Of a stretch of DNA of 64,000 nt, positions 1 to 64,000 are shown one piece after another. Source of the DNA: Chloroflexota bacterium (lineage in GTDB: Bacteria; Chloroflexota; Chloroflexia; Chloroflexales; Roseiflexaceae); NCBI GenBank assembly GCA_039805565.1, contig JBDLTZ010000100.1, positions 3,487 through 67,486 of the forward strand. The letters run 5' to 3'. Numbering within the stretch: position 1 is the first letter of the stretch; the number at the start of each line of letters is the position of its first letter. Made by a program: the position numbers and the translations under genes. Below the pieces are notes generated by a model. That model was not told the origin of the DNA. It saw only the letters and a program-made list of their open reading frames with translations, and did not search any database.

Positions 1-1
1 G

Positions 2-559
2 AACGCCGGCACGATGGAGTTCCTGCTCGACCCCAACGGGAACTACTACTTCATCGAGATGAACACCCGCATCCAGGTCGAGCACCCGGTCACCGAGATG
101 GTCACCGGGCTGGACCTGGTGAAGTGGCAGCTGCGGATCGCGGCGGGCGAGCCGCTGACTGTGCAGCAGAGCGACGTGGTGCTGCGCGGGCACGCGATCG
201 AGGCGCGCATCAACGCCGAGGACCCCGAGCGGGACTTCATGCCGGCCTCGGGCGAGGTGGAGTACTACCTGCCCCCCGGCGGCCCCGGCGTGCGCGTCGA
301 GTCACACCTGTACTCGGGCTACACGCCCCCCGGAGCCTACGACTCGCTGCTGGCCAAGCTGATCTGCTGGGGCCAGGACCGCGACGAGGCGCTGGGGCGC
401 ATGCGGCGCGCGCTCCAGGAGTACGTGATCACCGGCATCAAGACGAGCATCCCGTTCACGCAGATCATGCTGGACGACGCGCCGTTCCGTGAGGGGAACA
501 TCTCCACCCGCTACGTGCCCGAGCTGGTCCACCGGATCAAGGCGAGCAAGCTCGAGTAG
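2..559 (+). CDS. accC: Biotin carboxylase subunit of acetyl-CoA carboxylase, C-terminal part (5' end outside the window)
   Basis: The frame of ORF 14..559 stays open to the window edge. The translation (EFLLDPNGNYYFIEMNTRIQVEHPVTE ... RINAEDP ... LAKLICWG) is the conserved ATP-grasp/C-terminal region of biotin carboxylases. Confidence 0.9.
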   Translation, partial: NAGTMEFLLDPNGNYYFIEMNTRIQVEHPVTEMVTGLDLVKWQLRIAAGEPLTVQQSDVVLRGHAIEARINAEDPERDFMPASGEVEYYLPPGGPGVRVESHLYSGYTPPGAYDSLLAKLICWGQDRDEALGRMRRALQEYVITGIKTSIPFTQIMLDDAPFREGNISTRYVPELVHRIKASKLE

Positions 560-721
560 GCGCTCCGGCCGCGCGCCTCCGCCGGCTGAGGGGGTGCGCG
601 CGGCGCGGGGCGATCCGTGCGAGCTGATGTGCATCCGAAACGATCCGAGATCGGTAGAACCAGGAGTACATCAACGCGCGTGGCCTCGCCCCGCGCCACC
701 AGCCAGAGAAGAGCGTCACTC

Positions 722-2266
722 ATGCCCAAGCAGATCGCCCCCGACGTCCAGTGGTCCCTCCTGCTCACACACGCCCGCGCGACCGTCCCCGAGGCCTTCG
801 GCTCCGACGGCCAGCCGCTCAACCTGATCGCGGGCGACTGGGGACACCCCGGCCACCGCAAGCCCTTCCTCTCCCCGGTGGACGGCACCCCACTCTCCGC
901 CTACCCGATGATCGACCTGGAGACCGCGCGCCACGCGGTGCAGTTCGCGGCCTCTGAGCACGCGGCCTGGGCAGCGACCGACCTCGACGAGCGCCGGCGG
1001 CGCGTGTCGGACTGCCTGGCGCTGCTGGCTGAGCACCGCGAGCTGATCGGCCGCCTGCTGATCTGGGAGATCGGCAAGCCCTACGCTCAGGCCATGACCG
1101 ACGTGGACCGCTGCATCAGCGGCGTCGAGTGGTACGTGCAGGAGATCGAGCCGATGATGCGCGGCCGCACGCCCCTCGGCCTGATCTCGAACATCGCCTC
1201 CTGGAACTACCCACTCTCGGTGCTGGTCCACGCCGTGCTGGTACAGTGTCTGGCCGGTAACCCGGTGATCGCCAAGACCCCGAGCGACGGCGGCCTGGTG
1301 GCGCTCACGGTCTCCATGGCCCTGGCGCGGCGCTGCGGCCTGCCGGTGTCGCTAGTGAGTGGCTCGGGCGGGGCGCTCTCCGAGGCGCTGGTGCGCGGGC
1401 CCGATGTGGCCTGCCTGGCCTTCGTGGGCGGCAAGAGCAACGGGCGCGATATCGCGGCGAGCCTGTACGACCGCGAGAAGCGCTACATGCTGGAGATGGA
1501 GGGCGTGAACGCCTACGGGATCTGGCAGTTCAGCGACTGGGACGGGCTGGCGAAGCAGATCAAGAAGGGCTTCGACTACGGCAAGCAGCGCTGCACGGCC
1601 TACATCCGCTTCGTGGTGCAGCGGCAGCTCTTCCCGCAGTTCCTCGAGATGTACCTGCCGGTGCTCAAGAGCCTGCGCTACGGCAACCCGACGCTGGTGG
1701 ACGAGCCGGGCCAGCCGCTGCCGACGCTCGACTTCGGGCCGGTGATCAACGCCAAAAAGGTCGAAGAGCTGCGGGTGATGTACTCCGAGGCAGTGGGGGC
1801 GGGTGCGGTCAGCCTGTACGAGGGCCGCCTGGATGAAGCGCTGGTGCTGCCGAACCAGGACGTTTCGGCCTACATGCCGCCCGCCGCACTGCTGAACGTG
1901 CCGCGCAACTGCCGGCTGCACCACAACGAGCCGTTCGGGCCGATCGATACGATCGTGGTGGTGGACCGCATCGAGGAGCTCGTCAGCGAGATGAACATCT
2001 CGAACGGGTCGCTGGTGGCCTCGGTGGCCTGCGACAGCGACCGTCTGGGGCAGCAGATCGCCTCGGAGCTGCGCGCGTTCAAGGTGGGGGTCAACGGGGT
2101 GCGCTCGCGCGGCGACCGCGAGGAGATCTTCGGCGGCATCGGGGCCTCGTGGCGCGGCTGCTTCGTGGGCGGCAAGTACCTGGTGGATGCGGTCACGGTG
2201 GGGGCGCCCGGCGAGCGGCTGCACGGGAACTTCCCTGACTACACGCTGCTGCCGGAGCGGCGGTAG
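722..2266 (+). CDS. Aldehyde dehydrogenase family protein
   Basis: ORF 617..2266. The internal ATG at 722 (MPKQIAPD) is preferred because the 35 upstream codons are Arg/Ser-rich with no family resemblance. ALDH-like catalytic regions are present: LEMEGVNA (Glu) and GKQRCTA (Cys). Confidence 0.8.
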   Translation: MPKQIAPDVQWSLLLTHARATVPEAFGSDGQPLNLIAGDWGHPGHRKPFLSPVDGTPLSAYPMIDLETARHAVQFAASEHAAWAATDLDERRRRVSDCLALLAEHRELIGRLLIWEIGKPYAQAMTDVDRCISGVEWYVQEIEPMMRGRTPLGLISNIASWNYPLSVLVHAVLVQCLAGNPVIAKTPSDGGLVALTVSMALARRCGLPVSLVSGSGGALSEALVRGPDVACLAFVGGKSNGRDIAASLYDREKRYMLEMEGVNAYGIWQFSDWDGLAKQIKKGFDYGKQRCTAYIRFVVQRQLFPQFLEMYLPVLKSLRYGNPTLVDEPGQPLPTLDFGPVINAKKVEELRVMYSEAVGAGAVSLYEGRLDEALVLPNQDVSAYMPPAALLNVPRNCRLHHNEPFGPIDTIVVVDRIEELVSEMNISNGSLVASVACDSDRLGQQIASELRAFKVGVNGVRSRGDREEIFGGIGASWRGCFVGGKYLVDAVTVGAPGERLHGNFPDYTLLPERR

Positions 2267-2270
2267 GGGG

Positions 2271-2340
2271 TGCGCTGAGCGACGTCCTTGGCCGCTGCGC
2301 GGCGTCTTTGGTCGCTGCGCGGCGTCTTTGGCCGCTGCGC
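2271..2340. repeat. Tandem ~20-bp repeat (TGCGCGGCGTCTTTGGYCGC, about 3 units, first degenerate), starting just after the ALDH stop
   Basis: Direct reading: tgcgcggcgtctttggtcgc / tgcgcggcgtctttggccgc, preceded by a degenerate copy. It is followed by the palindrome gcaggggg-N10-ccccctgc at 2351-2376. Confidence 0.8.
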
Positions 2341-2555
2341 GCGGCCGGCGGCAGGGGGCGGGCCGCTGCCCCCTGCACCCCCCGGCCGGGGCCGTTGGCC
2401 CCTGGACCCCAAAGGGGAGCAGTACGAGACCGATATCGGCCGGCACGATAGATGAGCTCGCTGGGGCAGAAGATCTGCTTCTGCTACGACTGGGCAAGCT
2501 CGGATGGGGCACGCCGTAGCCAGTGCGGGAATTGCTGGTCGTCGGTCTGGTAGAG

Positions 2556-2705
2556 CCTCCCTTGCGGGGGAGGTCGGGAGGGGGCGCAAGCGCCCCTCCG
2601 GCGGGGAGGAGCGCGAGGAGGGCCGGAGCCCTCACTCGCCCACACGCACATCGCCTGCTGAAGGCGTAGCTGAGGAGCGCGAGGAGGGCCGCAGCCCTCC
2701 CTCGC
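2556..2705. repeat. Cluster of GC-rich hairpins, including two copies of a REP-like unit (GAGGAGCGCGAGGAGGGCCG..GCCCTC.CTCGC)
   Basis: Inverted repeats at 2556-2573, 2577-2599, 2613-2639 and 2679-2705. The direct repeat gaggagcgcgaggagggccg occurs at 2606-2625 and 2672-2691. Confidence 0.7.
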
Positions 2706-2731
2706 GCACAGCAGACCAAAGGAGAACGCCT

Positions 2732-3730
2732 ATGGCAGCCCAGCTGCCGCCCACATTCCGGGCCCTCGTCGTAGACCAGCGCGACGGGGCGTATGGCGCC
2801 GAGATCACAGATGTACCGACTGAGGCGCTACCCGCCGGCGACGTGCTCGTGTCCGTCGCCTTCTCCAGCCTCAACTACAAGGACGGCCTGTGCGTCACCG
2901 GGAAAGGTAAAGTGGCGCGCTCCCTGCCGATGATCCCCGGGATCGACCTGGCCGGCACCGTGATCGAGTCGAAGTCCCCGCTGTACCGACCCGGCAACGC
3001 GGTGCTGGTCACTGGCTGGGGCATCGGCGAGCGCCACTGGGGCGGCTACGCCACCCTCGCCCGCGTGCGCCCGGAGTGGCTCGTGCCTCTGCCGGACGGG
3101 CTGAGTCTGAGACAGGCCATGGGGATGGGGACGGCCGGCTTCACGGCGGCCCTGGCGGTCATGGCCCTCGAGGACGCCGGCGTCCGACCCGGCGAGCGCG
3201 AGGTGCTCGTCACCGGGGCCACCGGCGGCGTCGGGAGCGTGGCCGTGGCCATGCTCGCGCGCCTCGGCTACAACGTCACCGCCTCCACGGGGCGCCCCGA
3301 GCACCACGCGTACCTACGGTCCCTCGGCGCGCAGCAGATCGTGGACCGCGCCGAGCTCACGCAGCCCGGCCGCCCGCTGGAGAGTGAGCGATGGGCCGGC
3401 GCCGTGGACACCGTAGGCGGTGATACGCTGGCAGGTATCATCCGATCGGCGGCCTACTACGGCACGATCGCCGCCTGCGGCAACGCCGGGGGCGCGGCGC
3501 TCAGCACCACCGTTTTCCCCTTTATCCTGCGGGGGGTGCGCCTGATTGGGATCGAGTCCGTGATGTGCCCGGCCGAGCGCCGCCGCGCGGCATGGAGCCG
3601 CCTTGCCCGCGACCTGCCGCGCGATCTCCTCGACAACATGATCCAATCCGTACGGCTGGAGGATGTGCCGCGCGTCAGCGAGGAGATCGTCGCCGGGCAG
3701 GTGCGCGGCCGCATCGTCGTCGAGCTGTAG
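2732..3730 (+). CDS. YhdH/AcuI-type NADPH:quinone (acrylyl-CoA) oxidoreductase, MDR superfamily
   Basis: ORF 2504..3730. The ATG at 2732 is preceded by AAAGGAG, and the upstream part of the ORF runs through the hairpin/repeat cluster. The protein has FSSLNYKDGLC and the VTGATGGVGS Rossmann motif, and its length (332 aa) is typical of the family. Confidence 0.8.
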   Translation: MAAQLPPTFRALVVDQRDGAYGAEITDVPTEALPAGDVLVSVAFSSLNYKDGLCVTGKGKVARSLPMIPGIDLAGTVIESKSPLYRPGNAVLVTGWGIGERHWGGYATLARVRPEWLVPLPDGLSLRQAMGMGTAGFTAALAVMALEDAGVRPGEREVLVTGATGGVGSVAVAMLARLGYNVTASTGRPEHHAYLRSLGAQQIVDRAELTQPGRPLESERWAGAVDTVGGDTLAGIIRSAAYYGTIAACGNAGGAALSTTVFPFILRGVRLIGIESVMCPAERRRAAWSRLARDLPRDLLDNMIQSVRLEDVPRVSEEIVAGQVRGRIVVEL

Positions 3731-3732
3731 GG

Positions 3733-6700
3733 CTACGGGCAGGTCTCGCGGTAGCGGACGCCCGGCAGGTAGCGCTCCCACTCCGCGGCGGTCATGCTCC
3801 GCCCGGCCACCGCGCACGCGAGCCCAAGCAGCTCCCCCTGGTCGGCCGGGAGCTGCGCCTCCTGCGGCAGCGGGCGGGCCAGCTCCCACACGCGCGCCGT
3901 GCCGTCGCCGCTGCCGGTGACCGCCACCGGGCTACCCTCGGCGCTGATCGCCGCCGCGTTCACCGACCCCTCGTGGCCGCGCAGCAGGAGCGCCTGAGTC
4001 CCGGGGTCCTGCAGCGAGAGATCCCACAGCCGCGCCGTGTTGTCCTGGCTGGCGGTGAGCAGCCGGAGGCTGTCCGGCGCGAAGGCCAGCGCGGTGATTG
4101 CCCCGGTGTGACCGCGCAGCTCAGAGACCGCTGCGGCACTCTGGCCCCCCTCGACCTGCCACAGCCGCACCGTACCGTCGCGGGTGCCGTAGGCGATCCG
4201 GCTGCTGTCCGGGCTCACCGCCACCGTTGTGATGCCGTTGCCGCGCCCGCGCAGGATCTCCGGCCTGGTGCTGACGAAGCGGCCGTCGGCAATCTGCCAC
4301 AGGTGCGCATCACCGTCCACGCTGCCAGTTACGAACCAGCGCCCGTTCGGCGCGATCGCCGCCGTGGTCAGAGCGCCGCGCGGGTCGCTTGTGGTGAACG
4401 CACTGCCGGGATCGCTCAGGCGCCACAGCCGGCTCACCCCATCCGCTCCACCAGCCACGATCTGCTGTCCATCTGCACTCAGGGCTACCGCGCGCAGCGG
4501 GCTACGCCTGGAGCGCGGAGCCAGCACAGCCGGCGCGGCCGTGCCCTGGGTGCTCCAGACGCGCACGGTGCCGTCCTCGCTGGAGGTGGCTACGAAGCGG
4601 CCGTCGGCGCTCATGTCCATGTCCGTCACCGCGCCTCCGTGACCCGTGAGCTCGCGCGGCGCGGCCCCCGCGCCACGCAGGTCCCACAGGCGCGGAGTAT
4701 CAGCATCCTCGCCCGCGGTGGCCAGCCAGCGGCCGTCAGGACTCAGCTCCAACATTGTCACGGGGGCTGGGGCCGAGAGGCTCTGGCTGGGGGCGCCCGA
4801 CGCGGCAAGGTCCCACACCAGCACCGCCCCGTCCTCGGCCCCCGTCACCAGGGTGGCGCCATCACGCGAGACGGCGAGCGCCCGAATGGGGCCACTTGGC
4901 GCCACCAGGCCCTGCCCGCCAACGCGCGCAAGCTGGCCGCGCAGGGTGTCGTCGGCGATCGTGTCGAGCGGTGGGTCGGTCTGGCGGGCCACGTTGACCC
5001 CCTCGGAGGCCAGGAGCAGGCTGAGCTGCGGCTGCTGCTCAAAGACCGCCTGGGCCTCGGCGGCGAGCCGGCCGGAGGTGGCGGCGCGCTCGCCCTGGGT
5101 AGCGCGTGCGCGCTCGGCGACCGCCGTCGCCTGGTTGGCGATCGCCAGGGCCTCGCTGGTGGCGGCGGCGCGGGCGCTCTCACGGGAGCCAGCCTCGGCC
5201 GTCTGCAGCTCGACCGACTGCGCCTGGCTGGTCTGGGCGGCGGCCACGGCCGTGAACTGGGCCTCCGACGCCGCGGCGCGCTCGCGGTCGGCCACCTGGC
5301 GCTGCTGGTCCGCGGTGAAGGCCTGCTGGATCGCCAGGATCGAGAAGGCGATCGCCACGCCGCAGGCCACAGCCAGCGCCACAGCCAGAGCTCTGGCGCG
5401 TAGGGCCGCCCCGCGCTGGGTATCAGCCAGCTTCTCGGCCTGCTCGGCCTGGACCTGCGCGGCCCGGGCGAGCTGCTCGGCCTGGGCCTTCTGCACGCTC
5501 AGCGCCTCTGCCAGCTGGCGGTTCTGCTCGGCCTGGATCCAGCGTGACTCGGCCAGCTCCCGGGCCTGGCGCAGCTCACGCTGCTCGGCCTCGCGCCGCT
5601 GCCGCTCGGCCTCCTCGATGGCGGCGGCGCTCGCGTGCGTCAGCTCCGCCAGGGCCGGGGCATATCCCAGGTAGGCAGCCTCGGCGCTCACCAACCAGCG
5701 CTCAGCCTCCACGAGCTGGCTCTCGTCCAGCAGCCCCGCGCTGCCCCGCCCGAGCCGCACCCACTCGGCGGCCTTCGCCTCCAGCCGCCGCCTGGTCGCC
5801 ACGGCTGAGCGCTCGTCCTCCAGCCACTGCACCAGCGTCGGCCAGTTCCGCACCAGCGCCTCGTGCGCCAGCTCCACCTGAGCCAACGAGAGCGTGTCGC
5901 CCTCGGTCAGGCGCAGCAGCCGCGCCTGGACAAGCTTCTCCAGCACGCGGTCCACCCGGTCGCGCGCCTCGCCCCCCTGGTAGAGCACATCGCGGCGCAC
6001 AGGGTTGCTGGTGATCTCGAGGCCCTCGCCAGGACGCACGATCCGCAGCAGGATGCGGCGCGCAGTGACCTGGTCCTCGGGCAACAGGCTGTTGTAGAAA
6101 GCGTCGGCACTGCGCGCGAGGGCCAGCCGCCCGCCGCCCACGCGCCGGTAGGATTCCCAGGTGACGCGGTTGCGGTCGCGCTGCTCCCAGAGCTTGAGCA
6201 GGGTGAACTGGAGCAGCGGCAGCGCGGCCGGCTCGCCGAGCATGTCGTGCAGCAGGGCATCTACCACGCCCGGCTCGAACTTCAGGCCCACGAGCTCGGC
6301 CGGCTTCTCGATCGCCTCGCGCAGTTCGCTGGCGTTGAGCGGCATGAGCTGGACGCGGGTCCGCTCGAACCAGGCCTGGAGCGCCGGCGAGGTAGCGATG
6401 AAGCTCTCGAAGTCGCTCCGCATCGTGAGGACGATGAGGTGACGCGAGCCGTTCGGCTCCAGCAGCGCGAGCAGCCCATCCACGAAGGCCTGGCGAGCGC
6501 CCTCGTCCTCGCAGAGCGTGTAGAGCTCCTCGAACTGGTCGATGAACAGCACTGCCGGGGCGCCGCCGGTCTCGTCGAGCGCCCGCAGGAGCCAGGCCGG
6601 GTCCTCGCGCAGCCGGCGGGCGATGGCGGCGCTCTCCTCGGCAGGCTGGGACGAGGCCGCCGGGCTGGGGCTCTCGGCAGGCAGTCGGATCCCGAGCCGG

Positions 6701-7329
6701 CGCCGGAGCTGGCGGGCGAGGCTAAGGAGCGGCTCGGGTCCGGGGGTAAACGGCGGGACGTAGCGCCACTCGGCGCTTCCGAGCAGGGCGCCGTCCTTGA
6801 GCGCGGGGAGCAGACCGGCACGGATGACGGAGGACTTACCGCTACCCGAGGGCCCGACGAGCGCAAGCAGCGGCTGAGACTCGAGCTTCTGTACCAGCCA
6901 CTCGACCAGGCGGCGTCGGCCGTAGAAGGTATTCTGGTCGCGCTCGTTGAACGGGTCGAGCCCGAGGTAGGGGCAGGCATCGTCCGGGATCTCGGGCGCC
7001 TCGTTGGGGTCGAACTCCTCGAGCGTTGAGTCGGGCGGCTCGTAGCCGGCGCGGATCAGAATCGTGGACCAGTAGTCGAGCAGGCTCTGCGCCGCATCGC
7101 GCTCGCTGTCGTCGTCCAGGATAGCGCCCGCGGCCGTCCCGCGCTTGATCAAGTCCGCCGCGCGGGCGCAGAGCTCGGGCGTGTACCCCTCGCGCTGCGC
7201 CCGCTTCAGCAGGTCGGCGTGTGCGGCGCGCAGCGCGGCCAGCGAGGGGAATGGGTGCGGGGCAGCTCCGGCGGCTGGCTCCGCAGCCGATAGGCCGAGC
7301 GGTGGGACAGATCTATCGGTCTCGCTCAT
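3733..7329 (-). CDS. STAND-type P-loop NTPase with coiled coil, single TM helix and C-terminal WD40 beta-propeller (8 repeats)
   Basis: Walker A GPSGSGKSS lies at aa 159-167 (nt about 6829-6855) and the Walker B-like VLFIDQFEE at aa 260-268. An Ala/Gln/Glu-rich coiled coil spans aa 570-760, interrupted by the hydrophobic stretch ALAVALAVACGVAIAFSILAI (nt 5329-5391). Eight repeats ending in WD/WS/WR/WQ/WE span aa 812-1150. The C-terminal tail reads AAEWERYLPGVRYRETCP. The ATG at 7329 lies 18 nt after the CHAT gene stop, with GAGAGG upstream. Confidence 0.85.
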   Translation of the reverse strand: MSETDRSVPPLGLSAAEPAAGAAPHPFPSLAALRAAHADLLKRAQREGYTPELCARAADLIKRGTAAGAILDDDSERDAAQSLLDYWSTILIRAGYEPPDSTLEEFDPNEAPEIPDDACPYLGLDPFNERDQNTFYGRRRLVEWLVQKLESQPLLALVGPSGSGKSSVIRAGLLPALKDGALLGSAEWRYVPPFTPGPEPLLSLARQLRRRLGIRLPAESPSPAASSQPAEESAAIARRLREDPAWLLRALDETGGAPAVLFIDQFEELYTLCEDEGARQAFVDGLLALLEPNGSRHLIVLTMRSDFESFIATSPALQAWFERTRVQLMPLNASELREAIEKPAELVGLKFEPGVVDALLHDMLGEPAALPLLQFTLLKLWEQRDRNRVTWESYRRVGGGRLALARSADAFYNSLLPEDQVTARRILLRIVRPGEGLEITSNPVRRDVLYQGGEARDRVDRVLEKLVQARLLRLTEGDTLSLAQVELAHEALVRNWPTLVQWLEDERSAVATRRRLEAKAAEWVRLGRGSAGLLDESQLVEAERWLVSAEAAYLGYAPALAELTHASAAAIEEAERQRREAEQRELRQARELAESRWIQAEQNRQLAEALSVQKAQAEQLARAAQVQAEQAEKLADTQRGAALRARALAVALAVACGVAIAFSILAIQQAFTADQQRQVADRERAAASEAQFTAVAAAQTSQAQSVELQTAEAGSRESARAAATSEALAIANQATAVAERARATQGERAATSGRLAAEAQAVFEQQPQLSLLLASEGVNVARQTDPPLDTIADDTLRGQLARVGGQGLVAPSGPIRALAVSRDGATLVTGAEDGAVLVWDLAASGAPSQSLSAPAPVTMLELSPDGRWLATAGEDADTPRLWDLRGAGAAPRELTGHGGAVTDMDMSADGRFVATSSEDGTVRVWSTQGTAAPAVLAPRSRRSPLRAVALSADGQQIVAGGADGVSRLWRLSDPGSAFTTSDPRGALTTAAIAPNGRWFVTGSVDGDAHLWQIADGRFVSTRPEILRGRGNGITTVAVSPDSSRIAYGTRDGTVRLWQVEGGQSAAAVSELRGHTGAITALAFAPDSLRLLTASQDNTARLWDLSLQDPGTQALLLRGHEGSVNAAAISAEGSPVAVTGSGDGTARVWELARPLPQEAQLPADQGELLGLACAVAGRSMTAAEWERYLPGVRYRETCP

Positions 7330-7347
7330 CGGCAGAGCCTCTCGCTG

Positions 7348-9420
7348 TCAGGAGGTCAGGAGCCGCAGCACAGCCGCGAGCGGCTCGCCGACCTTGCGCA
7401 GGTCGTCGGTCATCTTCTTCAGCTCGATGTCCACCCGGTAGAAGCGGTCGCCGGCCTGGCGGCGGAACCGGCGGAAGAAGTGACGCGTTTTGGCAGCGTC
7501 GGAGGCGGCGAGCGCCGCGTCGAGCTTGGCCGCGTCGGCCCGGAGCGCGCTCGTCCAGGTCTCCTCGATGCCTGTGTACAGCGGCGCGGCGAGGTCGCGC
7601 AGGTCCTCCCAGGAGAGCTCGAGCTCGCTGAGGTCGGCGTCGAGCGTGGCCTCGATCCGCCGCATCTCCAGGTCCACCGCCTGCCACGAGTCGTGCTCGC
7701 CCACCAGGGCGCCGAGCCGCACGCTCAGCCCGGCGAGGGCCACCACGCCCATCTCGAACTGGGCGACTTTGTCGGCGTCGAGCCGCAGCGAGGGCAGCCG
7801 CTCGCGCACGCGGGTGAGGCCGTGGGCCAGCGCCCCGAGGCGCAGCGAGCGGGCGGCAGCGTTGAGGCGGGCGTTGACCTGGGCCGGCTGGATGGTGAGC
7901 ACGCGGTTCAGCAGCCGCACGCCCTTCTTCAGCTGGCGCAGATCGAGCGTCTCGATCGCCCCTCCCAGGTCCGCGCGTGCAACCCCCAGATCCCACACCC
8001 AGGCCGTCTCGCCGGTGGCAAGGGTGGCGCGCCCCGCCACGCGCTCGAGCTGGTCCACGATCCCCTGGAGCGTGATCTCGTAGTTGCTCAGGTTCTCCCA
8101 GGCGCCCTCGTCGTCGGGCAGGCGGCGCACCTCCTGGACGATCGGGCTGTAGCAGTGGAACTGGAGCGAGTGCAGCTGATCGTGGATATCCTTGTAGTCC
8201 GCCATCAGCGCGATCTGCTCGCTGGCCGCCAGGAAGTCGGCGCGGAAGGCGATGACGTCCTCGCGCACGTCGTCGGCGGTGGCGATCAGGTCGCCGAGCG
8301 CGACGAGGCCGCTGCCGATCGAGTGGCTGCTCGCCGCCTGCACCGGGGGCGGCGTGGGCAGCAGGGGCGCGGCAGGGGCGGGCGGCTCGAAGAGGCGGCC
8401 GTCGGGGGCGCGGGTGTAGATGACCGGGATCCCCCAGTCGGGCCGGCGCAGCCCGGTGACGTTCATCACGGCGCGACGACCCTCGGTGACGCAGGCGTCG
8501 ATCGGTAGGGCCTCAGCGAGCACACGGTAGAACTCGGCGGCGAAGGCGCGGGTGGCCTCCTCAGGCACCTGGAACTGCATCGCTACCACCGCGGGCACCT
8601 GGGCGCGGATGAGCGCGGGGGCCACGGCGCGGAAGGAGTCGGTGGCGAGCTCGCCGCTGCCGCAGGCGTCGAGGACCACCAGGCGCAGGCCGCTGCGGTT
8701 GAGCATGACGTTGAGCTGGAGCGCGCTCACCGGCTCAGCCTCGCCGAACACATCCTCGAACAGCAGCGTCCCGCCGGCGTCACCTGAGGCACCGTGGCCG
8801 ACGAAGTGCCAGATGTGGAACCCCTCGCGCAGCAGCCGCTGGAGCTTGGCGGTGGTCAGGTGCGGCTCGACGGTCACCTCGACGAGGCCGGGGCGTGTGG
8901 CGAGCGCCTCCTGGACGGCCGCCAGCTCGCGCTCGACCTCGGCTGGCGGCGGGGTCTGCGCGGCGCTGAGCAGCACCTTGAGCGGCAGGGGCGCAGCGAG
9001 CGAGGGGATGCGGTCCTGCTGCGGCAGGTAGCGCACCACCGGGGCGTCGAGCAGCGCGAGCGGCCCCTGGTCCGGGTCGTAGAGGAACTCCCACGGCATG
9101 GCGTGAACGCCGGCCTCGGCGGGGGGGGCGGTGAGGCGGAGGCGCAGCCCCTGGTCCGGGCCGAGGATGCCCTGGCTACGGGTGTACACGTCCTTGGTAG
9201 GCCCGGCGAAGACGGCGAGGAAGAGCTCCCGGCCGATCTGCACGAGCGCCGCCTCATCAGTGTCTAGCCGCCGCAGCCGCCCGAGCAGCACCGCAAAGTC
9301 CTCCCCGCGGGGAAGCGTAAGGTAATCGCTGGCCTCGCCGCCCGGGCCGCGCACCGTAAGGGCGTAGCGTCCGGCGTCGAGCGCGCCGATGGCGATCTCG
9401 AAATCGAGGTACGATTTCAT
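7348..9420 (-). CDS. CHAT-domain (caspase-like) protease fused to an unassigned ~330-aa alpha-helical C-terminal domain
   Basis: A caspase-fold His/Cys dyad is present: WHFVGHG (His209, nt 8794-8796) and VVLDACGSG (Cys253, nt 8662-8664). The N-terminus MKSYLDFEIAIG...YALTV is typical of CHAT proteins. Residues 365-690 have no motif I recognise. Confidence 0.85.
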   Translation of the reverse strand: MKSYLDFEIAIGALDAGRYALTVRGPGGEASDYLTLPRGEDFAVLLGRLRRLDTDEAALVQIGRELFLAVFAGPTKDVYTRSQGILGPDQGLRLRLTAPPAEAGVHAMPWEFLYDPDQGPLALLDAPVVRYLPQQDRIPSLAAPLPLKVLLSAAQTPPPAEVERELAAVQEALATRPGLVEVTVEPHLTTAKLQRLLREGFHIWHFVGHGASGDAGGTLLFEDVFGEAEPVSALQLNVMLNRSGLRLVVLDACGSGELATDSFRAVAPALIRAQVPAVVAMQFQVPEEATRAFAAEFYRVLAEALPIDACVTEGRRAVMNVTGLRRPDWGIPVIYTRAPDGRLFEPPAPAAPLLPTPPPVQAASSHSIGSGLVALGDLIATADDVREDVIAFRADFLAASEQIALMADYKDIHDQLHSLQFHCYSPIVQEVRRLPDDEGAWENLSNYEITLQGIVDQLERVAGRATLATGETAWVWDLGVARADLGGAIETLDLRQLKKGVRLLNRVLTIQPAQVNARLNAAARSLRLGALAHGLTRVRERLPSLRLDADKVAQFEMGVVALAGLSVRLGALVGEHDSWQAVDLEMRRIEATLDADLSELELSWEDLRDLAAPLYTGIEETWTSALRADAAKLDAALAASDAAKTRHFFRRFRRQAGDRFYRVDIELKKMTDDLRKVGEPLAAVLRLLTS

Positions 9421-9459
9421 GCGGTGAGCGTGTCAAGTGAGTGCGGTGATGATACGCTC

Positions 9460-9468
9460 AGTATAGCA
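9460..9468 (-). promoter_or_regulatory. Candidate extended -10 promoter element (TGcTATACT) upstream of the CHAT/STAND operon
   Basis: The reverse complement of 9460-9468 reads TGCTATACT, about 40 nt upstream of the ATG at 9420. The same TGnTATAMT motif recurs upstream of other genes in the window. Confidence 0.4.
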
Positions 9469-9539
9469 TGGTGGTGCGACGAGGTGAAGGGTCGACGAGT
9501 GCTGAGGGCCGAAGACCGTGAGCGCCCTGTAGTGAGTCA

Positions 9540-9567
9540 CCCCCTCTCCCTGTCGTGGGAGAGGGGG
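9540..9567. repeat. REP-like hairpin CCCCCTCTCCC-tgtcgt-GGGAGAGGGGG
   Basis: Perfect 10-11 bp inverted repeat, 10 nt downstream of the stop of the 9577..9984 gene. Related copies lie at 38241-38265 and 60275-60310. Confidence 0.8.
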
Positions 9568-9576
9568 CAGTGGCCG

Positions 9577-9984
9577 CTACTCGTCGTCCGCGTCGCCCAC
9601 GCGCTCGGGGTTGGTGTCGCGGCCGATCAGCCGGTTCCAGAGCTGGTAGTCCACCTCGCTCTTGGGAATATACAGGTTCCCCTCACCGGCCGTCTGGTCG
9701 CCACGGGCCGTGAACTCGCGCAGCTGCGGGTCCTGGAAATCCACGTAGGTGGCGCCCTGCTGGAGCCGCTCGCCGGTAGGCACGATCGGGATGCGCTTCA
9801 GCTCGTCGTCGGTGAAGCCAGGGATCTGGCGGTGCATCCCCTTGTGCTCGTAGGCGTTGCGCGTGCGCTGGTCGGTGCGCTCGCCGTGGTGGCCGATGTT
9901 CTGGCCGGCGCGCGGGTCGGGGTTCAGGTCGCGCCGCCACTCCTCGGGGTGCTGCTCGCCCGGCGTATGCTGTTTCTCGGTCAT
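9577..9984 (-). CDS. Hypothetical protein (135 aa, charged, His-rich N-terminus)
   Basis: Clean ORF with a strong AGGAGG located 6 nt upstream of the ATG at 9984. No family recognised. Confidence 0.6.
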   Translation of the reverse strand: MTEKQHTPGEQHPEEWRRDLNPDPRAGQNIGHHGERTDQRTRNAYEHKGMHRQIPGFTDDELKRIPIVPTGERLQQGATYVDFQDPQLREFTARGDQTAGEGNLYIPKSEVDYQLWNRLIGRDTNPERVGDADDE

Positions 9985-10196
9985 GTGTGTACCTCCTGGA
10001 GCTTACCGGGTTGCAGGAAGCGTGCCCCGAAGGGAGGGGTGGGCCGGCCCGGCACACCCCCCTCTGCCGCCGGCCATGGATATGCTCAACGGTGGTATTG
10101 TATCCACCGCGCCCGCCGGCCCCGAGCCGGGGTGCCTGCCCCGAACACACCTCTGGCCCGCCGGGCGGGCTGATACCGTTCACCAGGAGGCTATCT

Positions 10197-11021
10197 ATGG
10201 CGCTCAACCAACCCTACCCGGACCTCGAGGAGCTACTCGCGTCGATCGGCGAGGCCGGCACGCGCCTGGCGGCGATCAACGCCAGCGAGGGCGGGGCCGG
10301 CAATATCTCGATGTACATCGGCTGGCCTATCGAGGTGCGCCGCCGCTTTCCGATGGCCGAGCCCTTCACCCTGCCGCAGCCCGCCCCCGGCCTGGCCGGT
10401 GGCCTGGTGATCGTCACCGGCTCGGGGCGGCGCCTGCGCGACATCCACACCAGCCCGGACGCCAACCTGGCGGCGGTGGCGATCGGCGAGGGCGGGAGGA
10501 CGGCGCAGCTCTACACCTCGCCGCGCCGCCTGTTCCAGCGCGTCACCAGCGAGTTCAACTCACACCTGGCCGTGCACCAGGACCAGGTGGCGCGCACTGG
10601 CACCAACTTTCTCGCCCTGATCCACGCCCAGCCGCCGCACCTGACCTACCTGAGCCATATCCCGGCCTACCGCGACCAGGCGTTCTTCAACCGGCGGCTC
10701 ATGCGCTGGGAGCCGGAGACGATCCTGAACCTGCCGCAGGGCATCGGCGTGCTGCCGTACTGCCTGCCGGGCTCACCGGCTATGATGGAGGCCAACATCG
10801 CCGGGCTGCGCGAGCACAACGTGGTGCTCTGGAGCAAGCACGGCGTCATGGCGCGCTCGGAGCTCTCGGCCACGCGCGCGGCCGACCGCATCGAGTACGC
10901 GGAGACGGCCGCGCTCTACGAGACGATGGACCTGGCGAACGGGCAGCGCGGCGAGGGGCTGACCGACGACGAGCTGCGCGAGATCGTGCGCGCCTTCGGA
11001 GTGCAGACGACACTGATCTGA
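10197..11021 (+). CDS. Class II aldolase/adducin family protein, rhamnulose-1-phosphate aldolase (RhaD)-like
   Basis: ORF 9987..11021. The ATG at 10197 is preceded by AGGAGG. The 274-aa protein has blocks that look collinear with RhaD as I recall it: GGAGNIS, VIVTGSGRRLRDI..PDANLA, TSEFNSHL, GIGVLPYCLPGS, VVLWSKHGVM, LTDDELREIVRAFGV. Confidence 0.7.
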   Translation: MALNQPYPDLEELLASIGEAGTRLAAINASEGGAGNISMYIGWPIEVRRRFPMAEPFTLPQPAPGLAGGLVIVTGSGRRLRDIHTSPDANLAAVAIGEGGRTAQLYTSPRRLFQRVTSEFNSHLAVHQDQVARTGTNFLALIHAQPPHLTYLSHIPAYRDQAFFNRRLMRWEPETILNLPQGIGVLPYCLPGSPAMMEANIAGLREHNVVLWSKHGVMARSELSATRAADRIEYAETAALYETMDLANGQRGEGLTDDELREIVRAFGVQTTLI

Positions 11022-11142
11022 ACGGCGAATGGACAAGACCGAGGCCCTCTCGGCGGTCGCTGGCGACGGCGGTCAACGCCCCCTCGACATCGAGCGGTCC
11101 GCTCACAGTGCGAAGCTGGTCCGTGTGGCATTCATCGCGTCG

Positions 11143-11345
11143 GGGGGTGCGCCTGGAGATCAGCCGCGACCCGGCGCCTGTTCCAGCCGTTCGTGCAGCT
11201 GGCCCCGCAGCTAGAGCGCGAGCAGGTCGGCACAGGGCTGGGCCCGGTACTGCTGAAGCAGTTGGCCGAGCTCCACGACGGCGGGGTCAGTGCGGTGAGT
11301 GCGACGGGGGCCGGGACCAGCTTCACAGTAACGCTGCCGTGGTGC
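11143..11345 (+). pseudogene. Degenerate fragment of a histidine-kinase HATPase_c domain
   Basis: Split over two frames: GGVRLEISRDPAP.. / ..FQPFVQLAPQLEREQVGTGLGPVLLKQLAELHDGGVSAVSATGAGTSFTVTLPW. This parallels the C-terminus of the downstream kinase (GGAVRLEIT...FQPFVQVEGG...GGVGLGLTLVQRLVDLHGGSVSLESTPGEGSRFSVHLPW), but the G1 box region is missing. Confidence 0.55.
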
Positions 11346-11539
11346 CGGCCGTGCCATACTCCCGTGCACCCCTGTGTGCTGCGTAGGCCATCCGTGACGC
11401 GAGCGTACGTGAGGTGTATGATGTCCACGTGCGGAAAACTCCGGATGGGCAGGCGCCTTCCCGCATGGTATGCTCCTCACATTGGCGCTCGCGCTTGATA
11501 CGCTGTCGCAGCTGTCAGTTACTGTTACAGGACTTGACT

Positions 11540-14065
11540 ATGACAACCGCAGCGATGACCCACGCCGAGCTCGTCGCCGAGGTGGAGCGGCTGCGCGCGC
11601 AGATTCGCTCCCTCGGCGACGAGCCGCACGACGACGCCCCGCCCCTCGGCTCTGACCGGCCACCTGTGCCGCCTGAGCACCTCCTACGCGAGCGCGAGAT
11701 CCAGCTGGCCCTGGCCCTCGACATTGCCGAGCTCGGCACCTGGCGCCACAATCTAGTCACCGGCGCCATCGCGCTCGATGCCCGCACCCGCGCCCAGTAC
11801 GGCATCGTGGCCGACTCGTACACGATCGCCGACGTCCTGGCCCGCATCCACCCCGACGACGTCGCGTACTTCCAGCGCACCCTCGCCGCCGCGCTGGCCT
11901 CGTCGAGCGATGGCCGCTACCTGGCGGAGTACCGGGTCGTCCATCTGGACGACAGCGTGCACTGGCTGACAGTGCGCGGCCAGGTGGTCTTTGACAGCTC
12001 CGGTGACGCCCGACGGCCAGTGTTCCGCTACGGCACGGTTCAGGACATCACCGAGCGCAAGGCGACCGAGGCGGCACTCCAGGAGGCGCGCACCGCTGCG
12101 GAGGAGCACGCCGCGCTGCTCGACACCCTGATCGCCCACGCGCCCGTCGGCATCGCCTTCGTGGACACCGACATGCGCTACCAACACATCAACCGCTACC
12201 TCGCCGCCATCAACGGCCCGCCGCCCGAGGCGCACCTTGGCCGTACCTTCCGCGAGGTGCTTCCAGAACTGGCCCCTCAGCTTGAGGCGTTCTACCAGCG
12301 AACCCTGGGCGGCGGTCAGCCGGTGCTCGACCTCGTGATCAGCGGCGAGACATCGGCCGCTCCGGGCGAGCAGCGCTCGTGGATCGCCAGCTTCTTCCCC
12401 ATCCGCACTGGCGACGGGCGACTACTCGGCGCAGGAACGATCGTCAGCGACATCACCGAGCGCCGGAGTCTGGAGCAGAAGCTGATGGAGGAGCACCGGC
12501 AGCGCGAGAGCATCCTGCAGACGCTCCAGGAAGCGCTGTTCGCTTTCCACGCCGACGGCACCTTCGTGCTGCTCAACGACCTCGCGCGGCAGGCCATCGG
12601 GGGCGCCGAGCCGCCACCCTCGGTTCACGCGCTGGCGGCCGCCCCCGTCACATTCTTCACGGCAGAGGGGCTAGCGCTACCCAGAGAAAAGCTCCCCGCT
12701 CTGCGCGTCCTCCGCGGCGAGACCTTCACCAACACCGAGCTGCGCCTGCAGCATCCAGGGCAAGAGGCGCGCTGGCTGAGCTTCAGCGGCGCGCCGGCCT
12801 ACGATGAGACAGGTCAGCTCGCTCTCGGGGTAGTCACGGCGCACGACATCACGGCACGCAAGCTGGCCCAGGCCGGGCTCCAAGCAAAGGCCGAGGCCCT
12901 CAGCCGCAGCAATGCCGAGCTCGCGCGCGCAGTGCGCTTCAAGGACGAGTTCCTGGCGATGATGAGCCACGAGCTGCGCACGCCGCTCACCCTGGTCCTT
13001 GGCCTGACCGAGATGCTGACGGAGGAGAGCTACGGCCCCATCACCCAGGAGCAGCGCGAGGCGCTGGCGCGCGTGGAGCTCGGTGGGCGCCACTTGCTCG
13101 CCCTGCTCTCCGACATTCTCGACCTGTCGCGCATCGAGGCGGGCGCGGAGCAGCTGGAGATCGAGGATCTGGACATCGATCTGGTGGCCGCCTTCGCCAT
13201 CCACACCGTCCAGCACCGCGCGGCACAGAAGGGGATCCAGCTGTCCCACGCGATAGACCCGGCCGTGGAGACGATCCGCGGCGACGAGCGCAGGCTGCGA
13301 CAGATCCTGGTCAACCTGCTCGACAACGCGGTGAAGTTCACACCAGAGGGCGGCGCGGTGCGGCTAGAGATCACAGCCGATCCAGACCAGGAGCAGGTGC
13401 ACCTGAGCGTGAGCGACACCGGCATCGGCATCGCGCCGGAGGACTTCGACCGTCTCTTCCAGCCCTTCGTGCAGGTAGAGGGCGGGCTGAGGCGCGCGTA
13501 CGGCGGGGTCGGGCTGGGTCTGACGCTGGTGCAGCGGCTGGTGGATCTGCACGGCGGCAGCGTCAGCCTGGAGAGCACGCCGGGCGAGGGGAGCCGCTTC
13601 AGCGTCCACCTGCCCTGGTCGCCGCGTACACACACCGCACCGACGACGCCCGTGCCGCCCCCTGAGGCAGCTGCGTCACTGTCTGGCACGCACGTGGTGG
13701 TGGTGGACGACGACGAGATGGCGCTCGAGCTGTACAGTGACGTGCTGACGCGGGAGGGGTGCGTGGTGTTGACAGCGCGGACCGGTCTGGAGGGGCTGGC
13801 GCGGGTGCGGGAGGCACGGCCAGACGTGGTGGTGCTGGACATCCAGCTGCCGGAGCTCGATGGGCTGGGCGTGCTCCGGCAGCTGCGGGGGGAGGCGGCG
13901 ACGGCGGTGCTGCCGGTGATCGCGCTGACGGCGCTGGCGATGCCGGGCGACCGCGAGCGCTGCCTGGCGGCAGGCGCGACGCACTACCTGACGAAGCCGG
14001 TGGCGCTGCAGACACTGCGCGCGACGGTCGCGGCGTGCGCGCGGGGAGCAGACCAAGCCAGGTGA
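11540..14065 (+). CDS. Hybrid sensor histidine kinase (coiled coil, multiple PAS, HisKA, HATPase_c, receiver)
   Basis: ORF 11414..14065, with ATG 11540 (MTTAAMTHAEL) preferred. It has the H-box MSHELRTPL, N-box LVNLLDNAVKF, G-boxes DTGIGI and GGVGLGL, and a C-terminal receiver (VVVVDDDE...DIQLPELDG...KP). Confidence 0.85.
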   Translation: MTTAAMTHAELVAEVERLRAQIRSLGDEPHDDAPPLGSDRPPVPPEHLLREREIQLALALDIAELGTWRHNLVTGAIALDARTRAQYGIVADSYTIADVLARIHPDDVAYFQRTLAAALASSSDGRYLAEYRVVHLDDSVHWLTVRGQVVFDSSGDARRPVFRYGTVQDITERKATEAALQEARTAAEEHAALLDTLIAHAPVGIAFVDTDMRYQHINRYLAAINGPPPEAHLGRTFREVLPELAPQLEAFYQRTLGGGQPVLDLVISGETSAAPGEQRSWIASFFPIRTGDGRLLGAGTIVSDITERRSLEQKLMEEHRQRESILQTLQEALFAFHADGTFVLLNDLARQAIGGAEPPPSVHALAAAPVTFFTAEGLALPREKLPALRVLRGETFTNTELRLQHPGQEARWLSFSGAPAYDETGQLALGVVTAHDITARKLAQAGLQAKAEALSRSNAELARAVRFKDEFLAMMSHELRTPLTLVLGLTEMLTEESYGPITQEQREALARVELGGRHLLALLSDILDLSRIEAGAEQLEIEDLDIDLVAAFAIHTVQHRAAQKGIQLSHAIDPAVETIRGDERRLRQILVNLLDNAVKFTPEGGAVRLEITADPDQEQVHLSVSDTGIGIAPEDFDRLFQPFVQVEGGLRRAYGGVGLGLTLVQRLVDLHGGSVSLESTPGEGSRFSVHLPWSPRTHTAPTTPVPPPEAAASLSGTHVVVVDDDEMALELYSDVLTREGCVVLTARTGLEGLARVREARPDVVVLDIQLPELDGLGVLRQLRGEAATAVLPVIALTALAMPGDRERCLAAGATHYLTKPVALQTLRATVAACARGADQAR

Positions 14066-14415
14066 CGAGCCAGCGCTTCGCCCCCATTTGAAAAGGTCAC
14101 TATCCTTGCACTTTTTACCAGCGCCACGCGGCTAACTGGCAGAACAGCGTCGCCGTGGTTTGGCCAGCACGGATGCGCACGCTGGTGGTCACCGTATGCA
14201 CCCGGACCGTCCGTCCCGAGCCCTCCTGGGGGCCAGTCAACCGGTTGATAGTCGGCGTCGGTCAGGCCAGCGGCATGGCTGGTGAGATCAACCCAGAGCC
14301 AGTCCTGTTCAGCGTCTGGGTCAGCAACGCGGATGGCGCGATTGCCGCGCAACCCGGTCGTGATGTGGTCCAGTCTGATCACGAATTCCCAATTCTGTCG
14401 CCTCAGCTGTGCCAC
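13984..14415 (-). CDS. Hypothetical ORF downstream of an RHS-core fragment (doubtful)
   Basis: The ORF starts 12 nt after the stop of the RHS fragment frame, but its 3' end overlaps the kinase gene by about 80 nt. No family recognised. Confidence 0.25.
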   Translation of the reverse strand: MAQLRRQNWEFVIRLDHITTGLRGNRAIRVADPDAEQDWLWVDLTSHAAGLTDADYQPVDWPPGGLGTDGPGAYGDHQRAHPCWPNHGDAVLPVSRVALVKSARIVTFSNGGEALARHLAWSAPRAHAATVARSVCSATGFVR

Positions 14416-14427
14416 GATAGACCTCGA

Positions 14428-14661
14428 CTAGCTCATGACCGTGTGCAGCTGCACGCACAGCCGTCCCAGCACCCGTCGCAAATGGAACAGCAGCGCCACC
14501 AACATCCGCTTGAGATCCTGCGGGTTTGCTGGCCCACCATCACACGTCGTCCATGCACTTGTCGCGACCGAATCATTCGGCGCGATCGTGAGCGGCCCTG
14601 AGCCAGGCACGATGGTATCTGCGGAGATGAAGCGGCCGAGGGCCGGATCGTAGTAGCGGGC
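14428..14661 (-). pseudogene. Orphan fragment of an RHS/YD-repeat core C-terminus
   Basis: The minus-strand translation ARYYDPALGRFISADTIVPG....GGPANPQDLKRM carries the RHS-core signature (RYYDPxxGRFxSxD ... NPQxLNRY). It then diverges and stops after about 20 codons. No upstream YD repeats and no toxin tip are present. Confidence 0.6.
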
Positions 14662-14695
14662 ATTATTAGGACAGCAGGGGCGATTTGAGCCGTTC

Positions 14696-16246
14696 CTACG
14701 CCCGAATCACCGTTATGACACGTCCCGAGGGAGCGGTAACCTCATCAGCGCGTGTACGCTCAGCAATCGCTGGCTGTCCCCGTCGTTGGTCGAACACCAC
14801 CAGCCACCCGGTGTCCAGGCTCAACCCTGCCAGGTAGCCATCGAGCTGCGCGACCCCCTCTTCCCGCGGGTCTGCTCGACCATCACGCCACACCTTCAGC
14901 TCGATCGGCAGCCGCTCTCCCCGATAGCTCAGCAGCAAATCGACTCGGTCGATGCCGACCATACTCTCGCGCTGGACCTGCCCGCCCCCGTTCGCCACCC
15001 GATCCAGGAACGCCTGCAGGACGAGCTGTGGCGCGATCTCGTGATACGGTGTCGTCCCAAGCAGTGGCTGTCCGTGCTCGCGCCAGAAGTGCAGAAACGC
15101 CGTCAGCAACGCATTCCGGTCCAGACGTCCGTCTAACGTCAGCCAGGTCGGCCTGAGCGCCGGCAGGAAGGCGCGTGTGGTCGTCGTGAGCGAGCGCGGG
15201 ATGACCGCCTCGTAGATCGGATTGGCGATCACCAGCCCCTGTGCCGGGTCCATCCGCACGAGCCCCAGATCCTGCACAAAGCGAATGTCATCCACAGGCA
15301 GGTCGGAGGGGATCGTGCCGGCGAGGAGCGGCTCGATAACCGCCCGGATACGCGGCTCGCGCAACCGGTCAGCCAGGCTGTCAAGGTGCGTCTCCTGCCG
15401 CGCGATGATGACCGCTTTGGCTTGGTCGATGATCACGTCGGTGATAGCTTGGCTGCGATCCAGCATGAGCTCTTCGACGGCGACCTTGGCGAGCGCGTTG
15501 ACGAGCCAGGGCTGCCCCTGGGTCAGCGTAAAGGCGTGCGCCAGCGCTGCCGGCGTGAACAGCTGTCCCGTCGCCGTCGTGTGCTGCTGATAGAGGGCCT
15601 CCACATCGGCGGCGCTGAAGTTCCCCAGGGTGAGCGAACGGGCTTTGATGTTGAAGGGGCTGGCGGTGGTGAGCCGCTCACTCCCACCAGCAGCAACCTT
15701 ATAGTCGCGTACGTCGCGGAGCCCAATCAAGGCAAGCGCCCAGGGGAAGTCGGTTGGGCGCCGTCGGTAGCCATCACGAAGCTGGCGCAACACCGAGATG
15801 AGTGCATCGTTCTCGAGGGCATCGATCTCATCAAGAAAGACGACGAGCGGGCGTTGACAGGTCTGCGACCAGGCACGTAGGGCGGCACCAATACGACGAC
15901 CGGGAGCGGCATTTGGCCACACGGGTGGCTGCAGGTCAGGCGGGAGCTGATGCTCAGCATCATCGCGCCAGGAGTCCAGTATCGCGTTCTCTGCCTGTCC
16001 GGGGTCATCTGAAAAGGGTGCGCCGACTTCGGCTGAGACAATCACCGCAGCGTAGCGGCCGGAGACGGTGAGCAGGCGGCCGAGCTCGAGCATCGCGGTG
16101 GTCTTGCCGCTCTGGCGGGGGGCGTGGAGCACGAAGTAGCTCTGCTGGTCGATCAGCCGCATGACTTCGGGCAGGCGCTCGGTCGCGGGCAGCATGTAGT
16201 GAATGTCAGGGCGACAGGGGCCGGCGACGTTGAACCAGCGAGCCAT
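14696..16246 (-). CDS. Predicted AAA-ATPase with C-terminal PD-(D/E)XK nuclease-like domain
   Basis: The N-terminus reads ARWFNVAGPCRPDIHYMLP, followed by Walker A APRQSGKTT and Walker B VVFLDEIDAL. The C-terminus IDRVDLLL...LPIELKVW resembles a D..E.K nuclease motif. ATG 16246 is preferred over GTG 16255 because GGAGAAAGG lies upstream. Confidence 0.7.
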   Translation of the reverse strand: MARWFNVAGPCRPDIHYMLPATERLPEVMRLIDQQSYFVLHAPRQSGKTTAMLELGRLLTVSGRYAAVIVSAEVGAPFSDDPGQAENAILDSWRDDAEHQLPPDLQPPVWPNAAPGRRIGAALRAWSQTCQRPLVVFLDEIDALENDALISVLRQLRDGYRRRPTDFPWALALIGLRDVRDYKVAAGGSERLTTASPFNIKARSLTLGNFSAADVEALYQQHTTATGQLFTPAALAHAFTLTQGQPWLVNALAKVAVEELMLDRSQAITDVIIDQAKAVIIARQETHLDSLADRLREPRIRAVIEPLLAGTIPSDLPVDDIRFVQDLGLVRMDPAQGLVIANPIYEAVIPRSLTTTTRAFLPALRPTWLTLDGRLDRNALLTAFLHFWREHGQPLLGTTPYHEIAPQLVLQAFLDRVANGGGQVQRESMVGIDRVDLLLSYRGERLPIELKVWRDGRADPREEGVAQLDGYLAGLSLDTGWLVVFDQRRGQPAIAERTRADEVTAPSGRVITVIRA

Positions 16247-16281
16247 ACCAAGCACCTTTCTCCGAGGGAGACAGTGGTGTC

Positions 16282-16290
16282 AGTATACCA
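16282..16290 (-). promoter_or_regulatory. Candidate extended -10 promoter (TGgTATACT) for the AAA-ATPase gene
   Basis: The reverse complement reads TGGTATACT, 36 nt upstream of ATG 16246. Confidence 0.4.
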
Positions 16291-16358
16291 CGCCAGAGGT
16301 GGGCGCAGGAGAGTGGGCGAAGCGCGTTAGAATGCGGTAAAGCCGGTCTTCATCGAGC

Positions 16359-16387
16359 TCGACAGGTGCGGTCGACCGCTCTATACT
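16359..16387 (+). promoter_or_regulatory. Orphan sigma70-like promoter TCGACA-17 nt-TATACT with no annotated plus-strand gene downstream
   Basis: Hexamers lie at 16359-16364 and 16382-16387 with exactly 17-nt spacing. Downstream are a 30-codon ORF (16401-16493) and a 10-bp perfect hairpin (16539-16570). Confidence 0.35.
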
Positions 16388-16593
16388 GCCCGGTATCACT
16401 ATGTGTACACACTTCGGTGCGCGATCCTGCACTCCACCGCTGCTTTCCGAGTTGATCGAGCCGGTCATTCAGCACTGCCTATCTCAGTCCTAGTGCGGTC
16501 ACCGGCGCCGCGCAGTACGGCTCGCGCACCACGGGCGCGCGTCCCACGCGGCGACGACCACGTGGGACGCGGCCGAGCAGCGCTCGATCCAGG

Positions 16594-17685
16594 TCAGGAG
16601 GCACCCTGCAGAGCGTCGAGCCGCACCAGCCGGCCTGTCGCTGCCGACCGGCTCGCCGCCTCGACAATCGCGGTGAGATCCAGGCCGATCGCAATGTTCT
16701 CGCTCGCGCGCGTGCCCTGCCGGATGTGCGACACCCACTGGTCGAAGGCCGGCGGAGGGGCGGCGGGCACATCGCGGACGAGCCACCGCGTCTCAGCCCC
16801 GGCGACAATGTCGCTGCGGATCCGAAGCTTGCCGTCCGGGCCGGAGCCCGGGGCACCCGCGCCCGAGGCCGCGCCCGAGCGGAAACGAGCGATCATCTCG
16901 CCGATGCCAGTCTCGCTGTAGAGCACGCTGCCCCGCGTGCCGTGCACCTCGATGCTGAAAGGCGCGTACTGCGCGGCGTAGGCGGTCTCTACCACGCCAA
17001 TCGCACCACTCGGGTAGCGCAGTGTCAGCGCCGCGTTATCCTCCACCGCCCGCCCGGTCACGTGGCCGAAGATAGCGCTCACACCCTCCGGCCGCCCCAG
17101 GAACGCGCGAGTCAGGTACACCGGGTGGCACAGGTCGATCAGCGCTCCGCCCTGCGCCTCCTCCGGGCGGTAGAACTGGGCGGGGAGCCAGCCCTCGGGG
17201 CGCTGCGGAGTTCTGAGCGCCCCGCTGTGGCTGTCGCGCACCCGCACCAGCGTCAGGTCGCCGCACGCGCCCTGCGCGATGAGCTCCCGGATCGCCACGG
17301 TGGCCGGATCGGTGAGCCGGCGCATCGACACGACGAAGGCCACGCCGGCTTGCTCCACGGCGGCGACAATCTCCTCCGCCTCGCGCAGAGTCGCGGCAAT
17401 CACTTTCTCTGTAAAAATGTGCTTGCCGGCCCGCGCGGCGGCGACCATCACGTGGTGATGCATGCTCGTCGGGGAGTCTACGACGACGCCGTCGATGTCC
17501 GGCTGCGCCAGCAGCTCGTCGAGGCGCGCGAAGAAGCGCACGCTGCGCTGCTCGGCCTCCGCCCGGCCACGCTCGGGGACCTCGTCCCACACCGCAACGA
17601 TCTCTGTCTCGGGGTGCTCCTCCACCGCGCGGGCGTAGTCTTTCCCGTGCACGTGCCAGAAGCTCAGCATGGCGACACGGATCAT
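16594..17685 (-). CDS. Gfo/Idh/MocA family oxidoreductase
   Basis: ORF 16594..18027, with ATG 17685 (MIRVAMLSFWHVHGKDYA) preceded by GGAAGGA. The N-terminus is a Rossmann-type fold, and the length (363 aa) and sequence pattern fit the family. Confidence 0.8.
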   Translation of the reverse strand: MIRVAMLSFWHVHGKDYARAVEEHPETEIVAVWDEVPERGRAEAEQRSVRFFARLDELLAQPDIDGVVVDSPTSMHHHVMVAAARAGKHIFTEKVIAATLREAEEIVAAVEQAGVAFVVSMRRLTDPATVAIRELIAQGACGDLTLVRVRDSHSGALRTPQRPEGWLPAQFYRPEEAQGGALIDLCHPVYLTRAFLGRPEGVSAIFGHVTGRAVEDNAALTLRYPSGAIGVVETAYAAQYAPFSIEVHGTRGSVLYSETGIGEMIARFRSGAASGAGAPGSGPDGKLRIRSDIVAGAETRWLVRDVPAAPPPAFDQWVSHIRQGTRASENIAIGLDLTAIVEAASRSAATGRLVRLDALQGAS

Positions 17686-17975
17686 AGCATTGGTCCTTCC
17701 AGACAACACGCTCCGCCGGCGCTCGGTGGAGCCCGAGACAGAGTGGCTGTACTTCAGATCGACGACATGATCGCCATTATATGCCCTCCGCGACCGCGTC
17801 TCTGCGCGCCGAGAGCCCCGCACGCGGCTGTCCGGTGCGCGCGGGATCGCAGTGTTGACGCCGGGCTGGCTGGCGCGTAGCATACACCCGCACTGGAGCG
17901 CACAGGAGATCTTTCGCGGCGCAGTGCTCGCGCAGATGGAGATCCGCGCACGAGAGGGGACAGGGGAGAGGGTCG

Positions 17976-18758
17976 ATGACAGAGGAAGCGCTGATTGCTG
18001 CCTGGGAGCGGGAGGAACGGGCGCCATTCGCCGGCTGGGACTTCACGTACCTCGCGGGGCGGGCGCGCAGCGAGGGCCCGCCATCCGTGTACCCCGAGCG
18101 GGCGGCTACCCTCATGCGGCAGGCCCGCGCGGCAATCGACCTCGACACCGGCGGGGGCGAGCAGCTGCTGGCGCTCAGGCCATACTGGCCAGCGCGGCTG
18201 GCGGCGACCGAGGGCTACTCCCCAAACCTTCGGCTCGCAACCGACCGGCTCGGCCCGCTGGGTGTCGAGGTCGTCTCCGTCGAGTCGAGCGAACTGGCGC
18301 GGCTGCCGTTCGCCGACGCAACCTTCGACCTGGTGCTCAACCGGCACGGCGGCTGCCTGCCGATGGCCGAGATCGCGCGCGTGCTGACGCCGGGGGGCAC
18401 GCTCCTGACCCAGCAAGTCCACGGTCAGACCCTTGTCGAGCTGCTGGCGCACTTCGGGGCGGCTCCGCAGTGGCCCGACGCGACGCCCGCGTACTATCTG
18501 CCGCGCATAGCCGCAGCGGGGCTCGAGCTCGTCGAGCTTGACGAGTACACGGGCGCCGAGGTCTTCACGGATGTCGGCGCCGTGGTCTACTTCCTGAGGG
18601 CCGTCCCGTGGCTGGTGCCGGGGTTTCGCGTTGACACGCACCAGGCGCCGCTGCTAGCACTGCAGCGGCGCCTGGTGCGCGGAGAGGAGCTCCGCTTCGT
18701 CACGCGGGGCTACCGGATCGAAGCCAGCAAGCCGGCGGAGCGGAGCAGCGAGCCCTAG
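17976..18758 (+). CDS. Class I SAM-dependent methyltransferase
   Basis: Motif I is IDLDTGGGE, followed by FDLVLNRHG and LTPGGTLL. The RBS GGGGAGAGG lies upstream of ATG 17976. Confidence 0.75.
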
Positions 18759-21346
18759 GCCGGGGTGTGGCCGGCGAGGCGCAGGCCGCGCAGGCGCAGC
18801 GAGTTCGTGACGACGAAGATCGACGAGAAGGCCATCGCAGCGGCGGCCAGGATGGGGCTCAGCTGCCACCCCGTCAGCGGGTAGAGCGCGCCGGCCGCCA
18901 CCGGGATGAGCACCACGTTATAGACGAACGCCCAGAACAGGTTCCAGCGGATGGTCCGCATCGTCGCCTTACTGAGCTGGATAGCCTGCGGCACGCTGCG
19001 CAGGTCACCGCGCATCAGCGTGACGTCGGCGGCCTCCATCGCCACATCGGTGCCCGTGCCCATCGCGATACCCACATCCGCCTGAGCGAGCGCCGGGGCG
19101 TCGTTGATACCGTCGCCCACCATCGCCGTGACGAACCCCTCGGCCTGGAGGCGCTGGACCTCAGCGGCCTTATCCTGCGGCAGGACCTCGGCCAGCACGC
19201 GCTCGACGCCGACCTGGGCCGCGATCGCCTCAGCCGTGCGGCGGTTGTCGCCGGTCAGCATCGCGACCCGCACGCCCATGTGCTTCAGGCTCTCTACCGC
19301 CGCGCGTGACGTAGGCTTCACGGTGTCAGCCACCGCGATCACCCCCAGCGCCTCGCCGTCGGCAGCCACCACCATGGCCGTCTTGCCCTCGCCCTGGAGC
19401 CGCGCGACATCCCCCTCGATCCCGGCCGTGTCGACGCTCCACTCGCGCATCAGCCGGAGGTTGCCGAGCAGCACCACGCGCCCGTCCACCACCGCCGTGA
19501 TGCCCTGCCCGGCGACTGCCTCGAAGCGCTCCGGCTGGCTCAGCGCCACGCCGCGCTCCTGCGCCGCCCGCACGATCGCCTCGCCCAGCGGGTGCTCCGA
19601 GCCGCGCTCGGCGGAGGCAGCCAAGCGCAACAGCTCAGAGCCGTGAGCAGCGTCACTGTCAACGGCGAGCGACGCCGCCCCTTGTGAGGCCTCAGCGACG
19701 TGGCTCACAGCTGGGAGCTCAGCACTCACGACAACGTCGGTCACGACCGGCTTCCCCTCGGTGATCGTGCCGGTCTTATCGATGACCACCGTCTGGATGC
19801 GGTTCGCGCGCTCCAGGCTCTCGGCATTCTTGATCAGAATGCCATGCTCCGCGCCGGCGCCCGTCCCAACCATGATCGCGGTGGGGGTAGCGAGGCCCAG
19901 GGCGCAGGGGCAGGCGATCACCAGCACCGCCACCGCGAAGATCAGCGATTGGGTGAAGCCGACCCCGCCGACGAAGTACCAGCCCAGGAAGGTGAGCGCG
20001 GCGATCACCAGCACCGCGGGCACGAACACGCTGGACACCTGGTCCACGAGGCGCTGCACCGGCGCGCGGCTCCCCTGCGCCTGCTGCACCATGCGGACGA
20101 TCTGAGCCAGCGCGGTCTCCTTGCCGACGCGCGTGGCGCGGAACTGGAAGCTGCCGGTCTTATTGACCGTGGCGCCGATCACCGTGTCGCCCGCATTCTT
20201 CTCCACCGGCATGCTCTCGCCGGTGACCATGCTCTCGTCCACGCTCGACCGGCCGCTGGTGATGACGCCGTCCACCGGCACCTTCTCGCCAGGCCGCACG
20301 ATCACGATCTCGCCTTTGCGCACGTCGCCGACCGGGACATCGACCTCCTGCCCGCCGCGCAGCACGCGCGCCGTCTTCGCCTGCAAGCCCATCAGCGCGC
20401 GGATGGCGGCGCCGGTCTGGCTCTTGGCGCGGGCCTCGAGGTACTTGCCCACCAGGATCAGCGTGATGATGACGGCCGCGGTCTCGAAGTAGACGTGGCC
20501 GGACTTGCCGGCAAGCATGAGCCACAGGCTGTAGAAGAAGGCCGCCGACGAGCCCAGCGCGATCAGGGTGTCCATGTTGGCGGTGCGGCTCTTGAGCGCG
20601 CTCCAGGCGTGGGTGTAGAAGTCGCGCCCGCTGTAGAACTGCACCGGCAGCGCCAGCGCCAGGAACAGCCAGTTGAGGTAGTCGGCGCTGGCGGGGTAGT
20701 GCATCACCATCGCACCGCCGGCCTCGCCCGCGTGCATCTGCTCCTCCAGCGCAGCCCAGGTTGCGTTGAGCCACGGCTGGATGAGCCCGAAGTCGCGCGC
20801 CATCGAGAGCGCGAAGAGCGGCAGGCTGAACAGCACGCCCACGGTCAGCTTGCGCCGCTTATCGGCCAGGTCACGCGCGCGCGCGGCGGCCTCGATGTCC
20901 TCGGCGTCGGCGCCACTGGCCTCGGCGGTCTCGATCACGCCGTAGCCGGCCCGCTCCACCGCGCCCCGGATCTCACCCCAGCCCGCCGTGCTCGGCACGT
21001 AGGTGACGGTGGCGTGCTCGGCGGCCAGATTGACAGACGCGTCGAGCACCCCCGGCACCTTCCGCAGCGCCTTCTCGACGCGCGACGAGCACGAGGCGCA
21101 CGTCATCCCGGTGACGGGGAACTCGATCTGGTCGGTGACAATCCCGTAGCCGGCCCCTTCGACCGCCGCCTGGATCTGCGTCACGCTGGCCTGCGCGGGC
21201 TCGTAGCTGACGGTGGCCTGCTCGGTGGCGAGGTTGACGCTCGCCGCCGCGACGCCGGGCACCTTCTGGAGGGCCTTCTCGACGCGCCGCACGCACGAGG
21301 CGCACGTCATCCCGGTGATGGGGAGATCGACCTGTTGCACTGCCAT
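18755..21346 (-). CDS. copA: Copper-translocating P1B-type ATPase with two N-terminal HMA domains
   Basis: Two GMTCASC metal-binding motifs, the CPC transmembrane motif ([12 protein letters not shown]), the DKTGT phosphorylation site and the GDGINDAP hinge are present. ATG 21346 is preceded by AGGAG. Confidence 0.92.
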
Positions 21347-21432
21347 AGCTATTTCCTGCTCCTGGTGAGCTGCCGGGGGTGGGCGGGCGTACCCGACCGA
21401 CCCCCGGCCCCTGACCATGCTCCTCGGGCGGC

Positions 21433-21648
21433 CTAGCTCAGCCGCGCGACCTCATCGTACCCCGCCTCGTTGATCGCCGCCACGATCTGGTCGGGCGTGA
21501 CCTGCGGCTCGTGCTCGACGGTGACCGTCTTGTCGTCCAGGCTGATCTGCACGCGCCGCACGCCGCTAAGCGCCGTCACCTCTTTGGTGATTGCGTTGAC
21601 GCAGTGCTGGCACGAGATCTCCGGGACGCGAAACTGCTCGGTGGTCAT
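21433..21648 (-). CDS. copZ: Copper chaperone (HMA domain)
   Basis: 71 aa with CQHC metal-binding motif ([15 protein letters not shown]). ATG 21648 is preceded by AGGAGA. Confidence 0.8.
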
Positions 21649-21715
21649 GGTCTGTTTCTCCTGTGTGGCTGGCACGGAAGCCGCGCCGCATAACGAAACC
21701 CGGTGGTTCGAAGAC

Positions 21716-22000
21716 TCAGGTGCGCGGGAGCGAGCTGCCGGCTTCGAAGACCTGCAGCAGCTCGTTCACCACGCGCTCGCGCTCCCCGGGGTCCTCGCCC
21801 CGGATGGCCTCCGTCACGCAGCCGTTCAGGTGCCGCGCCAGGATGAGCCGGTTGAAGGTGTCGAGGGCGCGCTGGATGGCCTGCGTTTGCTTGATGATGT
21901 CGACGCAGTACTCGTCCTGGTCGACCATCCGCTGCACCCCGCGCACGTGCCCCTCGATCGTCTTGAGCCGGTTGAGCAGCTGCTGTTTCTGGTCCGGCAT
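21716..22000 (-). CDS. csoR: CsoR-family copper-sensing transcriptional repressor
   Basis: 94 aa reading LLNRLKTIEGHVRGVQRMVDQDEYCVDIIKQTQAIQRAL...HLNGC, which carries the Cys-His-Cys signature of the CsoR/RcnR family. ATG 22000 is the first Met of the conserved part. Confidence 0.9.
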   Translation of the reverse strand: MPDQKQQLLNRLKTIEGHVRGVQRMVDQDEYCVDIIKQTQAIQRALDTFNRLILARHLNGCVTEAIRGEDPGERERVVNELLQVFEAGSSLPRT

Positions 22001-22021
22001 AGGTGTGCCCTCGCTTGCTTC

Positions 22022-22047
22022 TACCCCACCCCCCTGGGGAGGGGGTA
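22022..22047. promoter_or_regulatory. Putative CsoR operator (GC-rich pseudo-palindrome TACCCCACCCCCCTGGGGAGGGGGTA)
   Basis: The TACCC...GGGTA pseudo-palindrome resembles known CsoR operators. It lies between the predicted -10 element and the csoR start codon. Confidence 0.6.
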
Positions 22048-22054
22048 TGCCTAC

Positions 22055-22083
22055 AGTGTACCTGTCCGAGTCCCTCTTGTCAA
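22055..22083 (-). promoter_or_regulatory. Sigma70-like promoter of csoR-copZ-copA (TTGACA-17 nt-TACACT)
   Basis: The reverse complement of 22078-22083 is TTGACA and of 22055-22060 is TACACT, with exactly 17-nt spacing. The operator follows immediately downstream. Confidence 0.55.
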
Positions 22084-22104
22084 GGGCGTACGAGCTCCAA
22101 TTCA

Positions 22105-22262
22105 GCTGAACGATGAACGATGAACGCTGAACGCTGAACGATGAACGCTGAACGATGAACGCTGAACGATGAACGATGAAGAGCCGAGAAGCGATCGAAG
22201 CTGCACAGCACCGCTCACTACCCCGGCTCTCACGACTCACGACTCACGACTCACGACTCAGC
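22105..22262. repeat. Mosaic intergenic element: (GMTGAAC)x11 - 48-nt core - (CTCACGA)x4-5
   Basis: Heptamer arrays are read directly. The core gaagagccgagaagcgatcgaagctgcacagcaccgctcactaccccggctctcacg is about 90 percent identical to the reverse complement of 53091-53150. The mrpG stop codon lies inside the right arm. Confidence 0.85.
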
Positions 22263-22645
22263 ACGGCCGGCTCCTCGCCATCCAGCTCGTGGGTGATCGG
22301 GTTGTAGCGTCCGCGCAGCTCATCCGCCACCGTCTGCTCCCAGAGCGGGACCCCCACGAAGTAGCTCGCGCGCCCGATCAAGTGCGCCGTCACCGGGGCC
22401 GTCAGCAGGAAGAACACGATCGCCGCCAGCGCCCGCAGCGTGATGCTCAGGTCGCCGAAGTGGATCGCCGCCGCGCCAAGCGTGCAGGCGATCCCCAGCG
22501 TGGCGCCTTTGGTGGCCGGCTGCATGCGCGTGAGGAGGTCCGGCATCCGCAGCACCCCCACCGCCGCCAGCAGCAGGAACGCCGCCCCCACCAGCAGCAG
22601 CGCGTTGCTCAGCAAGTCACTCACCGCTCGCCCTCCGCTCCACAT
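22244..22645 (-). CDS. mrpG: Na+/H+ antiporter subunit G
   Basis: MnhG-like sequence (LLVGAAFLLLAAVGVLRMPDLLTRMQPATKGATLG). The start may instead be the GTG at 22624, which overlaps the mrpF stop. Confidence 0.85.
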   Translation of the reverse strand: MWSGGRAVSDLLSNALLLVGAAFLLLAAVGVLRMPDLLTRMQPATKGATLGIACTLGAAAIHFGDLSITLRALAAIVFFLLTAPVTAHLIGRASYFVGVPLWEQTVADELRGRYNPITHELDGEEPAVLSRES

Positions 22646-22892
22646 ACTGCGCCAGCGCCACAGTCCCCAGGAACGTGATCAGCGCCAGCACAATCGCCGC
22701 GTCCAGAAAGACCGCCTCGCCCGTCTCGATCGCGTAGACCGTCAGGAAGCCTGCCGTGATCACCGCAATCAAGTCCAGCGCCACCACCCGGTCCGGCAGG
22801 CTCGGCCCGCGCGTCAGCCGCGCGAAGGCCAGGAACAGCGCCGCCAGCAGCATTGCCAGCCCCAGCGTCTCGACACTCAGCGCCGGTATCAT
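22617..22892 (-). CDS. mrpF: Na+/H+ antiporter subunit F
   Basis: A 91-aa three-TM protein (FARLTRGPSLPDRVVALDL) with the position and size typical of MnhF. Its start ATG overlaps the mrpE stop (ATGA). Confidence 0.85.
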   Translation of the reverse strand: MIPALSVETLGLAMLLAALFLAFARLTRGPSLPDRVVALDLIAVITAGFLTVYAIETGEAVFLDAAIVLALITFLGTVALAQYVERRASGE

Positions 22893-23362
22893 CGCAGCAC
22901 CTCCAGCACGCGCCGCTCGAACCCCTGCTTGATCTGCTGGCGCACCGTCTCCAGATCGTCCACGTACAGGGCGTGGACGTAGAGCTCGCCGCGATCCTTC
23001 GCCACGTCCAGGCTGAGCGTGCCGGGCGTGAGCGTGATCAGGTTCGCCAGCAGCGTGATCTCCAGGTCGGTGCGGGCGTCGAGCGGCACCGCTACCACCG
23101 CCGGCCGTATCCGGTAGCCCGGCGTGAGGACATCGTAGGCCACGCGCAGGTTAGCCTTCACCAGCTCGACGAGGAAAAACAGCAGCAGGTCGAGCACCTG
23201 GAGCACCTTGCGGGCGTAGACCGGCGAGCCGATTGTCTTCCGCATGGAGAGCAGGATGAGGAAGCCCAGCACGAAGCCGAGCGCCAGGTTGCGCGGCGCG
23301 AAGCTGCCGGTGAGCGCGCCCCACGCCAGCGCCAGTAGGATGTTCCAGATGAAGCTATGCAC
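22889..23362 (-). CDS. mrpE: Na+/H+ antiporter subunit E
   Basis: The conserved MnhE region begins at VHSFIWNILLALAWGALTG. The GTG at 23362 lies 3 nt after the mrpD stop. The longer ORF to 23572 would overlap mrpD in another frame. Confidence 0.8.
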   Translation of the reverse strand: MHSFIWNILLALAWGALTGSFAPRNLALGFVLGFLILLSMRKTIGSPVYARKVLQVLDLLLFFLVELVKANLRVAYDVLTPGYRIRPAVVAVPLDARTDLEITLLANLITLTPGTLSLDVAKDRGELYVHALYVDDLETVRQQIKQGFERRVLEVLR

Positions 23363-23364
23363 CG

Positions 23365-24840
23365 CTACCTCCCGAGCACGGCCGCGACATAGGCCGCCGG
23401 CTCCCAGAGCTGCACCCCCGCCCGCGTGGCCACCACGAACGCCGGCCCCGCCGCCAGCCCGAGCGCGAGCGGGAGCAACCCGAGCGCCAGGCTCGGCCCG
23501 CGCATCGCCCAGGTCACCCTCACGGACCGCCACCGCCCCTCGCGCGCCGGCTTCCAGAACACCTCGGCCCATGTGCGCAGCACCACCAGCAGCGTCAGCA
23601 CGCTTGTGAGCAGCGCCGCGGCCACCACCAGGTACTGCCCGGCCTCCAGCGCTGCACGCAGCAGCGCCAGCTTGGCGAAGAAGCCCGAGAGCGGCGGCAC
23701 ACCCGAGAGCGAGAGCGCCGGCAGGAAGAACGCGACCGCCAGCAGCGGAGACCGCTCCATCAGCCCGCCGATCCGATCCAGGCGCTCGTCCCCCGCGAGC
23801 TCGCGCACCACGCCGCTCGCCAGGAACAGCGCCGTCAGCACCACGATGTCCTCCACCATGTAGAACACTGCGCCGGCCAGCCCGCGCTCGGTGAACAACC
23901 CCAGCCCCAGCACCGCGAAGCCGATGTGGCTGACGATCAGGAACGAGAGCACCCGCCGCAGCTCGCGCTGCGCCAGCGCCCCGAGCACCCCCACCAGCAT
24001 CGTCACGCCCGCCGTGGCGAGCACCAGCGTGTGGGTGAGCGCCACATCCCCGACGAAGATCAGCGTGAAGGTGCGCAGCAGCGCGTAGACCCCCACCTTG
24101 GTCAGCAGCCCGGCGAACAGCGCCGAGACTGCCGCGGGCGGCGTATGGTATGCCGCCGGCAGCCAGAAGAAGAGCGGGAACACCGCGGCCTTGATGCCGA
24201 ACGAGACCAGCAGCAGCGCGGCCAGCGCCGCGACCAGCCCCTGGTTCGTGAGCTCGGGCACGCGCCGCGCGAGGTCGGCCATATTGAGCGTGCCCGCCTC
24301 GGCGTACAGCACGCCCACCGCGATCAGGAACAGCGCCGAGGCCAGCAGATTGATGGTGACGTACTTGATCCCCCCCTCCATCTGCGGCCGGTCGCCGCCG
24401 AGCGCCAGCAGCACAAAGGATGCGATCAGCAGCACCTCAAACCAGACGTACAGGTTGAAGAGGTCGCCGGTGAGGAACGCGCCGCACACTCCCATCAGCA
24501 GCACGTGCAGCAGCGTGTGGTAGCCGAAGCGCTCGCGCGCCGGGTCGATCCCGCCGAGCGAGTAGACCGCCACCGCCAGGCCCACCAGCCCCGTCAGCAC
24601 CACCAGCACCGCGCTGAGCAGGTCGGCCACGAAGGTCACGCCGTAGGGCGCGGCCCACCCGCCGAGCTGGGTCACCTGGGGGCCGCCAGCCCACACGGCG
24701 CCGAACAGCGCCAGCGCCGACGCGAGCAGCGCGGCGGCCCCAGCCACGCTCAAGGCGCGAGAGAGACGCCTGCGCTCCCCCGCGAGGAGCGCCAGCGCAG
24801 CGGTGAGCGCGGGGACAAGCACCGGCAGCAGCAGGGTCAT
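23365..24840 (-). CDS. mrpD: Na+/H+ antiporter subunit D (NuoN/M-like)
   Basis: A 491-aa polytopic protein with NADH-quinone oxidoreductase chain M/N-like sequence. It sits in the canonical operon position. Confidence 0.88.
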
Positions 24841-25280
24841 CGCAGCACCTCGACCGCTCCCTCGTGCGGCGGCCGGGCCGCTCGCCCCTCGTCGTAGGTC
24901 TTGGCAGGCGGCGGGCGGTGGGTCGGCAGGGCGTCGGTCAGCACCATGCGATCCAGGTCGTCCGTCCCCACCTCCTGGTAGGCACGGTAGGCCAGCACCA
25001 TCATGAAGGCCAGCACGCCGAAGCCGATCACGATCGCCGTCAGGATCAGCGCCTGCGGCAGCGGGTCGGCCACCGGCCCTGTGGGAGCGTTGGCCCCCTC
25101 GGGGGTGATCGGCGAGGCCGCGCGGGTGAGGCCCCCGGCGGTGAAGATCAGCAGGTTGACGGCGTTGGTGAGCAGCGCCAGCCCGAGGATGATCTTCGCC
25201 AGGCTGCGCCGCAGCAGCAGGAACACCGCCGCCGCCACCAGCCCGCCCACCGCGAACGCCAGCAGGGTCTGCATCGTCAC
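24837..25280 (-). CDS. mrpC: Na+/H+ antiporter subunit C (NuoK-like)
   Basis: [15 protein letters not shown]...[17 protein letters not shown] matches the MnhC/NuoK type. Stop and start codons overlap with the neighbouring genes. Confidence 0.85.
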
Positions 25281-25687
25281 TCCTCCGCCATCGCCAGGGC
25301 GATCGTCAGCGTCACGCCCACTACTGTCAGGTACACGCCAATGTCGAACAGTACCGGTGTGCCGAGCTCGACAGGCTCACCGGGGAGGGGCAGGTAGCCC
25401 CAGACGCCGGTGAGGAACGGCTGGCCCAGCAGGGTGGGGATAAGCCCGCTCCCGATCGCCACCAGCAGCCCGATCCCGATCAGCGCGCGAGTGTCCAGGC
25501 GCAGCGCCCGGCGCGCCGCGGCTTCGTCGTAGGCCAGGCCGTAGAGCACGAAGGCGCCGGCGGCCACCAACCCGCCGATGAAGCCGCCGCCCGGCTCGTT
25601 GTGTCCGCGCAGCAGCAGGAAGATCGAGAACAGCAGCAGCAGCGTCACCAGGAAGCGCGTCGCCGTCCGCAGGATGAGTGAGTCCAT
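25277..25687 (-). CDS. mrpB: Na+/H+ antiporter subunit B
   Basis: [17 protein letters not shown] is the characteristic MnhB motif. The protein is 136 aa. Confidence 0.85.
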
Positions 25688-25805
25688 TGGTTGCCCTCCG
25701 TGGGTGTTGGCAACTCGCTGAGGCTCATTGCCGAGTGTTGGGTTTCAGGGAGGGCGCAGCCTTCCTGGCCCTCCCGCTCAGCCGCCTCGACGCCCGCCCT
25801 CCCGC

Positions 25806-28127
25806 TCAGCGGTCCTTGGTCCTTCGTCCTTCGTCGGCCCCCGGCCGCAGCTTCAGCAGCGCGAACACGCCGATCGCCGCCACCGCCAGCACCGTGATCT
25901 CGCCCAGGGTGTCCAGGCCGCGGAAGTCCACCAGGATGACGTTGACCACATTGCGGCCGTGCGCCAGCGGCCGCGAGGCCTCCAGGAAGAACGGCGCGAG
26001 CGCCGATTCCGGCGGGGTGGCGGACGCGGCCAGGATCAGCGTCGTCGCCAGCGCACCCACGCCCAGCGACACACACGCGTCCCGCACGAGCGTAGGGCGC
26101 GCGCTGAGCGGGGTGAAGCGCGGCAGGTGGTAGAACACCAGCACAAACAGGATGACGGTGAGCGTCTCGACCAGGATCTGGGTCATGGCGAGGTCCGGGG
26201 CGCCGTACAGGATGTAGATCAGCGCGACGCCGTACCCTACCACGCCCAGGCCGAGGATGGCGCTCAGGCGCGAGGGGGAGCGCACGGCCCAGAGCGCCGC
26301 CAGCAGCATCAGCACCACGAGCCCCAGCTCGTAGAAGCGCAGGTCGGCCCAGCCGAGCGCCGGCAGGAGCACTCCGCCGCGCACCAGCGCCCACCCGGCG
26401 AGCGCCAGGGCCGTGACGAGGATCACCAGCAGGTAGCGCCGCAGGAAGCCGCTCTGCAGCCGGCGCGTCAGCGCCAGCGCCAGCGCCTCCAGCCCGGCGA
26501 GCCCGGCGGCGTACCCGCGCTCGGGCCCCCACGCGAAGATGCGCTCCAGCCAGGGGGTGGCTCGCCGCAGCCGCTCCCATGTTAGGGAGAGCGCTGCGCC
26601 GAGCAGCACCGACGCCACGCTCAGCCCGAGCGCGGCGTTCAGACCGTGCCAGAGGGAGAGCTCCACCTCCTGCGGCGACCCCACCACCGCCGAGGCGGCC
26701 GGCGCCACCAGCAGCGCACCCACGCCCTCCGGCGCGATGCCGATCGCCATGCCCGCCGCCGCCAGCAGCGCCGGGCCAAGCCACATGCTCAGCGGGGCCT
26801 CGTGCGGCGCGTGGGCCGTCTCGCGCAGCGGCCCGAAGAACGGACGCACGGCGACGATCCCGGCCACCGCGACGAACAGCGCCCCGGCGAGCGACCCGAG
26901 CGCCGCCAGCAGCACGCCGAGCCCCTCGACGTGCAGCAACGCCTCGAGCAGCAGCTCCTTGCCGATAAAGCTCAGCACCGGCCCAAACCCGGCCAGCGAG
27001 ACCGCCGCCAGCGCGGCCACCGCCGCCGTGATCGGCATCGCGCGCCGCAGCCCGCCCAGCCGCTCCACATCACGCGTGCCGGTGGCGTGGTCGAGCGCGC
27101 CGGCCACCATGAACAGCGCGCCCTTGTAGAGCGCGTGCGCCAGCAGGAACACCATCGCCGCCGCCGCCGCCTCGGGCGTGCCGATCCCTAGCAGGAGCAC
27201 GAGCGTTCCGAGCGCGCTCACGGTGGAGTACGCCAGGATGCGCTTCAGGTCGGTCTGGAACAGGGCCAGCGCCCCCCCGAGCAGCATTGTGACGCCGCCA
27301 GCCACGCTGACCACCCCGACCCACGCGTCGGTCCCGGCGAGCACCGGGCTGAGACGCGCCAGCAGGTAGACGCCGGCCTTGACCATGGTGGCCGAGTGCA
27401 GGTAGGCGCTCACCGGCGTGGGGGCCTCCATCGCGCCCGGTAGCCAGAAGTGGAACGGCGCCTGCGCCGACTTCGTGAGCGCCCCGGCCAGCACCAGGAG
27501 CATGGCCGGCAGGTAGAGCGGGCTGGCGCGCACGGCGTCGCCCTCAGACAGCAGATCGCTCAGGGTGAAGCTCCCGCCCACCAGGCCGAGCAGGATCAGC
27601 CCGGCCAGCAGCGCCAGCCCACCCCCACCCGTCACCAGCAGCGCCTGGAGCGCGGCGGCGCGGGCCTCGGCGCGCTTGTAGTCGAAGGCGATCAGGAGGT
27701 ATGAGCTGATGCTGGTCAGCTCCCAGAAGACGAACAGCAGCAGCAGGTTATCGGCCAGCACCAGGCCCAGCATCGCGGCCATGAACAGCAGCAGCGAGCC
27801 GTAGAAGCGCCCGAGGCCGGCCTTCCCGGCCATGGAGCCCCCGGCGTAGACCAGCACCAGCACGCCGACGCCGCAGATCAGCAGCGCCAGCAGCAGGCTC
27901 AGGCCGTCCAGCCGGAGCGCGAGCTCCACACCCAGGTCCGGTGCCCAGGGGTACGCGGCCCGCACCACCTCCCCGGCGGCGACGCGCGGCGCGAGGCCGG
28001 CGAAGAAGACCGTGAGCAGGAGCGGGAGTAGGGCCAGCACCCAGCCCGAGGCACCGCGCGCCACGCGCACGACGAGAGGCGCCGCAAGCGCCAGGCCAAA
28101 GCCCGAGAGGACGGCGGCAAGCATCAT
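25806..28127 (-). CDS. mrpA: Na+/H+ antiporter subunit A (NuoL-like, with MbhD/MnhB-like C-terminal extension)
   Basis: A 773-aa polytopic protein with a NuoL-like core ([30 protein letters not shown]). It is the first gene of the mrpABCDEFG order. Confidence 0.9.
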
Positions 28128-28441
28128 CTCTATCTCCGAACGGCGTACGCAGGCTCAGATGCAATAACCGCACCAACCCTGCTGCACAGCACCGGCAGTA
28201 CACAACAAAACGGAGGCATCACAAACACGTGTGACAGCCTCCACCAGGTGCTCGGATGGGACGAAGCCGAGCCTTTCTTCAATTGGGTGAAGGGAGCATA
28301 CCAGAAAACAGGAGTGGCGGCAAGAGACATCACGCCAGTAGCAATAACCGCACGCATCGTACGCGTCTCTTCCCCCACACGCGCCCCGGGACGCGCTATC
28401 CTGTGGCAGCCACGACCACCTGCGTCACCGGAGGTATTGCT

Positions 28442-29338
28442 ATGACGATCACCACGCGCGCGTGCACCGGCCCGGCCGACTTCCCGGCGATCAGCGACTT
28501 CCTGTACACCCTCTACCGGCCCGACAACACGGACGGCAACTGGTTCCAGCCGATCTGGGAGTACGCCTACACCCACCCCTGGTTCGACGACGACTCCGTG
28601 GGGCGGATCGGGATCTGGGAGGACAACGGGGCGATCGTGGCGGTCGCCTCCTACGAGCTGCGCCTCGGCGAGGCGTTCTTCCAGGTCCGGCCGGGCTACG
28701 AGCACGTGAGGCCCACGATGCTGCGCTACGCCGAGGAGCACTTGGGCGGCATCTCGGAGGACGGCGGTACCTACCTCAAGGTGTTCGTCAACGACTTCGA
28801 CGCCGAGCTCCAGCGCGAGGTGGCGGCGCGCGGCTACGCCCGTGACCCCGGCAGCGACCGGCCGATGTCGCAGCTCGTCATCCCGCGGCCGTTCCCACCG
28901 ATCCACCTGCCCGAGGGGTTCCGCCTCAAGAGCCTTGCCGAGGACAACGACCTCGTGAAGGTCGATCGGGCGCTGTGGCGCGGATTCGACCACCCCGGCG
29001 AGCCCCCGAGCGACGGGCCGGAGGGGCGCCGCCGGATGCAGTCCGGCCCACACTTCCGCACCGACCTGACGATCGTCGTCGAGGCGCCCGGCGGGAGCTT
29101 CGTGGCCTTCAGCGGGCTGTGGTTCGAGCCGGTCAACCGCTTCGGCTATGTCGAGCCGGTCGCCACTGACCCGGACTACCGGCGCATGGGGCTGGGGACG
29201 GCCGCGGTGATGGAGGGGGTGCGGCGCTGCGCCGAGCTGGGTGCAGCGGTGGCCTACGTCGGGAGCGTGCAGCCGTTCTACCAGTCGATGGGCTTCCGGA
29301 AGCTCTACACCTCTGAGTGCTGGCTGCGGAGCCTCTGA
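28442..29338 (+). CDS. GNAT family N-acetyltransferase
   Basis: ORF 28256..29338, with ATG 28442 (MTITTRACTG) preferred. The acetyl-CoA binding motif is VATDPDYRRMGLGTAAV. Confidence 0.75.
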   Translation: MTITTRACTGPADFPAISDFLYTLYRPDNTDGNWFQPIWEYAYTHPWFDDDSVGRIGIWEDNGAIVAVASYELRLGEAFFQVRPGYEHVRPTMLRYAEEHLGGISEDGGTYLKVFVNDFDAELQREVAARGYARDPGSDRPMSQLVIPRPFPPIHLPEGFRLKSLAEDNDLVKVDRALWRGFDHPGEPPSDGPEGRRRMQSGPHFRTDLTIVVEAPGGSFVAFSGLWFEPVNRFGYVEPVATDPDYRRMGLGTAAVMEGVRRCAELGAAVAYVGSVQPFYQSMGFRKLYTSECWLRSL

Positions 29339-29657
29339 GCGGGGGGAGGAGTGCGGCGGCAGGCGCACGACTCTGTGAGCCTGCCGCCGCCCCACCAGAA
29401 GATCAAACCTTCTCCCTCCCCGCACACTGCTGTTTCACGGGCTCGGGCCGGCTGAGAGGCTTGGCCCTGTATAACCCGCCACAAGGCGCCGGGCCTCAGC
29501 ACAAGCGGCGGGTGCCCTCAGGGCGCCGGGTTTCTCGCTGGCTTCAGCCAGAACAGTGATGTGCGCCGTTTATGGCGTTCTGTCGCGGAGTAACGCTTGA
29601 TGGCGAACACGATTTCTGGTATACTTGTCGTATCTCCTCACCGCGCCGGACACGCCC

Positions 29658-29920
29658 ATGCTGAAGACCTCCGCCTATCGCCGGTCGCCGAGCAGACCGC
29701 AGGCGCGGCTGCTCGACAGCACCCTCGAAACCTGCCGACGGTGGGCCTGTCTTTGAGCAGCAAACGCTGTCGGACAGTTGGATTGATTGCGGCTGTGGTC
29801 TGAGCATGGACCGCGACCACAACGCCGCCGTGAACATCCTGAAACGGGCCGGACAGATCCGTTGGGGCGTAAGCGGGTCGCTGCACTCGTTGTCCCAAGA
29901 AGCCGCCGGGTTTTTACCCG
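29658..29920 (+). pseudogene. tnpB: Internally deleted IS200/IS605-family tnpB remnant
   Basis: An N-terminal 32 codons (MLKTSAYRRSPSRPQARLLDSTLETCRRWA, compare the M.K.Y.YRLYP...Q pattern of TnpB) end at a stop at 29754. In another frame follows the C-terminal signature DCGCGLSMDRDHNAAVNILKRAG....QEAAGF. The RuvC core in between is missing. Confidence 0.65.
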
Positions 29921-29982
29921 TGCGGAGCGTCACGCGAGTGCTACAGTGGAGCTGGCCAGCCGCACCGCACAGAGAGGCCCCC

Positions 29983-30930
29983 ATGCCGATCGACTTCTCG
30001 CTTCTCGACGTTCAGCTCGCCCCGATCCCCCGGACGAGTGACGACGTCGGCTACCTTCGCGAGCACGTCAGGGAGTTCATCAGCCGGGTCGACGCCCAGG
30101 AAGAGCTGGCGACGCAGCGCGTCCTCCCGCTGCCCTTCGGGACCTGGAACGTCGCCTGCCACCTCCAGCCCGCCGATCTCGTCCTGAAGCTCTCGCCCTG
30201 GGGCTCCAGGCACGAGGCCGATTTCCTCCAGGCCGCGACCGCCACCGGCGCCGCCGTGCCGCGCTTCATCACCTACGGCGTCGTCCCAGACGATGTGCTC
30301 CCGGGCGCCTCATACGTTCTCATGGAGTACATTGAGCGCTCAGTCGCCGCCGGCCCACTCTTCGAGCGGGGAGCGCTCACCGCGCCGCAGCTCCTCGCCA
30401 TGGGGACCGACGCCGGCGCGACCCTGGCACGGATCCACGCGGTCGCCTTCCCCTACGTGCGCAGCTTCGACACCCCGCAGCCCGACTGGGGCGCGTGCCT
30501 GGGGCTGTGGGAGCTGGCGGAGACGCCGCTGTTCGACCGGGCGCTGCTGGCGCGCTTCGAGCATGCGCTCAGCGACTGCGGCTACCGCGAGCGGACTCAC
30601 GGGACGCTCGCCCACAGCGACGCGAGCCCGCACAACATCCTGGTCGACGAGGACAGCCACGCCTTTCGCGCGCTGATCGACCCCGGACCAGAGATCGTGA
30701 GCTCGCCAATGTACGACCTGGCGTACGCGGCGCAGCCATGGATCTACGGCGGCGCATATCTGGAGCGCGTCGTCGCCGGCTACCAGGCGGCTGGGGGGAC
30801 GCTTCACGCGCGTGACTTCGCCATCTCGCTGCTCTGTGTCGCGTACCGCCAGTCGCAGTGGGGTGGGGCGGCCAGGGGCGACGTGCGCGCCTATCTGGAG
30901 CAGGACGTCCTGCCACTCCTCGACGCATGA
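29983..30930 (+). CDS. Phosphotransferase (APH/choline-kinase-like) family protein
   Basis: ORF 29806..30930, with ATG 29983 preceded by AGAGAGG. The kinase catalytic loop is LAHSDASPHNILVDED, followed by LIDPG. Confidence 0.7.
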   Translation: MPIDFSLLDVQLAPIPRTSDDVGYLREHVREFISRVDAQEELATQRVLPLPFGTWNVACHLQPADLVLKLSPWGSRHEADFLQAATATGAAVPRFITYGVVPDDVLPGASYVLMEYIERSVAAGPLFERGALTAPQLLAMGTDAGATLARIHAVAFPYVRSFDTPQPDWGACLGLWELAETPLFDRALLARFEHALSDCGYRERTHGTLAHSDASPHNILVDEDSHAFRALIDPGPEIVSSPMYDLAYAAQPWIYGGAYLERVVAGYQAAGGTLHARDFAISLLCVAYRQSQWGGAARGDVRAYLEQDVLPLLDA

Positions 30931-30956
30931 GGCGTCCCTAACGCACGCCCGGAGCG

Positions 30957-31979
30957 CTACCTGCCGAGCGCCTTCCGCACGGCGGGTGCAACGCGCGTGC
31001 CGTAGAGCTCGATGGAGCGCATCACCTGCGCGTGCGGCATCGGCCCGACGCTCACCTGCAGCAGGAAGCGCTGGTGCCCGAACAGCTCGTGCTCGAAGAG
31101 GATCTTCTCCACCACCTCGTCCGGGCTGCCGATCAGCAGCGCGCCGCGCGGCGAGCAGAGCGCATCGAACTGCTGGCGCGACATAGGCGGCCAGCCGCGC
31201 TCACGCCCGATGCGGTTCATCACCAGCTCGTGGGGCGGGTAGGCCTCGTCGCGGGCCTGCGCGCCGGTCTCCGCGATGTAGCCGTGTGAGTTGATGCTCA
31301 CCGGCATGTGGGCCAGGTCGTGGCCGGCGCGACGCGCAGTCTCGCGGTAGAGCTTCACCAGCGGCACGAAGCGCTCCGGGGTCCCGCCGATGATCGCGAG
31401 CGCCATCGGCAGGCCGAGGTTCGCCGCGCGCACGACCGACTGCGGCGTGCCGCCCACCGCAATCCAGACCGGCAGCGGTTCCTGGGCCGGGCGCGGGTAC
31501 ACCCCCTGTCCCTCGAGTGCGGCGCGGTGACGGCCCTCCCAGGTGACGCGCTCGGCGGCGCGCAGCTCCAGCAGCAGGCCGAGCTTCTCCTCAAACAGCG
31601 CATTGTAGTCGTCCAGGTCGTAGCCGAACAGCGGGAACGACTCGATGAACGAGCCGCGCCCCGCCATCACCTCGGCGCGCCCCTCCGAGAGCAGGTCCAG
31701 GGTAGCGAACTGCTGGAACACCCGCACCGGGTCGTCCGAGCTGAGCACCGAGACCGCGCTGGTGAGCCGGATGCGCTTCGTGCGCGCGGCGGCCGCGGCG
31801 AGCACCACCGCCGGCGCCGAGACAGCGTAGTCGGGCCGGTGGTGCTCACCGAGCCCAAAGACGTCGAGGCCAACCTGGTCGGCCAGCTCGATCTCTTCGA
31901 TCAGTTCGCGCAGGCGCTGCCCCGCGCTCTGCGCCGTCCCGTCGGCGACCTCGCCGAAGCTATAGATCCCTAGCTCCAT
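30957..31979 (-). CDS. LLM-class (luciferase-like) flavin-dependent oxidoreductase
   Basis: [10 protein letters not shown]....[10 protein letters not shown] is a typical LLM N-terminus. ATG 31979 is preferred over 32036. Confidence 0.8.
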
Positions 31980-32092
31980 ATCACCCCCACTGAGTACGTA
32001 TCCAGTCGGCCCCGGATCCCGCTCCACAGCGCCCACCGTGTGGGCTGCGTAGCGCGTGGGCAGTATACCGCGCGGAGCCCGCTCCTACGCCC

Positions 32093-34822
32093 CTACCCTG
32101 TAGTCCGCAGGCCGCTGGCGATCGCGTTCACGGTGAGCAGCAGGCTGGTGAGCAGCTCATCGGCGGAGGCCTGCTCGCCGGCCCGGAGGTGCGAGCGCCA
32201 GCGCCGCAGCAGCGCGATCTGCCGCAGGTGCAGCGCCCGCAGCCCCTCCTGCCGCAGCAGCAGCGAGCGGTGGATGTTCGGCCGCGCCTCGGCCAGCGCC
32301 GCGCCGTAGAGCTCCTCCAGCAGCTGCACCGTGCGGCGGTGCTCGGCCAGGATCAGGCCCAGCACGCCCCCGCGCACGCCCTCGTCCTCCACCAGCCCGG
32401 CGTAGGCCGTCATCAGCTCGGGGTCGGCCGTGGCGACGCTGGTGGCGACGTTGCTGATCAGGTAGTGCAGCGGTGCCCAGCGCCGGTGCTCGGCCGCCAC
32501 CAGCGCGAAGCCGCCCGGGTCATCGGCCCGCAGCTCGGCCAGCGCCGCGCCAACACCGTACCAGGCCGAGAGGTAGAAGCGCGCCTGGCTCCAGCTGAAG
32601 ACCCACGGGATGGCACGCAGGTCGGCCAGGGTCTGCCGACCGCTCCGACGCGCGGGGCGCGACCCGATGCGGCTCTGCTCGATCACGTCGATCGGAGTGG
32701 CCTGGCCGAAGAACGTCAGGAAGCCGTCGGTCTGCACCAGCTCGGTGTAGGCGCGCCGGCTCACCGCCGCCAGCCGGTCCATCGTAGGCGCGAGCGAGTG
32801 CGGCGCCGGCGACGCGCCCGCACCTCCCAGTGTGGCGCGGAGCACGCCCGCCAGGAGCAGCTCGAGATTGTAGACCGCACTGATGCGGTTGGCGTACTTC
32901 TGCGCGATCGTCTCGCCCTGCTCGGTCATGCGCAGGCCACCGCGCAGCGCCGGGGGGTGCAGCGCGCGGATGAAGCGTCCCGCCGGCCCCGCTCCCCGGC
33001 TGATCGTGCCGCCGCGCCCGTGGAAGAAGCGCACCGTGACCCCGTGCGCCGCGCCGGTCTCCACCAGGCGCAGCTGGGCGCGGTACAGGCCCCAGAGGCT
33101 GGCGCAGATCCCGCCATCTTTGTTGCTGTCGCTGTACCCCACCATGACCTGCTGCACGGGCGCCTCGGCCCCCGCGGCCGCCCGCCGCGCCTCCAGGCTG
33201 CGCCTGGTGATCGGGTGGCCGAGGAAGGCGTCGAGGATGGCCGGGCTGTGCGCCAGATCCTCGATCGTCTCGAACAGCGGCACCACCTCGAGCGGGCAGA
33301 CCGGCCCGTCGGGAGTCTCGTGCAGCAGGCCCACCTCGCGCGCCAGCAGGTAGACGGCGAGCAGGTCGGCGTGCGAGCGGGTCATGCTGACGATCAGGGC
33401 GCCCAGGCCGTCCGGGCCGCGGGCTGCCAGCTCCGCCTCCAGCACGCGGTAGCACGAGAGGACCGCCTCCGCCTCGGGGCCGAGCGCCATGCCGGGGCGG
33501 GTGAAGGGGCGCGGCGAGCGCAGCTCGGCCTCCAGGAACGCGAGGCGGCGCGCCTCGTCCCACGAGGGGTAGTCGGCCCCGTCGAGGCCGGCGGCCTGGA
33601 GCAGCTGGGCCACGGCGCGGTCGTGGAAGGCGCTGTTCTGGCGCACGTCGAGGCGGGCCAGGTGAAAGCCGAAGGTCTGGAGCGCGCGCCGCGCCGGGAG
33701 CACGTCGGCGCGCGCCAGGCGCCGGGCGCCCACGGCCGCCAGGGCCTCGTCGAGCAGCCACAGGTCCTCCCCAAGCTCGGCCGCTCGGGCGTACGGGAGC
33801 GGCCCGGCCGCGTCGGGGAGCCGGGCGAGCATCAGGTTCACCAGCTGCCGCCAGGGCTCGTTCGGGTTGCGTGCCAGCGCATCGCCTCCCACGGGCCCGA
33901 GGCGCTCGGCGAGGGCGGCGACGTGCGCGAGCAGCGGCTCGGGCGGCGCCATGAGCTGGTCGGAGAGGCTGAGCGTGCGCCCAAGCGCCATAAGCTGCTC
34001 GCGCGCCAGGTCGAGCGCGGCCCGGCGCAGCTCCTCGAGCGCGTGGCGCGTCACCTCGGCCGTCACCAGCGGGTGGCCGTCGCGGTCGCCGCCGACCCAG
34101 GTGCTGAAGGTCAGGCGCGGCATGTCCTCCGGGCCGGTGATCAGACGCGGCTCGCCGCCGAGCGCGCCCCAGACCTGGAGCAGCCGCGTGTCGAGGTGCA
34201 GCAGCGCCTCGGGGAAGACCCGCCGCAGGTAGTGGATGACGTTCCGCAGCTCGGCGGCGACGTCGGGCTTCTCAAGGAAGATATCGCCCGTGCGCCAGAG
34301 CCGCTCCAGCGCCGCCTTGACGTCCTCGCGGATGCCCTCGCGCTCCAGCGGCGTCCACATCTGATTCTCGGCCTTCACCAGCAGCAGGTAGAGGGCGCGG
34401 TAGTGCTCCAGCACGGTGGCGCGCTTGGCCTCGGTGGGGTGGGCGGTGAGCACCGGCTCCACGGCGACGCTGTGCAGCGCGGCGGCGATCTGCGCGTCGC
34501 CCACGCCCTGGGCGCGCAGGTCGGAGAGCACCTCGCCCCACAGGCCGCGCTCGTGGGCCGGGCCGTGGAGCTCCTCGGCCGCGCGGCGCGCCTGGGCGGC
34601 GGCGTTCTCCTCGACGAGGTTGAGCAGCTGGAAGGCGATCGCGAACGCCTGAGAGGCGCGCGCGGAGTCGGGGTGGATGGTGGGGCTTGGCCCCCAGGGG
34701 AGGGCGGCGGCCAGGTCGGCGTCGCCGGCGTCGGTGAGCACTTCGCGAAAGCACTCCATCAGCCAGCGCACGTCACGGTCGAACCGCTCCGTGTCATCGG
34801 CGGGAACAGGCATCTGTCTCAT
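32093..34822 (-). CDS. ppc: Phosphoenolpyruvate carboxylase
   Basis: PEPC signatures are present: VLTAHPTE, VMVGYSDSNKDGG, FHGRGGTISRGGGP-like FHGRGGTISRGAGP, and the C-terminal LRTTG. ATG 34822 is preceded by AGGAGG and gives 909 aa. The 1141-aa ORF extension covers a crtI fragment. Confidence 0.92.
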   Translation of the reverse strand: MRQMPVPADDTERFDRDVRWLMECFREVLTDAGDADLAAALPWGPSPTIHPDSARASQAFAIAFQLLNLVEENAAAQARRAAEELHGPAHERGLWGEVLSDLRAQGVGDAQIAAALHSVAVEPVLTAHPTEAKRATVLEHYRALYLLLVKAENQMWTPLEREGIREDVKAALERLWRTGDIFLEKPDVAAELRNVIHYLRRVFPEALLHLDTRLLQVWGALGGEPRLITGPEDMPRLTFSTWVGGDRDGHPLVTAEVTRHALEELRRAALDLAREQLMALGRTLSLSDQLMAPPEPLLAHVAALAERLGPVGGDALARNPNEPWRQLVNLMLARLPDAAGPLPYARAAELGEDLWLLDEALAAVGARRLARADVLPARRALQTFGFHLARLDVRQNSAFHDRAVAQLLQAAGLDGADYPSWDEARRLAFLEAELRSPRPFTRPGMALGPEAEAVLSCYRVLEAELAARGPDGLGALIVSMTRSHADLLAVYLLAREVGLLHETPDGPVCPLEVVPLFETIEDLAHSPAILDAFLGHPITRRSLEARRAAAGAEAPVQQVMVGYSDSNKDGGICASLWGLYRAQLRLVETGAAHGVTVRFFHGRGGTISRGAGPAGRFIRALHPPALRGGLRMTEQGETIAQKYANRISAVYNLELLLAGVLRATLGGAGASPAPHSLAPTMDRLAAVSRRAYTELVQTDGFLTFFGQATPIDVIEQSRIGSRPARRSGRQTLADLRAIPWVFSWSQARFYLSAWYGVGAALAELRADDPGGFALVAAEHRRWAPLHYLISNVATSVATADPELMTAYAGLVEDEGVRGGVLGLILAEHRRTVQLLEELYGAALAEARPNIHRSLLLRQEGLRALHLRQIALLRRWRSHLRAGEQASADELLTSLLLTVNAIASGLRTTG

Positions 34823-34935
34823 CACGGACCTCCTGCCCGGTCTAGTGTGCGGCAGAACGAGGGCGGGCGGCTGAAGCGGATGTCTCCACCGCAGCCGCCC
34901 ACCACGGAACATTGTAGCGCGAACGCCGAGATCAG

Positions 34936-35235
34936 CTACGACGCCCCGACCAGATCCGCCGCGATCGCCGATGAGATCACCCCCGGCAGGCGCGCACCGG
35001 GGTAGGTGCCGGCGCCGACGAGGTACCGGTTCTCCAGCGCCTCCGAGCGGTTGTAGGGCTGGAACCACGCCGACTGGCGCAGCATCGGCTCGAGCGAGAA
35101 GGCCGCACCGAGGTGATACTCCTCCTGGTCGCGGAAGTGGCTCGGGGCGACCGTGTGACTGGACGACAATGTGGCGGCGCAGGTCCTGGACGTAGTGCTC
35201 CTCCAGAACGCGCCGGATCGCCTTGTGCTTATGAC
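34936..35235 (-). pseudogene. crtI: 3' fragment of a phytoene desaturase (CrtI-type) gene with a frameshift
   Basis: Two adjacent frames read KAIRRVLEEHYVQDLRRHIVVQS / HTVAPSHFRDQEEYHLGAAFSLEPMLRQSAWFQPYNRSEALENRYLVGAGTYPGARLPGVISSA. This is the conserved C-terminal ~100 aa of CrtI. The N-terminal ~390 aa are absent. Confidence 0.7.
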
Positions 35236-35294
35236 GAAATGCACACCATCGCGGCCCGGCTGAAAAAGCCCCGCACGTCGCTTCGCCGCCTGGT

Positions 35295-35323
35295 TTGACG
35301 ACCACCCCACTTGATGGTACAAA
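35295..35323 (+). promoter_or_regulatory. Sigma70-like promoter of lutABC (TTGACG-17 nt-TACAAA with TG extension)
   Basis: TTGACG lies at 35295-35300, TG at 35315-35316 and TACAAA at 35318-35323. The element is about 50 nt upstream of the GTG at 35373. Confidence 0.5.
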
Positions 35324-35372
35324 GTGAGCACCACACCGACAGAACCACAAGCACAAGGCACAGGAGCCGACC

Positions 35373-36107
35373 GTGCGCGTTTCCCTCTTCATCACCTGCT
35401 TCAACGACACGCTCTTCCCCGAGACCGGCCGCTCCACCGTGCGGCTCCTCGAGCGGCTGGGGCACACCGTGGACTTCCCGCGCGAGCAGACCTGCTGCGG
35501 GCAAATGCACGTCAACACCGGCTACCAGCGCGAGGCGCTCCCGCTGCTGCGGCGCTTCGTGCAGATCTTCCGCGACGCCGAGGTCGTGGTGGCGCCCTCC
35601 GCCTCCTGCGTCGGGCTCGTGCGTGACCTGTACGGCCAGGTGGCCGCGCTGGCAGACGACCCGGCCCTCTCGCGCGAGGTGGCGCTGCTCCAGCCGCGCG
35701 TCTTCGAGCTCACGGAGTTCCTCACGCGCCTGGGCCACGTGGACGTGGGCGCTTACTTCCCGCACCGCGTCACCTACCACCCCACCTGCCACTCGCTGCG
35801 CGTCCTGCGCGTGGGGGACGCCCCGCTGCGCCTGCTGAGCGCCGTGCGCGGCATCGACCTGGTGCCGATGCCGGACGCCGACCAGTGCTGCGGCTTCGGC
35901 GGCACCTTCGCCATCAAAAACGCCGACACCTCGATGGCGATGCTGGGCGACAAGCTGCGCTCCACGCGCGAGACCCGCGCCGAGGTGGTGGTGGCGGCCG
36001 ACAACTCCTGCCTGATGCACATCGGCGGGGCGCTCCACCGGCAGCGCGCCGGGGTGCGGACAATGCACATCGCCGAGGTGCTGGCGAGCACGGAGGGCAA
36101 CCGATGA
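35373..36107 (+). CDS. lutA: Lactate utilization protein A, (Fe-S)-binding CCG-domain protein
   Basis: VSLFITCFNDTLFPE...CCGQ and a second CCG motif (DQCCGFGG) are present. The GTG start is preceded by CAGGAG. Confidence 0.85.
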   Translation: MRVSLFITCFNDTLFPETGRSTVRLLERLGHTVDFPREQTCCGQMHVNTGYQREALPLLRRFVQIFRDAEVVVAPSASCVGLVRDLYGQVAALADDPALSREVALLQPRVFELTEFLTRLGHVDVGAYFPHRVTYHPTCHSLRVLRVGDAPLRLLSAVRGIDLVPMPDADQCCGFGGTFAIKNADTSMAMLGDKLRSTRETRAEVVVAADNSCLMHIGGALHRQRAGVRTMHIAEVLASTEGNR

Positions 36108-37552
36108 AGCCGCGATCCGTCCTGATCGAGCTCCAGCCGAAGTTCGAGCGCAACGCGCCCGGGGCGCTGGCCAACACTCAGCTCCGGCGCAACATGGGCA
36201 AGGCCACCCAGACGATCCGCGCCAAGCGTGCCGCCGTGGTGGGCGAGCTCGACGACTGGGAGCAGCTGCGCGAGGCCGGGCGGGCTATGAAGGAGCGCAC
36301 CCTGCGCCACCTCGACACCTACCTCGCCCAGCTCGAGGAATCCGTGACACGCGCCGGCGGCCAGGTGCACTGGGCGCGCGACGCCGCCGAGGCCAATCGC
36401 ATCGTCACGCAGATCGCCCGCTCCCACCGCGCGCGCGAGGTGATCAAGATCAAGTCGCTCACCACCGACGAGATCAAGCTCAATGCCGCGCTCGCCCAGG
36501 CGGGCATCACCGCCACCGAGACCGACCTGGCCGAGCTGATCATCCAGCTCGCCGGTGAGCACTCCTCGCACATCCTGGTGCCGGCCATCCACAAGAACCG
36601 CGCCGAGATCCGCGAGCTCTTCATGCGGACGCTGGGCATCAGCGAGCTCTCCGATGAGCCGAAGGCCCTGGCGGCAGCCGCGCGCGCCTACCTGCGCCGC
36701 AAGTTCCTCAACATCCCCGTGGCCGTCAGCGGCGTGAACTTCGCTGTGGCCGAGACCGGCGCCGTCTGCGTGGTTGAGTCCGAGGGCAACGGCCGCATGT
36801 GCCTGACACTGCCCAGGGTGCTGATCTCGGTCATGGGGATCGAGAAGGTCGTGCCCTCCTGGCAGGATATGGAGGTGTTCCTGCAGCTGCTGCCGCGCTC
36901 CTCCACCGGCGAGCGCATGAACCCCTACACCTCCGTCTGGACGGGGGTTGCGGCAGGGGACGGGCCGCAGGAGTTCCACCTGGTGCTGCTGGACAACGGC
37001 CGCACCCAGGTGCTGGCGGACCACATCGGGCGGCAGACGCTCAACTGCATCCGCTGCTCGGCCTGCCTGAACATCTGCCCGGTCTACGAGCGCACCGGCG
37101 GCCACGCCTACGGCTCGGTCTACCCCGGCCCGATCGGCGCGATCCTCACGCCGCAGCTGGTGGGCGTGGAGCACGCGCGCTCGCTGCCGTACGCCTCGTC
37201 GCTCTGCGGCGCGTGCTACGACGTCTGCCCGGTGAAGATCAACATCCCCGAGGTGCTGGTCCACATGCGCGGCGAGGTGGTGCGCCAGAAGCAGGACGCG
37301 GGCGGGCTCAGGGCCGCGCTCGACCCCGAGAACGTGGCGATGCAGGCCCTCTCCATGGTGTTTGGCAACCGCGTGGCCTACGAGCAGGCCCAGCAGCTCG
37401 CCAAGGTGGGCCAGTGGCCGCTGGTGCGCCAGGGGCACATCGAGTGGCTGCCGGGCATTCTCGGCGGCTGGACGGCTATGCGCGATATGCCGGCGGTGCC
37501 GCAGCAGACGTTCCGCGAGTGGTGGGAGGCCCGCGATGACAAGCGCTCGTGA
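36104..37552 (+). CDS. lutB: Lactate utilization protein B, 4Fe-4S iron-sulfur protein
   Basis: ATG 36104 overlaps the lutA stop (ATGA). Ferredoxin-type motifs are CIRCSACLNICPV and CGACYDVCPV. Confidence 0.85.
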   Translation: MKPRSVLIELQPKFERNAPGALANTQLRRNMGKATQTIRAKRAAVVGELDDWEQLREAGRAMKERTLRHLDTYLAQLEESVTRAGGQVHWARDAAEANRIVTQIARSHRAREVIKIKSLTTDEIKLNAALAQAGITATETDLAELIIQLAGEHSSHILVPAIHKNRAEIRELFMRTLGISELSDEPKALAAAARAYLRRKFLNIPVAVSGVNFAVAETGAVCVVESEGNGRMCLTLPRVLISVMGIEKVVPSWQDMEVFLQLLPRSSTGERMNPYTSVWTGVAAGDGPQEFHLVLLDNGRTQVLADHIGRQTLNCIRCSACLNICPVYERTGGHAYGSVYPGPIGAILTPQLVGVEHARSLPYASSLCGACYDVCPVKINIPEVLVHMRGEVVRQKQDAGGLRAALDPENVAMQALSMVFGNRVAYEQAQQLAKVGQWPLVRQGHIEWLPGILGGWTAMRDMPAVPQQTFREWWEARDDKRS

Positions 37553-38183
37553 CGAAGTGCTGGGCCGCATCCGCGGCGCGCTGCAGGACGTGCCCACGGC
37601 CGAGCGGCCCGAGGACGTGCCTGTGGCCGGCGGCTACCGGACGCGCGATGAGCTGCCGCGCGAGGAGCTGGTGCACCGCTTCGCCGAGCGCGTGGCGGAG
37701 TACAAGGCGCGCGTGCGGCAGGTGACGGAGGCCGAGCTCCCCCAGGCAATCGCCGAGGCGATCCGCGCCCGCGGGGTGTGGCGTCTGGTGGTCCCCGCCG
37801 ACGCGCCCGACACCTGGCTGCCGGAGTTCATCTCGCCGCTGCGCGACAGCGGGCAGCTCACGCACGAGGAGCTCGACGCCTGCGACGGGGTGCTCACGGG
37901 CTGCGCGCTCGGCGTGGCGCAGACAGGGACGATCGTGCTGGACCACGGGGCGCGCCAGGGGCGGCGGGCGATCTCGCTGCTGCCGGACTACCACCTCTGC
38001 CTGGTCTGGGCGCACCAGGTCGTCGGGCTCGTCCCCGAGGCGATCGCCGCGCTCGCGCCGGCCGCCCAGGAGCGCCGCCCGCTCACCTTCATCTCCGGCC
38101 CGTCGGCTACCTCGGACATCGAGCTCAATCGCGTCGAGGGAGTGCACGGCCCGCGCACCCTCGAGGTGCTGATCGTCCTCTAG
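37536..38183 (+). CDS. lutC: Lactate utilization protein C (LUD domain)
   Basis: ATG 37536 overlaps the end of lutB. The sequence is YkgG/LutC-like (GVAQTGTIVLDHG...RAISLLP) and about 215 aa long. Confidence 0.8.
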   Translation: MTSARDEVLGRIRGALQDVPTAERPEDVPVAGGYRTRDELPREELVHRFAERVAEYKARVRQVTEAELPQAIAEAIRARGVWRLVVPADAPDTWLPEFISPLRDSGQLTHEELDACDGVLTGCALGVAQTGTIVLDHGARQGRRAISLLPDYHLCLVWAHQVVGLVPEAIAALAPAAQERRPLTFISGPSATSDIELNRVEGVHGPRTLEVLIVL

Positions 38184-38240
38184 CGACACGTCCCTCAAAC
38201 AACAGGGCTGGCGCGCTCATCAGCACCCTCTCCCCCTGCC

Positions 38241-38265
38241 CCCCTCTCCCACACCGGGAGAGGGG
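38241..38265. repeat. REP-like hairpin CCCCTCTCCC-acacc-GGGAGAGGGG
   Basis: Perfect 10-bp inverted repeat, 58 nt after the lutC stop. It belongs to the same family as 9540-9567. Confidence 0.8.
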
Positions 38266-38339
38266 CGAACCACCCGCCCTTCCCGCTCTGTGGAGGAGGG
38301 GCTGGGGGAACAGCGGCACGGGCGCGCGCCGCCGCCTGA

Positions 38340-38557
38340 CGACCTGCGGCGCGCCTCGCAGCGCCAATGCCGCCGCCTGATCCAGCGAGAGCGCTGGTCC
38401 GCGCGCCCACGCAGCCCGGAAGTCCGCCTCGCCCATCGCGGCCCGCAGCTCGGCAGCGCACTTCTTCCCACGCAGAACGCTCCCCCAGGTCCAGCACCCC
38501 GCCGATACGGTCGAGCGCCAGCACCCCTGTCCCAGGAGCGTCAGGCATAGCCGCCAC
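38340..38557 (-). pseudogene. C-terminal fragment of a TPR/large-ATPase-type regulator (frameshifted)
   Basis: Minus-strand frames read ..LALDRIGGVLDLGERSAWEEV / KCAAELRAAMGEADFRAAWARGPALSLDQAAALAL. This resembles the common ...LGExxFxxAWxxGxxLSLxQAxxxAL tail of such regulators. No upstream body is present. Confidence 0.35.
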
Positions 38558-38861
38558 AGAGAACGCGCCAGAGCGAAGATACCCGGCCTCCGCATGCGGC
38601 CCCTCTGTGATCTAGATCATCGTCGCACGATGGCAGTGCGTGGTACGCTCCTATCACGCACTGCTCCCCAGATGACATCCCGGCCACAGCGCGAAGCATA
38701 ACCCGCTCCCTGACCGATGCGTGCCCGCGGCCCTTGCAGGCCGCTGCGATCCGCCGCTCGCCCGCCGCAGCCCATCCGCTGCCCGCAGGCTGGCGCGGCG
38801 CACCTCCGTTCGCCGACCGACCCGGCGCCACAGCGCCGGCAGCGTGACTTGAGGAGGTCCG

Positions 38862-39479
38862 ATGCATACGCTACCGGAAGAGCGCCCGACTCAGGAGGGC
38901 TACGATCTGTTCTGCCGCGCTATCACGAAGCGCGACGGAGATGCATGGGCGGAGATCGCGGGGCGCTACCGGTCACTGCTGGTCGCGTGGGCGCGGCGCT
39001 GCTCGGCGCGCACCGATGTGGGCGAGCCGTGCGAGGATATCGCCGACCAGGCACTGGCGCGGGCGTGGATGGCGCTGTCAAACGCCCAGGAGTGCGGCTT
39101 CCCGAGCCTGGCTGCGGCGCTCGGCTACCTGCGCACCTGCGTCAGCGCGGTGGTTATCGACCTGGCGCGCGCCCAGGTGTCACGGACGCGGCTCCAGCTC
39201 CAGCTCGAGGTCGGGTACAGCCCCAACCCGGAGCAGCAGGTGATCGAGGAGTTCTCCCACGAGGAGGTGTGGCGGCTCGTGAACCGGGTGGTGGGGTCAG
39301 AGCAGGAGCGGGTCGTTCTCCACGACAGCATCGTGCTGGGGATGGCCTCGCGCGAGATTCTCACACGCCACCCCTCCCTGTTCGACAGCATCGAGGCGGT
39401 GTACCGCGCCAAGCGCAACCTGTTCAGCAGGCTCCACCGCGACCAGGAGCTGCGCCAGATGTGGGAGGGGCCGGCGTAG
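38862..39479 (+). CDS. RNA polymerase sigma factor, sigma-70/ECF-like
   Basis: GAGGAGG RBS lies upstream. A region-2-like segment (DIADQALARAWMAL) and a region-4 HTH-like segment (EQERVVLHDSIVLGMASREILTR) are present in 205 aa. Confidence 0.6.
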   Translation: MHTLPEERPTQEGYDLFCRAITKRDGDAWAEIAGRYRSLLVAWARRCSARTDVGEPCEDIADQALARAWMALSNAQECGFPSLAAALGYLRTCVSAVVIDLARAQVSRTRLQLQLEVGYSPNPEQQVIEEFSHEEVWRLVNRVVGSEQERVVLHDSIVLGMASREILTRHPSLFDSIEAVYRAKRNLFSRLHRDQELRQMWEGPA

Positions 39480-39483
39480 CAGG

Positions 39484-40023
39484 TCACAGGCGCGCGGCCA
39501 GCCCCTTGATCTCGATCGGGAGGCCCGAGACACACAGGTAGACCGCCGCTGCCTCAGCCGCCAGCCGCTGGTTGAAGAAGCCCAGCCAGTCGCGGTAGGC
39601 CCGGCTGAGCGCGTCGGCGGGGACGATCCCCAGCCCGACTTCGTTGGTCACGGCGATCAGCTCGCAGCCAGAGGCGCGCCGCCACGCCAGCAGCGCGTCG
39701 AGCTCGGCGGACGCGCCCTCCCACGCCGCGCCCTCGGCCAGCAGCAGGTTGGAGACCCACAGCGTCACGCAGTCGAGCAGCACCACGGGCGCGGGCGCCA
39801 CGGTCGCCAGGGCATCCGCCAGGCGCCGCGGCTCCTCGAGGGTCCGCCACCCGGCCGGGCGCTCTCCACGGTGGCGCGATATCTTCGCCGCCATCTCGTC
39901 GTCGAGCGGCTCGGCGGTGGCCACGAATAGCACGTCCTGCCCGCGCGCCTCGGCCAGCCGCTGCGCGAAGGTGCTCTTGCCGCTGCGGGCGCCGCCGGTG
40001 ATGAGTGTGAGGGAGGGTATCAT
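39484..40023 (-). CDS. cobU: Bifunctional adenosylcobinamide kinase / adenosylcobinamide-phosphate guanylyltransferase
   Basis: MIPSLTLITGGARSGKSTFAQRLAE (P-loop) at the N-terminus, then ..HRGERP..W.TLEEP and LLDCVTLW. The protein is 179 aa. The ORF extension to 40152 runs into the heptamer repeat. Confidence 0.85.
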   Translation of the reverse strand: MIPSLTLITGGARSGKSTFAQRLAEARGQDVLFVATAEPLDDEMAAKISRHRGERPAGWRTLEEPRRLADALATVAPAPVVLLDCVTLWVSNLLLAEGAAWEGASAELDALLAWRRASGCELIAVTNEVGLGIVPADALSRAYRDWLGFFNQRLAAEAAAVYLCVSGLPIEIKGLAARL

Positions 40024-40190
40024 CTGTTCTCGAGCCTTGAGTCGTGAGTGTTGAGTCGTGAGTGTTGAGTCGTGAGTCGTACGTTCTGGGTCGTTCATCT
40101 GCGACGTATTGTCCCGGTGCGTATGCAGACGCTCTGGTCTCGAGCCGAACACAGCTCAAGACGCACGACTCACAGCTCACAGCTCAGAAC
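40024..40190. repeat. Heptamer-armed inverted-repeat element inside the cob/btu operon
   Basis: The left arm is (TTGAGTC/GTGAGTG)x6 at 40037-40080. The right arm is GACTCAC AGCTCAC AGCTCAG at 40167-40187. The tctcgagcc motif occurs on both sides (40028-40036 and 40138-40146). The cobO stop lies in the right arm. Confidence 0.8.
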
Positions 40191-40757
40191 TCGACCCCCG
40201 GCTGCGCCTTGATGCCCTGCTGATACGGGTGCTTCACCTCGCGCATCTCGGTCACGAGGTCGGCGTAGTCAACCAGCGCCTCCGGCGCGTCGCGGCCGGT
40301 GATGATCAGGTGCAGCTCGGGCGGCTTGTTGGCGCGCAGCCACGCCACCACCTCCTCCGCATCGAGCCACCCGAGTGTCATCACGTAGGTGAACTCATCC
40401 AGCAGGAAGATATCGTGCTGGCCGGCGAGGATGGCCTTCTTGCCTGTCTCCCACCCGTGGAGCGCCTTGGCGCGGGTCTCGTCGATGTCGCGGCTCGTCC
40501 AGGTGAACCCGTCGCCCATCGGCGTCAGCTCGATGCCGAGGTGGGCGGCGGTGCGGAGCTCGCCGAAGTTGGCGTTCTCGTGCTTGAAGAACTGAATTCC
40601 GCCGACGCGCATCTTGCGCCCCCAGGCGCGCACCAGCACCCCGAGCGCCGCGGTGGTTTTGCCTTTGCCGTTGCCGGTGTTGACGATCACGAGGCCGCGG
40701 CGGCCCCGCGTCTTGAGCGGTGAGTCTTCGGCCGCGGGGGCGTCGCCGGAGTCGCTC

Positions 40758-40783
<26 letters not shown>
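40184..40783 (-). CDS. cobO: Cob(I)yrinic acid a,c-diamide (corrinoid) adenosyltransferase, CobA/CobO type
   Basis: [20 protein letters not shown]-loop and LLDEFTYV are present. ATG 40783 is preceded by GAGGAGG. Confidence 0.85.
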
Positions 40784-41543
<760 letters not shown>

Positions 41544-41566
41544 ATTGTCGGCGGTGAGCAGCAGCT

Positions 41567-42661
41567 TCAGCGTCCCTTCAGCGTACGGAGCAGGTACAGG
41601 AAGAACGGCCCGCCCGCGAGCGCAGTCACCACCCCGAGCGGCAGCTCCTGCGGCGCGGCGGCGGTGCGGGCCACCAGGTCGGCGAGCATCAGGAACACCG
41701 CCCCCCCCAGGGTGGCCAGCGGCAGGACGCGGCGGTGGTCGGCGCCGGTGAGCAGGCGCGCGGTGTGCGGCGCGATCAGCCCGACGAAGCCGATCAGCCC
41801 GGCGAACGAGACCGCGGCGGCGGTGGCGAGCGTGGCCGCTACGATCACCACCAGGCGGACGCGCTCCACGTGCACGCCGAGCCGGCGGGCCTGGTCCTCG
41901 TCGAACAGCAGCAGGTTGAGCTGGCGGGCGTAGAGGTGCAGCACGACGATGCCGACCAGCGCGGGCGCCGCCACCGTCAGCACCGCGCCCCAGCCGGCGC
42001 CGCCGTAGCCGCCGAGCAGGAACGCCAGCACGCGCGACACCTGCTGCCCGCCGCGCAGCATCAGGTAGGTCGAGAGCGCACTGGCGATCGAGCCCACCGC
42101 CACCCCGGCAAGCACCAGCGCCGTCGTGTCCGCCCTGCGCCCCGTGCCGCCGAGCCGATACACGGTTGCTACGGCCACCAGGGCCCCCGCGAAGGCCCCG
42201 GCTGGCACGGCGATCGGCGTGGCCGGCAGCGCGCCCGCGGCCTGCAGCGTCATGGCACCGATGGCGCCGAGCCCCGCGCCAGCGGCCACGCCGATCAGGT
42301 AGGGATCAGCCAGCGGGTTGCGGAATAGGCCCTGGTAGGCGGCACCGGAGCAGGCCAGCGCCGCGCCCGCCAGCCCGATCAGCGCCACCCGCGGCAGCCG
42401 GATGTCGAGCAGGATGCGCTCGGACGACCCCGGCCAGTCGGGGGCGATGCCCAGCAGGGGAAGGCGCGACAGCATGATCTTCAGCGTGGTCTCCGGCGGG
42501 ATGTACACGCTGCCCACCCCCACCGCGAGCAGCGCAGTCGCCAGCACGAGGCCCAGGCCGAGCGCCAGGAGCGACGCGGTCCGGCCACGGGGGCTCACAC
42601 GCGCCTCCTGCTCACCCGCACCCACCAGGGCGCCTATCCTGACGATCTGCTTCTGCCGCAT
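41567..42661 (-). CDS. btuC: Iron-siderophore/cobalamin ABC transporter permease (FecCD/BtuC family)
   Basis: A polytopic 364-aa protein with FecCD-like motifs (LAGVAVGSI, GLIGFVGLIAPH, PLGVVTALAGGPFFLYLL). Confidence 0.85.
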   Translation of the reverse strand: MRQKQIVRIGALVGAGEQEARVSPRGRTASLLALGLGLVLATALLAVGVGSVYIPPETTLKIMLSRLPLLGIAPDWPGSSERILLDIRLPRVALIGLAGAALACSGAAYQGLFRNPLADPYLIGVAAGAGLGAIGAMTLQAAGALPATPIAVPAGAFAGALVAVATVYRLGGTGRRADTTALVLAGVAVGSIASALSTYLMLRGGQQVSRVLAFLLGGYGGAGWGAVLTVAAPALVGIVVLHLYARQLNLLLFDEDQARRLGVHVERVRLVVIVAATLATAAAVSFAGLIGFVGLIAPHTARLLTGADHRRVLPLATLGGAVFLMLADLVARTAAAPQELPLGVVTALAGGPFFLYLLRTLKGR

Positions 42662-42671
42662 TGGTCCCTGC

Positions 42672-43718
42672 CTACTTCACCAGATCTGGGTGCAGGATCT
42701 TCGCGATCGCCTCGATCCCCTCGGCCATGCGCGGCCCGGGGCGGCTCACCAGGTCGGCGTCGATCGGGAAGACCTTGCCCTCCGCCACCGCGCCGATCAC
42801 GTCCCAGCCGGGGCGCTGCCCCACCGACTCGACCGTCACGCCGTACTGCGCGTCGGCCAGGATGATCACCTGCGGGTCGCCGGCCACCACCTGCTCGGCG
42901 CTCACCTGCGGGTAGGGGTTGTCCCCGGTGCCGAAGATGTTCTCGCCGCCGGCCAGCGTGATCAGCTCGTTCACAAAGCTGCCCGCGCCCACGGTGTACG
43001 GTTTGGCCGGGTCAGTGGCGTCCAGCTCCCAGAACACGCGCGGCTTCGCCTCAGCCGCGCCCACGGCCTCGCCCAGCTCGATGATGCGGCTCTGCATGGA
43101 CTCGACCAGCGTGGCGGCGGCGTCGGCCGTTCCGGTAGCGCGGCCAACCAGCTCGATGTCCTGGTAGACGCTCGCGACCGACGACTCGACCTGGCCCACG
43201 ACCAGCACGGTGATGCCGAGGTCGGCCAGCTTCTGGATCTGCTCGGGCGCGGTGATCCCGGCGGCCAGCACCAGGTCGGGCTCGAGCGCGGCGATCTGCT
43301 CGAAGTTGACGGTGCCGAAGCTGCCGATCTTCGGCAGGTCGGCGGTCTCGGCCGGGTAGTTGGAGAAGTCGTCCACCGCCGCCACCTGCGGACCGAGCCC
43401 GAGCGCGAAGGCGATCTCGGTGGTGCTCGGCGCGAGCGAGACGATCGTCTCAGGCGGCGCCTCGAGCGTCACCTCACGGCCGGCGGAGTCCGTCACGGTC
43501 ACGGCGCTGCCGCCGGGCGCCTCGGTCGGGGCGGGGGTGGGCTCGGCGGGCGCCTCGGTGGGAGCCGGCGCATCGGTGGGAACCGGCGCCTCTGTCGGCG
43601 CGGCGGCGGGAGCGTCCGTCGCGGCGGGCGCCGCCGTGGGGACGGGGGAAGCGGGCTGGCCGCAGGCAGCCAGGGAGAAGATCAGGGCGAGGAGCGGGAG
43701 AAGAAGTCGGCGTACCAT
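42672..43718 (-). CDS. btuF: Periplasmic/lipoprotein substrate-binding protein of the cobalamin/siderophore ABC type
   Basis: Lipoprotein signal MVRRLLLPLLALIFSLAAC, then a Pro/Ala/Thr linker and a BtuF/FecB-like body (IVSLAPSTTEI...DLVLA). The SD GGAGA lies upstream. Confidence 0.8.
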   Translation of the reverse strand: MVRRLLLPLLALIFSLAACGQPASPVPTAAPAATDAPAAAPTEAPVPTDAPAPTEAPAEPTPAPTEAPGGSAVTVTDSAGREVTLEAPPETIVSLAPSTTEIAFALGLGPQVAAVDDFSNYPAETADLPKIGSFGTVNFEQIAALEPDLVLAAGITAPEQIQKLADLGITVLVVGQVESSVASVYQDIELVGRATGTADAAATLVESMQSRIIELGEAVGAAEAKPRVFWELDATDPAKPYTVGAGSFVNELITLAGGENIFGTGDNPYPQVSAEQVVAGDPQVIILADAQYGVTVESVGQRPGWDVIGAVAEGKVFPIDADLVSRPGPRMAEGIEAIAKILHPDLVK

Positions 43719-43749
43719 CGGTCGTATCTCCAGAGCATCTGTAGCAGAA

Positions 43750-43955
43750 GAAACAAAAACACCTGGCCTCTCGGCCAGGTGACGGATAGAATGCGGCTAG
43801 CCCCCCGGGTCAGCGCGGCATCAGAGCGTCACCTCCTTGCATCGAGAAGGGTCAACACGCGTCGTCGAGGCAGGCGTCCTGGCTTCTCTCCAAGCGGAGA
43901 GTTACAGTTGCGGCACAGCGCTGGACTCACACCAGCTTCCACCTTTATGCCCTAG
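43750..43955 (-). promoter_or_regulatory. Cobalamin (B12) riboswitch with terminator expression platform
   Basis: The minus-strand reads GGTGGAAGCTGGTGTGAGTCCAGCGCTGTGCCGCAACTGTAA ... GAAGCCAGGACGCCTGCC. This gives the conserved core and the B12 box AGCCAGGAcgCCTGCC, upstream of btuF. Confidence 0.85.
43751..43781 (-). terminator. Intrinsic terminator (riboswitch OFF-state hairpin)
   Basis: The minus-strand reads CACCTGGCC-gaga-GGCCAGGTG followed by TTTTTGTTT, 30 nt upstream of the btuF ATG. Confidence 0.75.
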
Positions 43956-44009
43956 CATCCGGGCTTACGGGTCACCTCGACCGTGCAGGTTGTGCAGGTA
44001 CCGAATGAG

Positions 44010-44018
44010 ATTATAGCA
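44010..44018 (-). promoter_or_regulatory. Extended -10 promoter (TGcTATAAT) driving the B12 riboswitch operon
   Basis: The reverse complement reads TGCTATAAT, about 55 nt upstream of the riboswitch core. Confidence 0.5.
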
Positions 44019-44041
44019 CTCTTTGTCGGAGAGGAGGCGGG

Positions 44042-44839
44042 TCACGCCTCGAGCACGAAGTCCGTCACCACCGGGTAGTGGTCGCTGGGGTAGTGCGGCG
44101 GCACGGCGTCCGTGACGATCGCGCAGGCAGTGGGGCGCAGCCCGCGCGCCAGCACCCAGTCGATCCGGTCGAGCGCGTCGTGCGGCTGTGGCTGGAAGCC
44201 GTCCCCTTTGAAGCCGTGGAATGTCATCACCGGGGCACCGCCGTGGAGGCGCGCGTGGCTGTCCTCCAGGCCCGCCGCGAGCAGCGCGTGGTGTGCAGCC
44301 GAGCCAGGCGGGCAGTTGAAGTCCCCCGTGACCACAGCCGGGACGCCGTCGGCCCACAGGGCGCCCAGGCGCTCAGCGATCAGGGTCGCCCCCTGCGCGC
44401 GGGCCGGCTCGCTGATGTGGTCAAGGTGCGTGTTCAGGTGCAGCAGCTCCGCTCCGGCCTCGGGCAGCGCCAGGCGCACCCAGCCAGCCGAGCGGATGCA
44501 GTCGGTGCCCCACGCGGCCGAGTGCACACCGGGCGTCGTGCTGAGCCAGAAGCCGCCTGTGTCGCGCAGCTTCAGCCGCTCGCGCCGCCAGAAGATCGCG
44601 GGGTACTGGAAGGGCGGCACGTTGTTGTAGCCGGGGCCGAGGGCCGCCTCGTAGCCGCGCAGGTGCTCGCGGTAGAAGGCGTAGTTCTGCAGCTCCAGCT
44701 CCTGGAAGCCAATCAGGTCCGGCGCGTAGCGGCGGATGACGTCGGCGCTCAGCGCGGCGCGGTTCGGCCAGACGTTCTCACCGTCCTGGAAGCGTGCGCC
44801 ACGCACGTTGAAGGTCATTACTCGGATTGTGTGGCTCAT
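44042..44839 (-). CDS. Endonuclease/exonuclease/phosphatase (EEP) family protein
   Basis: IRVMTFNVRG...DLIGFQELE...NTHLDH...TGDFN...SDHYPV are the canonical EEP motifs. Confidence 0.8.
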   Translation of the reverse strand: MSHTIRVMTFNVRGARFQDGENVWPNRAALSADVIRRYAPDLIGFQELELQNYAFYREHLRGYEAALGPGYNNVPPFQYPAIFWRRERLKLRDTGGFWLSTTPGVHSAAWGTDCIRSAGWVRLALPEAGAELLHLNTHLDHISEPARAQGATLIAERLGALWADGVPAVVTGDFNCPPGSAAHHALLAAGLEDSHARLHGGAPVMTFHGFKGDGFQPQPHDALDRIDWVLARGLRPTACAIVTDAVPPHYPSDHYPVVTDFVLEA

Positions 44840-44870
44840 GGCGTAGATTATACCGCAGGGTCGCGGCGCC

Positions 44871-46673
44871 TCAGACCGGCCAGAGCAGCGGCGCCAGCAG
44901 CACCACGATCGCCCCCACCAGCAGGGTCACCGGCGCCCCTACCTTGACGAAGTCCGCGAACTGGTAGCGGCCCGGGCCGTACACCAGCAGGTTCCCGTGG
45001 TGGCCGATCGGCGTCAGGAAGGACGCCACCGCCGCCATCGCCACCGTGACGACATAGGCCTCGGGCGAGTGTCCGAGCGCGGCCGCCAGCGCCGCGGCTA
45101 CAGGCGCGAACACCGCCGTGGTGGCCGCATCCGACATGAACTGCGTCAGCACGGCCACCAGCGCGAAGATCGCCCCCAGCACAATGTACTGGTTCAGGCC
45201 CCCCACCGCACCGTGAAGCCAGCTCGCCAGCAGCTCCGAGGTGCCGGTGGCCTGCATGGCCGCGCCGAGCGGCAGCGCCCCGGCGATGAACACGTAGATG
45301 CGGCCGTCGATGCTGCGGTAGGCCTGCCGCCCGGAGATGCAGCGGGTGAGGACCATCGTAAGGGCGCCGGCTACCGCGGCGATCTCGATGCTCAGCACCC
45401 CCGTCGCGGTAGCAGCGATCGTCGCGGCCATGATCACCCCCGCCAGCGCCGCCCGGTGTCGCGAGCGCGCCTCGCCGTGGAACGGCACCAGCATCATGAA
45501 GCGCGGGTCGAGCCGGACCCGCTCCAGCGCCTCCTCCTCCCCCTGCAGCACCAGGACGTCGCCGCCGCGCAGCTTGGTGCGCGAGAGCTCCTCCTGCAGC
45601 CAGCCGCGCTGGCGCCACAGCCCCACGACGATAGCGCCGTAGCGGCGGCGGAAGTCCACCTCGCCGATCGTGCGCCCGATCAGGTCCGAGCCCGGCCCGA
45701 CCACCGCCTGCACCAGCCGCTCCGCGATCTCGTCCGGGTCGCCCTCGCGGCCGGACGCAGCGCCGTACTTCGATACTGGGTGCAGCTCGACCCCCGGCTC
45801 CTGCCGGATAGCCACCAGGTCCTCGGGCGTGGTCCGCACCAGCAGCACGTCGCCGTCGGCGATCTGGCGCGACTTCGGCACACCGCGCATCCGCTCCCCG
45901 CCGCGCATCACGCCCACCACGTTCAGGCGGAAGCGCGTGTCCTCCTGGACCTCGCCGATCGTCTTGCCCAGAAACGGCGACTCGGGCATGATCGTGAGCT
46001 CGGTGAAGTAGTCGTCCAGACGAAAGCGCTCGGCGCCGCCCTCGCCGCCGGTGTTGGCCGGCAGCAGGAAGCGGCCGGCGAGCAGCATGAAGGTGGTACC
46101 GACCGCCGAGAGCGCCAGGCCGATCGGCGCGATCGAGAAGATGCCAAGCCCGGGGCGGCCGGCCTGCTGGAGAACGCCGCTGGCGATCAGGAAGGCCGGC
46201 GCGCCGATGATCGTGATGGTGGTGCCCAGCGAGGCAGCCATCGCCAGCGGCATCAGCAGCTTGGAGGCCGGGATCTGCCGCTCGCGCGCCAGGTTGAGCG
46301 TCACCGGCAGCATCACGGCCGTGGTGGTCAGGTGGTGGGTGAAGGCCGAGAGCAGCGCCACGGCCGGCATGATCACCCCCAGGGCGCGCACCTCGCTCTG
46401 CCCGGCGAGCCGCCCGATCCAGCCGCCGATGATGTCAGCCAGCCCGGTCTGGTGGACAGCGCCGCTCAGCACGAAGATCGCCGCCACCACAATCGCGGGC
46501 TCGCTGCTGAAGCCGCTCAGGGCCTGCTCCGGCTCGAGCACGCCGGTGACGGCGAGCGCAACGACGATGCCGACGGCGACGACGTCGTTGCGCAGCCGCT
46601 CGGTGAGCAGCAGCCCGAAAGCTACCACCAGGATCGCAAGGTAGATCACCTGGTGCATGGTGAGCTCAGGCAT
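44871..46673 (-). CDS. SLC13/DASS-family permease with two central TrkA-C domains
   Basis: ORF 44871..46784, with ATG 46673 (MPELTMHQVIYLAILV) preferred. Polytopic N- and C-terminal halves flank TrkA-C-like segments (ESPFLGKTIGEV, GSDLIGRTIGEV). Confidence 0.75.
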   Translation of the reverse strand: MPELTMHQVIYLAILVVAFGLLLTERLRNDVVAVGIVVALAVTGVLEPEQALSGFSSEPAIVVAAIFVLSGAVHQTGLADIIGGWIGRLAGQSEVRALGVIMPAVALLSAFTHHLTTTAVMLPVTLNLARERQIPASKLLMPLAMAASLGTTITIIGAPAFLIASGVLQQAGRPGLGIFSIAPIGLALSAVGTTFMLLAGRFLLPANTGGEGGAERFRLDDYFTELTIMPESPFLGKTIGEVQEDTRFRLNVVGVMRGGERMRGVPKSRQIADGDVLLVRTTPEDLVAIRQEPGVELHPVSKYGAASGREGDPDEIAERLVQAVVGPGSDLIGRTIGEVDFRRRYGAIVVGLWRQRGWLQEELSRTKLRGGDVLVLQGEEEALERVRLDPRFMMLVPFHGEARSRHRAALAGVIMAATIAATATGVLSIEIAAVAGALTMVLTRCISGRQAYRSIDGRIYVFIAGALPLGAAMQATGTSELLASWLHGAVGGLNQYIVLGAIFALVAVLTQFMSDAATTAVFAPVAAALAAALGHSPEAYVVTVAMAAVASFLTPIGHHGNLLVYGPGRYQFADFVKVGAPVTLLVGAIVVLLAPLLWPV

Positions 46674-46884
46674 CGCCGCGCCTGCGCTCCTCTTCCGCAG
46701 ACTCGTGGTCGTGGCTGGGCTGCCCGTCGATGATGAGCAGGATCTCCTCGGTGTCGGGACCGGGCTCGGGGACGGCGGCGGCACCGGTCATCTGGCGGAT
46801 GCGGTCGTAGCCGTAGTGCTCCCGTGGCGCGACGGCCCCGTCGTCGTTCACTGGGTGACGTGCGCTGCCCCGGTCGCTGACCAT
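46666..46884 (-). CDS. Small acidic hypothetical protein (72 aa), translationally coupled to the SLC13 gene
   Basis: ATG 46884 is preceded by AAAGGAG at 7-nt spacing. The stop overlaps the transporter start by 8 nt. No family recognised. Confidence 0.45.
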   Translation of the reverse strand: MVSDRGSARHPVNDDGAVAPREHYGYDRIRQMTGAAAVPEPGPDTEEILLIIDGQPSHDHESAEEERRRGDA

Positions 46885-46993
46885 CGTGGCGCTCCTTTTA
46901 CAGCCCGCCGGTCGCGCGGGCATCGAGCAGGCAATCAAGGCAAGCGGGGTGCCAGGAGCAGCGCGAGGACGCGGGGCGACGAGGCGGGTTTGG

Positions 46994-48037
46994 CTACCCC
47001 GCGACTGCGTGAGCTCGCGGCGCGCCGGCGGTCTCCCCGGGTGCCTGTCGCTGCTGCCGGAAGTAGCGCCAGGCGAGCAGCGCAGCGCCCACGGAGATCG
47101 CGTAGGCAGTCAGGTCAGCCGCATCGAGTGGCCCGCGGCGCCCCACCACATTCCAGCCGCCGCTCGGAGTGGTTCCTACAGCCATGGGCCGATGCAGATT
47201 ACCACTGCTCCGCGGCGCGGGCCGGTCCCGGTAGAGGTGCTCGCGGTCGGCCTGCACCGCCATGATCGCCTCGGCGGCGGCGGGGGCCAGGGCGTAGAAC
47301 AGCGCAAAGAGGCGCCCGGCGCCGCCGACGATCACCTCGCGCCGCGGCTCCTCGGCCACGCGCACGATTGTGGCGGCAGCGCGCTCCACCGGGTAGACTG
47401 GCGGGAAGGCCTTGACCTGGCGGCCGGTGTGGTTCGCCGCGCGCTCAAAGATCGGCGTGTCGATCGGCGAGGGCATCACGGTGCAGACGTGGATGTGCTC
47501 CTGGCCCTCCAGCATCAGCTCCTGGCGCAGGCAGCCACCGAGCGCGCGCACAGCGTGCTTGCTCATCACGTAGGCACTGGTGTAGGCCTGGGTGATGAGC
47601 GAGTCGACCGAGGCGATGTTGATCAGGGTGCCGCGCCCCTGCTGGCGGAAGATCGGCAGCGCGGCCCGCGCGCCGTGGACGTAGCCAAGCACGTTGATGT
47701 CAAACAGGCGCCGGAAGTCCTCCGGCGGCTCCTCGCCGAAGCGCGCGAGCATGTACACCGACGCGTCGTTCACCCACACGTCGATCCGCCCGAACGCCTC
47801 AAGCGCCCGCTGCGCCAGCATCCGTACAGACTGCTCGTCGGAGGTGTCCACCGGCACCGCCAGTGCCCGCACCCCCATGCGCTCGCACTCCAGCGCCAGC
47901 TCGCGCAGCAGCTCCTCGCGCCGTGCCCCCAGCACGAGATGCGCGCCCTTCGCAGCGAACATGCGGGCGCTCTCACGCCCGATCCCGCTCGATGCACCCG
48001 TTATGACAACAACTGCATTCCGTAGGTTCTGAGCCAT
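46994..48037 (-). CDS. SDR family oxidoreductase with C-terminal hydrophobic tail
   Basis: VVITGASSGIG (TGxxxGxG) and YVMSKHAV (YxxxK) are present. ATG 48037 is preceded by GAGGAGGGG. The tail reads LTAYAISVGAALLAWRYF. Confidence 0.85.
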   Translation of the reverse strand: MAQNLRNAVVVITGASSGIGRESARMFAAKGAHLVLGARREELLRELALECERMGVRALAVPVDTSDEQSVRMLAQRALEAFGRIDVWVNDASVYMLARFGEEPPEDFRRLFDINVLGYVHGARAALPIFRQQGRGTLINIASVDSLITQAYTSAYVMSKHAVRALGGCLRQELMLEGQEHIHVCTVMPSPIDTPIFERAANHTGRQVKAFPPVYPVERAAATIVRVAEEPRREVIVGGAGRLFALFYALAPAAAEAIMAVQADREHLYRDRPAPRSSGNLHRPMAVGTTPSGGWNVVGRRGPLDAADLTAYAISVGAALLAWRYFRQQRQAPGETAGAPRAHAVAG

Positions 48038-48108
48038 CCGTCCCCTCCTCATCGCTCTCTTCGCGAGAGAAGGGGACGCAACTTGTGTGCCAGGGGCGAG
48101 GAGTGTGT

Positions 48109-48245
48109 CTTGAGGCGTGAGAGCCGGGGGTGAGGCGTGAGGCGTGAGTCTTGAGGCGTGAGAGCCCGGGCGCAATCGGTGTAGTACCGCACCAATTGCG
48201 CCCCTCGTTCAGCGTTCAGCGTTCAGCGTTCAGCGCTCAGCGCTC
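48109..48245. repeat. Mosaic intergenic element: (GTGAGGC/TTGAGGC) arm - hairpin core - (GTTCAGC)x5 arm
   Basis: The core hairpin is gggcgcaatcggtg-tagtac-cgcaccaattgcgccc (48168-48203). The junction motif cccgggctctcacg is shared (as reverse complement) with the 22105 and 52997 elements. The stop of the 1001-aa gene lies in the right arm. Confidence 0.85.
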
Positions 48246-51242
48246 CTGATCAACCTGTATCGGGATGCGGATCACGTCATCCGAGGCGCGGCCGCTCGCC
48301 ACCGTGAGCGGGAGGCGCTCGAGCGAGGGCCAGCGATACATCCCGACCGCCAGGGTGTAGGGCCCGGGCGGCAGCCCCTCGGGGAGCCGGACACGCCGCA
48401 CATCCAGCACCAGATCACCCTCGCGCCACTGCGTCGTCGGGAGGATGCCGGTGGCGGGAGGGCCATCCCCCTGCGCCACACGTTCGCCGCGCGAGTCCAG
48501 CACGTGCACCAGCACGCTCCGCTCGTCGAGCGCCTCGCGCACGCACTGCCACCAGAGCGCGACCAGAACCTCGCCGCCGGGCGCGGGCGCCTCGGTCAGC
48601 AGCGTGTAGCCTTGGAGCCGCACGTCGTCAGCCACCCACGCGTCCGCCCGCGTCGCGGGGCGCTCGACGCTCGCCGCCAGCAGCGAGGTGTCATCGACCC
48701 ACTCGACGCGCACGCTGCCGTCCCGCTCAACGCGGAACTGAAAGATATCCGCGGGCGGGAGCAGTGGCAAGGCCTCGGCGCCCACGTAGAACCGGCCCGT
48801 GTACGTGCCCGGGCGCAGACCTCCGAAGTGCACGCCGATCGGCAACTGCGCACCGCCGCTATCTACCGCCGATGCAGCGCCGGTCTGGAGGTTCAGCGTT
48901 AGCACCAGCTCCTGGGCGTCCTGACGCGGACTCAGCGTCGCGCCGTACCAGCCGTACTGAACGCCAACATCAGTGTCCCAAACATCGAGCGAGACCACCA
49001 GGGGACCGCTGTCCGGCAGCAGCGTCTCGATGCGGGCCGTGACGGACGAGCCCTGGGCGTCTGCCACTGCTCGCGCCACGATCCCGGCGTGGTCGCCGTC
49101 TTCCTGGGCCAGAGCATCCGGCGCGGGCTCGGCGAGAGTCAGGTAGCGCACGAGCAGCGGCTCCCCACCGACGTTTCGCAGCGTGAGCAGGCCCGGGGTC
49201 GCGTAATCGCCAAGGTGCAGAGCGGTGACTCCAGGCGCGAGCGAGGAGACCCGGCCATCGATCTCGATGGCGCTCGCCCGCAGCGTAGCGACCGAGATCG
49301 TAGCGGAGCGAGGCTGGCCACCGGCGAGATCGGCGGGGGCGAAGGCAACGTCATCCGCCCCGAGGGAGAGCGCGAGCGTCTGGCCAGGCGGTAGCGTCTG
49401 GTCAAGCCGCAGGTGGGCTCTGGTGCGCTCGGGGCGGCGGTAGAGCGCAAACGACCCACCGCGCCAGATCGCGTCGTGGAAGCCCCACGGCTCGGGCTCC
49501 TCAGAGGCGTACAGCAGACCAAACTCCCCGATCTCCCCCGACTCACCGGCCTGGGAGGAGGCGTAGCCCGTGCGGACGCGCCCGATCACCCGCGCGTGGT
49601 CCAGCAAGTAGGCGGCGAGCCCGGCCGAGACCCCCTGGGCGCGCGGGTCGGATGTCATTGTGACGGTGCTGCCAGCAGGGACAAGCTCGCGCAGCGCCAT
49701 CAGCGCTGGGAGCTCGCGGTCGAACAGACCCGGCCGCCCCCAGTGGTCGTGCACGATGCGCGCCTGGCTTACGGTGAGCAGCACACAGATGAGCGCGGCC
49801 GGGGCGAGGACGAGCGGGCGCCACCGGGGGCGAAGGTACTGCCACAAGCCCTGGGCGCCGGCGGCGGCCAGCCCGAGGAACACCCACCCCGCGTAGGCGC
49901 CTGTCTTCATGTAGGCGTAGGGGTAGGCGCGGACGTAGCGCAGCCAGAGGAGCACCGCGAGCGTCGCGAGAGCCATGCCGAGCCAGCGATCGCGCCGTGG
50001 CCCGAGCGCCAGTCCGGCCAGCGCCAGCCCCCCGGCGACGACAGCGCCCAGGAGCTGGAGCAGGCTGGGGGCCTCGGCCGCGCCGCGCGAGAACGGCGTT
50101 AGCCCGAGGGTGTCCGCAGCGCTGATGAAATGGAAGACGCCCAGGGTGGTGAGCTGCTCGCCGTAGCGGAAGTTGAACCCCTGCGTGTAGTCGACCAGCG
50201 TCGGGGCGGCCAGCAGCAGTGTGAGCACGACAAGCAGGGAGGCGGCGCCGGCGAGCCGCAGCGCGTCGGCACGTCGTTCGATCAGTGTGGCTACACCGAT
50301 CCCGGCGGCGAGCGGCGCGAACAGCGTCAGCGCGGGGTAGTAGGTCACCGGCAGCGCCGCCAGCGCCACAGTCGCCGGCAGCAGGCCAGGAATCGACGCG
50401 GCCCGGCGCTCCACCAGGTCCTCCACCGCCGATGCCCCGAGCGCCAGCCCGAGCGGGATCAGCGGCCAGGCGGCGAGCTGCATCCCGAAGTTGAAGTACG
50501 AGACCCACAGCAGCAGGGCGCTCGCGCTCGCGAAGAATGCGCCCAGGAGCGCCGGCAGCCGCCCCAGGCCGAGCGTGGTGCGGAGCAGCAGGAAGACGGC
50601 CAGCACGCCGAGGGCGCGCAGCCAGGCCAGCAGCGGCGCGAAGCTCACCAGGGCATCGGCGCGCGCCAGGAGGTTCACCGACCCATGCCATACGCTGAAG
50701 CCCAGCGTCAGCCCGATCGCCGGCGGCCGGGCGTTGATGTCACGCAGTGGGTTCTCCGGGGCTGTGGCGATGGCCGAGACCGGCCCGCGCTCGAGGTAGC
50801 GCGCTGTGGGCAGATAGTTCTCGGTATCCCACCCAGCGCCGACTATCGCGCTGTGCCCGTAGTTCAGCAGCGGGGCCACGCCAACGATGAGTGTGAGCAG
50901 CAGCAGCATCAGCAGCGGCAGAAGCTCCGGAAGCGTGGCCGATGGAAAGCTCGCGCGCCTGCGCCAGGCCGCAACGTTCAGCGCACCGGTCACGCTGATC
51001 AGTACCACCAGCGCCGGCCCGAGGCCGCTAACGGTGCGGACGGCCCAGTAGCCGACCACGACCACGAGCGCGTAGCCGACGAGCGGCGCGAACAGGTCTG
51101 CGTAGGGGCGGAGCGGCGCGGGGAGAGCCAGGCGGGAGAGACCCCAGCCGCACCAGGCGGCGAGGGCGGTCGCCACGACAAGGATGGCGGAGAGCTGCAA
51201 CGCGAAGGAGACGTACGTGGTCATTGGCGTGCTTTCCGCCAC
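48237..51242 (-). CDS. Large polytopic membrane protein with ~440-aa soluble C-terminal region (function unknown; GT-C-like topology possible)
   Basis: Many hydrophobic helices span aa 1-560, followed by a beta-rich soluble region. The start is either the GTG at 51242 or the ATG at 51224. No catalytic motif recognised. Confidence 0.6.
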   Translation of the reverse strand: MAESTPMTTYVSFALQLSAILVVATALAAWCGWGLSRLALPAPLRPYADLFAPLVGYALVVVVGYWAVRTVSGLGPALVVLISVTGALNVAAWRRRASFPSATLPELLPLLMLLLLTLIVGVAPLLNYGHSAIVGAGWDTENYLPTARYLERGPVSAIATAPENPLRDINARPPAIGLTLGFSVWHGSVNLLARADALVSFAPLLAWLRALGVLAVFLLLRTTLGLGRLPALLGAFFASASALLLWVSYFNFGMQLAAWPLIPLGLALGASAVEDLVERRAASIPGLLPATVALAALPVTYYPALTLFAPLAAGIGVATLIERRADALRLAGAASLLVVLTLLLAAPTLVDYTQGFNFRYGEQLTTLGVFHFISAADTLGLTPFSRGAAEAPSLLQLLGAVVAGGLALAGLALGPRRDRWLGMALATLAVLLWLRYVRAYPYAYMKTGAYAGWVFLGLAAAGAQGLWQYLRPRWRPLVLAPAALICVLLTVSQARIVHDHWGRPGLFDRELPALMALRELVPAGSTVTMTSDPRAQGVSAGLAAYLLDHARVIGRVRTGYASSQAGESGEIGEFGLLYASEEPEPWGFHDAIWRGGSFALYRRPERTRAHLRLDQTLPPGQTLALSLGADDVAFAPADLAGGQPRSATISVATLRASAIEIDGRVSSLAPGVTALHLGDYATPGLLTLRNVGGEPLLVRYLTLAEPAPDALAQEDGDHAGIVARAVADAQGSSVTARIETLLPDSGPLVVSLDVWDTDVGVQYGWYGATLSPRQDAQELVLTLNLQTGAASAVDSGGAQLPIGVHFGGLRPGTYTGRFYVGAEALPLLPPADIFQFRVERDGSVRVEWVDDTSLLAASVERPATRADAWVADDVRLQGYTLLTEAPAPGGEVLVALWWQCVREALDERSVLVHVLDSRGERVAQGDGPPATGILPTTQWREGDLVLDVRRVRLPEGLPPGPYTLAVGMYRWPSLERLPLTVASGRASDDVIRIPIQVDQER

Positions 51243-51411
51243 ACAGCAATTCGCCCGGCGATCCCGGGCGTATGTGGCGGAAGGGCGGCGCGCGCTACCC
51301 CAACACCAGCCTCGCGGCAGTCACTATGCGGCGTTATGTCTTAATGTTCTATTTACATGTTTACATATTTTTGATCTCTTTGTCAAGCGGTGTCACCGGC
51401 GCCGCTCAGAC

Positions 51412-51420
51412 TGCTATACT
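51412..51420 (+). promoter_or_regulatory. Candidate extended -10 promoter (TGcTATACT) for the 51461 kinase gene
   Basis: The motif lies in the only markedly AT-rich intergenic island of the core region, 41 nt upstream of the ATG. The SD GGGAG lies between them. Confidence 0.4.
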
Positions 51421-51460
51421 TTGGTAGTAGAAGCCGGCGCGCAGGACCTGGCGGGAGCAG

Positions 51461-52378
51461 ATGATATCAGCGGTAGATGACAAACTGTTCGGGCAGCTGC
51501 TGCGGCGCATCGACCCAGCGCTCCGCCTGCTGCGCGCGTGGCCGCTCGCGGGCGGAGTCTCGGCTCAGGTGATGGGGATCGAGTACATCACCGCCGATGG
51601 CTGCACCGGTCGGCTCGTCGTCCGGCGCCACGGCGATGCGGACCGCGCCCGCAACCCACGCATCGCCGCCGACGAGTACGCGCTCCTCCAGCGGCTGCAC
51701 GCTGCCGGCCTGGCCGTGCCGGCGCCGCGCCACCTCGATGAGTCCGGCGAGCTCTTTCCCGACCCGGTCCTGGTTATCGAGCACGTCGAGGGGACGAGCG
51801 ACTTCGCCGCCACCCCGGGCCAGATCGCGCAGCTCGCCGCGCAGCTCGCGGCCATCCACGGGCTCGACGTCGCGCGCCTCGACGTGGCCTTCCTCCCACG
51901 CCAGGCCGAGATTGTTGCCCGGCAGCTGCGGGCGCGCCCGGCGAGCACGCACCTGCAGACGGTCGAGGGCCGCGTGTGGGACCTGCTCGAGAGGGCCTGG
52001 CCGGTGGTGCAGCGCAATCCGCCCGCGCTGCTGCACGGCGACTACTGGCCGGGGAACATGCTCTGGCGCGACGGACGACTGGCCGCGGTGATCGACTGGG
52101 AGGACGCGGCGGTGGGAGACCCGCTCGCCGACGTCGCGAACTGCCGGCTAGAGCTGTTGTGGGCGGGCGGCGCCGAGGCGGCGGAGCTGTTCACACGGCA
52201 CTACTGCTCGCTGGCGCCGCTCGACACCGCCGAGCTCCCCTACTGGGAGCTCTGCGCGGCGCTGCGGCCGCTGCGAAACATGAGCTCCTGGGGCCTCGAC
52301 GCGGAGGCCGAGCGGGCGATGCGCGCCGCACTGGAAATGTGCGTGTTGCAGGCTCTCGCGCGGCTGGGCGCGGAGTGA
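51461..52378 (+). CDS. Aminoglycoside/phosphotransferase (APH) family protein
   Basis: LLHGDYWPGNMLW (HGD..xxN catalytic loop) and VIDWEDAAVGDP (DxxD) are present. Confidence 0.75.
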   Translation: MISAVDDKLFGQLLRRIDPALRLLRAWPLAGGVSAQVMGIEYITADGCTGRLVVRRHGDADRARNPRIAADEYALLQRLHAAGLAVPAPRHLDESGELFPDPVLVIEHVEGTSDFAATPGQIAQLAAQLAAIHGLDVARLDVAFLPRQAEIVARQLRARPASTHLQTVEGRVWDLLERAWPVVQRNPPALLHGDYWPGNMLWRDGRLAAVIDWEDAAVGDPLADVANCRLELLWAGGAEAAELFTRHYCSLAPLDTAELPYWELCAALRPLRNMSSWGLDAEAERAMRAALEMCVLQALARLGAE

Positions 52379-52396
52379 GCACAAGGAGACAGCAGC

Positions 52397-53014
52397 ATGG
52401 AGCAGTCGTTCGAGCCAGGCCAGATCATCATTCTGAACGGCGCCCCCCGCTCGGGTAAGTCCAGCATCGCCGCCGCCATCCAGGAGACCTTCGACGGCCT
52501 CTGGATGAACCTGGGAGTCGACCGCTTCATGCAGATGACGCCGGCGCGCTACCACCCCGGGATCGGGCTGCGCCCCGGCGGCGAGCGCCCGGACCTCGAG
52601 CCGCTCGTGGCGAGGCTGTACGCCGCGATGTACGAGTCGATCGCCGCCCACAGCCGCCTCGGGCTAAACGTGGTGGTCGACGTGGGCCACCACGACTCCT
52701 ACGCCATCCCGCGCGGCATCCTCCCAGCGTGTGCCCGCCGGCTGCGCGGCCTCCCGGCGCTCCTCGTGGGGGTGCGCTGCCCGCTCGAGGCCATCCTGGA
52801 GCGCCGCCGCAGCAGCGGCTACCTCGCGGGCCAGGCGGGCGACGAGGCGGTGCCCCCGCCCATCCTCCGCTGGCAGCACGAGGTCCACATCCCCGGCATC
52901 TACGACCTGGAGGTTGACACTAGCGTGCTGAGCCCCCAGCAGTGCGCCGAGCGCATTCGCCGCCACCTCGCCGAGGGCCCCGCGCCCGCCGCGCTCGTGA
53001 GGCTTGAGGCTTGA
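52397..53014 (+). CDS. Chloramphenicol-phosphotransferase-like (CPT family) P-loop kinase
   Basis: IIILNGAPRSGKSSIAAAIQ...WMNLGVD matches the CPT-family N-terminus. The RBS AAGGAG lies upstream. The stop lies in the heptamer array. Confidence 0.7.
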   Translation: MEQSFEPGQIIILNGAPRSGKSSIAAAIQETFDGLWMNLGVDRFMQMTPARYHPGIGLRPGGERPDLEPLVARLYAAMYESIAAHSRLGLNVVVDVGHHDSYAIPRGILPACARRLRGLPALLVGVRCPLEAILERRRSSGYLAGQAGDEAVPPPILRWQHEVHIPGIYDLEVDTSVLSPQQCAERIRRHLAEGPAPAALVRLEA

Positions 53015-53198
53015 GGCGTGAGGCGTGAGAGCCGGGGACCGATGCTCTTGAGGCGTGAGGCGTGAGAGCCGGGGGTGAGTTGAATCGTGAGGCGTGAGAG
53101 CCGGGAAGTGATCGGTGCTGTGCAGCTTCGATCGCTTCCTGGCTCTTCAGCGTTCAGCGTTCAGCGTTCAGCGTTCCGCAGTCAGCGTTCCGCGGTCA
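52997..53198. repeat. Mosaic intergenic element between convergent genes: (GTGAGGC/TTGAGGC) arrays - palindromic core - (GTTCAGC) array
   Basis: The left arm carries about 10 heptamers interspersed with three gtgagagccggg units. The core is ccgggaagtgatcg-gtgctgtgcagctt-cgatcgcttcctgg. The right arm is ttcagcg x4 plus degenerate units. Both flanking genes terminate inside the arms. Confidence 0.9.
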
Positions 53199-54252
53199 GG
53201 TGTGCCGCCAGCAGTGCGTCGAACTCCGCCGGCTTCTCGATATAGGGCGTATGGCCGCACTCCGCGAACACCTCCTCGCGGTACGTACCGCCTGCCTCGC
53301 GGTAGCGCTCCAGCACGAAGCGCACCTGGCCCACCATCGGCTGCGGCGGATGGATCTCCGCACCCGGCCACCCGGGCACCGCGCCGATCTGGCCCAGGAA
53401 GCCGAGGTCGAACAGCGACGTGTCCGACACAATCTGGTCGTCGGCGCCGCGCACCCAAAGCACCGGCGGCTTGTGCGCCGCGCCCACAAAGCGCGCCACC
53501 ACGTCGCCCGCGTACTTCGGCGAGATCGCGTTGATCGGCCCGAGCACGCCCGGCGCCGCCCCCGGCCAGTTCGCGGAGGGCGTCATGTCGCCCGGGTACT
53601 TGTCCGGCCCAACCTTCTCTCTGAGCATGGACGAGAGCAGCTCTTCCTCGCGCGCCGATACGAACGGCGACTTCCAGTAGAAGCTGTTCATCACCACGCG
53701 TGGCGAGGCCAGGCCGTGCTCTGTACCGCGGTAGCCCTCCCCCATAAGACGCGCGAACTCCGGGTTCACCGTGCCGCCGCCCGACGCCCCAAAATCCTCG
53801 TAGGTCGGCGTCCCCTCCACATCGCGCGTGCCGCCGAAGCCGAACGGCGAGCTCGGGGCCGCGAGTGTGACGCTGAGGATGGCCTGCCCGGCCGCGGGGA
53901 CCAGGCCGAACAGCACCGAGCCGCCGAGCGAGTGCCCGACGACGTGGTAGTGCGAGAGGCCCAGCGTCGCCACAAGCGCCAGCAGGTCGTCCACCCAGTC
54001 GCCGACACCGCGCGTAGCGTCCACCAGCGCATCCTCAGTGTCGCCGTAGCCGCGTAGGTCCGGCGCGACGCCGCGAAAGCCAGGAGGAAGGCGCAGCATC
54101 GTCTCTTCCCAGAAGGTCGCCGAGGAGGCGTTGCCGTGGACGAACAGCACCGGGGTGCCGTCCTCAGGGCCGCTGAGCAGCACATGGGTCCGGAGGCGAG
54201 GCGTGTCGATCATCCGTGAGGTGATGCCGGGTAGCGTGGGGATGGTACTCAC
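53182..54252 (-). CDS. Alpha/beta hydrolase fold protein
   Basis: VLFVHGNASS and the nucleophile elbow VVGHSLGG are present. The GTG start at 54252 is preceded by GAAGGAG. Confidence 0.8.
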   Translation of the reverse strand: MSTIPTLPGITSRMIDTPRLRTHVLLSGPEDGTPVLFVHGNASSATFWEETMLRLPPGFRGVAPDLRGYGDTEDALVDATRGVGDWVDDLLALVATLGLSHYHVVGHSLGGSVLFGLVPAAGQAILSVTLAAPSSPFGFGGTRDVEGTPTYEDFGASGGGTVNPEFARLMGEGYRGTEHGLASPRVVMNSFYWKSPFVSAREEELLSSMLREKVGPDKYPGDMTPSANWPGAAPGVLGPINAISPKYAGDVVARFVGAAHKPPVLWVRGADDQIVSDTSLFDLGFLGQIGAVPGWPGAEIHPPQPMVGQVRFVLERYREAGGTYREEVFAECGHTPYIEKPAEFDALLAAHLTAER

Positions 54253-54369
54253 TCGGTGCTCCTTCAGTGTGAACGGATCGGGGCTTCAGTAGTATGTAGG
54301 CACGAAGTGCAACGTGCAACTTCCACGGGTAGGCCGATTGATGCTGGAACAGATCTCCCTCTTGATGTT

Positions 54370-55902
54370 TCACTTCCCGTAGCGCTCTCGCAGCTCCTGC
54401 TTGTCCACCTTGCCGGCTGCGGTCTTGGGCAGCGACGGGGTGAACACGACCGCGCGGGGGATCTTGTAGCGCGCCAGCCGCTCGCGGCAGAACCCGAGCA
54501 GGTCGTCGGCGTCAAGCACAGCCTCGGGGAGTGCCGCCACCACCGCCAGACCCACCTCACCCCACTTCGGGTCCGGCACGCCCACGACCGCCGCCTCGGC
54601 CACGGCTGGGTGGGACGCCAGGACGCTCTCGATCTCCGCCGGGTAGATGTTCTCTCCGCCAGAGATGATCACGTCCTTCAGGCGCCCGACGATCGTGTAG
54701 CAGCCATCCTCATCGGAGCGCGCCAGGTCGCCGGTGTGCAGCCAGCCGCCCACGATCGCCCGGGCCGTCTCCTCAGGGCGGCGCCAGTAGCCGGCGCAGA
54801 CGTGCGGGCCGCGGACGTGAAGCTCGCCGACCTCGCCCGGCGCGCACGGCCGCCCCTCGGCATCCATCACTCGCGCATCGATGTGCATGAGCGGGTAGCC
54901 GACGGCCCCGGGCTTGCGCCGCAGCTCCTCGGAGGGCAGCCAGAAGGTGTTCGGGCCGGCCTCGGTGAGCCCGTAGCCCAGCTTGAAGTCCACCCCACGC
55001 GCCCAGAACGCCTCGCGCACCGGGTCGGGGCAGGGCGCGCCGCCGCTGATCACCAGCTTGAGGCACGCGAAGTCGGCCGTGGCCCAGCGCGGGTGCTGCT
55101 GCAGCGCCACGAACATCGTCGGCACGCCGAAGAACAGCGTCACGCCCGCGCCCTCGAGCAGATCGTACACCTGCTCCGGGTCGAAGCCGCGGCAGACGAC
55201 CGACGCTCCCCCGGCGTAGACCAGCGGCGCGGTGAAGACGTTCAGGCCGCCGGTGTGGAACAGCGGCGCGTTGAGGATCGCCACGTCGTCCTGACACAGG
55301 CCCCAGCTCGTGACCGTGTTGACGGCGTTCCAGGTGATGTTGCCGTGGGTCAGCAGCGCGCCCTTCGGCAGCCCGGTAGTGCCGCCAGTGTAGCAGATCA
55401 CCCACGGGTCATCCCAGGAGAGCTCGACGGGCGGCGGCGGGGTGTCGGGAAGCCGCTCGCGCTCGGCGAGCAGGAGGTCATCGGGGCTGACGCGGGCGGC
55501 TTCGTCCAGCGCCAGGTAGCGGCCCACCGGCGCGCCGGCCTCGCGCAGCGCGGCGACCTGCGCGGCAAAAGCCGGGCCGTAGACCAGCGCGGCGGGAGTG
55601 GCGTCGGCAACCAGCGCGGCGAGCTCGTGGGCCGTGAGCCGCCAGTTGAGGGTCTGGAGCACGGCGCCGAGCTTGCCACAGGCGAACCAGAGGTCCAGGT
55701 AGGGGACGCAGTTGTGTGCGAGCACGGCCACGCGGTCGCCGCGGCTCACGCCGAGACGCTCGCGGAGCAGGTGGGCGGTGCGGTTAGCGGCGACGTCCCA
55801 GGCGCGGTACGAGATTGCCCGGCCGCCATCGGTCTCGTCGATCAGGGCGGTCCGTGAGGGGGAGAGCCGGGCGCGCCGCCCGAGCCAGTCGCCGATCAGC
55901 AT
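54370..55902 (-). CDS. Acyl-CoA synthetase / AMP-dependent ligase
   Basis: The AMP-binding motif is YTGGTTGLPKGALLTH. GYGLTE, YHTGD-like LHTGDL and the C-terminal GKVDK are also present. Confidence 0.85.
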   Translation of the reverse strand: MLIGDWLGRRARLSPSRTALIDETDGGRAISYRAWDVAANRTAHLLRERLGVSRGDRVAVLAHNCVPYLDLWFACGKLGAVLQTLNWRLTAHELAALVADATPAALVYGPAFAAQVAALREAGAPVGRYLALDEAARVSPDDLLLAERERLPDTPPPPVELSWDDPWVICYTGGTTGLPKGALLTHGNITWNAVNTVTSWGLCQDDVAILNAPLFHTGGLNVFTAPLVYAGGASVVCRGFDPEQVYDLLEGAGVTLFFGVPTMFVALQQHPRWATADFACLKLVISGGAPCPDPVREAFWARGVDFKLGYGLTEAGPNTFWLPSEELRRKPGAVGYPLMHIDARVMDAEGRPCAPGEVGELHVRGPHVCAGYWRRPEETARAIVGGWLHTGDLARSDEDGCYTIVGRLKDVIISGGENIYPAEIESVLASHPAVAEAAVVGVPDPKWGEVGLAVVAALPEAVLDADDLLGFCRERLARYKIPRAVVFTPSLPKTAAGKVDKQELRERYGK

Positions 55903-56108
55903 GGGTCCTCACTCGCATCGCCGGGGAGGCGGCGGCAGCGTCCTTGAGATGTGCGACACGCGGTACGGCAATGCTAGCGGAGCCAGTTACATTCGAGTAA
56001 CAGGGCATCGGCGGCCAGCGCGTACCAGGCGCCCGTGGCCGAATACGTGCTGATATCAAAGTTGGAGGAGCACGCACCGAGATGCCGCGCATAGCAGGGA
56101 GACACCAC

Positions 56109-56981
56109 ATGGAGCCCAAGGACTGGCTTGTGCAGCCTGACCGCAAGCAGATTCGCCTCGCCCAGCACCCCACCGACGCCAGTGGAGCGCTCGCCGACGA
56201 GGATGCCGCCCGGGAGCACGCCACCGCGCTGATGAGCGAGCTGACGCGCTGTCAGGCCATATTCCATGCGCACGCCCAGTACGGGCTGCTCGTCCTCCTG
56301 CACGGGATGGATGCCGCCGGCAAAGATGAGACCATCCAGACAGTCTTCTCCTCGCTCGACCCGCAAGTGTGCCAGGCGAAGCAGTTCAAGGCCCCGACGA
56401 CGACCGAGCGGCAGCACGACTACCTCTGGCGGGCGGCCCAGGCGCTGCCCACCCGCGGCCAGGTGGCCGTCTTCAACCGCTCGTACTACGAGCAGGTCAC
56501 CTCCGAGCAGATCTACCCCGACCAGATCGACCAGTGGGGCCTGCCGCCCAAGGCGCGCGAGGACCTCTGGGACAAGCGCTACGCCCAGATCAACAGCTTC
56601 GAGCGCCACCTTGTCGAGAACGGGTTTCGGGTCATCAAGCTCTTTCTGCACATCTCGAAAGAGATCGAGCGAGAGCGCCTGCTGGAGCGGATCGACCGGC
56701 CGGAGCTCCAGGGAGAATTCTCCGAGTCCGATCTGCGGCACCACCACGACTGGGACGCCTTTCAGACATCCTACGAGGCCATGCTCTCCCGGACGAGCAC
56801 GGCGTGGTCGCCCTGGTACGTCATCCCCGCCAACCAGCGCTGGTACACCTACGCGGCGGTCACATCGGTGCTGGTCCGCGAGCTCAAGTCGCTCCACACC
56901 GACTTCCCATCACTCGACGATGCGGCGCAGCGGAAGCTCCAGGAGGCGCGCGTGGAGCTGCTGCGCGAGCGGAGCGTGTGA
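56109..56981 (+). CDS. ppk2: Polyphosphate kinase 2 (PPK2) family protein
   Basis: LVLLHGMDAAGKDETI (Walker A variant), FNRSYYE and the lid region RxxxW are present. ATG 56109 is preceded by AGGGAG. Confidence 0.85.
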   Translation: MEPKDWLVQPDRKQIRLAQHPTDASGALADEDAAREHATALMSELTRCQAIFHAHAQYGLLVLLHGMDAAGKDETIQTVFSSLDPQVCQAKQFKAPTTTERQHDYLWRAAQALPTRGQVAVFNRSYYEQVTSEQIYPDQIDQWGLPPKAREDLWDKRYAQINSFERHLVENGFRVIKLFLHISKEIERERLLERIDRPELQGEFSESDLRHHHDWDAFQTSYEAMLSRTSTAWSPWYVIPANQRWYTYAAVTSVLVRELKSLHTDFPSLDDAAQRKLQEARVELLRERSV

Positions 56982-57130
56982 CCGCAGCGTCGCAGCCCTC
57001 GCGCCCCGTGGTACACTGACCACACACCCCATCGGAATGAGGATGGCGATGATCCACTCTGAGCAGATCGTGCGTTGCCTGGAACCGCCGCGGCGCGAGG
57101 GGTGGAGCTGACGCCGGCAGGGGAGGTTGT

Positions 57131-58522
57131 ATGGACATCACGCTCTTCGGCGCGGCCGGCGAGGTGACCGGCTCAGCGTACTACGTCGAGACCGAGCGGG
57201 CGCGGGTGCTGGTGGACTTCGGCATCTTCCAGGGCGGCCGGGCCGACGAGCAGCGCAACCGCGTACCCGATGGGCTGGACGTGGGCGCGCTCGACGCGGT
57301 GGTGCTGACCCACGCACACCTGGACCACAGCGGGCGGCTGCCCCTGCTGGCGCGCGCCGGGTATCGCCAGCCGATCTACGCCACCCCCGGCACGATCGAC
57401 ATCGTCGGCCTGCTGCTGCGCGACTCCGCCCGCATCCAGCAGGACGACGCCGCGCGCGAGAACCGCCGCCGCGAGCGGGCCGGGCTGGCGCCGCTGCCGC
57501 CGCCCTACACCGAGGAGGACGTCGAGCGGCTGCTGGGGCTGCTGGAGCCGCTGCCCTACGACGCCCCGCTCGAGGTGGCGCCGGGCGTGGCGGTGCGCGC
57601 CCGCGAGGCCGGGCACGTGCTGGGGTCGGCCAGCCTGGAGCTCGGCGCTGAGGAGGGCAGGCGCCGCACCGCCGTGGTCTTCTCGGGCGACATCGGGCCG
57701 CGCAGCGTGCCCATCCTGCGCGACCCCGAGCCGCCCGCGCGGGCCGACTTGGTGTTCCTCGAGTCCACCTACGGCGACCGCGACCACCGGCCGCTGGCGG
57801 AGACCGTGGCCGAGTTCGAGAAGCTGGTGCTGGAGGCCGTGCTGAACCGCGGCAAGATCCTCGTCCCCTCGTTCGCCGTCGGGCGCGCGCAGCAGCTCCT
57901 GTACCACCTCGCCGAGCTGTTCGAGCGCGGCGCCGTGCCGCCGTTCCCGGTCTACCTCGACAGCCCGATGGGCATCGCCGCCACCGAGATCTACCTGCGC
58001 CACCCCGAGCTGGCCGACGACGACCCGGGCGCCTTCGAGTCGCGGCGGGCGCTGCGGCGGGCGCTGGAGACCCTGAGCTTCACCGCGTCGGCGGCCGAGT
58101 CGCGCGAGCTGAACGACATGGACGGCCCATGTATGATCATCGCCGGCTCAGGCATGGCCAACGCCGGCCGGATCGTCCACCACCTGCGACACAACCTGTG
58201 GCGGCGCGAGGCGGTGGTGCTGATCGTCGGCTACCAGGCCGAGGGGACGCTGGGGCGGCAGCTGGCCGAGGGGGCGCGGCAGGTGTCGATCTTCGGCGAC
58301 CGGATCGCGGTGCGGGCGAAGGTGCGGACGCTGGGCGGCTTCAGCGCGCACGCCGGACAGAGCGAGCTGCTGGAGTGGGTGCGGCCGATGGCCGAGGGCG
58401 GGGCGCGGGTGGCGCTGACCCACGGTGAGGCGCGCGGACGTCTGCCGCTGGCCGAGCTGATCGCCAGGCGCTACGGTGTCGAGCCGGAGCTGCCGGAGCT
58501 CGGCGATGTAATCGCGGTGTAG
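57131..58522 (+). CDS. MBL-fold beta-CASP family nuclease (RNA-metabolising metallo-beta-lactamase)
   Basis: LTHAHLDHSGRLP (HxHxDH) is present, together with beta-CASP motifs (ESTYGDR, FSAHA) in 463 aa. Confidence 0.8.
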   Translation: MDITLFGAAGEVTGSAYYVETERARVLVDFGIFQGGRADEQRNRVPDGLDVGALDAVVLTHAHLDHSGRLPLLARAGYRQPIYATPGTIDIVGLLLRDSARIQQDDAARENRRRERAGLAPLPPPYTEEDVERLLGLLEPLPYDAPLEVAPGVAVRAREAGHVLGSASLELGAEEGRRRTAVVFSGDIGPRSVPILRDPEPPARADLVFLESTYGDRDHRPLAETVAEFEKLVLEAVLNRGKILVPSFAVGRAQQLLYHLAELFERGAVPPFPVYLDSPMGIAATEIYLRHPELADDDPGAFESRRALRRALETLSFTASAAESRELNDMDGPCMIIAGSGMANAGRIVHHLRHNLWRREAVVLIVGYQAEGTLGRQLAEGARQVSIFGDRIAVRAKVRTLGGFSAHAGQSELLEWVRPMAEGGARVALTHGEARGRLPLAELIARRYGVEPELPELGDVIAV

Positions 58523-58625
58523 GGCGGCCTGAGCGCTGAACGATGAAGGCTGAAGACTGAGCGGAGCGAAGCCAAACCTGCGCTACACTGTCACCGACAC
58601 CGCTGCCTGTCACAGGAGCGCCCCA

Positions 58626-60233
58626 ATGCTCGAAGACCTGTACACCTCACCGTACCACGTCCGCCGCTTCCCGCTCGTGGCAGCGAACGGCGTGGCCGCC
58701 ACCAGCCACCCGCTGGCCGCGCAGGCCGGCCTAGCGATGCTCCAGCGCGGTGGCTCGGCCGTGGACGCCGCCGTGGCCATGGCCGCCGTGCTGACCGTCG
58801 TCGAGCCAACCTCGAACGGCATCGGCGGCGACGCCTTCGCCCTGGTGTGGGACGGCGCTCGCCTGCACGGCCTGAACGGCTCGGGCCGAGCCCCGGCCGC
58901 GCTCACCCCCGAGCTGGTGGCGCGCGCCGGCCACACCCAGATGCCCGCGCTCGGCTGGCTGCCCGTGACCGTCCCCGGCGCCCCGGCGGCCTGGGCCGAC
59001 CTGCACGCCCGCTTCGGGAAGCTCCCGCTGGCTGAGGTGCTGGCGCCGGCGATCGGGTACGCCGAGCGCGGCCACCCGGTTACGCCGACCGTGGCGCTCA
59101 ACTGGGAGCGGCGCGTGCGCCAGGCGCAGCAGCGGCACGAGCCGGAGTTCGCCGGGTTCCTGCCAACCTTCGCCCCCGGCGGGCGCGCGCCGCGCCCCGG
59201 CGAGCTCTTCGCCAGCCCGGGCCACGCCGCCACACTGCGCCGGATCGCCCAGAGCGCCGCGCGCGACTTCTACGAGGGCGAGACGGCCGCGGCGATCGCC
59301 GGGTTCGCGCGCCGCACCGGGGGGGCGCTGGCCGCAGAGGACCTTGCCGCCCACACCAGCACGTGGGTCGAGCCGATCGGCGTGGACTACCGCGGCTACA
59401 CCGTGTGGGAGATCCCGCCGAACGGCCAGGGGATCGCGGCGCTGATCGCGCTCGGCGTGCTGGGCGGGCTGGACGTGGCGGCCCACGCGCGCGACTCGGC
59501 CGAGTCGTACCACCTGCAGATCGAGGCGATGAAGCTGGCCTTCGCCGACGCCTACCGCTACGTGGCGGACCCGGAGCGCGCCGAGGTACCGGTGCGCGGG
59601 CTGCTGGACCCGGCCTACCACGCGGCGCGCCGGGCGCTGATCGGGCCGCGGGCGCGGGCCCACGAGCCGGGCGAGCCGCCGCGCGGGGGCACGGTCTACC
59701 TGTGCGCCGCCGACGCCGACGGCCTGATGGTGAGCATGATCCAGTCGAACTTCCAGGGGTTCGGCTCGGGGGTGGTGGTGCCGGGCACGGGCGTGGCGCT
59801 GCACAACCGCGGCCTCGGCTTTACCCTGGAGGCGGGCCACCCGAACCGGCTGGAGCCGGGCAAGCGTCCGTACCACACGATCATCCCGGCGTTCCTCACC
59901 CGGGGCGGCGAGGCGCTGGGGCCGTTCGGGGTGATGGGCGGTGAGATGCAGCCGCAGGGCCACGCGCAGGTGGCGGTGAACACGCTGGACTACGGCATGC
60001 ACCCCCAGGCCGCCCTCGACGCACCGCGCTGGCGGGTGGAGGGGGACGTGGTACACCTGGAGTTGGAGACTCCGCGGCACGTGGTGGAGGGGCTGATCGC
60101 GCGCGGCCACCAGGTGCAGGTGCAGGGCGAGGTGGGCAGCTTCGGGCGCGGCCAGGCGATCTGGCGCCTCCCGAGCGGCGCCTACGTCGCCGGCGGCGAG
60201 TCGCGCTGCGACGGCGGGCCAGTGGGGTACTAG
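58626..60233 (+). CDS. ggt: Gamma-glutamyltransferase family protein
   Basis: VEPTSNGIGGDAFALVW, the autoprocessing site GGTVYLCAAD, and the ...GVMGGEMQPQGH tail are present. Confidence 0.85.
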   Translation: MLEDLYTSPYHVRRFPLVAANGVAATSHPLAAQAGLAMLQRGGSAVDAAVAMAAVLTVVEPTSNGIGGDAFALVWDGARLHGLNGSGRAPAALTPELVARAGHTQMPALGWLPVTVPGAPAAWADLHARFGKLPLAEVLAPAIGYAERGHPVTPTVALNWERRVRQAQQRHEPEFAGFLPTFAPGGRAPRPGELFASPGHAATLRRIAQSAARDFYEGETAAAIAGFARRTGGALAAEDLAAHTSTWVEPIGVDYRGYTVWEIPPNGQGIAALIALGVLGGLDVAAHARDSAESYHLQIEAMKLAFADAYRYVADPERAEVPVRGLLDPAYHAARRALIGPRARAHEPGEPPRGGTVYLCAADADGLMVSMIQSNFQGFGSGVVVPGTGVALHNRGLGFTLEAGHPNRLEPGKRPYHTIIPAFLTRGGEALGPFGVMGGEMQPQGHAQVAVNTLDYGMHPQAALDAPRWRVEGDVVHLELETPRHVVEGLIARGHQVQVQGEVGSFGRGQAIWRLPSGAYVAGGESRCDGGPVGY

Positions 60234-60274
60234 ATCTGAACGCTGAATGCTTAAGCACCGCAGTGCGCTGAATC

Positions 60275-60310
60275 TCCCCCTCTCCTGCGGCAGGGAGAGT
60301 GGGCCGGGGG
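60275..60310. repeat. REP-like element (CCCCCTCTCC-tgcggc-AGGGAGAGTGGGCCGGGGGTGAAGG)
   Basis: Imperfect copy of the 9540 and 38241 hairpin family, located after the ggt stop and a short TGA-heptamer run (60237-60262). Confidence 0.65.
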
Positions 60311-60428
60311 TGAAGGCCTTCCAGCTCCCTCCCTGACTCAGCCATATGCCCTATTGATCGGCGCCCTGAAGCGTGCGAGAATGAGCGTACTAATGCGGTA
60401 GAGAGTATCCGGCTGAGGAGAGAAGTCT

Positions 60429-61472
60429 ATGCGCGCCAGCGATACACTGCTCGCGGAGTTGCTCGCCCAGCACCCGCTTTCGGACGACCAGATGTTGCTG
60501 GGGCGACTGCTCGCCGCACCTCCCCAGCCCTCCCGTGCGGGCGCGCTCACGCTGCGCCGTCCGCAGTCCCCGCTCACCTTCGGTCGCCCGCCGGGCCGCC
60601 TCGTGCTCGGCGCAGGCTCGGTGCTGCTGGCCGTGACCCTGTCGCTCGGGGGCGTAGCTCCGGCGCGTGCGGAGCGCTCGATGCCTGAGCCTGTGGAGCC
60701 CGCGGCCGTGGCCGTACCCGCCGCGCCCGCGCTCGTCTCGCCCAGTGCTGCGCCGAGCGCCGCCCGCGCAGCCCTCCCGCCGATGGTGCCCTCTGCGATG
60801 GTGCAGCCCTTCGAGGCCCGCGCCGCCCTCCCGCCGCACTCGGCCGTCGTGAGCCCGCCACCCGCCGCGTCAGTCGCCGCGCCGGCGCCGGGGTCGATCG
60901 CCGACCAGGCTGCGCCGGCCGCTGTTCTCCCAGGGGCGCCAGGTGCCACGCTCCCACCGGCCCAGGTGAGTGGCCGCGCCCAGCCGAAGGAGACCCTGGC
61001 GCCCGCGCCGCAGCGCCCGTCGCAGGGCCAGACGACCCCGCTGCGCCAGCCTGCCCCGGCCGCCCAAGTGGTCCGCGAGCGCGTGCGCGTGATCACCATC
61101 GTCTACCCGCCGCCGGACTTCAGCGACCCGTTCGTCCACATCCGCGGCACGCAGTTCGACCCGGCGGTGCTGGCGCAGGGCGGCCCTGCCGTCCCGCCCC
61201 CACCCTCCCGGCGCCAGGTGACCGTCCGCGAGGTGATTGTGACTACGCCCGCCTCCCCAGTGCGGCCGGCGCAGCCGAGCAGCCCGGTGCAGACGGCGCC
61301 CGCGCGCCCGGGACGCACCTATGTGGTCGCGCCGAACGACACGCTCACCGCCATCGCGCAGCGCTTCTACAACAACGCCGACCTGTGGATGCGGATCTAC
61401 GACGCCAACCGCGCGGTGCTCGGCAACAACCCGAATGCGATCCCGGCCGGCGTGCGGATCCTGATTCCCTAG
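60429..61472 (+). CDS. LysM peptidoglycan-binding domain protein with TM anchor and Pro/Ala-rich linker
   Basis: The C-terminal LysM domain reads YVVAPNDTLTAIAQRFYNNADLWMRIYDANRAVLGNNPNAIPAGVRILIP. The N-terminal TM segment is LVLGAGSVLLAVTLSLGGV. Confidence 0.75.
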   Translation: MRASDTLLAELLAQHPLSDDQMLLGRLLAAPPQPSRAGALTLRRPQSPLTFGRPPGRLVLGAGSVLLAVTLSLGGVAPARAERSMPEPVEPAAVAVPAAPALVSPSAAPSAARAALPPMVPSAMVQPFEARAALPPHSAVVSPPPAASVAAPAPGSIADQAAPAAVLPGAPGATLPPAQVSGRAQPKETLAPAPQRPSQGQTTPLRQPAPAAQVVRERVRVITIVYPPPDFSDPFVHIRGTQFDPAVLAQGGPAVPPPPSRRQVTVREVIVTTPASPVRPAQPSSPVQTAPARPGRTYVVAPNDTLTAIAQRFYNNADLWMRIYDANRAVLGNNPNAIPAGVRILIP

Positions 61473-61542
61473 TACTCGTTTCCAGTGCAGGATTCTCGAT
61501 ATCATTACCGAGCGCTAAAACTGGTTTGCAGTGGAAGCCTTT

Positions 61543-61800
61543 TTACCCTCCCCGGCTGCTGGCCCGCCCCCGGGTGTTGGCCCTAGTGGCTTTGTGCTGG
61601 ACGATCACCCGCAGGTCGTGGGCGATCACCCAGAGGGCCATCCCTTCGTCGCCGTGGTAGCGACAGCGGCGCAACGCGTGGCGCCGTTTCAGCCCACTGA
61701 TGCGTCCTTCGATACCCGCCTACCAATCACGACCCTTGCGAAACCAGCGTTGTCGCTCATACTCTCGACGCGCCGCTATCTTGCGCCCAGATGGTGAAGG
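61543..61800 (-). mobile_element. C-terminal fragment of an IS4/IS5-superfamily DDE transposase with in-frame stop
   Basis: The minus-strand reads ..RKIAARREYERQRWFRKGRDW*AGIEGRISGLKRRHALRRCRYHGDEGMALWVIAHDLRVI. This is an E-x6-K region of the YREK motif. A TAG interrupts it, and no N-terminal catalytic part is present. Confidence 0.55.
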
Positions 61801-61878
61801 CACGTACGCGCACGCCGTCAGCAAGCAGGGTGCTGTCGACGGGGTAGTGTAGACCACCGTGCTATTGAGGCGGAGCTT

Positions 61879-62529
61879 GTGACCGCGAGTGACGTGGTGC
61901 TTCTGAGCGAGGACGACCACAGGATCGAGGAGACGCTCAAGAGTCTGCGGCTAAATGAGGTTAGCCCAGCGGAGCATCCCTCGGTCCGCGGGGAGCGCTC
62001 GTTTCGGGGGCGGACGCTGGGGCAGGGGGGGATAGCGTTGCTCTTCCACGTGTGTACCAAGGACGCGACGCCGGCCGAGCGGCGCGACGTCGCACTGCTT
62101 GCACTCCTGACTGGGTATGACTTGCGGCGGGCCGAGGTGGTCGTGCTCGACCTCTTCGACCACACCGCTGAGAATGGCGCGCTCCTCATTCGGCAGGGGA
62201 AGGGGCGGAAGGACTGGCCGGTGTACTTGCCCGCCAGGGCGCAGCAGCACCTCCGGTGGCGGATGAGCGCGCAGACGGTGTTCGCGGTCCTCCGGGCGCG
62301 GGGCGCGGTGGCAGACCTCGCGCATTTCTCGCCACACGACCTGCTGCGCACCTATATCTCGAACCTGCTTGACACTGGCGCCGACCTAGCCATCGTGCAG
62401 CAGCTCGCCGGGCACGCCGACCCGGCGGTCACCGCGCGCTACGACCGGCGCCGCGAGGCAGCGAAGCAGCGCACCTCCCAGCTCCTCCAAATCCTGTTGG
62501 CCAGTGAGCTGGGAGGCGGTTCTGCATGA
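61879..62529 (+). CDS. Tyrosine recombinase/integrase, catalytic domain only (probably truncated)
   Basis: Catalytic residues can be aligned: LTGYDLRRAEV (Arg), GKGRKDWPV (Lys), HDLLRTY (His-x-x-Arg), LAGHAD (His), TARY (Tyr). At 216 aa it lacks the N-terminal core-binding domain. Confidence 0.6.
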   Translation: MTASDVVLLSEDDHRIEETLKSLRLNEVSPAEHPSVRGERSFRGRTLGQGGIALLFHVCTKDATPAERRDVALLALLTGYDLRRAEVVVLDLFDHTAENGALLIRQGKGRKDWPVYLPARAQQHLRWRMSAQTVFAVLRARGAVADLAHFSPHDLLRTYISNLLDTGADLAIVQQLAGHADPAVTARYDRRREAAKQRTSQLLQILLASELGGGSA

Positions 62530-62571
62530 GCAGGGTTGGTGTACAGGCTACTTCTGAGCCTGATGTCCCCC

Positions 62572-63555
62572 TTACTTGATCTGAACGCCGACCACGATCG
62601 CCCCCGCGTTGTCACCAGTCCACCCATCATTGATGGCGATCTGGAGTTCGCCGACGCCAGTCAGGCGGGTGAGTCGCTCGCCATCCGGGCCTGAGTCACC
62701 GAAGGTAACAACCTGCCAGGACCCGTTCCCGACGCGAGCGATGACCTGGCCGAGGTTTGCGGACGACAGCTTCGTCCAATTCGGCCGGTTGCCAACATAG
62801 CCGCGAGCGTTAACCAACGCGTGCCTCCCGTTCTGAATTGTCCACCTGCCACTGCCGGCGCGCACCTCCACCGTCTGCCCCCGGGCGATCCTGATGCCGG
62901 TTGCCTGCACGTTCACAGTGGCAGGCACGTTCACTGCCCACGTGCGCTTTTCGACGTCGGTAGCAAACGCCACGCCATCGGCGACCCCGTTCGGCGAGCA
63001 GGGGTAGTTGCGCTCACCTGGCACAGCCCGCCAGTAGAGGCCGGGCATCGTGACAAGGCTCACCATGCTGTTCGGAGCGATTACGACGTTCGTCGGTTTG
63101 CGGGTGTCGACGTTCGTGTGGACCGCGAAGTGCAGATGCGGCCCAGTGACATTGCCCGAGTTGCCGCTCTTGCCGATAGCCTGTCCCCGGGTGACGCGCG
63201 TGCCGACGTTGATGCGCTCGGACAGATGCGCGTAGCTGCTGTACAGCCCATTCCTGTGGTCGATGACGATCATGTTGCCACCACCTGACTCGGTGCGGTG
63301 GTACACCACGCCAGCCTCAACCGCGCGCACCTCGGTACCTCGGGGCAACTCAAAATCGATCGCGCGGGCGTTGAACGCGGGGAAGGTCGTCAAGTGGTGG
63401 CCGCACGGGCCGGCGCTAATCGTGTACATCCCTCGAAACGGCAGCAAAAAGGTATTGACACTGCCGGTCTGGGCGAATACTGCATGTGGCAACAGGCTGA
63501 CGCAAGCGGCCACCACGATGCAGACCAGCAGCACCCGGTACATCGACGTACGCAT
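62572..63555 (-). CDS. Secreted M23 family metallopeptidase with C-terminal lectin-like (PA-IL/LecA-like) beta domain
   Basis: The signal peptide is MRTSMYRVLLVCIVVAACVSLLPHAVFA. M23 motifs are IDHRNG (HxxxD) and GNSGNVTGPHLHF (HxH). The C-terminal ...GNGSWQV...ELQIAINDGWTGDNAGAIVV resembles PA-IL-type lectins. ATG 63555 is preceded by AAAGGGGA. Confidence 0.75.
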   Translation of the reverse strand: MRTSMYRVLLVCIVVAACVSLLPHAVFAQTGSVNTFLLPFRGMYTISAGPCGHHLTTFPAFNARAIDFELPRGTEVRAVEAGVVYHRTESGGGNMIVIDHRNGLYSSYAHLSERINVGTRVTRGQAIGKSGNSGNVTGPHLHFAVHTNVDTRKPTNVVIAPNSMVSLVTMPGLYWRAVPGERNYPCSPNGVADGVAFATDVEKRTWAVNVPATVNVQATGIRIARGQTVEVRAGSGRWTIQNGRHALVNARGYVGNRPNWTKLSSANLGQVIARVGNGSWQVVTFGDSGPDGERLTRLTGVGELQIAINDGWTGDNAGAIVVGVQIK

Positions 63556-63744
63556 AGGACGTTCCCCTTTCTGAGCACATTCGCCAAAGAGTATGAGCCG
63601 GATATGCGTTGACGGGCTAAGCAAGATTCGCGTCGGAAGCTCGCCGACGAGACAGAATGCGTAGGGAGCATCTATCTGCGAATCTCCCGGTCCGGCGCAA
63701 GGTGTACATACCAAGTTGATGGCACGTTAGGTGTTACCTGGTCT

Positions 63745-63870
63745 AGTACCAGCGCTGGTTGGCGTTGTTGAGGTTGCAGTCCCACTGGCGGATCGACACC
63801 CCGCGGTTCCTCGACCAGCCGAGGACCTCCAAGCACTTGCCGCTATTCTGGTTCACCAGCGAGATGCAAT
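63745..63870 (-). pseudogene. C-terminal fragment of a ricin-type beta-trefoil lectin domain
   Basis: The minus-strand reads ISLVNQNSGKCLEVLGWSRNRGVSIRQWDCNLNNANQRWY*, which carries the QxW repeat signature. It is only about 40 codons long. Confidence 0.6.
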
Positions 63871-63871
63871 A

Positions 63872-64000
63872 CCCCCAACCCCAAAGCGGATGAGCGGGTC
63901 GTAGAGCTCACGGGTGTTGATCGCATCGTTGGCGAGCCAGCGCCAAATGCGGGCGATGCGACCGGCTTCGTTGGCCAAGCGGGGAATGAAAAGCGCGACC
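63872..64000 (-). mobile_element. Fragment of an IS701/IS4-like transposase N-terminal region (continues beyond the window, truncated at ~63870)
   Basis: The minus-strand reads VALFIPRLANEAGRIARIWRWLANDAINTRELYDPLIRFGVGG, which resembles the R..RFL.N......Y.PL segment of IS701-type transposases. It abuts the ricin fragment. Confidence 0.4.

Follow-up and report, generated by a model that had tools for sequence, protein, structure and literature searches.

A conserved gene pair joining an effector-bearing helical protein to a membrane-spanning nSTAND1 NTPase: a candidate conflict module of filamentous Chloroflexota and other bacteria

nSTAND1 NTPases and the principle of EADs were described previously (Kaur, Iyer, Burroughs and Aravind, eLife 2021, PMC8195603; eLife 2020, PMC7159879). 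A pair of adjacent genes from a filamentous Chloroflexota bacterium, referred to here as A and B, resembles these systems in NTPase clade (Pfam nSTAND1), in a polymorphic effector position (caspase/CHAT, TIR, EAD1/7/10), in extra EAD-bearing genes nearby, in enrichment in multicellular bacteria and in variable C-terminal domains that include FGE-sulfatase. In these systems, however, the NTPase itself carries the effector or EAD as an N-terminal fusion, and the passages of the two papers that were consulted report no transmembrane (TM) helix between NTPase and C-terminal domain, whereas the effector of the pair is on a separate protein via an undescribed 325-aa helical domain and its NTPase bears a dedicated three-helix N-domain. 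The EACC1-caspase system (PMC7159879) is similar to the pair in comprising two genes, in being membrane-associated with a caspase-superfamily protease, in being prevalent in multicellular bacteria and, sometimes, in containing STAND NTPases and TM helices with an extracellular domain after them. In that system, the caspase is the constant part, and the gene 5' of it encodes EACC1, a small protein with one TM helix. The pair, by contrast, lacks EACC1, its 5' gene encodes a protease-adaptor, the NTPase contains its TM helix and its caspase is swappable. The EACC1 system is from actinobacteria and proteobacteria, whereas the pair is from Chloroflexota, Cyanobacteria and Acidobacteriota.

The caspase-STAND-WD40 proteins termed bacterial Apaf-1 (Nature 2026, PMC13581612), together with Avs and bNACHT, resemble the pair in combining a STAND NTPase with a sensor (WD40 or TPR) and an effector (caspase-like or TIR), and the logic expected to be common to all is ligand-induced oligomerization leading to effector activation. 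In each of them, however, one cytosolic polypeptide detects phage proteins within the cell, whereas the pair consists of two proteins whose TM helix would place the domain in the sensor position outside. Moreover, the NTPase clade differs, and no PADLOC model of Avs or bNACHT matches the pair. In pairs coupled by bacterial amyloid signaling motifs (BASS), effector genes, including those for CHAT and TIR effectors, adjoin genes for NLR-like NTPases and are coupled to them by short motifs (Dyrka et al., 2020, bioRxiv 10.1101/2020.01.06.895854). The module described here is also an effector gene next to an NLR-like NTPase gene with coupling via a terminal element. The BASS motif is common to effector and NLR directly, whereas here the NLR-like protein has no such motif, which, where it does occur, connects the effector with the helical adaptor. 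Finally, the eukaryotic apoptosome also uses a STAND NTPase with WD40 to recruit a separately encoded caspase-family protease via an N-terminal helical adaptor. It is assembled from Apaf-1 and caspase-9 via CARD-CARD contacts. The adaptors of the pair are a three-helix bundle and a 325-aa helical domain rather than homotypic Death-fold domains, its NTPase is of another clade and it spans the membrane; the apoptosome is an analogy only.

The window, i.e., the whole stretch of 64,000 nucleotides analyzed, carries both genes on the minus strand, on which all features of A and B given below are also read. Gene A (7348-9420, 690 aa) and gene B (3733-7329, 1198 aa) both start with ATG and are exactly the two co-directional genes 18 nt apart of the sequence-only reading. 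The spacer (7330-7347) contains GAGAGG, a ribosome-binding-like motif, 8 nt ahead of the ATG of gene B. The previously noted TGcTATACT element was recovered as part of a promoter-like site matching the consensus (TTCACC, a 17-nt spacer and TG-extended TATACT; 9460-9488), the sole match in the region with 0.1 expected in shuffles. With this layout, the two genes are predicted to behave as one operon. The flanking genes are those of ordinary metabolism, as already recognized (biotin carboxylase, aldehyde dehydrogenase, a Zn-ADH-type oxidoreductase and class II aldolase), as well as a PAS histidine kinase. The hairpin reported at 9540-9567 does exist (9541-9566, G+C-rich, between the upstream ORF and the promoter), but its suggested role as the boundary of an inserted module found no support: it lies 10 nt past the stop of the upstream ORF at 9577 and is one of a small family of repeats within the window, its stem being repeated at 38239-38265 with a slightly diverged copy at 60277-60302. 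It is probably a terminator or insulator. Insertion of the pair finds no support either: the GC content is not anomalous, and the closest relative (L005, 76% identity) retains the same convergent oxidoreductase neighbor.

Protein A and a Chloroflexota MAG protein (P0001) are 100% identical. Residues 1-345 of A (8386-9420) form an N-terminal lobe and a CHAT caspase-like domain (PF12770, aa 90-323, E = 2.7e-27), a module that is joined to NB-ARC-TPR, TIR or nSTAND1 in paralogs, one of which (P0119) has CHAT directly fused to nSTAND1. The catalytic residues proposed earlier, His209 in HFVGHG (codon at 8794-8796) and Cys253 in LDACGSG (codon at 8662-8664), are each kept in 33 of 35 full-length orthologs and degenerate in the other two. 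A Pro-rich linker of variable length (residues 346-365, 8326-8385; variable columns ~400-430 in alignment A1) leads to residues 366-690 (7351-8325), a "constant" all-alpha domain that is conserved and bears the motif YKDxHDxLH. This is the region of about 330 residues in which no motif could be named. Pfam returned nothing for the C-terminal ~340 aa of A at a threshold as loose as E ≤ 10, and for the helical domain neither Foldseek against PDB (E ≤ 0.001) nor the PDB sequence search (below E = 0.02) gave a match. Its AlphaFold2 model (pLDDT 95.1, pTM 0.88) consists of nine long helices in 325 aa, and K410, H413, D414, H576 and Q580 are conserved polar residues. The domain occurs in 1,921 representative clusters and is C-terminal in 150 of the 150 best matches listed.

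Protein B begins with a conserved three-helix bundle (residues 27-117, 6979-7251; AlphaFold2 model, pLDDT 88), a putative docking domain for A. Its helices span residues 30-47, 51-67 and 74-93 (model residues 11-28, 32-48 and 55-74), and G68, R77, Q81 and W87 are invariant among 47 orthologs. This N-domain was found in 116 of the 120 top B homologs; Foldseek returned a weak MIT-like resemblance and nothing beyond. The following module (residues 120-528, 5746-6972) confirms the STAND assignment made from the letters alone, matching nSTAND1 (PF20703) with E = 2.6e-113 and 379.9 bits against a cut-off of 27.1; the PDB sequence search found no relative of it. The P-loop is not degenerate: G162, G164, K165 and S166 of Walker A (GPSGSGKSS, aa 159-167, 6829-6855) are present in 47/47 orthologs, and in Walker B (VLFIDQFEE, aa 260-268, 6526-6552) D264 is present in 46/47 and E268 in 47/47. 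A charged, Ala/Gln/Glu/Arg-rich helical segment that reads as coiled-coil-like (aa ~560-640, 5410-5652) and has no Pfam match precedes the single TM helix of the sequence-only reading (aa 647-673, 5311-5391), which is uncharged, strongly hydrophobic (mean hydropathy 2.65), led by an Arg-rich flank and conserved across the family. An Ala/Gln/Thr/Glu-rich low-complexity stalk (aa 674-800, 4930-5310), also without a Pfam match, connects the helix to a variable WD40 propeller (aa ~801-1151, 3877-4929; Pfam WD40, E = 1.2e-58). Its eight blades agree with the number counted earlier, eight repeat units being readable from aa ~805 to 1150. The propeller, putatively an extracytoplasmic sensor, is the fastest-diverging part (59% identity to the closest ortholog, L005, against 76-78% elsewhere), a pattern that suggests sensor-like evolution. 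The C-terminal tail with two Cys (LACAVAGR...EWERYLP...ETCP, 3736-3876) is conserved in the WD40-type partners of L001 and L060.

A and B are obligate neighbors and together constitute a conserved module. A gene for the helical domain was directly 5' of a gene for N-domain, nSTAND1 and TM helix in 65/65 related loci, which span Chloroflexota, Cyanobacteria and Acidobacteriota in differing genomic contexts. Fifty-eight loci were collected via the helical domain alone, and all those with enough DNA 3' of A carried the N-domain/nSTAND1 gene immediately downstream. Two homologs found via A had the same linkage, and three chosen via B had the helical-domain gene upstream (hmmsearch E-values of 1e-69 to 1e-113). 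The spacing between A and B in orthologous loci was mostly -4 to +20 nt, and about half of the related loci had a 4-nt overlap (gap of -4). A helical domain lacking its NTPase partner was never seen among the loci examined. The pairing is widespread but undescribed: none of the PADLOC models or papers found names a CHAT/helical-domain and nSTAND1-TM pair. Speaking against the reading favored below, PADLOC matches among 126 neighboring ORFs were scattered only, the search of viral contigs found no relative of the module and comparison between A and B revealed no similarity indicating homotypic docking.

CHAT and WD40, by which the sequence-only reading had defined the pair, are both present in the window, but they are the interchangeable parts, and the constant core is the helical domain together with N-domain, nSTAND1 and TM helix. 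The effector slot contained CHAT, TIR, EAD1/7/9/10, kinase, HEPN or trypsin, or else CHAT was supplied in trans. Among 51 locus-derived A proteins, CHAT was found in 23, TIR in 9, EAD10 in 4, EAD1 in 3 and EAD7 in 1; the main effectors of 95 unbiased representatives were CHAT (20), TIR (18), EAD7 (12), EAD1 (4), EAD10 (3) and EAD9 (1), with kinase, HEPN, trypsin and FHA once each. Loci of the EAD10 type had EAD10-NACHT, EAD10-WD40, one EAD10 protein without other Pfam domain and a LexA-DNA-binding/TIR protein nearby. At L038, L040 and L060, a separate CHAT gene was 3' of B, and a short Gly/Asn-rich motif, a BASS-like feature, was common to this CHAT protein, in its C-terminal tail, and to A, at its N-terminus (Smith-Waterman z-scores relative to shuffles of 15.6, 6.9 and 3.7, respectively). 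No shared motif was found in the window's own A and B, because CHAT is fused to the adaptor there. The post-TM slot contained WD40, TPR, bacterial SH3_3 (behind Pro/Thr linkers), PD40/Tricorn propellers, CAP/YkwD, S8 peptidase, GH25 muramidase, CarboxypepD_reg or FGE-sulfatase. For instance, the intact L038 protein (1585 aa) has a GH25 muramidase-like segment after the TM helix, the equivalent of which in L060 matched PDB 1JFX (E = 6e-17). Some variants of B have no ectodomain, such as the one of L002 (639 aa), whose long C-terminal hydrophobic stretch may be read as two TM helices, and several entries of 570-660 aa. Thus, outside sensing is not universal in the family.

Of 63 B sequences examined, 55 had a TM segment in the corresponding position, and at least four of the other eight were truncated or ran off a contig end. 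Within 15 aa of the TM segment, the 55 proteins together had 264 K/R upstream and 133 downstream. This charge bias and the types of ectodomain indicate an N-in/C-out topology for B. Against an outward sensor, characterized STAND proteins classically use WD40 and TPR domains as sensors in the cytosol, and no STAND protein is known to signal across a membrane. We consider, with a probability of about 0.55, that the pair is a two-component, NTP-dependent conflict module that serves immunity or regulated cell death and has a transmembrane STAND receptor with an outward sensor.

It is rather unlikely that the pair is instead a non-immune envelope or cell-cell signaling device of filamentous bacteria, in which the outside domain keeps watch on the state of cell wall, septum or neighbor, the NTPase is the switch and CHAT processes a regulator in the manner of the HetF-type CHAT proteases of developmental proteolysis, and no cell is killed. 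Such a role would suit the usual flanks of the module, which are housekeeping genes and not defense islands, a phyletic range dominated by filamentous Chloroflexota and Cyanobacteria, ectodomains that bind or cut cell wall (SH3_3, GH25) and the rare kinase, FHA and BTAD modules in the N-terminal slot. That slot, however, mostly holds CHAT, TIR and EADs, plus HEPN and trypsin, which is a conflict-effector signature, and the module takes part in EAD10 networks that include NACHT and TIR proteins. The partial match to HetF is weak (59.6 bits against a cut-off of 1200), and pseudogenized and duplicated copies suggest turnover typical of conflict genes.

It is equally doubtful that the cue is cytosolic and the membrane segment an anchor or effector. 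Sensing would then occur via the helical domain of A or via the NTPase, the post-TM domain would be a wall anchor, and the TM helix would only localize the complex or perturb the membrane upon oligomerization. The short B variants retain TM helices without an ectodomain, the conserved polar residues of the helical domain could form a binding site, and the characterized bacterial STANDs all sense cytosolic phage proteins (PMC13581612). However, the post-TM slot is polymorphic like a sensor slot and the fastest-evolving part, the helical domain is constant, which is unusual for a pathogen sensor, and a single TM helix in the middle of a protein forms pores inefficiently. Finally, mere chance adjacency of unrelated genes from the large CHAT and WD40-STAND families, without functional coupling, is extremely improbable even with both families highly paralogous in Chloroflexota, and was rejected: the conservation analysis refutes it, the pair being kept at every related locus in three phyla, often with overlapping stop and start codons, and the helical domain never lacking its partner.

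The best reading of the pair is a conflict module of Aravind's "EAD" type, the kind predicted for multicellular bacteria. For this module, we infer physical contact between A and B, the direction of signaling, the kind of stimulus and its outcome. The N-domain, nSTAND1 and coiled coil of B would be cytoplasmic, with stalk and propeller outward past the TM helix, and A would also be cytoplasmic, its CHAT tethered via the Pro-rich linker to the helical domain. Detection of a ligand or an envelope perturbation by the outside domain would be relayed by the TM helix and the coiled coil and lead to nucleotide exchange and oligomerization of nSTAND1. The clustered N-domains would gather A via its helical domain, and CHAT, activated by proximity, would cleave cellular targets or a downstream toxin and thereby arrest or kill that cell of the filament.

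The pair consists of two minus-strand ORFs. Gene A (7348–9420) encodes 690 amino acid residues and gene B (3733–7329) encodes 1198. The spacer between them is 18 nt, and a GAGAGG sequence lies 8 nt ahead of the ATG of B. A sigma-70-like promoter site was found on the minus strand at 9488–9460 (TTCACC, a 17-nt spacer and TG-c-TATACT). It was the sole match in 6.3 kb, against 0.1 expected from shuffled sequences, in a window whose G+C content is ~70%, and it agrees with the TG-extended -10 element noted in the sequence-only reading. The description of the two ORFs in that reading was also accurate, as the coordinates, CHAT dyad, Walker motifs, TM-like segment and eight WD40 units were all re-found. 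The flanks were ordinary metabolic genes, as it had said, with a biotin carboxylase, an aldehyde dehydrogenase, a Zn-ADH-type oxidoreductase and a class II aldolase as well as a PAS histidine kinase among the neighbors. Its proposal of an inserted island bounded by a REP hairpin, however, was unsupported. The G+C-rich hairpin occurs three times in the window (9541–9566, 38239–38265 and 60277–60302), with nearly the same stem (CCCCTCTCC(C) ... GGGAGAG(GGG)) and different loops, whereas none was expected in 64 kb by chance for the exact pattern. These copies may form a genomic repeat family of REP-like or terminator-like type. Moreover, the closest relative of the locus (L005, 76% identity) retains the convergent oxidoreductase neighbor, which points to vertical inheritance of the module in the clade and away from an insertion of recent date.

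Directly upstream of the pair is a charged-residue-rich ORF of 135 residues (9577–9984, minus strand), for which no Pfam match was obtained and no hydrophobic segment was seen in the sequence. The over-extended ORF at 2504–3730 encodes EEREEGRSP twice, ~25 residues apart (~2560–2730, upstream of the oxidoreductase start at ~2732), indicating a short direct DNA repeat in the intergenic region 2266–2731. Between 14000 and 16300, the G+C content falls from ~0.70 to ~0.64. The gene inside this stretch (14696–16255, minus strand, 519 residues) had weak matches to AAA_35, AAA_22 and AAA_16 and may encode a separately acquired ATPase.

The CHAT profile (PF12770, clan CD) matched residues 90–323 of A with 96.4 bits against a cut-off of 24 (E = 2.7e-27). 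The putative catalytic dyad of His209 (HFVGHG) and Cys253 (LDACGSG) is intact, and each residue is kept in 33 of 35 full-length orthologues. A protein with the same sequence as A occurs in a Chloroflexota MAG, the relatives of A come from Roseiflexaceae and Kouleothrix, and those of full length (~690 residues) reach down to 40% identity. The nSTAND1 profile (PF20703) matched residues 120–528 of B with 379.9 bits against a cut-off of 27.1 (E = 2.6e-113), covering profile positions 1–376 of 379, and was found in all 47 B orthologues. The Walker A (GPSGSGKSS) and Walker B (VLFIDQFEE) motifs of B are both intact; K165 and E268 were present in 47/47 orthologues and D264 in 46/47, while the arginines R304 and R337 were invariant (47/47). 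The dyad and the P-loop, whose decay in orthologues the sequence-only reading had named as an argument against itself, are thus not degenerate. Given the profile matches and motifs, A is assigned to the CHAT family as a predicted peptidase, and B to the nSTAND1 clade of STAND NTPases. A match of A to HetF (NF045509) reached 59.6 bits against a cut-off of 1200 and was a partial match to the CHAT core only; this assignment was rejected. CHAT modules 58–70% identical to that of A were also found elsewhere, fused to NB-ARC-TPR, TIR, SH3_3 or nSTAND1-FGE-sulfatase (P0076–P0119 among the A homologues), which indicates that one CHAT lineage has been shuffled briskly between STAND systems. Where the source was named, these were mostly from Roseiflexaceae and other Chloroflexota.

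Beyond the NTPase, B contains a charged helical stretch and one strongly hydrophobic segment (residues 647–673), followed by a region rich in Ala and Gln, the eight WD40 units and a short tail with Cys. No PDB relative of its nSTAND1 region was found by sequence. The N-domain of B, which was present in 116 of the best 120 B homologues, was modeled by AF2 as a three-helix bundle (pLDDT 88) and is predicted not to be a Death fold. Its Foldseek likeness to MIT/Vta1 was weak and insignificant, and no homology was drawn from it.

The last ~340 residues of A had no Pfam match, even at E ≤ 10. The AF2 model of this helical domain (residues 366–690) has nine long helices (pLDDT 95.1, pTM 0.88). Searched with Foldseek against the PDB, it gave nothing at E ≤ 0.001 and best TM-scores of ≤0.3, and its profile gave nothing below E = 0.02 against PDB sequences. 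The structural check that the sequence-only reading had proposed for both proteins thus yielded helical models, of very high confidence for the helical domain, for this domain and the N-domain, and no significant structural relative in the PDB for either. The likeness of the helical domain to de novo bundles, McpZ, AhlB and IpaD consisted of insignificant, generic helical-bundle matches, from which no homology was drawn. Its invariant polar residues include K410, H413 and D414 (motif YKDxHDxL), H576 and Q580. Reading the HD doublet or HDxxH as an HD phosphohydrolase or zincin-like site was not supported by Pfam or Foldseek, and the second His is often Gln. Similarly, an HPt domain label given to one homologue (P0068) by one source was not reproduced by Pfam. 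The domain was found in 1,921 representative clusters at E ≤ 1e-3 and in 1,004 at E ≤ 1e-30 (clusters at 50% identity, among 1.84 billion representatives), and it was C-terminal in all of the best 150 matches listed. For this domain family, which is sizeable and lacks relatives in Pfam, the PDB and Foldseek, the pair supplies a context linked to function.

A search of one genome per species with the helical domain of A alone (8 close sequences) identified 58 loci in Chloroflexota, Cyanobacteria and Acidobacteriota as well as one doubly assigned contig, labeled Desulfobacteraceae in one MAG and Anaerolineae in another. The loci were from Roseiflexaceae, Anaerolineae and Caldilineae among Chloroflexota, from Nostoc, Anabaena, Calothrix, Brasilonema and others among Cyanobacteria, and from Thermoanaerobaculia, Vicinamibacterales, Pyrinomonadaceae, Blastocatellia and Bryobacterales among Acidobacteriota. 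In every locus with enough downstream DNA, the helical-domain gene was followed, at -4 to ~+20 nt, by a gene encoding the ~90-residue N-domain and nSTAND1; the two genes are conserved neighbors, as the sequence-only reading had expected. Behind an A orthologue of 59% identity, an nSTAND1-WD40 gene overlaps the stop codon. Behind one of 46% identity, the partner is a 639-residue nSTAND1 gene without WD40 and with a long hydrophobic end, read as two TM helices. The genomic contexts of these two orthologues are unrelated. In the reverse direction, three of three homologues chosen through B, which bear CAP, PD40 or no recognised C-terminal domain, had an upstream helical-domain gene (hmmsearch E from 1e-69 to 1e-113). 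The constant parts are the helical domain of A and the N-domain, nSTAND1 and TM helix of B. What defines this widespread nSTAND1 system of two genes is a helical, putative adaptor domain that lacks annotation, together with an NTPase anchored by a TM helix.

A few copies showed signs of disruption. An in-frame stop lies inside the NTPase region of the B gene in Brasilonema sp. CT11 (L017, 8906–11074) and in an Anaerolineales MAG (L027, 2857–5502); these partner genes are either pseudogenes or sequencing errors. On one scaffold of Calothrix sp. PCC 7103, two TIR-helical-domain genes with identical tblastn matches lie ~280 kb apart (L045 and L046), and the downstream nSTAND1 gene of each stops after 199 residues, which suggests that a copy was duplicated and disrupted, perhaps in connection with a mobile element.

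The N-terminal part of A was variable. Among 51 locus-derived proteins, it was CHAT in 23, TIR in 9, EAD10 in 4, EAD1 in 3 and EAD7 in 1, the others being short or unassigned. Among 95 unbiased representatives, the numbers were 20 for CHAT, 18 for TIR, 12 for EAD7, 4 for EAD1, 3 for EAD10 and 1 for EAD9, with one each of protein kinase, Swt1-like HEPN, trypsin, FHA and BTAD. As in EAD systems, many alternative effector and EAD domains occupy one fixed position, N-terminal to the helical domain. The neighbors of the EAD10-type cyanobacterial loci (L016, L020 and L021) include EAD10-NACHT, EAD10-WD40 and EAD10 without other Pfam domain, as well as a LexA-DNA-binding/TIR protein. Such extra EAD copies are a feature of the EAD10-type loci; for the pair in the window, with its fused CHAT, the point does not apply. 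In another three loci (L038, L040 and L060), the N-terminus of A is only ~50 residues long and Gly/Asn-rich, and CHAT is encoded by a gene of its own downstream of B. The Gly/Asn-rich motif recurs in the C-terminal tail of this trans-encoded CHAT (IGGDVFTGGKQVGVDTGSISNVSGGQINAAAGHI vs IQGDVFTGGKKSGVSIGSISNVSGGQLNVAGGDI in L040), with Smith-Waterman z-scores against shuffles of 15.6, 6.9 and 3.7, respectively. Thus, the helical-domain protein is a hub to which effectors are joined by one of three routes, namely fusion (the case in the window), EADs or a short shared motif.

The pair was assigned to none of the named systems with which it was compared, in line with the sequence-only reading, which had not recognized it as any named, characterized defense system. 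Neither A nor B had a system-specific HMM match in PADLOC-DB 2.0 (Avs, bNACHT and other named STAND systems), so the pair was rejected as a listed Avs or bNACHT system. The matches obtained were generic: chat at 1.9e-5, SAVED_CHAT at 2.9e-4, HEAT-ARM_XIII through the WD40 region, and mad3 and mad8 through the P-loop at ~1e-3. No description of the pair was found in the literature searched on nSTAND1, on transmembrane CHAT-STAND proteins or on Chloroflexi CHAT/WD40 proteins. In the EACC1-caspase system the 5′ gene encodes a small single-TM EACC1 (Kaur et al., 2020), whereas here it encodes a 690-residue CHAT-helical protein; as EACC1 is absent, the pair is not that system. In a BASS pair, a short motif is common to the effector terminus and the NLR N-terminus (Dyrka et al., 2020). 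Comparison of A with B of the window revealed no similarity and no shared homotypic adaptor, so they are not a strict BASS pair, and in L038, L040 and L060 the motif joins the trans CHAT to the adaptor protein, not to the NTPase. NTP-dependent conflict and apoptosis-like systems have been predicted for multicellular bacteria by Aravind and colleagues (PMC7159879, PMC8195603). By the repertoire of its effector slot, its EAD wiring and its NTPase clade, the module falls among these predicted systems, in support of the conflict-system interpretation of the sequence-only reading. With regard to a multicellular habit, the hosts range from heterocystous or filamentous cyanobacteria and the Roseiflexaceae, Anaerolineae and Caldilineae to numerous Acidobacteriota MAGs of unknown habit.

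One alternative is that the module is a non-lethal envelope or developmental signaling device. Scattered defense context was found, but it was little among the 126 ORFs neighboring the related loci. At L064 (5065–7635, minus strand) and in the flanks of L001 and L065, the module has mobile-element genes as neighbors, including a Prim-Pol/D5_N primase, DDE transposases and the toxin-antitoxin genes MazE and DUF433/DUF5615. Most other copies sit among housekeeping genes, and no member of the family was found in a search of viral contigs. These neighborhoods, this absence from viral contigs and the lack of a PADLOC match all count against a role in defense, whereas the effector slot, the EAD wiring and the NTPase clade argue for a conflict or apoptosis-like system.

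Of the 63 B sequences examined, 55 have the TM segment in an equivalent place; at least four of the eight that lack it are truncated or extend beyond the end of the contig. The segment is usually preceded by an RRLR-type motif, and in the 55 proteins Lys and Arg within 15 residues of it numbered 264 upstream vs 133 downstream. WD40 follows the TM segment in 22 of 47 B proteins. The outside-type domains at this position include wall-binding SH3_3, muramidase, CAP, S8 peptidase and TolB-like PD40. The further variants are PD40/Tricorn/DPP-IV propellers, CAP (YkwD), S8 peptidase, CarboxypepD_reg and FGE-sulfatase, and other regions consist of TPR, SH3_3 behind Pro/Thr-rich linkers, a weak trypsin match and one segment whose repeats are Asp-box-like by eye. 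A GH25 muramidase-like segment lies among the WD40 repeats of the intact B of L038 (residues 1121–1349 of 1585, gene 9034–13791), and the equivalent segment of L060 (12399–13100) matches cellosyl (1JFX) at E = 6e-17. The B gene of L060 is apparently split into overlapping ORFs (8960–12025 and 11889–13835), possibly due to a frameshift. With the NTPase necessarily in the cytoplasm, both the positive-inside rule and the range of domains found after the TM segment point to a predicted N-in/C-out topology like that of a TM receptor, in which the variable domain is probably extracytoplasmic. WD40 also diverges fastest, with 59% identity in L005 vs 76–78% for the remaining parts and 38–40% in L001 and L012 vs 66–67% for other parts. 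Repeat-driven diversification of the kind seen in fungal NLRs would show as near-identical WD repeats in the DNA; a search for such repeats found none. A second alternative is that sensing is cytosolic and that the membrane part of B is an anchor or an effector. On its side are the B variants without an ectodomain, so that sensing outside the cell cannot explain the whole family. The third alternative, chance adjacency of A and B, is effectively excluded by the conserved order of the two genes.

From the observed anatomy and associations we infer a contact between A and B, the direction of signaling and the outcome, most likely through an outside-in mechanism of six steps. An outside signal would arrive at the ectodomain of B and cross the TM helix and coiled coil. 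Nucleotide exchange by nSTAND1 would then lead to oligomerisation, A would be gathered by contact between the N-domain and helical domain, CHAT (or TIR) would be switched on by proximity, and the cell would be arrested or die. In its working, the module may be likened to the apoptosome and to an Avs-type receptor. Different from these, however, it is split in two proteins, joined by a putative non-homotypic adaptor pair, and predicted to be membrane-spanning. Taken together, we give a probability of about 0.35 to the reading that these are transmembrane STAND receptors, in which a rapidly diversifying sensor at the surface acts through the TM helix on a cytoplasmic switch, and the switch on death effectors (CHAT, TIR or, by way of EADs, others) through the helical/N-domain pair as a dedicated adaptor not recognized before.

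A survey of STAND proteins from 2026 covers 589 clades, nSTAND ones and the caspase-WD40 'bacterial Apaf-1' proteins among them, and its main text treats cytosolic sensing only (PMC13581612). The family described here, whose partner domain comprises ~1,900 clusters at 50% identity, retains the STAND switch and the death-effector slot, but with a conserved TM segment between the switch and a polymorphic domain at the sensor position, and many of these sensor-position domains are typical extracytoplasmic modules. To our knowledge, all experimentally understood STAND/NLR immune receptors, bacterial or eukaryotic, are soluble cytosolic sensors. A transmembrane STAND receptor would surprise specialists. 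Eukaryotes keep surface pattern-recognition receptors and cytosolic NLRs apart; bacteria, if the reading is true, would have merged these two receptor logics in one module. For experiments, the family also offers clean point mutants together with natural modular variants, which differ in their effector (CHAT or TIR) or in whether they have an ectodomain. If the topology and the coupling hold, STAND oligomerisation could be driven across a membrane, and a new effector-recruitment adaptor pair would stand beside Death-fold, EAD and amyloid-motif coupling. Filamentous bacteria could then tie surface events to cell-autonomous death, and signals from outside, for example phage adsorption, damage to the wall or contact with non-kin, could set off cell suicide.

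Follow-up and report, generated by a model that had tools for sequence, protein, structure and literature searches.

A widespread helical domain fused to a CHAT protease is a candidate docking module for the STAND NTPase encoded next to it

The window, a 64,000-nucleotide stretch of a Chloroflexota contig, contains two co-directional genes lying 18 nt apart, an arrangement consistent with an operon. The upstream gene encodes a CHAT protease with a long helical C-terminal domain, and the downstream gene encodes a STAND NTPase. We use the label X for the helical C-terminal domain of the first protein, CHAT-X (residues ~365–690), and A4 for the ~100-residue N-terminal domain of its STAND partner. 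The features of the pair are as follows:

7348–9420, minus strand: CHAT-X open reading frame, a stop-free translation of 690 aa
8386–9420, minus strand: N-terminal head (residues 1–345), a small beta unit and helices, then the CHAT (caspase-like) protease
8329–8385, minus strand: Pro-rich flexible linker (residues 346–364), from the sequence and the full-length model
7351–8328, minus strand: X domain (residues 365–690), from the AF2 model and the homologue family
7330–7347, minus strand: intergenic spacer of 18 nt, from the CHAT-X stop codon to the ATG of the STAND gene
6976–7272, minus strand: A4 domain (STAND residues ~20–118), conserved and helical, the predicted binding site for X
5746–6972, minus strand: nSTAND1 NTPase module (STAND residues 120–528; Pfam PF20703, E 2.6e-113)
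5326–5394, minus strand: predicted single TM helix (STAND residues ~646–668; Kyte-Doolittle 19-residue mean 2.65)
3736–4902, minus strand: C-terminal WD40 beta-propeller (from STAND residue ~810 up to the C-terminus; 8 Pfam WD40 stretches, E 1.2e-58)

Among the major branches of prokaryotic immunity and programmed cell death are the NLR-like (STAND) systems of bacteria, which have been charted only in part. [quoted passage not shown] By eye, the Ala/Gln/Glu/Arg-rich stretches on either side of the TM helix of this protein have a helical or coiled-coil look. PADLOC gave only weak matches for the STAND gene, the genes flanking the pair in the window are unrelated (dehydrogenases, a hybrid histidine kinase and others), and no MoxR or vWA gene was found among the neighbours of CHAT-X in the window. 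The source genome encodes one X and one true nSTAND1.

The head of CHAT-X is apparently an active protease, with a Pfam CHAT match at residues 90–323 (E 2.7e-27) and His/Cys dyad positions H209 and C253 conserved to at least 90% among 60 orthologues. The linker that follows contains the Pro-rich stretch PPAPAAPLLPTPPPV, and its residues 350–362 have pLDDT values below 50 in the full-length model, which depicts two well-folded domains (pTM 0.58, mean pLDDT 88). A sequence-only reading of this DNA had pointed out the Pro-rich linker and quoted two peptide segments from the region behind it, and all of these are present in CHAT-X.

The same reading had proposed an unassigned all-helical domain at residues 365–690, onto which its coordinates (7351–8328) map exactly. 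An AF2 model built on a 149-sequence alignment is helical to the last residue (mean pLDDT 96.6, pTM 0.92) and shows X, ~326–331 aa in size, as one rigid unit of 12 helices, three of which span 39–48 residues. The heptad-like pattern remarked on earlier reflects a globular helical bundle and not a coiled coil. Residues 360–690 yielded nothing meaningful in Pfam (E ≤ 1), NCBIfam or PADLOC, in agreement with the earlier view that X holds no HEPN, TPR, EAD or nucleotide-binding motif, and 24 diverse members searched against Pfam gave no consistent match, only scattered single ones at E > 0.005, with no EAD model matched within X. A sequence profile search of the PDB returned only de novo designed helical proteins (E ~0.003), while Foldseek found no PDB match at E ≤ 1e-3 (best TMq 0.28) and none in BFVD, so that a confident match to a known family or structure, which the earlier reading had allowed for, did not emerge. 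VIA-align recovered generic four-helix bundles only, on model residues 34–169, with de novo designs on top at Z 14.2 against a stated noise level for helical bundles of Z ~13. An HD-domain metal-dependent phosphohydrolase, with its H...HD...D motif set, was considered as well: X has conserved H413-D414, H417, H576-D577 and D664, but Pfam gave no HD match (E ≤ 1) and the fold matches listed for X included no HD protein.

Homologues of X number 1344 representative clusters at E ≤ 1e-3 and 464 at E ≤ 1e-30 (clustered at 50% identity), far exceeding chance, and come from Chloroflexota, Cyanobacteriota and numerous metagenomes; a tblastn search of plasmids and phages with X matched nothing. No description of X was found in the main texts of the literature on nSTAND1, EACC1, EACC2 and two-gene STAND systems with CHAT, TIR or adaptor components. 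X is a widespread protein module that has no family name and no specific fold match.

Some sub-threshold similarities bear on whether X acts as an effector in its own right, perhaps as a dormant membrane-active helical bundle freed or activated by CHAT or recruited through EADs. Weak partial likeness was seen to ClyA (Z 10.8, 119 aa), MakA (Z 10.8, 133 aa), XaxB (Z 8.7, rmsd 6.6) and IpaD/SipD (Z ~10.5–10.9 over ~200 aa, in sub-threshold whole-domain rows), the partner STAND is membrane-anchored by its predicted TM helix, and EAD-X architectures occur, EADs being usually fused to effectors (PMC8195603). All of these toxin-like scores, however, fall below the noise level, with de novo four-helix bundles ranking first, and the X family lacks a conserved hydrophobic segment, its best 19-residue hydropathy having a median of 1.13 and exceeding 1.6 in 5% of members. 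Membrane insertion through residues 555–573, the most hydrophobic stretch of the window protein (1.69), was rejected on the grounds that this hydrophobicity is not kept across the family. TIR-X and CHAT-X proteins would moreover each bear two effectors, and in the pairing with the STAND it is X that stays constant while other parts are swapped. We consider an effector role for X improbable.

X carries a variety of heads. It is nearly always C-terminal, and the N-terminal heads (n = 128) include TIR (40), CHAT (23), EAD7 (12), EAD10 (7) and EAD1 (7), with DUF4062, EAD9, Pkinase, HEPN_Swt1, BTAD and ParA-like heads found in addition; standalone X and EAD-only X forms also occur. The sequence-only reading had suggested looking for the domain on other effectors or alone, and both turned up. 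On a tree of X, the head class switches at least 19 times, and even when only well-supported branches are counted, CHAT, TIR and EAD must change at least 9, 6 and 3 times, respectively. Loss of the helical region from orthologous CHAT-STAND pairs had been envisaged; the opposite was found, with the helical region constant and CHAT variable. In one genome (G250), an EAD7-X gene adjoins nSTAND1 and a separate EAD7-CHAT gene lies elsewhere, which is a split version of the system. One exception to the usual architecture is a 3033-aa protein with X at its N-terminus and no A4.

These architectures also speak to autoinhibition, in which X would mask the CHAT active site intramolecularly until the STAND removes it. 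Such a role, put forward in the earlier reading, would suit the fusion of X in cis to the protease, but we regard it as very unlikely, because the same X carries unrelated heads (TIR, EADs, kinase, HEPN), not all of which could be specifically masked, and because the full-length model has no confident CHAT-X packing. The linker is disordered, the full-length pTM (0.58, against 0.92 for X alone) is low despite the mean pLDDT of 88, and the standalone and EAD-only forms of X likewise stand against it.

In Chloroflexota, Cyanobacteriota and metagenomes, 32 loci have an A4 gene directly downstream of the X gene, and nSTAND1 follows A4 in 31 of them: in all 12 of the loci from Chloroflexota genomes and metagenomes, and in 19 of the 20 cyanobacterial loci, the latter being relatives of one single query. 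This adjacency is independent of which head X carries. Across 401 genomes of the phylum, nSTAND1 is present in 59 (~97 genes), while X and A4 occur as one copy each, in adjacent genes, in the same five genomes. Part of both the synteny and the co-occurrence could stem from a single operon having been inherited vertically. A4 itself, with the motifs FPSLAALRAAH and AQSxLDYW, is conserved in every partner STAND examined. It had no match in Pfam or the PDB, and its database homologues were nSTAND1 proteins in 33 of 33 cases, with A4 at the very N-terminus in nearly all. One X clade (P0075/P0268) has a different setting, being encoded directly after a MoxR-vWA pair in the third-gene slot, and no A4 was found on its contigs.

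When X was modelled in complex with STAND residues 1–130, one of the checks named in the sequence-only reading, the ipSAE values were 0.81, 0.65 and 0.72 (median 0.72), whereas the best of 3 controls reached 0.01. Among 80 solved complexes, 58 reach this mark, as do 2 of 110 mismatched pairs, calibration counts that hold only roughly here since custom alignments were used. The prediction runs had at least 41% of contacts in common, with a partner pLDDT of at least 70, and neither X nor the STAND chain has a solved sequence homologue. The predicted interface comprises residues ~470–477, 506–521 and 580–606 of X and residues 34–45 and 79–102 of the STAND, and includes a predicted contact between the invariant Q580 of X and the near-invariant R93 of the STAND. 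On the STAND side, the interface is more conserved than the rest (3.19 vs 2.59 bits, permutation p = 0.0075); on the X side, it is no more conserved than the remainder of X (1.63 vs 2.11 bits, p = 0.98). Buried core residues inflate the conservation background of X.

On this basis, we favour X as a heterotypic docking module that probably ties an effector head to the partner STAND, EAD- or CARD-like in action and outside those families. The adaptor role is preferred because of the A4-nSTAND1 synteny, the exclusive co-occurrence in 401 genomes and the controlled complex prediction, and the binding of X to A4 is a predicted contact. The pairing would be heterotypic, since A4 and X have no profile similarity (hhalign probability 0.2%).

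Two properties of X sit less easily with docking: at 330 aa it is very large for a mere adaptor, and its most conserved polar face takes no part in the predicted A4 interface. All of 149 diverse members share H413, D414 and Q580, and K410, H417, H576 and D664 show conservation of at least 90%, with D577 beside H576 also part of the conserved polar set. K410, H413, D414 and H417 are spaced i, i+3, i+4, i+7 and therefore share one helical face (K-x2-HD-x2-H); its position outside the interface suggests that X probably does something more.

One way to account for this face is that X serves as a sensor or regulatory third component, in which a ligand, metal or invader molecule bound by the invariant polar surface (K410, H413, D414 and H417, with H576, D577 and Q580) would license the STAND or the head; involvement of this surface, itself a tentative proposal, is compatible with docking. 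The size of X fits such a role, as does the P0075/P0268 clade filling the third-gene slot behind MoxR-vWA, and for VMAP, iSTAND and GAP1, which are constant components in ternary conflict systems, coordination and sensing roles have been proposed (Kaur et al. 2020, PMC7159879). Set against this, the STAND already has a WD40 sensor, X showed no Pfam HD match at E ≤ 1 and no specific enzyme or ligand-binding fold, and its sole sensor-domain matches, McpS and McpZ, cover only part of it and do not rise above helical-bundle noise. Invader-binding modules usually diversify, while X is strongly conserved, with 42–60% identity between proteins bearing different heads. We therefore consider a sensor role unlikely overall. 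Of the three functions suggested in the sequence-only reading, the adaptor is thus the one that synteny, co-occurrence and complex prediction favour, sensing keeps a small share and autoinhibition is disfavoured.

Several known systems resemble parts of this arrangement. One analogy is with EAD1–11 and bacterial Death-like domains, which are likewise non-enzymatic helical modules with swappable TIR or caspase-like heads, coupled to a STAND encoded alongside, and which like X are enriched in filamentous, multicellular bacteria. EADs are described as domains of ~60–90 aa that pair homotypically, the same domain being present on both partners (PMC7159879, PMC8195603). X differs in its length (~330 aa as opposed to a small helical domain of about 60–100 aa), in matching no EAD profile (Pfam E ≤ 1; 24 diverse members), in having a partner domain unlike itself, so that the pair is not homotypic, and in being able to carry an EAD of its own. 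VMAP, the third component of MoxR-vWA ternary systems, whose VMAP-C is an alpha+beta domain of 7 beta-strands and helices (PMC7159879), is similar in being a constant module with variable N-terminal TIR, caspase or EAD heads, and the MoxR-vWA-linked X clade adds to the likeness. X is nevertheless all-alpha, C-terminal and free of VMAP Pfam matches, and the locus in the window has no MoxR or vWA; X as a VMAP-C was rejected by comparing its all-helical model with the published description. EACC1, a small single-TM domain that forms pores once cleaved (PMC7159879, PMC8195603; Evans et al. 2025, bioRxiv 10.1101/2025.11.14.688446), and EACC2, an alpha+beta domain N-terminal to a caspase (PMC7159879, PMC8195603), are also constant components paired with caspase-like proteases in two-gene conflict systems; their descriptions set them apart from the 330-aa soluble helical bundle of X, which was rejected as either. 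Apaf-1/caspase-9 (CARD-CARD) and tripartite STAND/NLR/Avs proteins share the WD40 sensor repeat, the NOD and an effector subject to induced proximity on an oligomer, and the TIR and caspase-like heads of X are domains typical of STAND N-termini. Here, in contrast, the effector is on a separate polypeptide, held by the predicted X-A4 pair and not by a Death fold, and the STAND has a predicted TM helix ahead of its WD40 propeller.

In the docking model, two genes would encode a split NLR-like system of which X is the half that stays constant. The soluble helical X would bind the helical A4 of the nSTAND1-TM-WD40 protein, whose gene starts after the 18-nt spacer, and the flexible Pro-rich linker would let it bear interchangeable heads, CHAT here and TIR, kinase or HEPN in relatives, with an EAD head in turn recruiting EAD-tagged effectors. 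The STAND would sense a trigger through its WD40 propeller and then oligomerise, gathering the X-bound heads for activation by proximity, by analogy with caspase-9 on the apoptosome or TIR domains on NLRs; we infer this activation, as well as the existence of a trigger and of protease targets.

A more far-reaching version, which we put forward as a speculative minority view, is that X and A4 are an unrecognised heterotypic pair defining a 'split NLR' system in which the K-x2-HD-x2-H face is a second site that gates head release or activation. This site might bind a metal or ligand or catalyse a reaction, in a split NLR serving immunity or cell death in filamentous bacteria and represented by at least 1300 clusters. 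If the second site were real, X would be a new kind of regulated adaptor and more than a tether.

To our knowledge, Death-like, CARD and EAD domains, which pair homotypically, are the only established means of coupling separately encoded effectors to the NTPase. X most likely represents a new type of adaptor in bacterial immunity or cell death, and its predicted pairing with A4 offers a concrete, testable alternative to such homotypic coupling of trans-encoded effectors, for which our analysis supplies domain boundaries, candidate contact residues and natural head swaps. At least 1300 clusters of 'hypothetical' proteins gain an annotation as the X family, and the A4-bearing nSTAND1 subclass is flagged as dependent on an effector carrier encoded in trans.

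In the window, the CHAT protein carries a CHAT domain at residues 90-323 (Pfam, E 2.7e-27) with the catalytic-dyad positions H209 and C253 at least 90% conserved across 60 orthologues. After CHAT come a Pro-rich stretch (residues 346-360) and a helical C-terminal domain, here called X. Only 18 nt separate the stop codon from the ATG of a STAND protein, whose N-terminal domain of ~100 residues is called A4; the genes flanking the pair are unrelated.

Features of the CHAT-X/STAND gene pair
7348-9420, minus strand: CHAT-X open reading frame, 690-aa product
7351-8328, minus strand: X domain, residues about 365-690
3733-7329, minus strand: STAND gene, 1198-aa product
STAND residues 1-119: N-terminal region without family match, contains A4
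STAND residues 120-528: nSTAND1, E 2.6e-113
5326-5394, minus strand: single strong predicted TM helix, STAND residues about 646-668, hydropathy 2.65
STAND protein, beyond the TM helix: WD40 repeats, 8 repeats

The TM helix of the STAND is flanked by Ala/Gln/Glu/Arg-rich, likely helical stretches. If the NTPase is cytoplasmic, the WD40 propeller would sit on the outer side of the membrane, and the protein would be a STAND that spans the membrane with its sensor outside the cytoplasm. TGCTATACT (9460-9468, minus strand), ~40 nt ahead of the CHAT-X start codon, is a candidate extended -10-like motif. A 519-aa ORF ~5 kb from the operon (14696-16255, minus strand) matches AAA_35, AAA_22 and AAA_16 weakly and may encode another STAND-like ATPase; a 509-aa ORF without Pfam match (9857-11386, plus strand) may not be a real gene in DNA of 70% GC.

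AlphaFold2 modelling from a 149-sequence alignment predicts X as one all-helical unit (mean pLDDT 96.6, pTM 0.92) of 12 helices, three of which span 39-48 residues, and residues 360-690 have no match in Pfam, NCBIfam or PADLOC. The unassigned, all-helical domain behind a Pro-rich linker described in the sequence-only reading is thus present, and the peptides cited there are found in the 690-aa protein. A sequence profile search of the PDB returned only de novo designs (E about 0.003), Foldseek gave nothing at E<=1e-3 against the PDB (best TMq 0.28) and no match against BFVD, and the VIA-align matches among 48,161 chains were generic four-helix bundles only, covering model residues 34-169, with designed proteins ranked first (Z 14.2). 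The T3SS tip proteins IpaD/SipD align with the whole domain (Z 10.5-10.9, ~200 aa, rmsd ~4, below helical-bundle noise level), and ClyA, MakA and XaxB match it in part (Z 8.7-10.8, below the tool's stated helical-bundle noise level). That X is itself a membrane-active effector is improbable; a conserved hydrophobic segment is absent across the X family. By their published descriptions, EACC1 (a small TM domain), EACC2 and VMAP-C (both alpha+beta) do not match X, and X falls outside both VMAP and EACC1; it differs from EADs in size, profile match and homotypic pairing. We found no description of X in the main texts of the papers searched.

Sensor, autoinhibitor and STAND adaptor had all been offered as roles for X. 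In the full-length CHAT-X model the domains are well folded (mean pLDDT 88), yet pTM is 0.58 and linker pLDDT is below 50, a result at odds with CHAT and X forming a fixed autoinhibitory interface; a cis autoinhibitor is very unlikely. Conservation brings in a sensor or regulator acting through an invariant polar face: K410, H413, D414 and H417, all on one helical face, are invariant or nearly so, as are W474, P512, N516, H576, D577, W579, Q580, W604, W622, F649, F660, D664 and C671. We regard this as a minor possibility, compatible with docking. The adaptor role gains from A4 synteny, co-occurrence and predicted contact.

Scanning 1.84 billion representative proteins in full with HMMER gave 1344 X clusters at E<=1e-3, of which 982 reach E<=1e-10 and 464 reach E<=1e-30, and X reaches the C-terminus in 208 of the 214 homologues collected. 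Among 128 N-terminal regions, Pfam assigned the heads fused ahead of X as TIR_2 (40), CHAT (23), EAD7 (12), EAD10 (7), EAD1 (7), DUF4062 (3) and EAD9 (2), with Pkinase, HEPN_Swt1, BTAD and a ParA-like NTPase seen once each; in some members X is virtually alone. When CHAT, TIR and EAD1/7 heads were scored on the X tree (89 labelled tips), at least 19 changes of head class were required, against a shuffled mean of 38.9, and counting only well-supported branches still requires at least 9 for CHAT, 6 for TIR and 3 for EAD1/7. X is therefore the part that stays constant, a chassis on which the CHAT protease is just one of many interchangeable heads. One exception is a giant, polyvalent protein (P0269, 3033 aa, NCBI/Logan) in which X (aa 6-325) is N-terminal and precedes CHAT, caspase (Peptidase_C14), a NACHT/nSTAND-like NTPase, another NTPase and a Macro domain.

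Directly downstream of X genes, an nSTAND1 gene recurs in which the conserved A4 makes up the first ~100 residues. The motifs of A4 include FPSLAALRAAH and AQSxLDYW. A4 has no match in Pfam or PDB and no profile similarity to X. The pair also occurs in four further genomes from the phylum, in metagenomic contigs with TIR-X, EAD1-X, Pkinase-X, CHAT-X and near-standalone X, and in 20/20 cyanobacterial loci retrieved with one X query, 19 with a recognisable nSTAND1; hosts include Anabaena, Nostoc, Calothrix PCC 7103, Brasilonema, Leptolyngbya JSC-1, Stigonema and Nodosilinea PCC 7104. The closest homologues bear the names Roseiflexaceae or Chloroflexota. In 401 genomes drawn evenly from the phylum, nSTAND1 is found in 59 (~97 genes, E<=1e-20), X at strong E-values in only five, and A4 in the same five, one copy each, in the gene adjoining X, even where nSTAND1 genes are several (four in genome G011). 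Since the A4 model was built from the partner STANDs, its presence in these five is by construction; the informative part is its absence from the remaining ~92 nSTAND1 genes. Every one of the 33 A4 homologues in the database is an nSTAND1 protein, and in nearly all of them A4 lies at the very N-terminal end.

Signs of breakage or rearrangement are seen in several cyanobacterial copies: a ~1.1-kb insert breaks X in Nodosilinea PCC 7104 (L054:6651-7789), X lies in two frames in Nostoc FACHB-152 (L045:5728-6992), the STAND is split in Brasilonema (L040), two identical copies lie on a single scaffold in Calothrix PCC 7103 (L047, L056), each with a 204-aa STAND ORF, and in a Stigonema MAG (L053) CHAT and X share a frame with TAG and TAA between.

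A controlled complex prediction with STAND 1-130 (32-row alignment) and X (149 rows) gave ipSAE values of 0.81, 0.65 and 0.72 (median 0.72; best of three controls 0.01), a mark reached by 58/80 solved complexes and 2/110 mismatched pairs, counts that are only rough, custom alignments having been used. At least 41% of contacts are common to the runs, partner pLDDT is at least 70, and this predicted contact supports binding of X to STAND 1-130. Recall of a known complex by the model is unlikely, because no sequence homologue of either chain has a solved structure. The predicted interface comprises STAND residues 34-45 and 79-102, taking in the AQSLLDYW...R motif, and X residues about 470-477, 506-521 and 580-606, with 588-86, 584-89/90 and 580-93 among the best-defined pairs. 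On the STAND, conservation is higher at the interface than elsewhere (p=0.0075); on X, as a weakness, it is not (p=0.98), and there only Q580 is invariant and R506, S603, R588 and R518 are 64-83% conserved; variable, partner-specific positions would also be expected of an interface co-evolving across very diverse systems. X is probably a heterotypic docking module tethering its effector head to A4 of the cognate nSTAND1, a working mode like that of EAD/CARD adaptors. Such docking would rebuild the usual effector-NOD-sensor layout in trans, and the CHAT protease would then be switched on by proximity when the STAND oligomerises.

Variant loci recombine these parts. In genome G250, EAD7-X adjoins the A4-nSTAND1 gene and a separate EAD7-CHAT is encoded elsewhere, an arrangement equivalent to CHAT-X of the window divided at an EAD pair, in keeping with X as the STAND-docking part and CHAT as cargo. 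This genome has six EAD7 matches in all (L031:334-1800 (-), L029, L030), including EAD7-CHAT and two EAD7-bearing NTPases, so that an EAD7 network surrounds its X system. In one metagenomic X clade (P0075/P0268; L036:4408-8068, L032:5840-9500), X comes third, directly after MoxR (AAA_5) and vWA (CoxE-like), with NACHT-HEAT, EAD10 proteins and a caspase upstream and no A4 or nSTAND1 on the contigs; here X fills the third-component, VMAP-like slot of ternary systems (Kaur et al. 2020). In genome G192 (C474; L025:1-3224 (-)), a 181-aa TIR protein is followed by a 286-aa protein with EAD1 and a partial X-like region (E 3.5e-4), and then by a protein in which Peripla_BP_6, not a STAND, follows an A4-like N-terminal domain (E 6.9e-9). 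If real, this remote variant would extend X::A4 pairing beyond nSTAND1.
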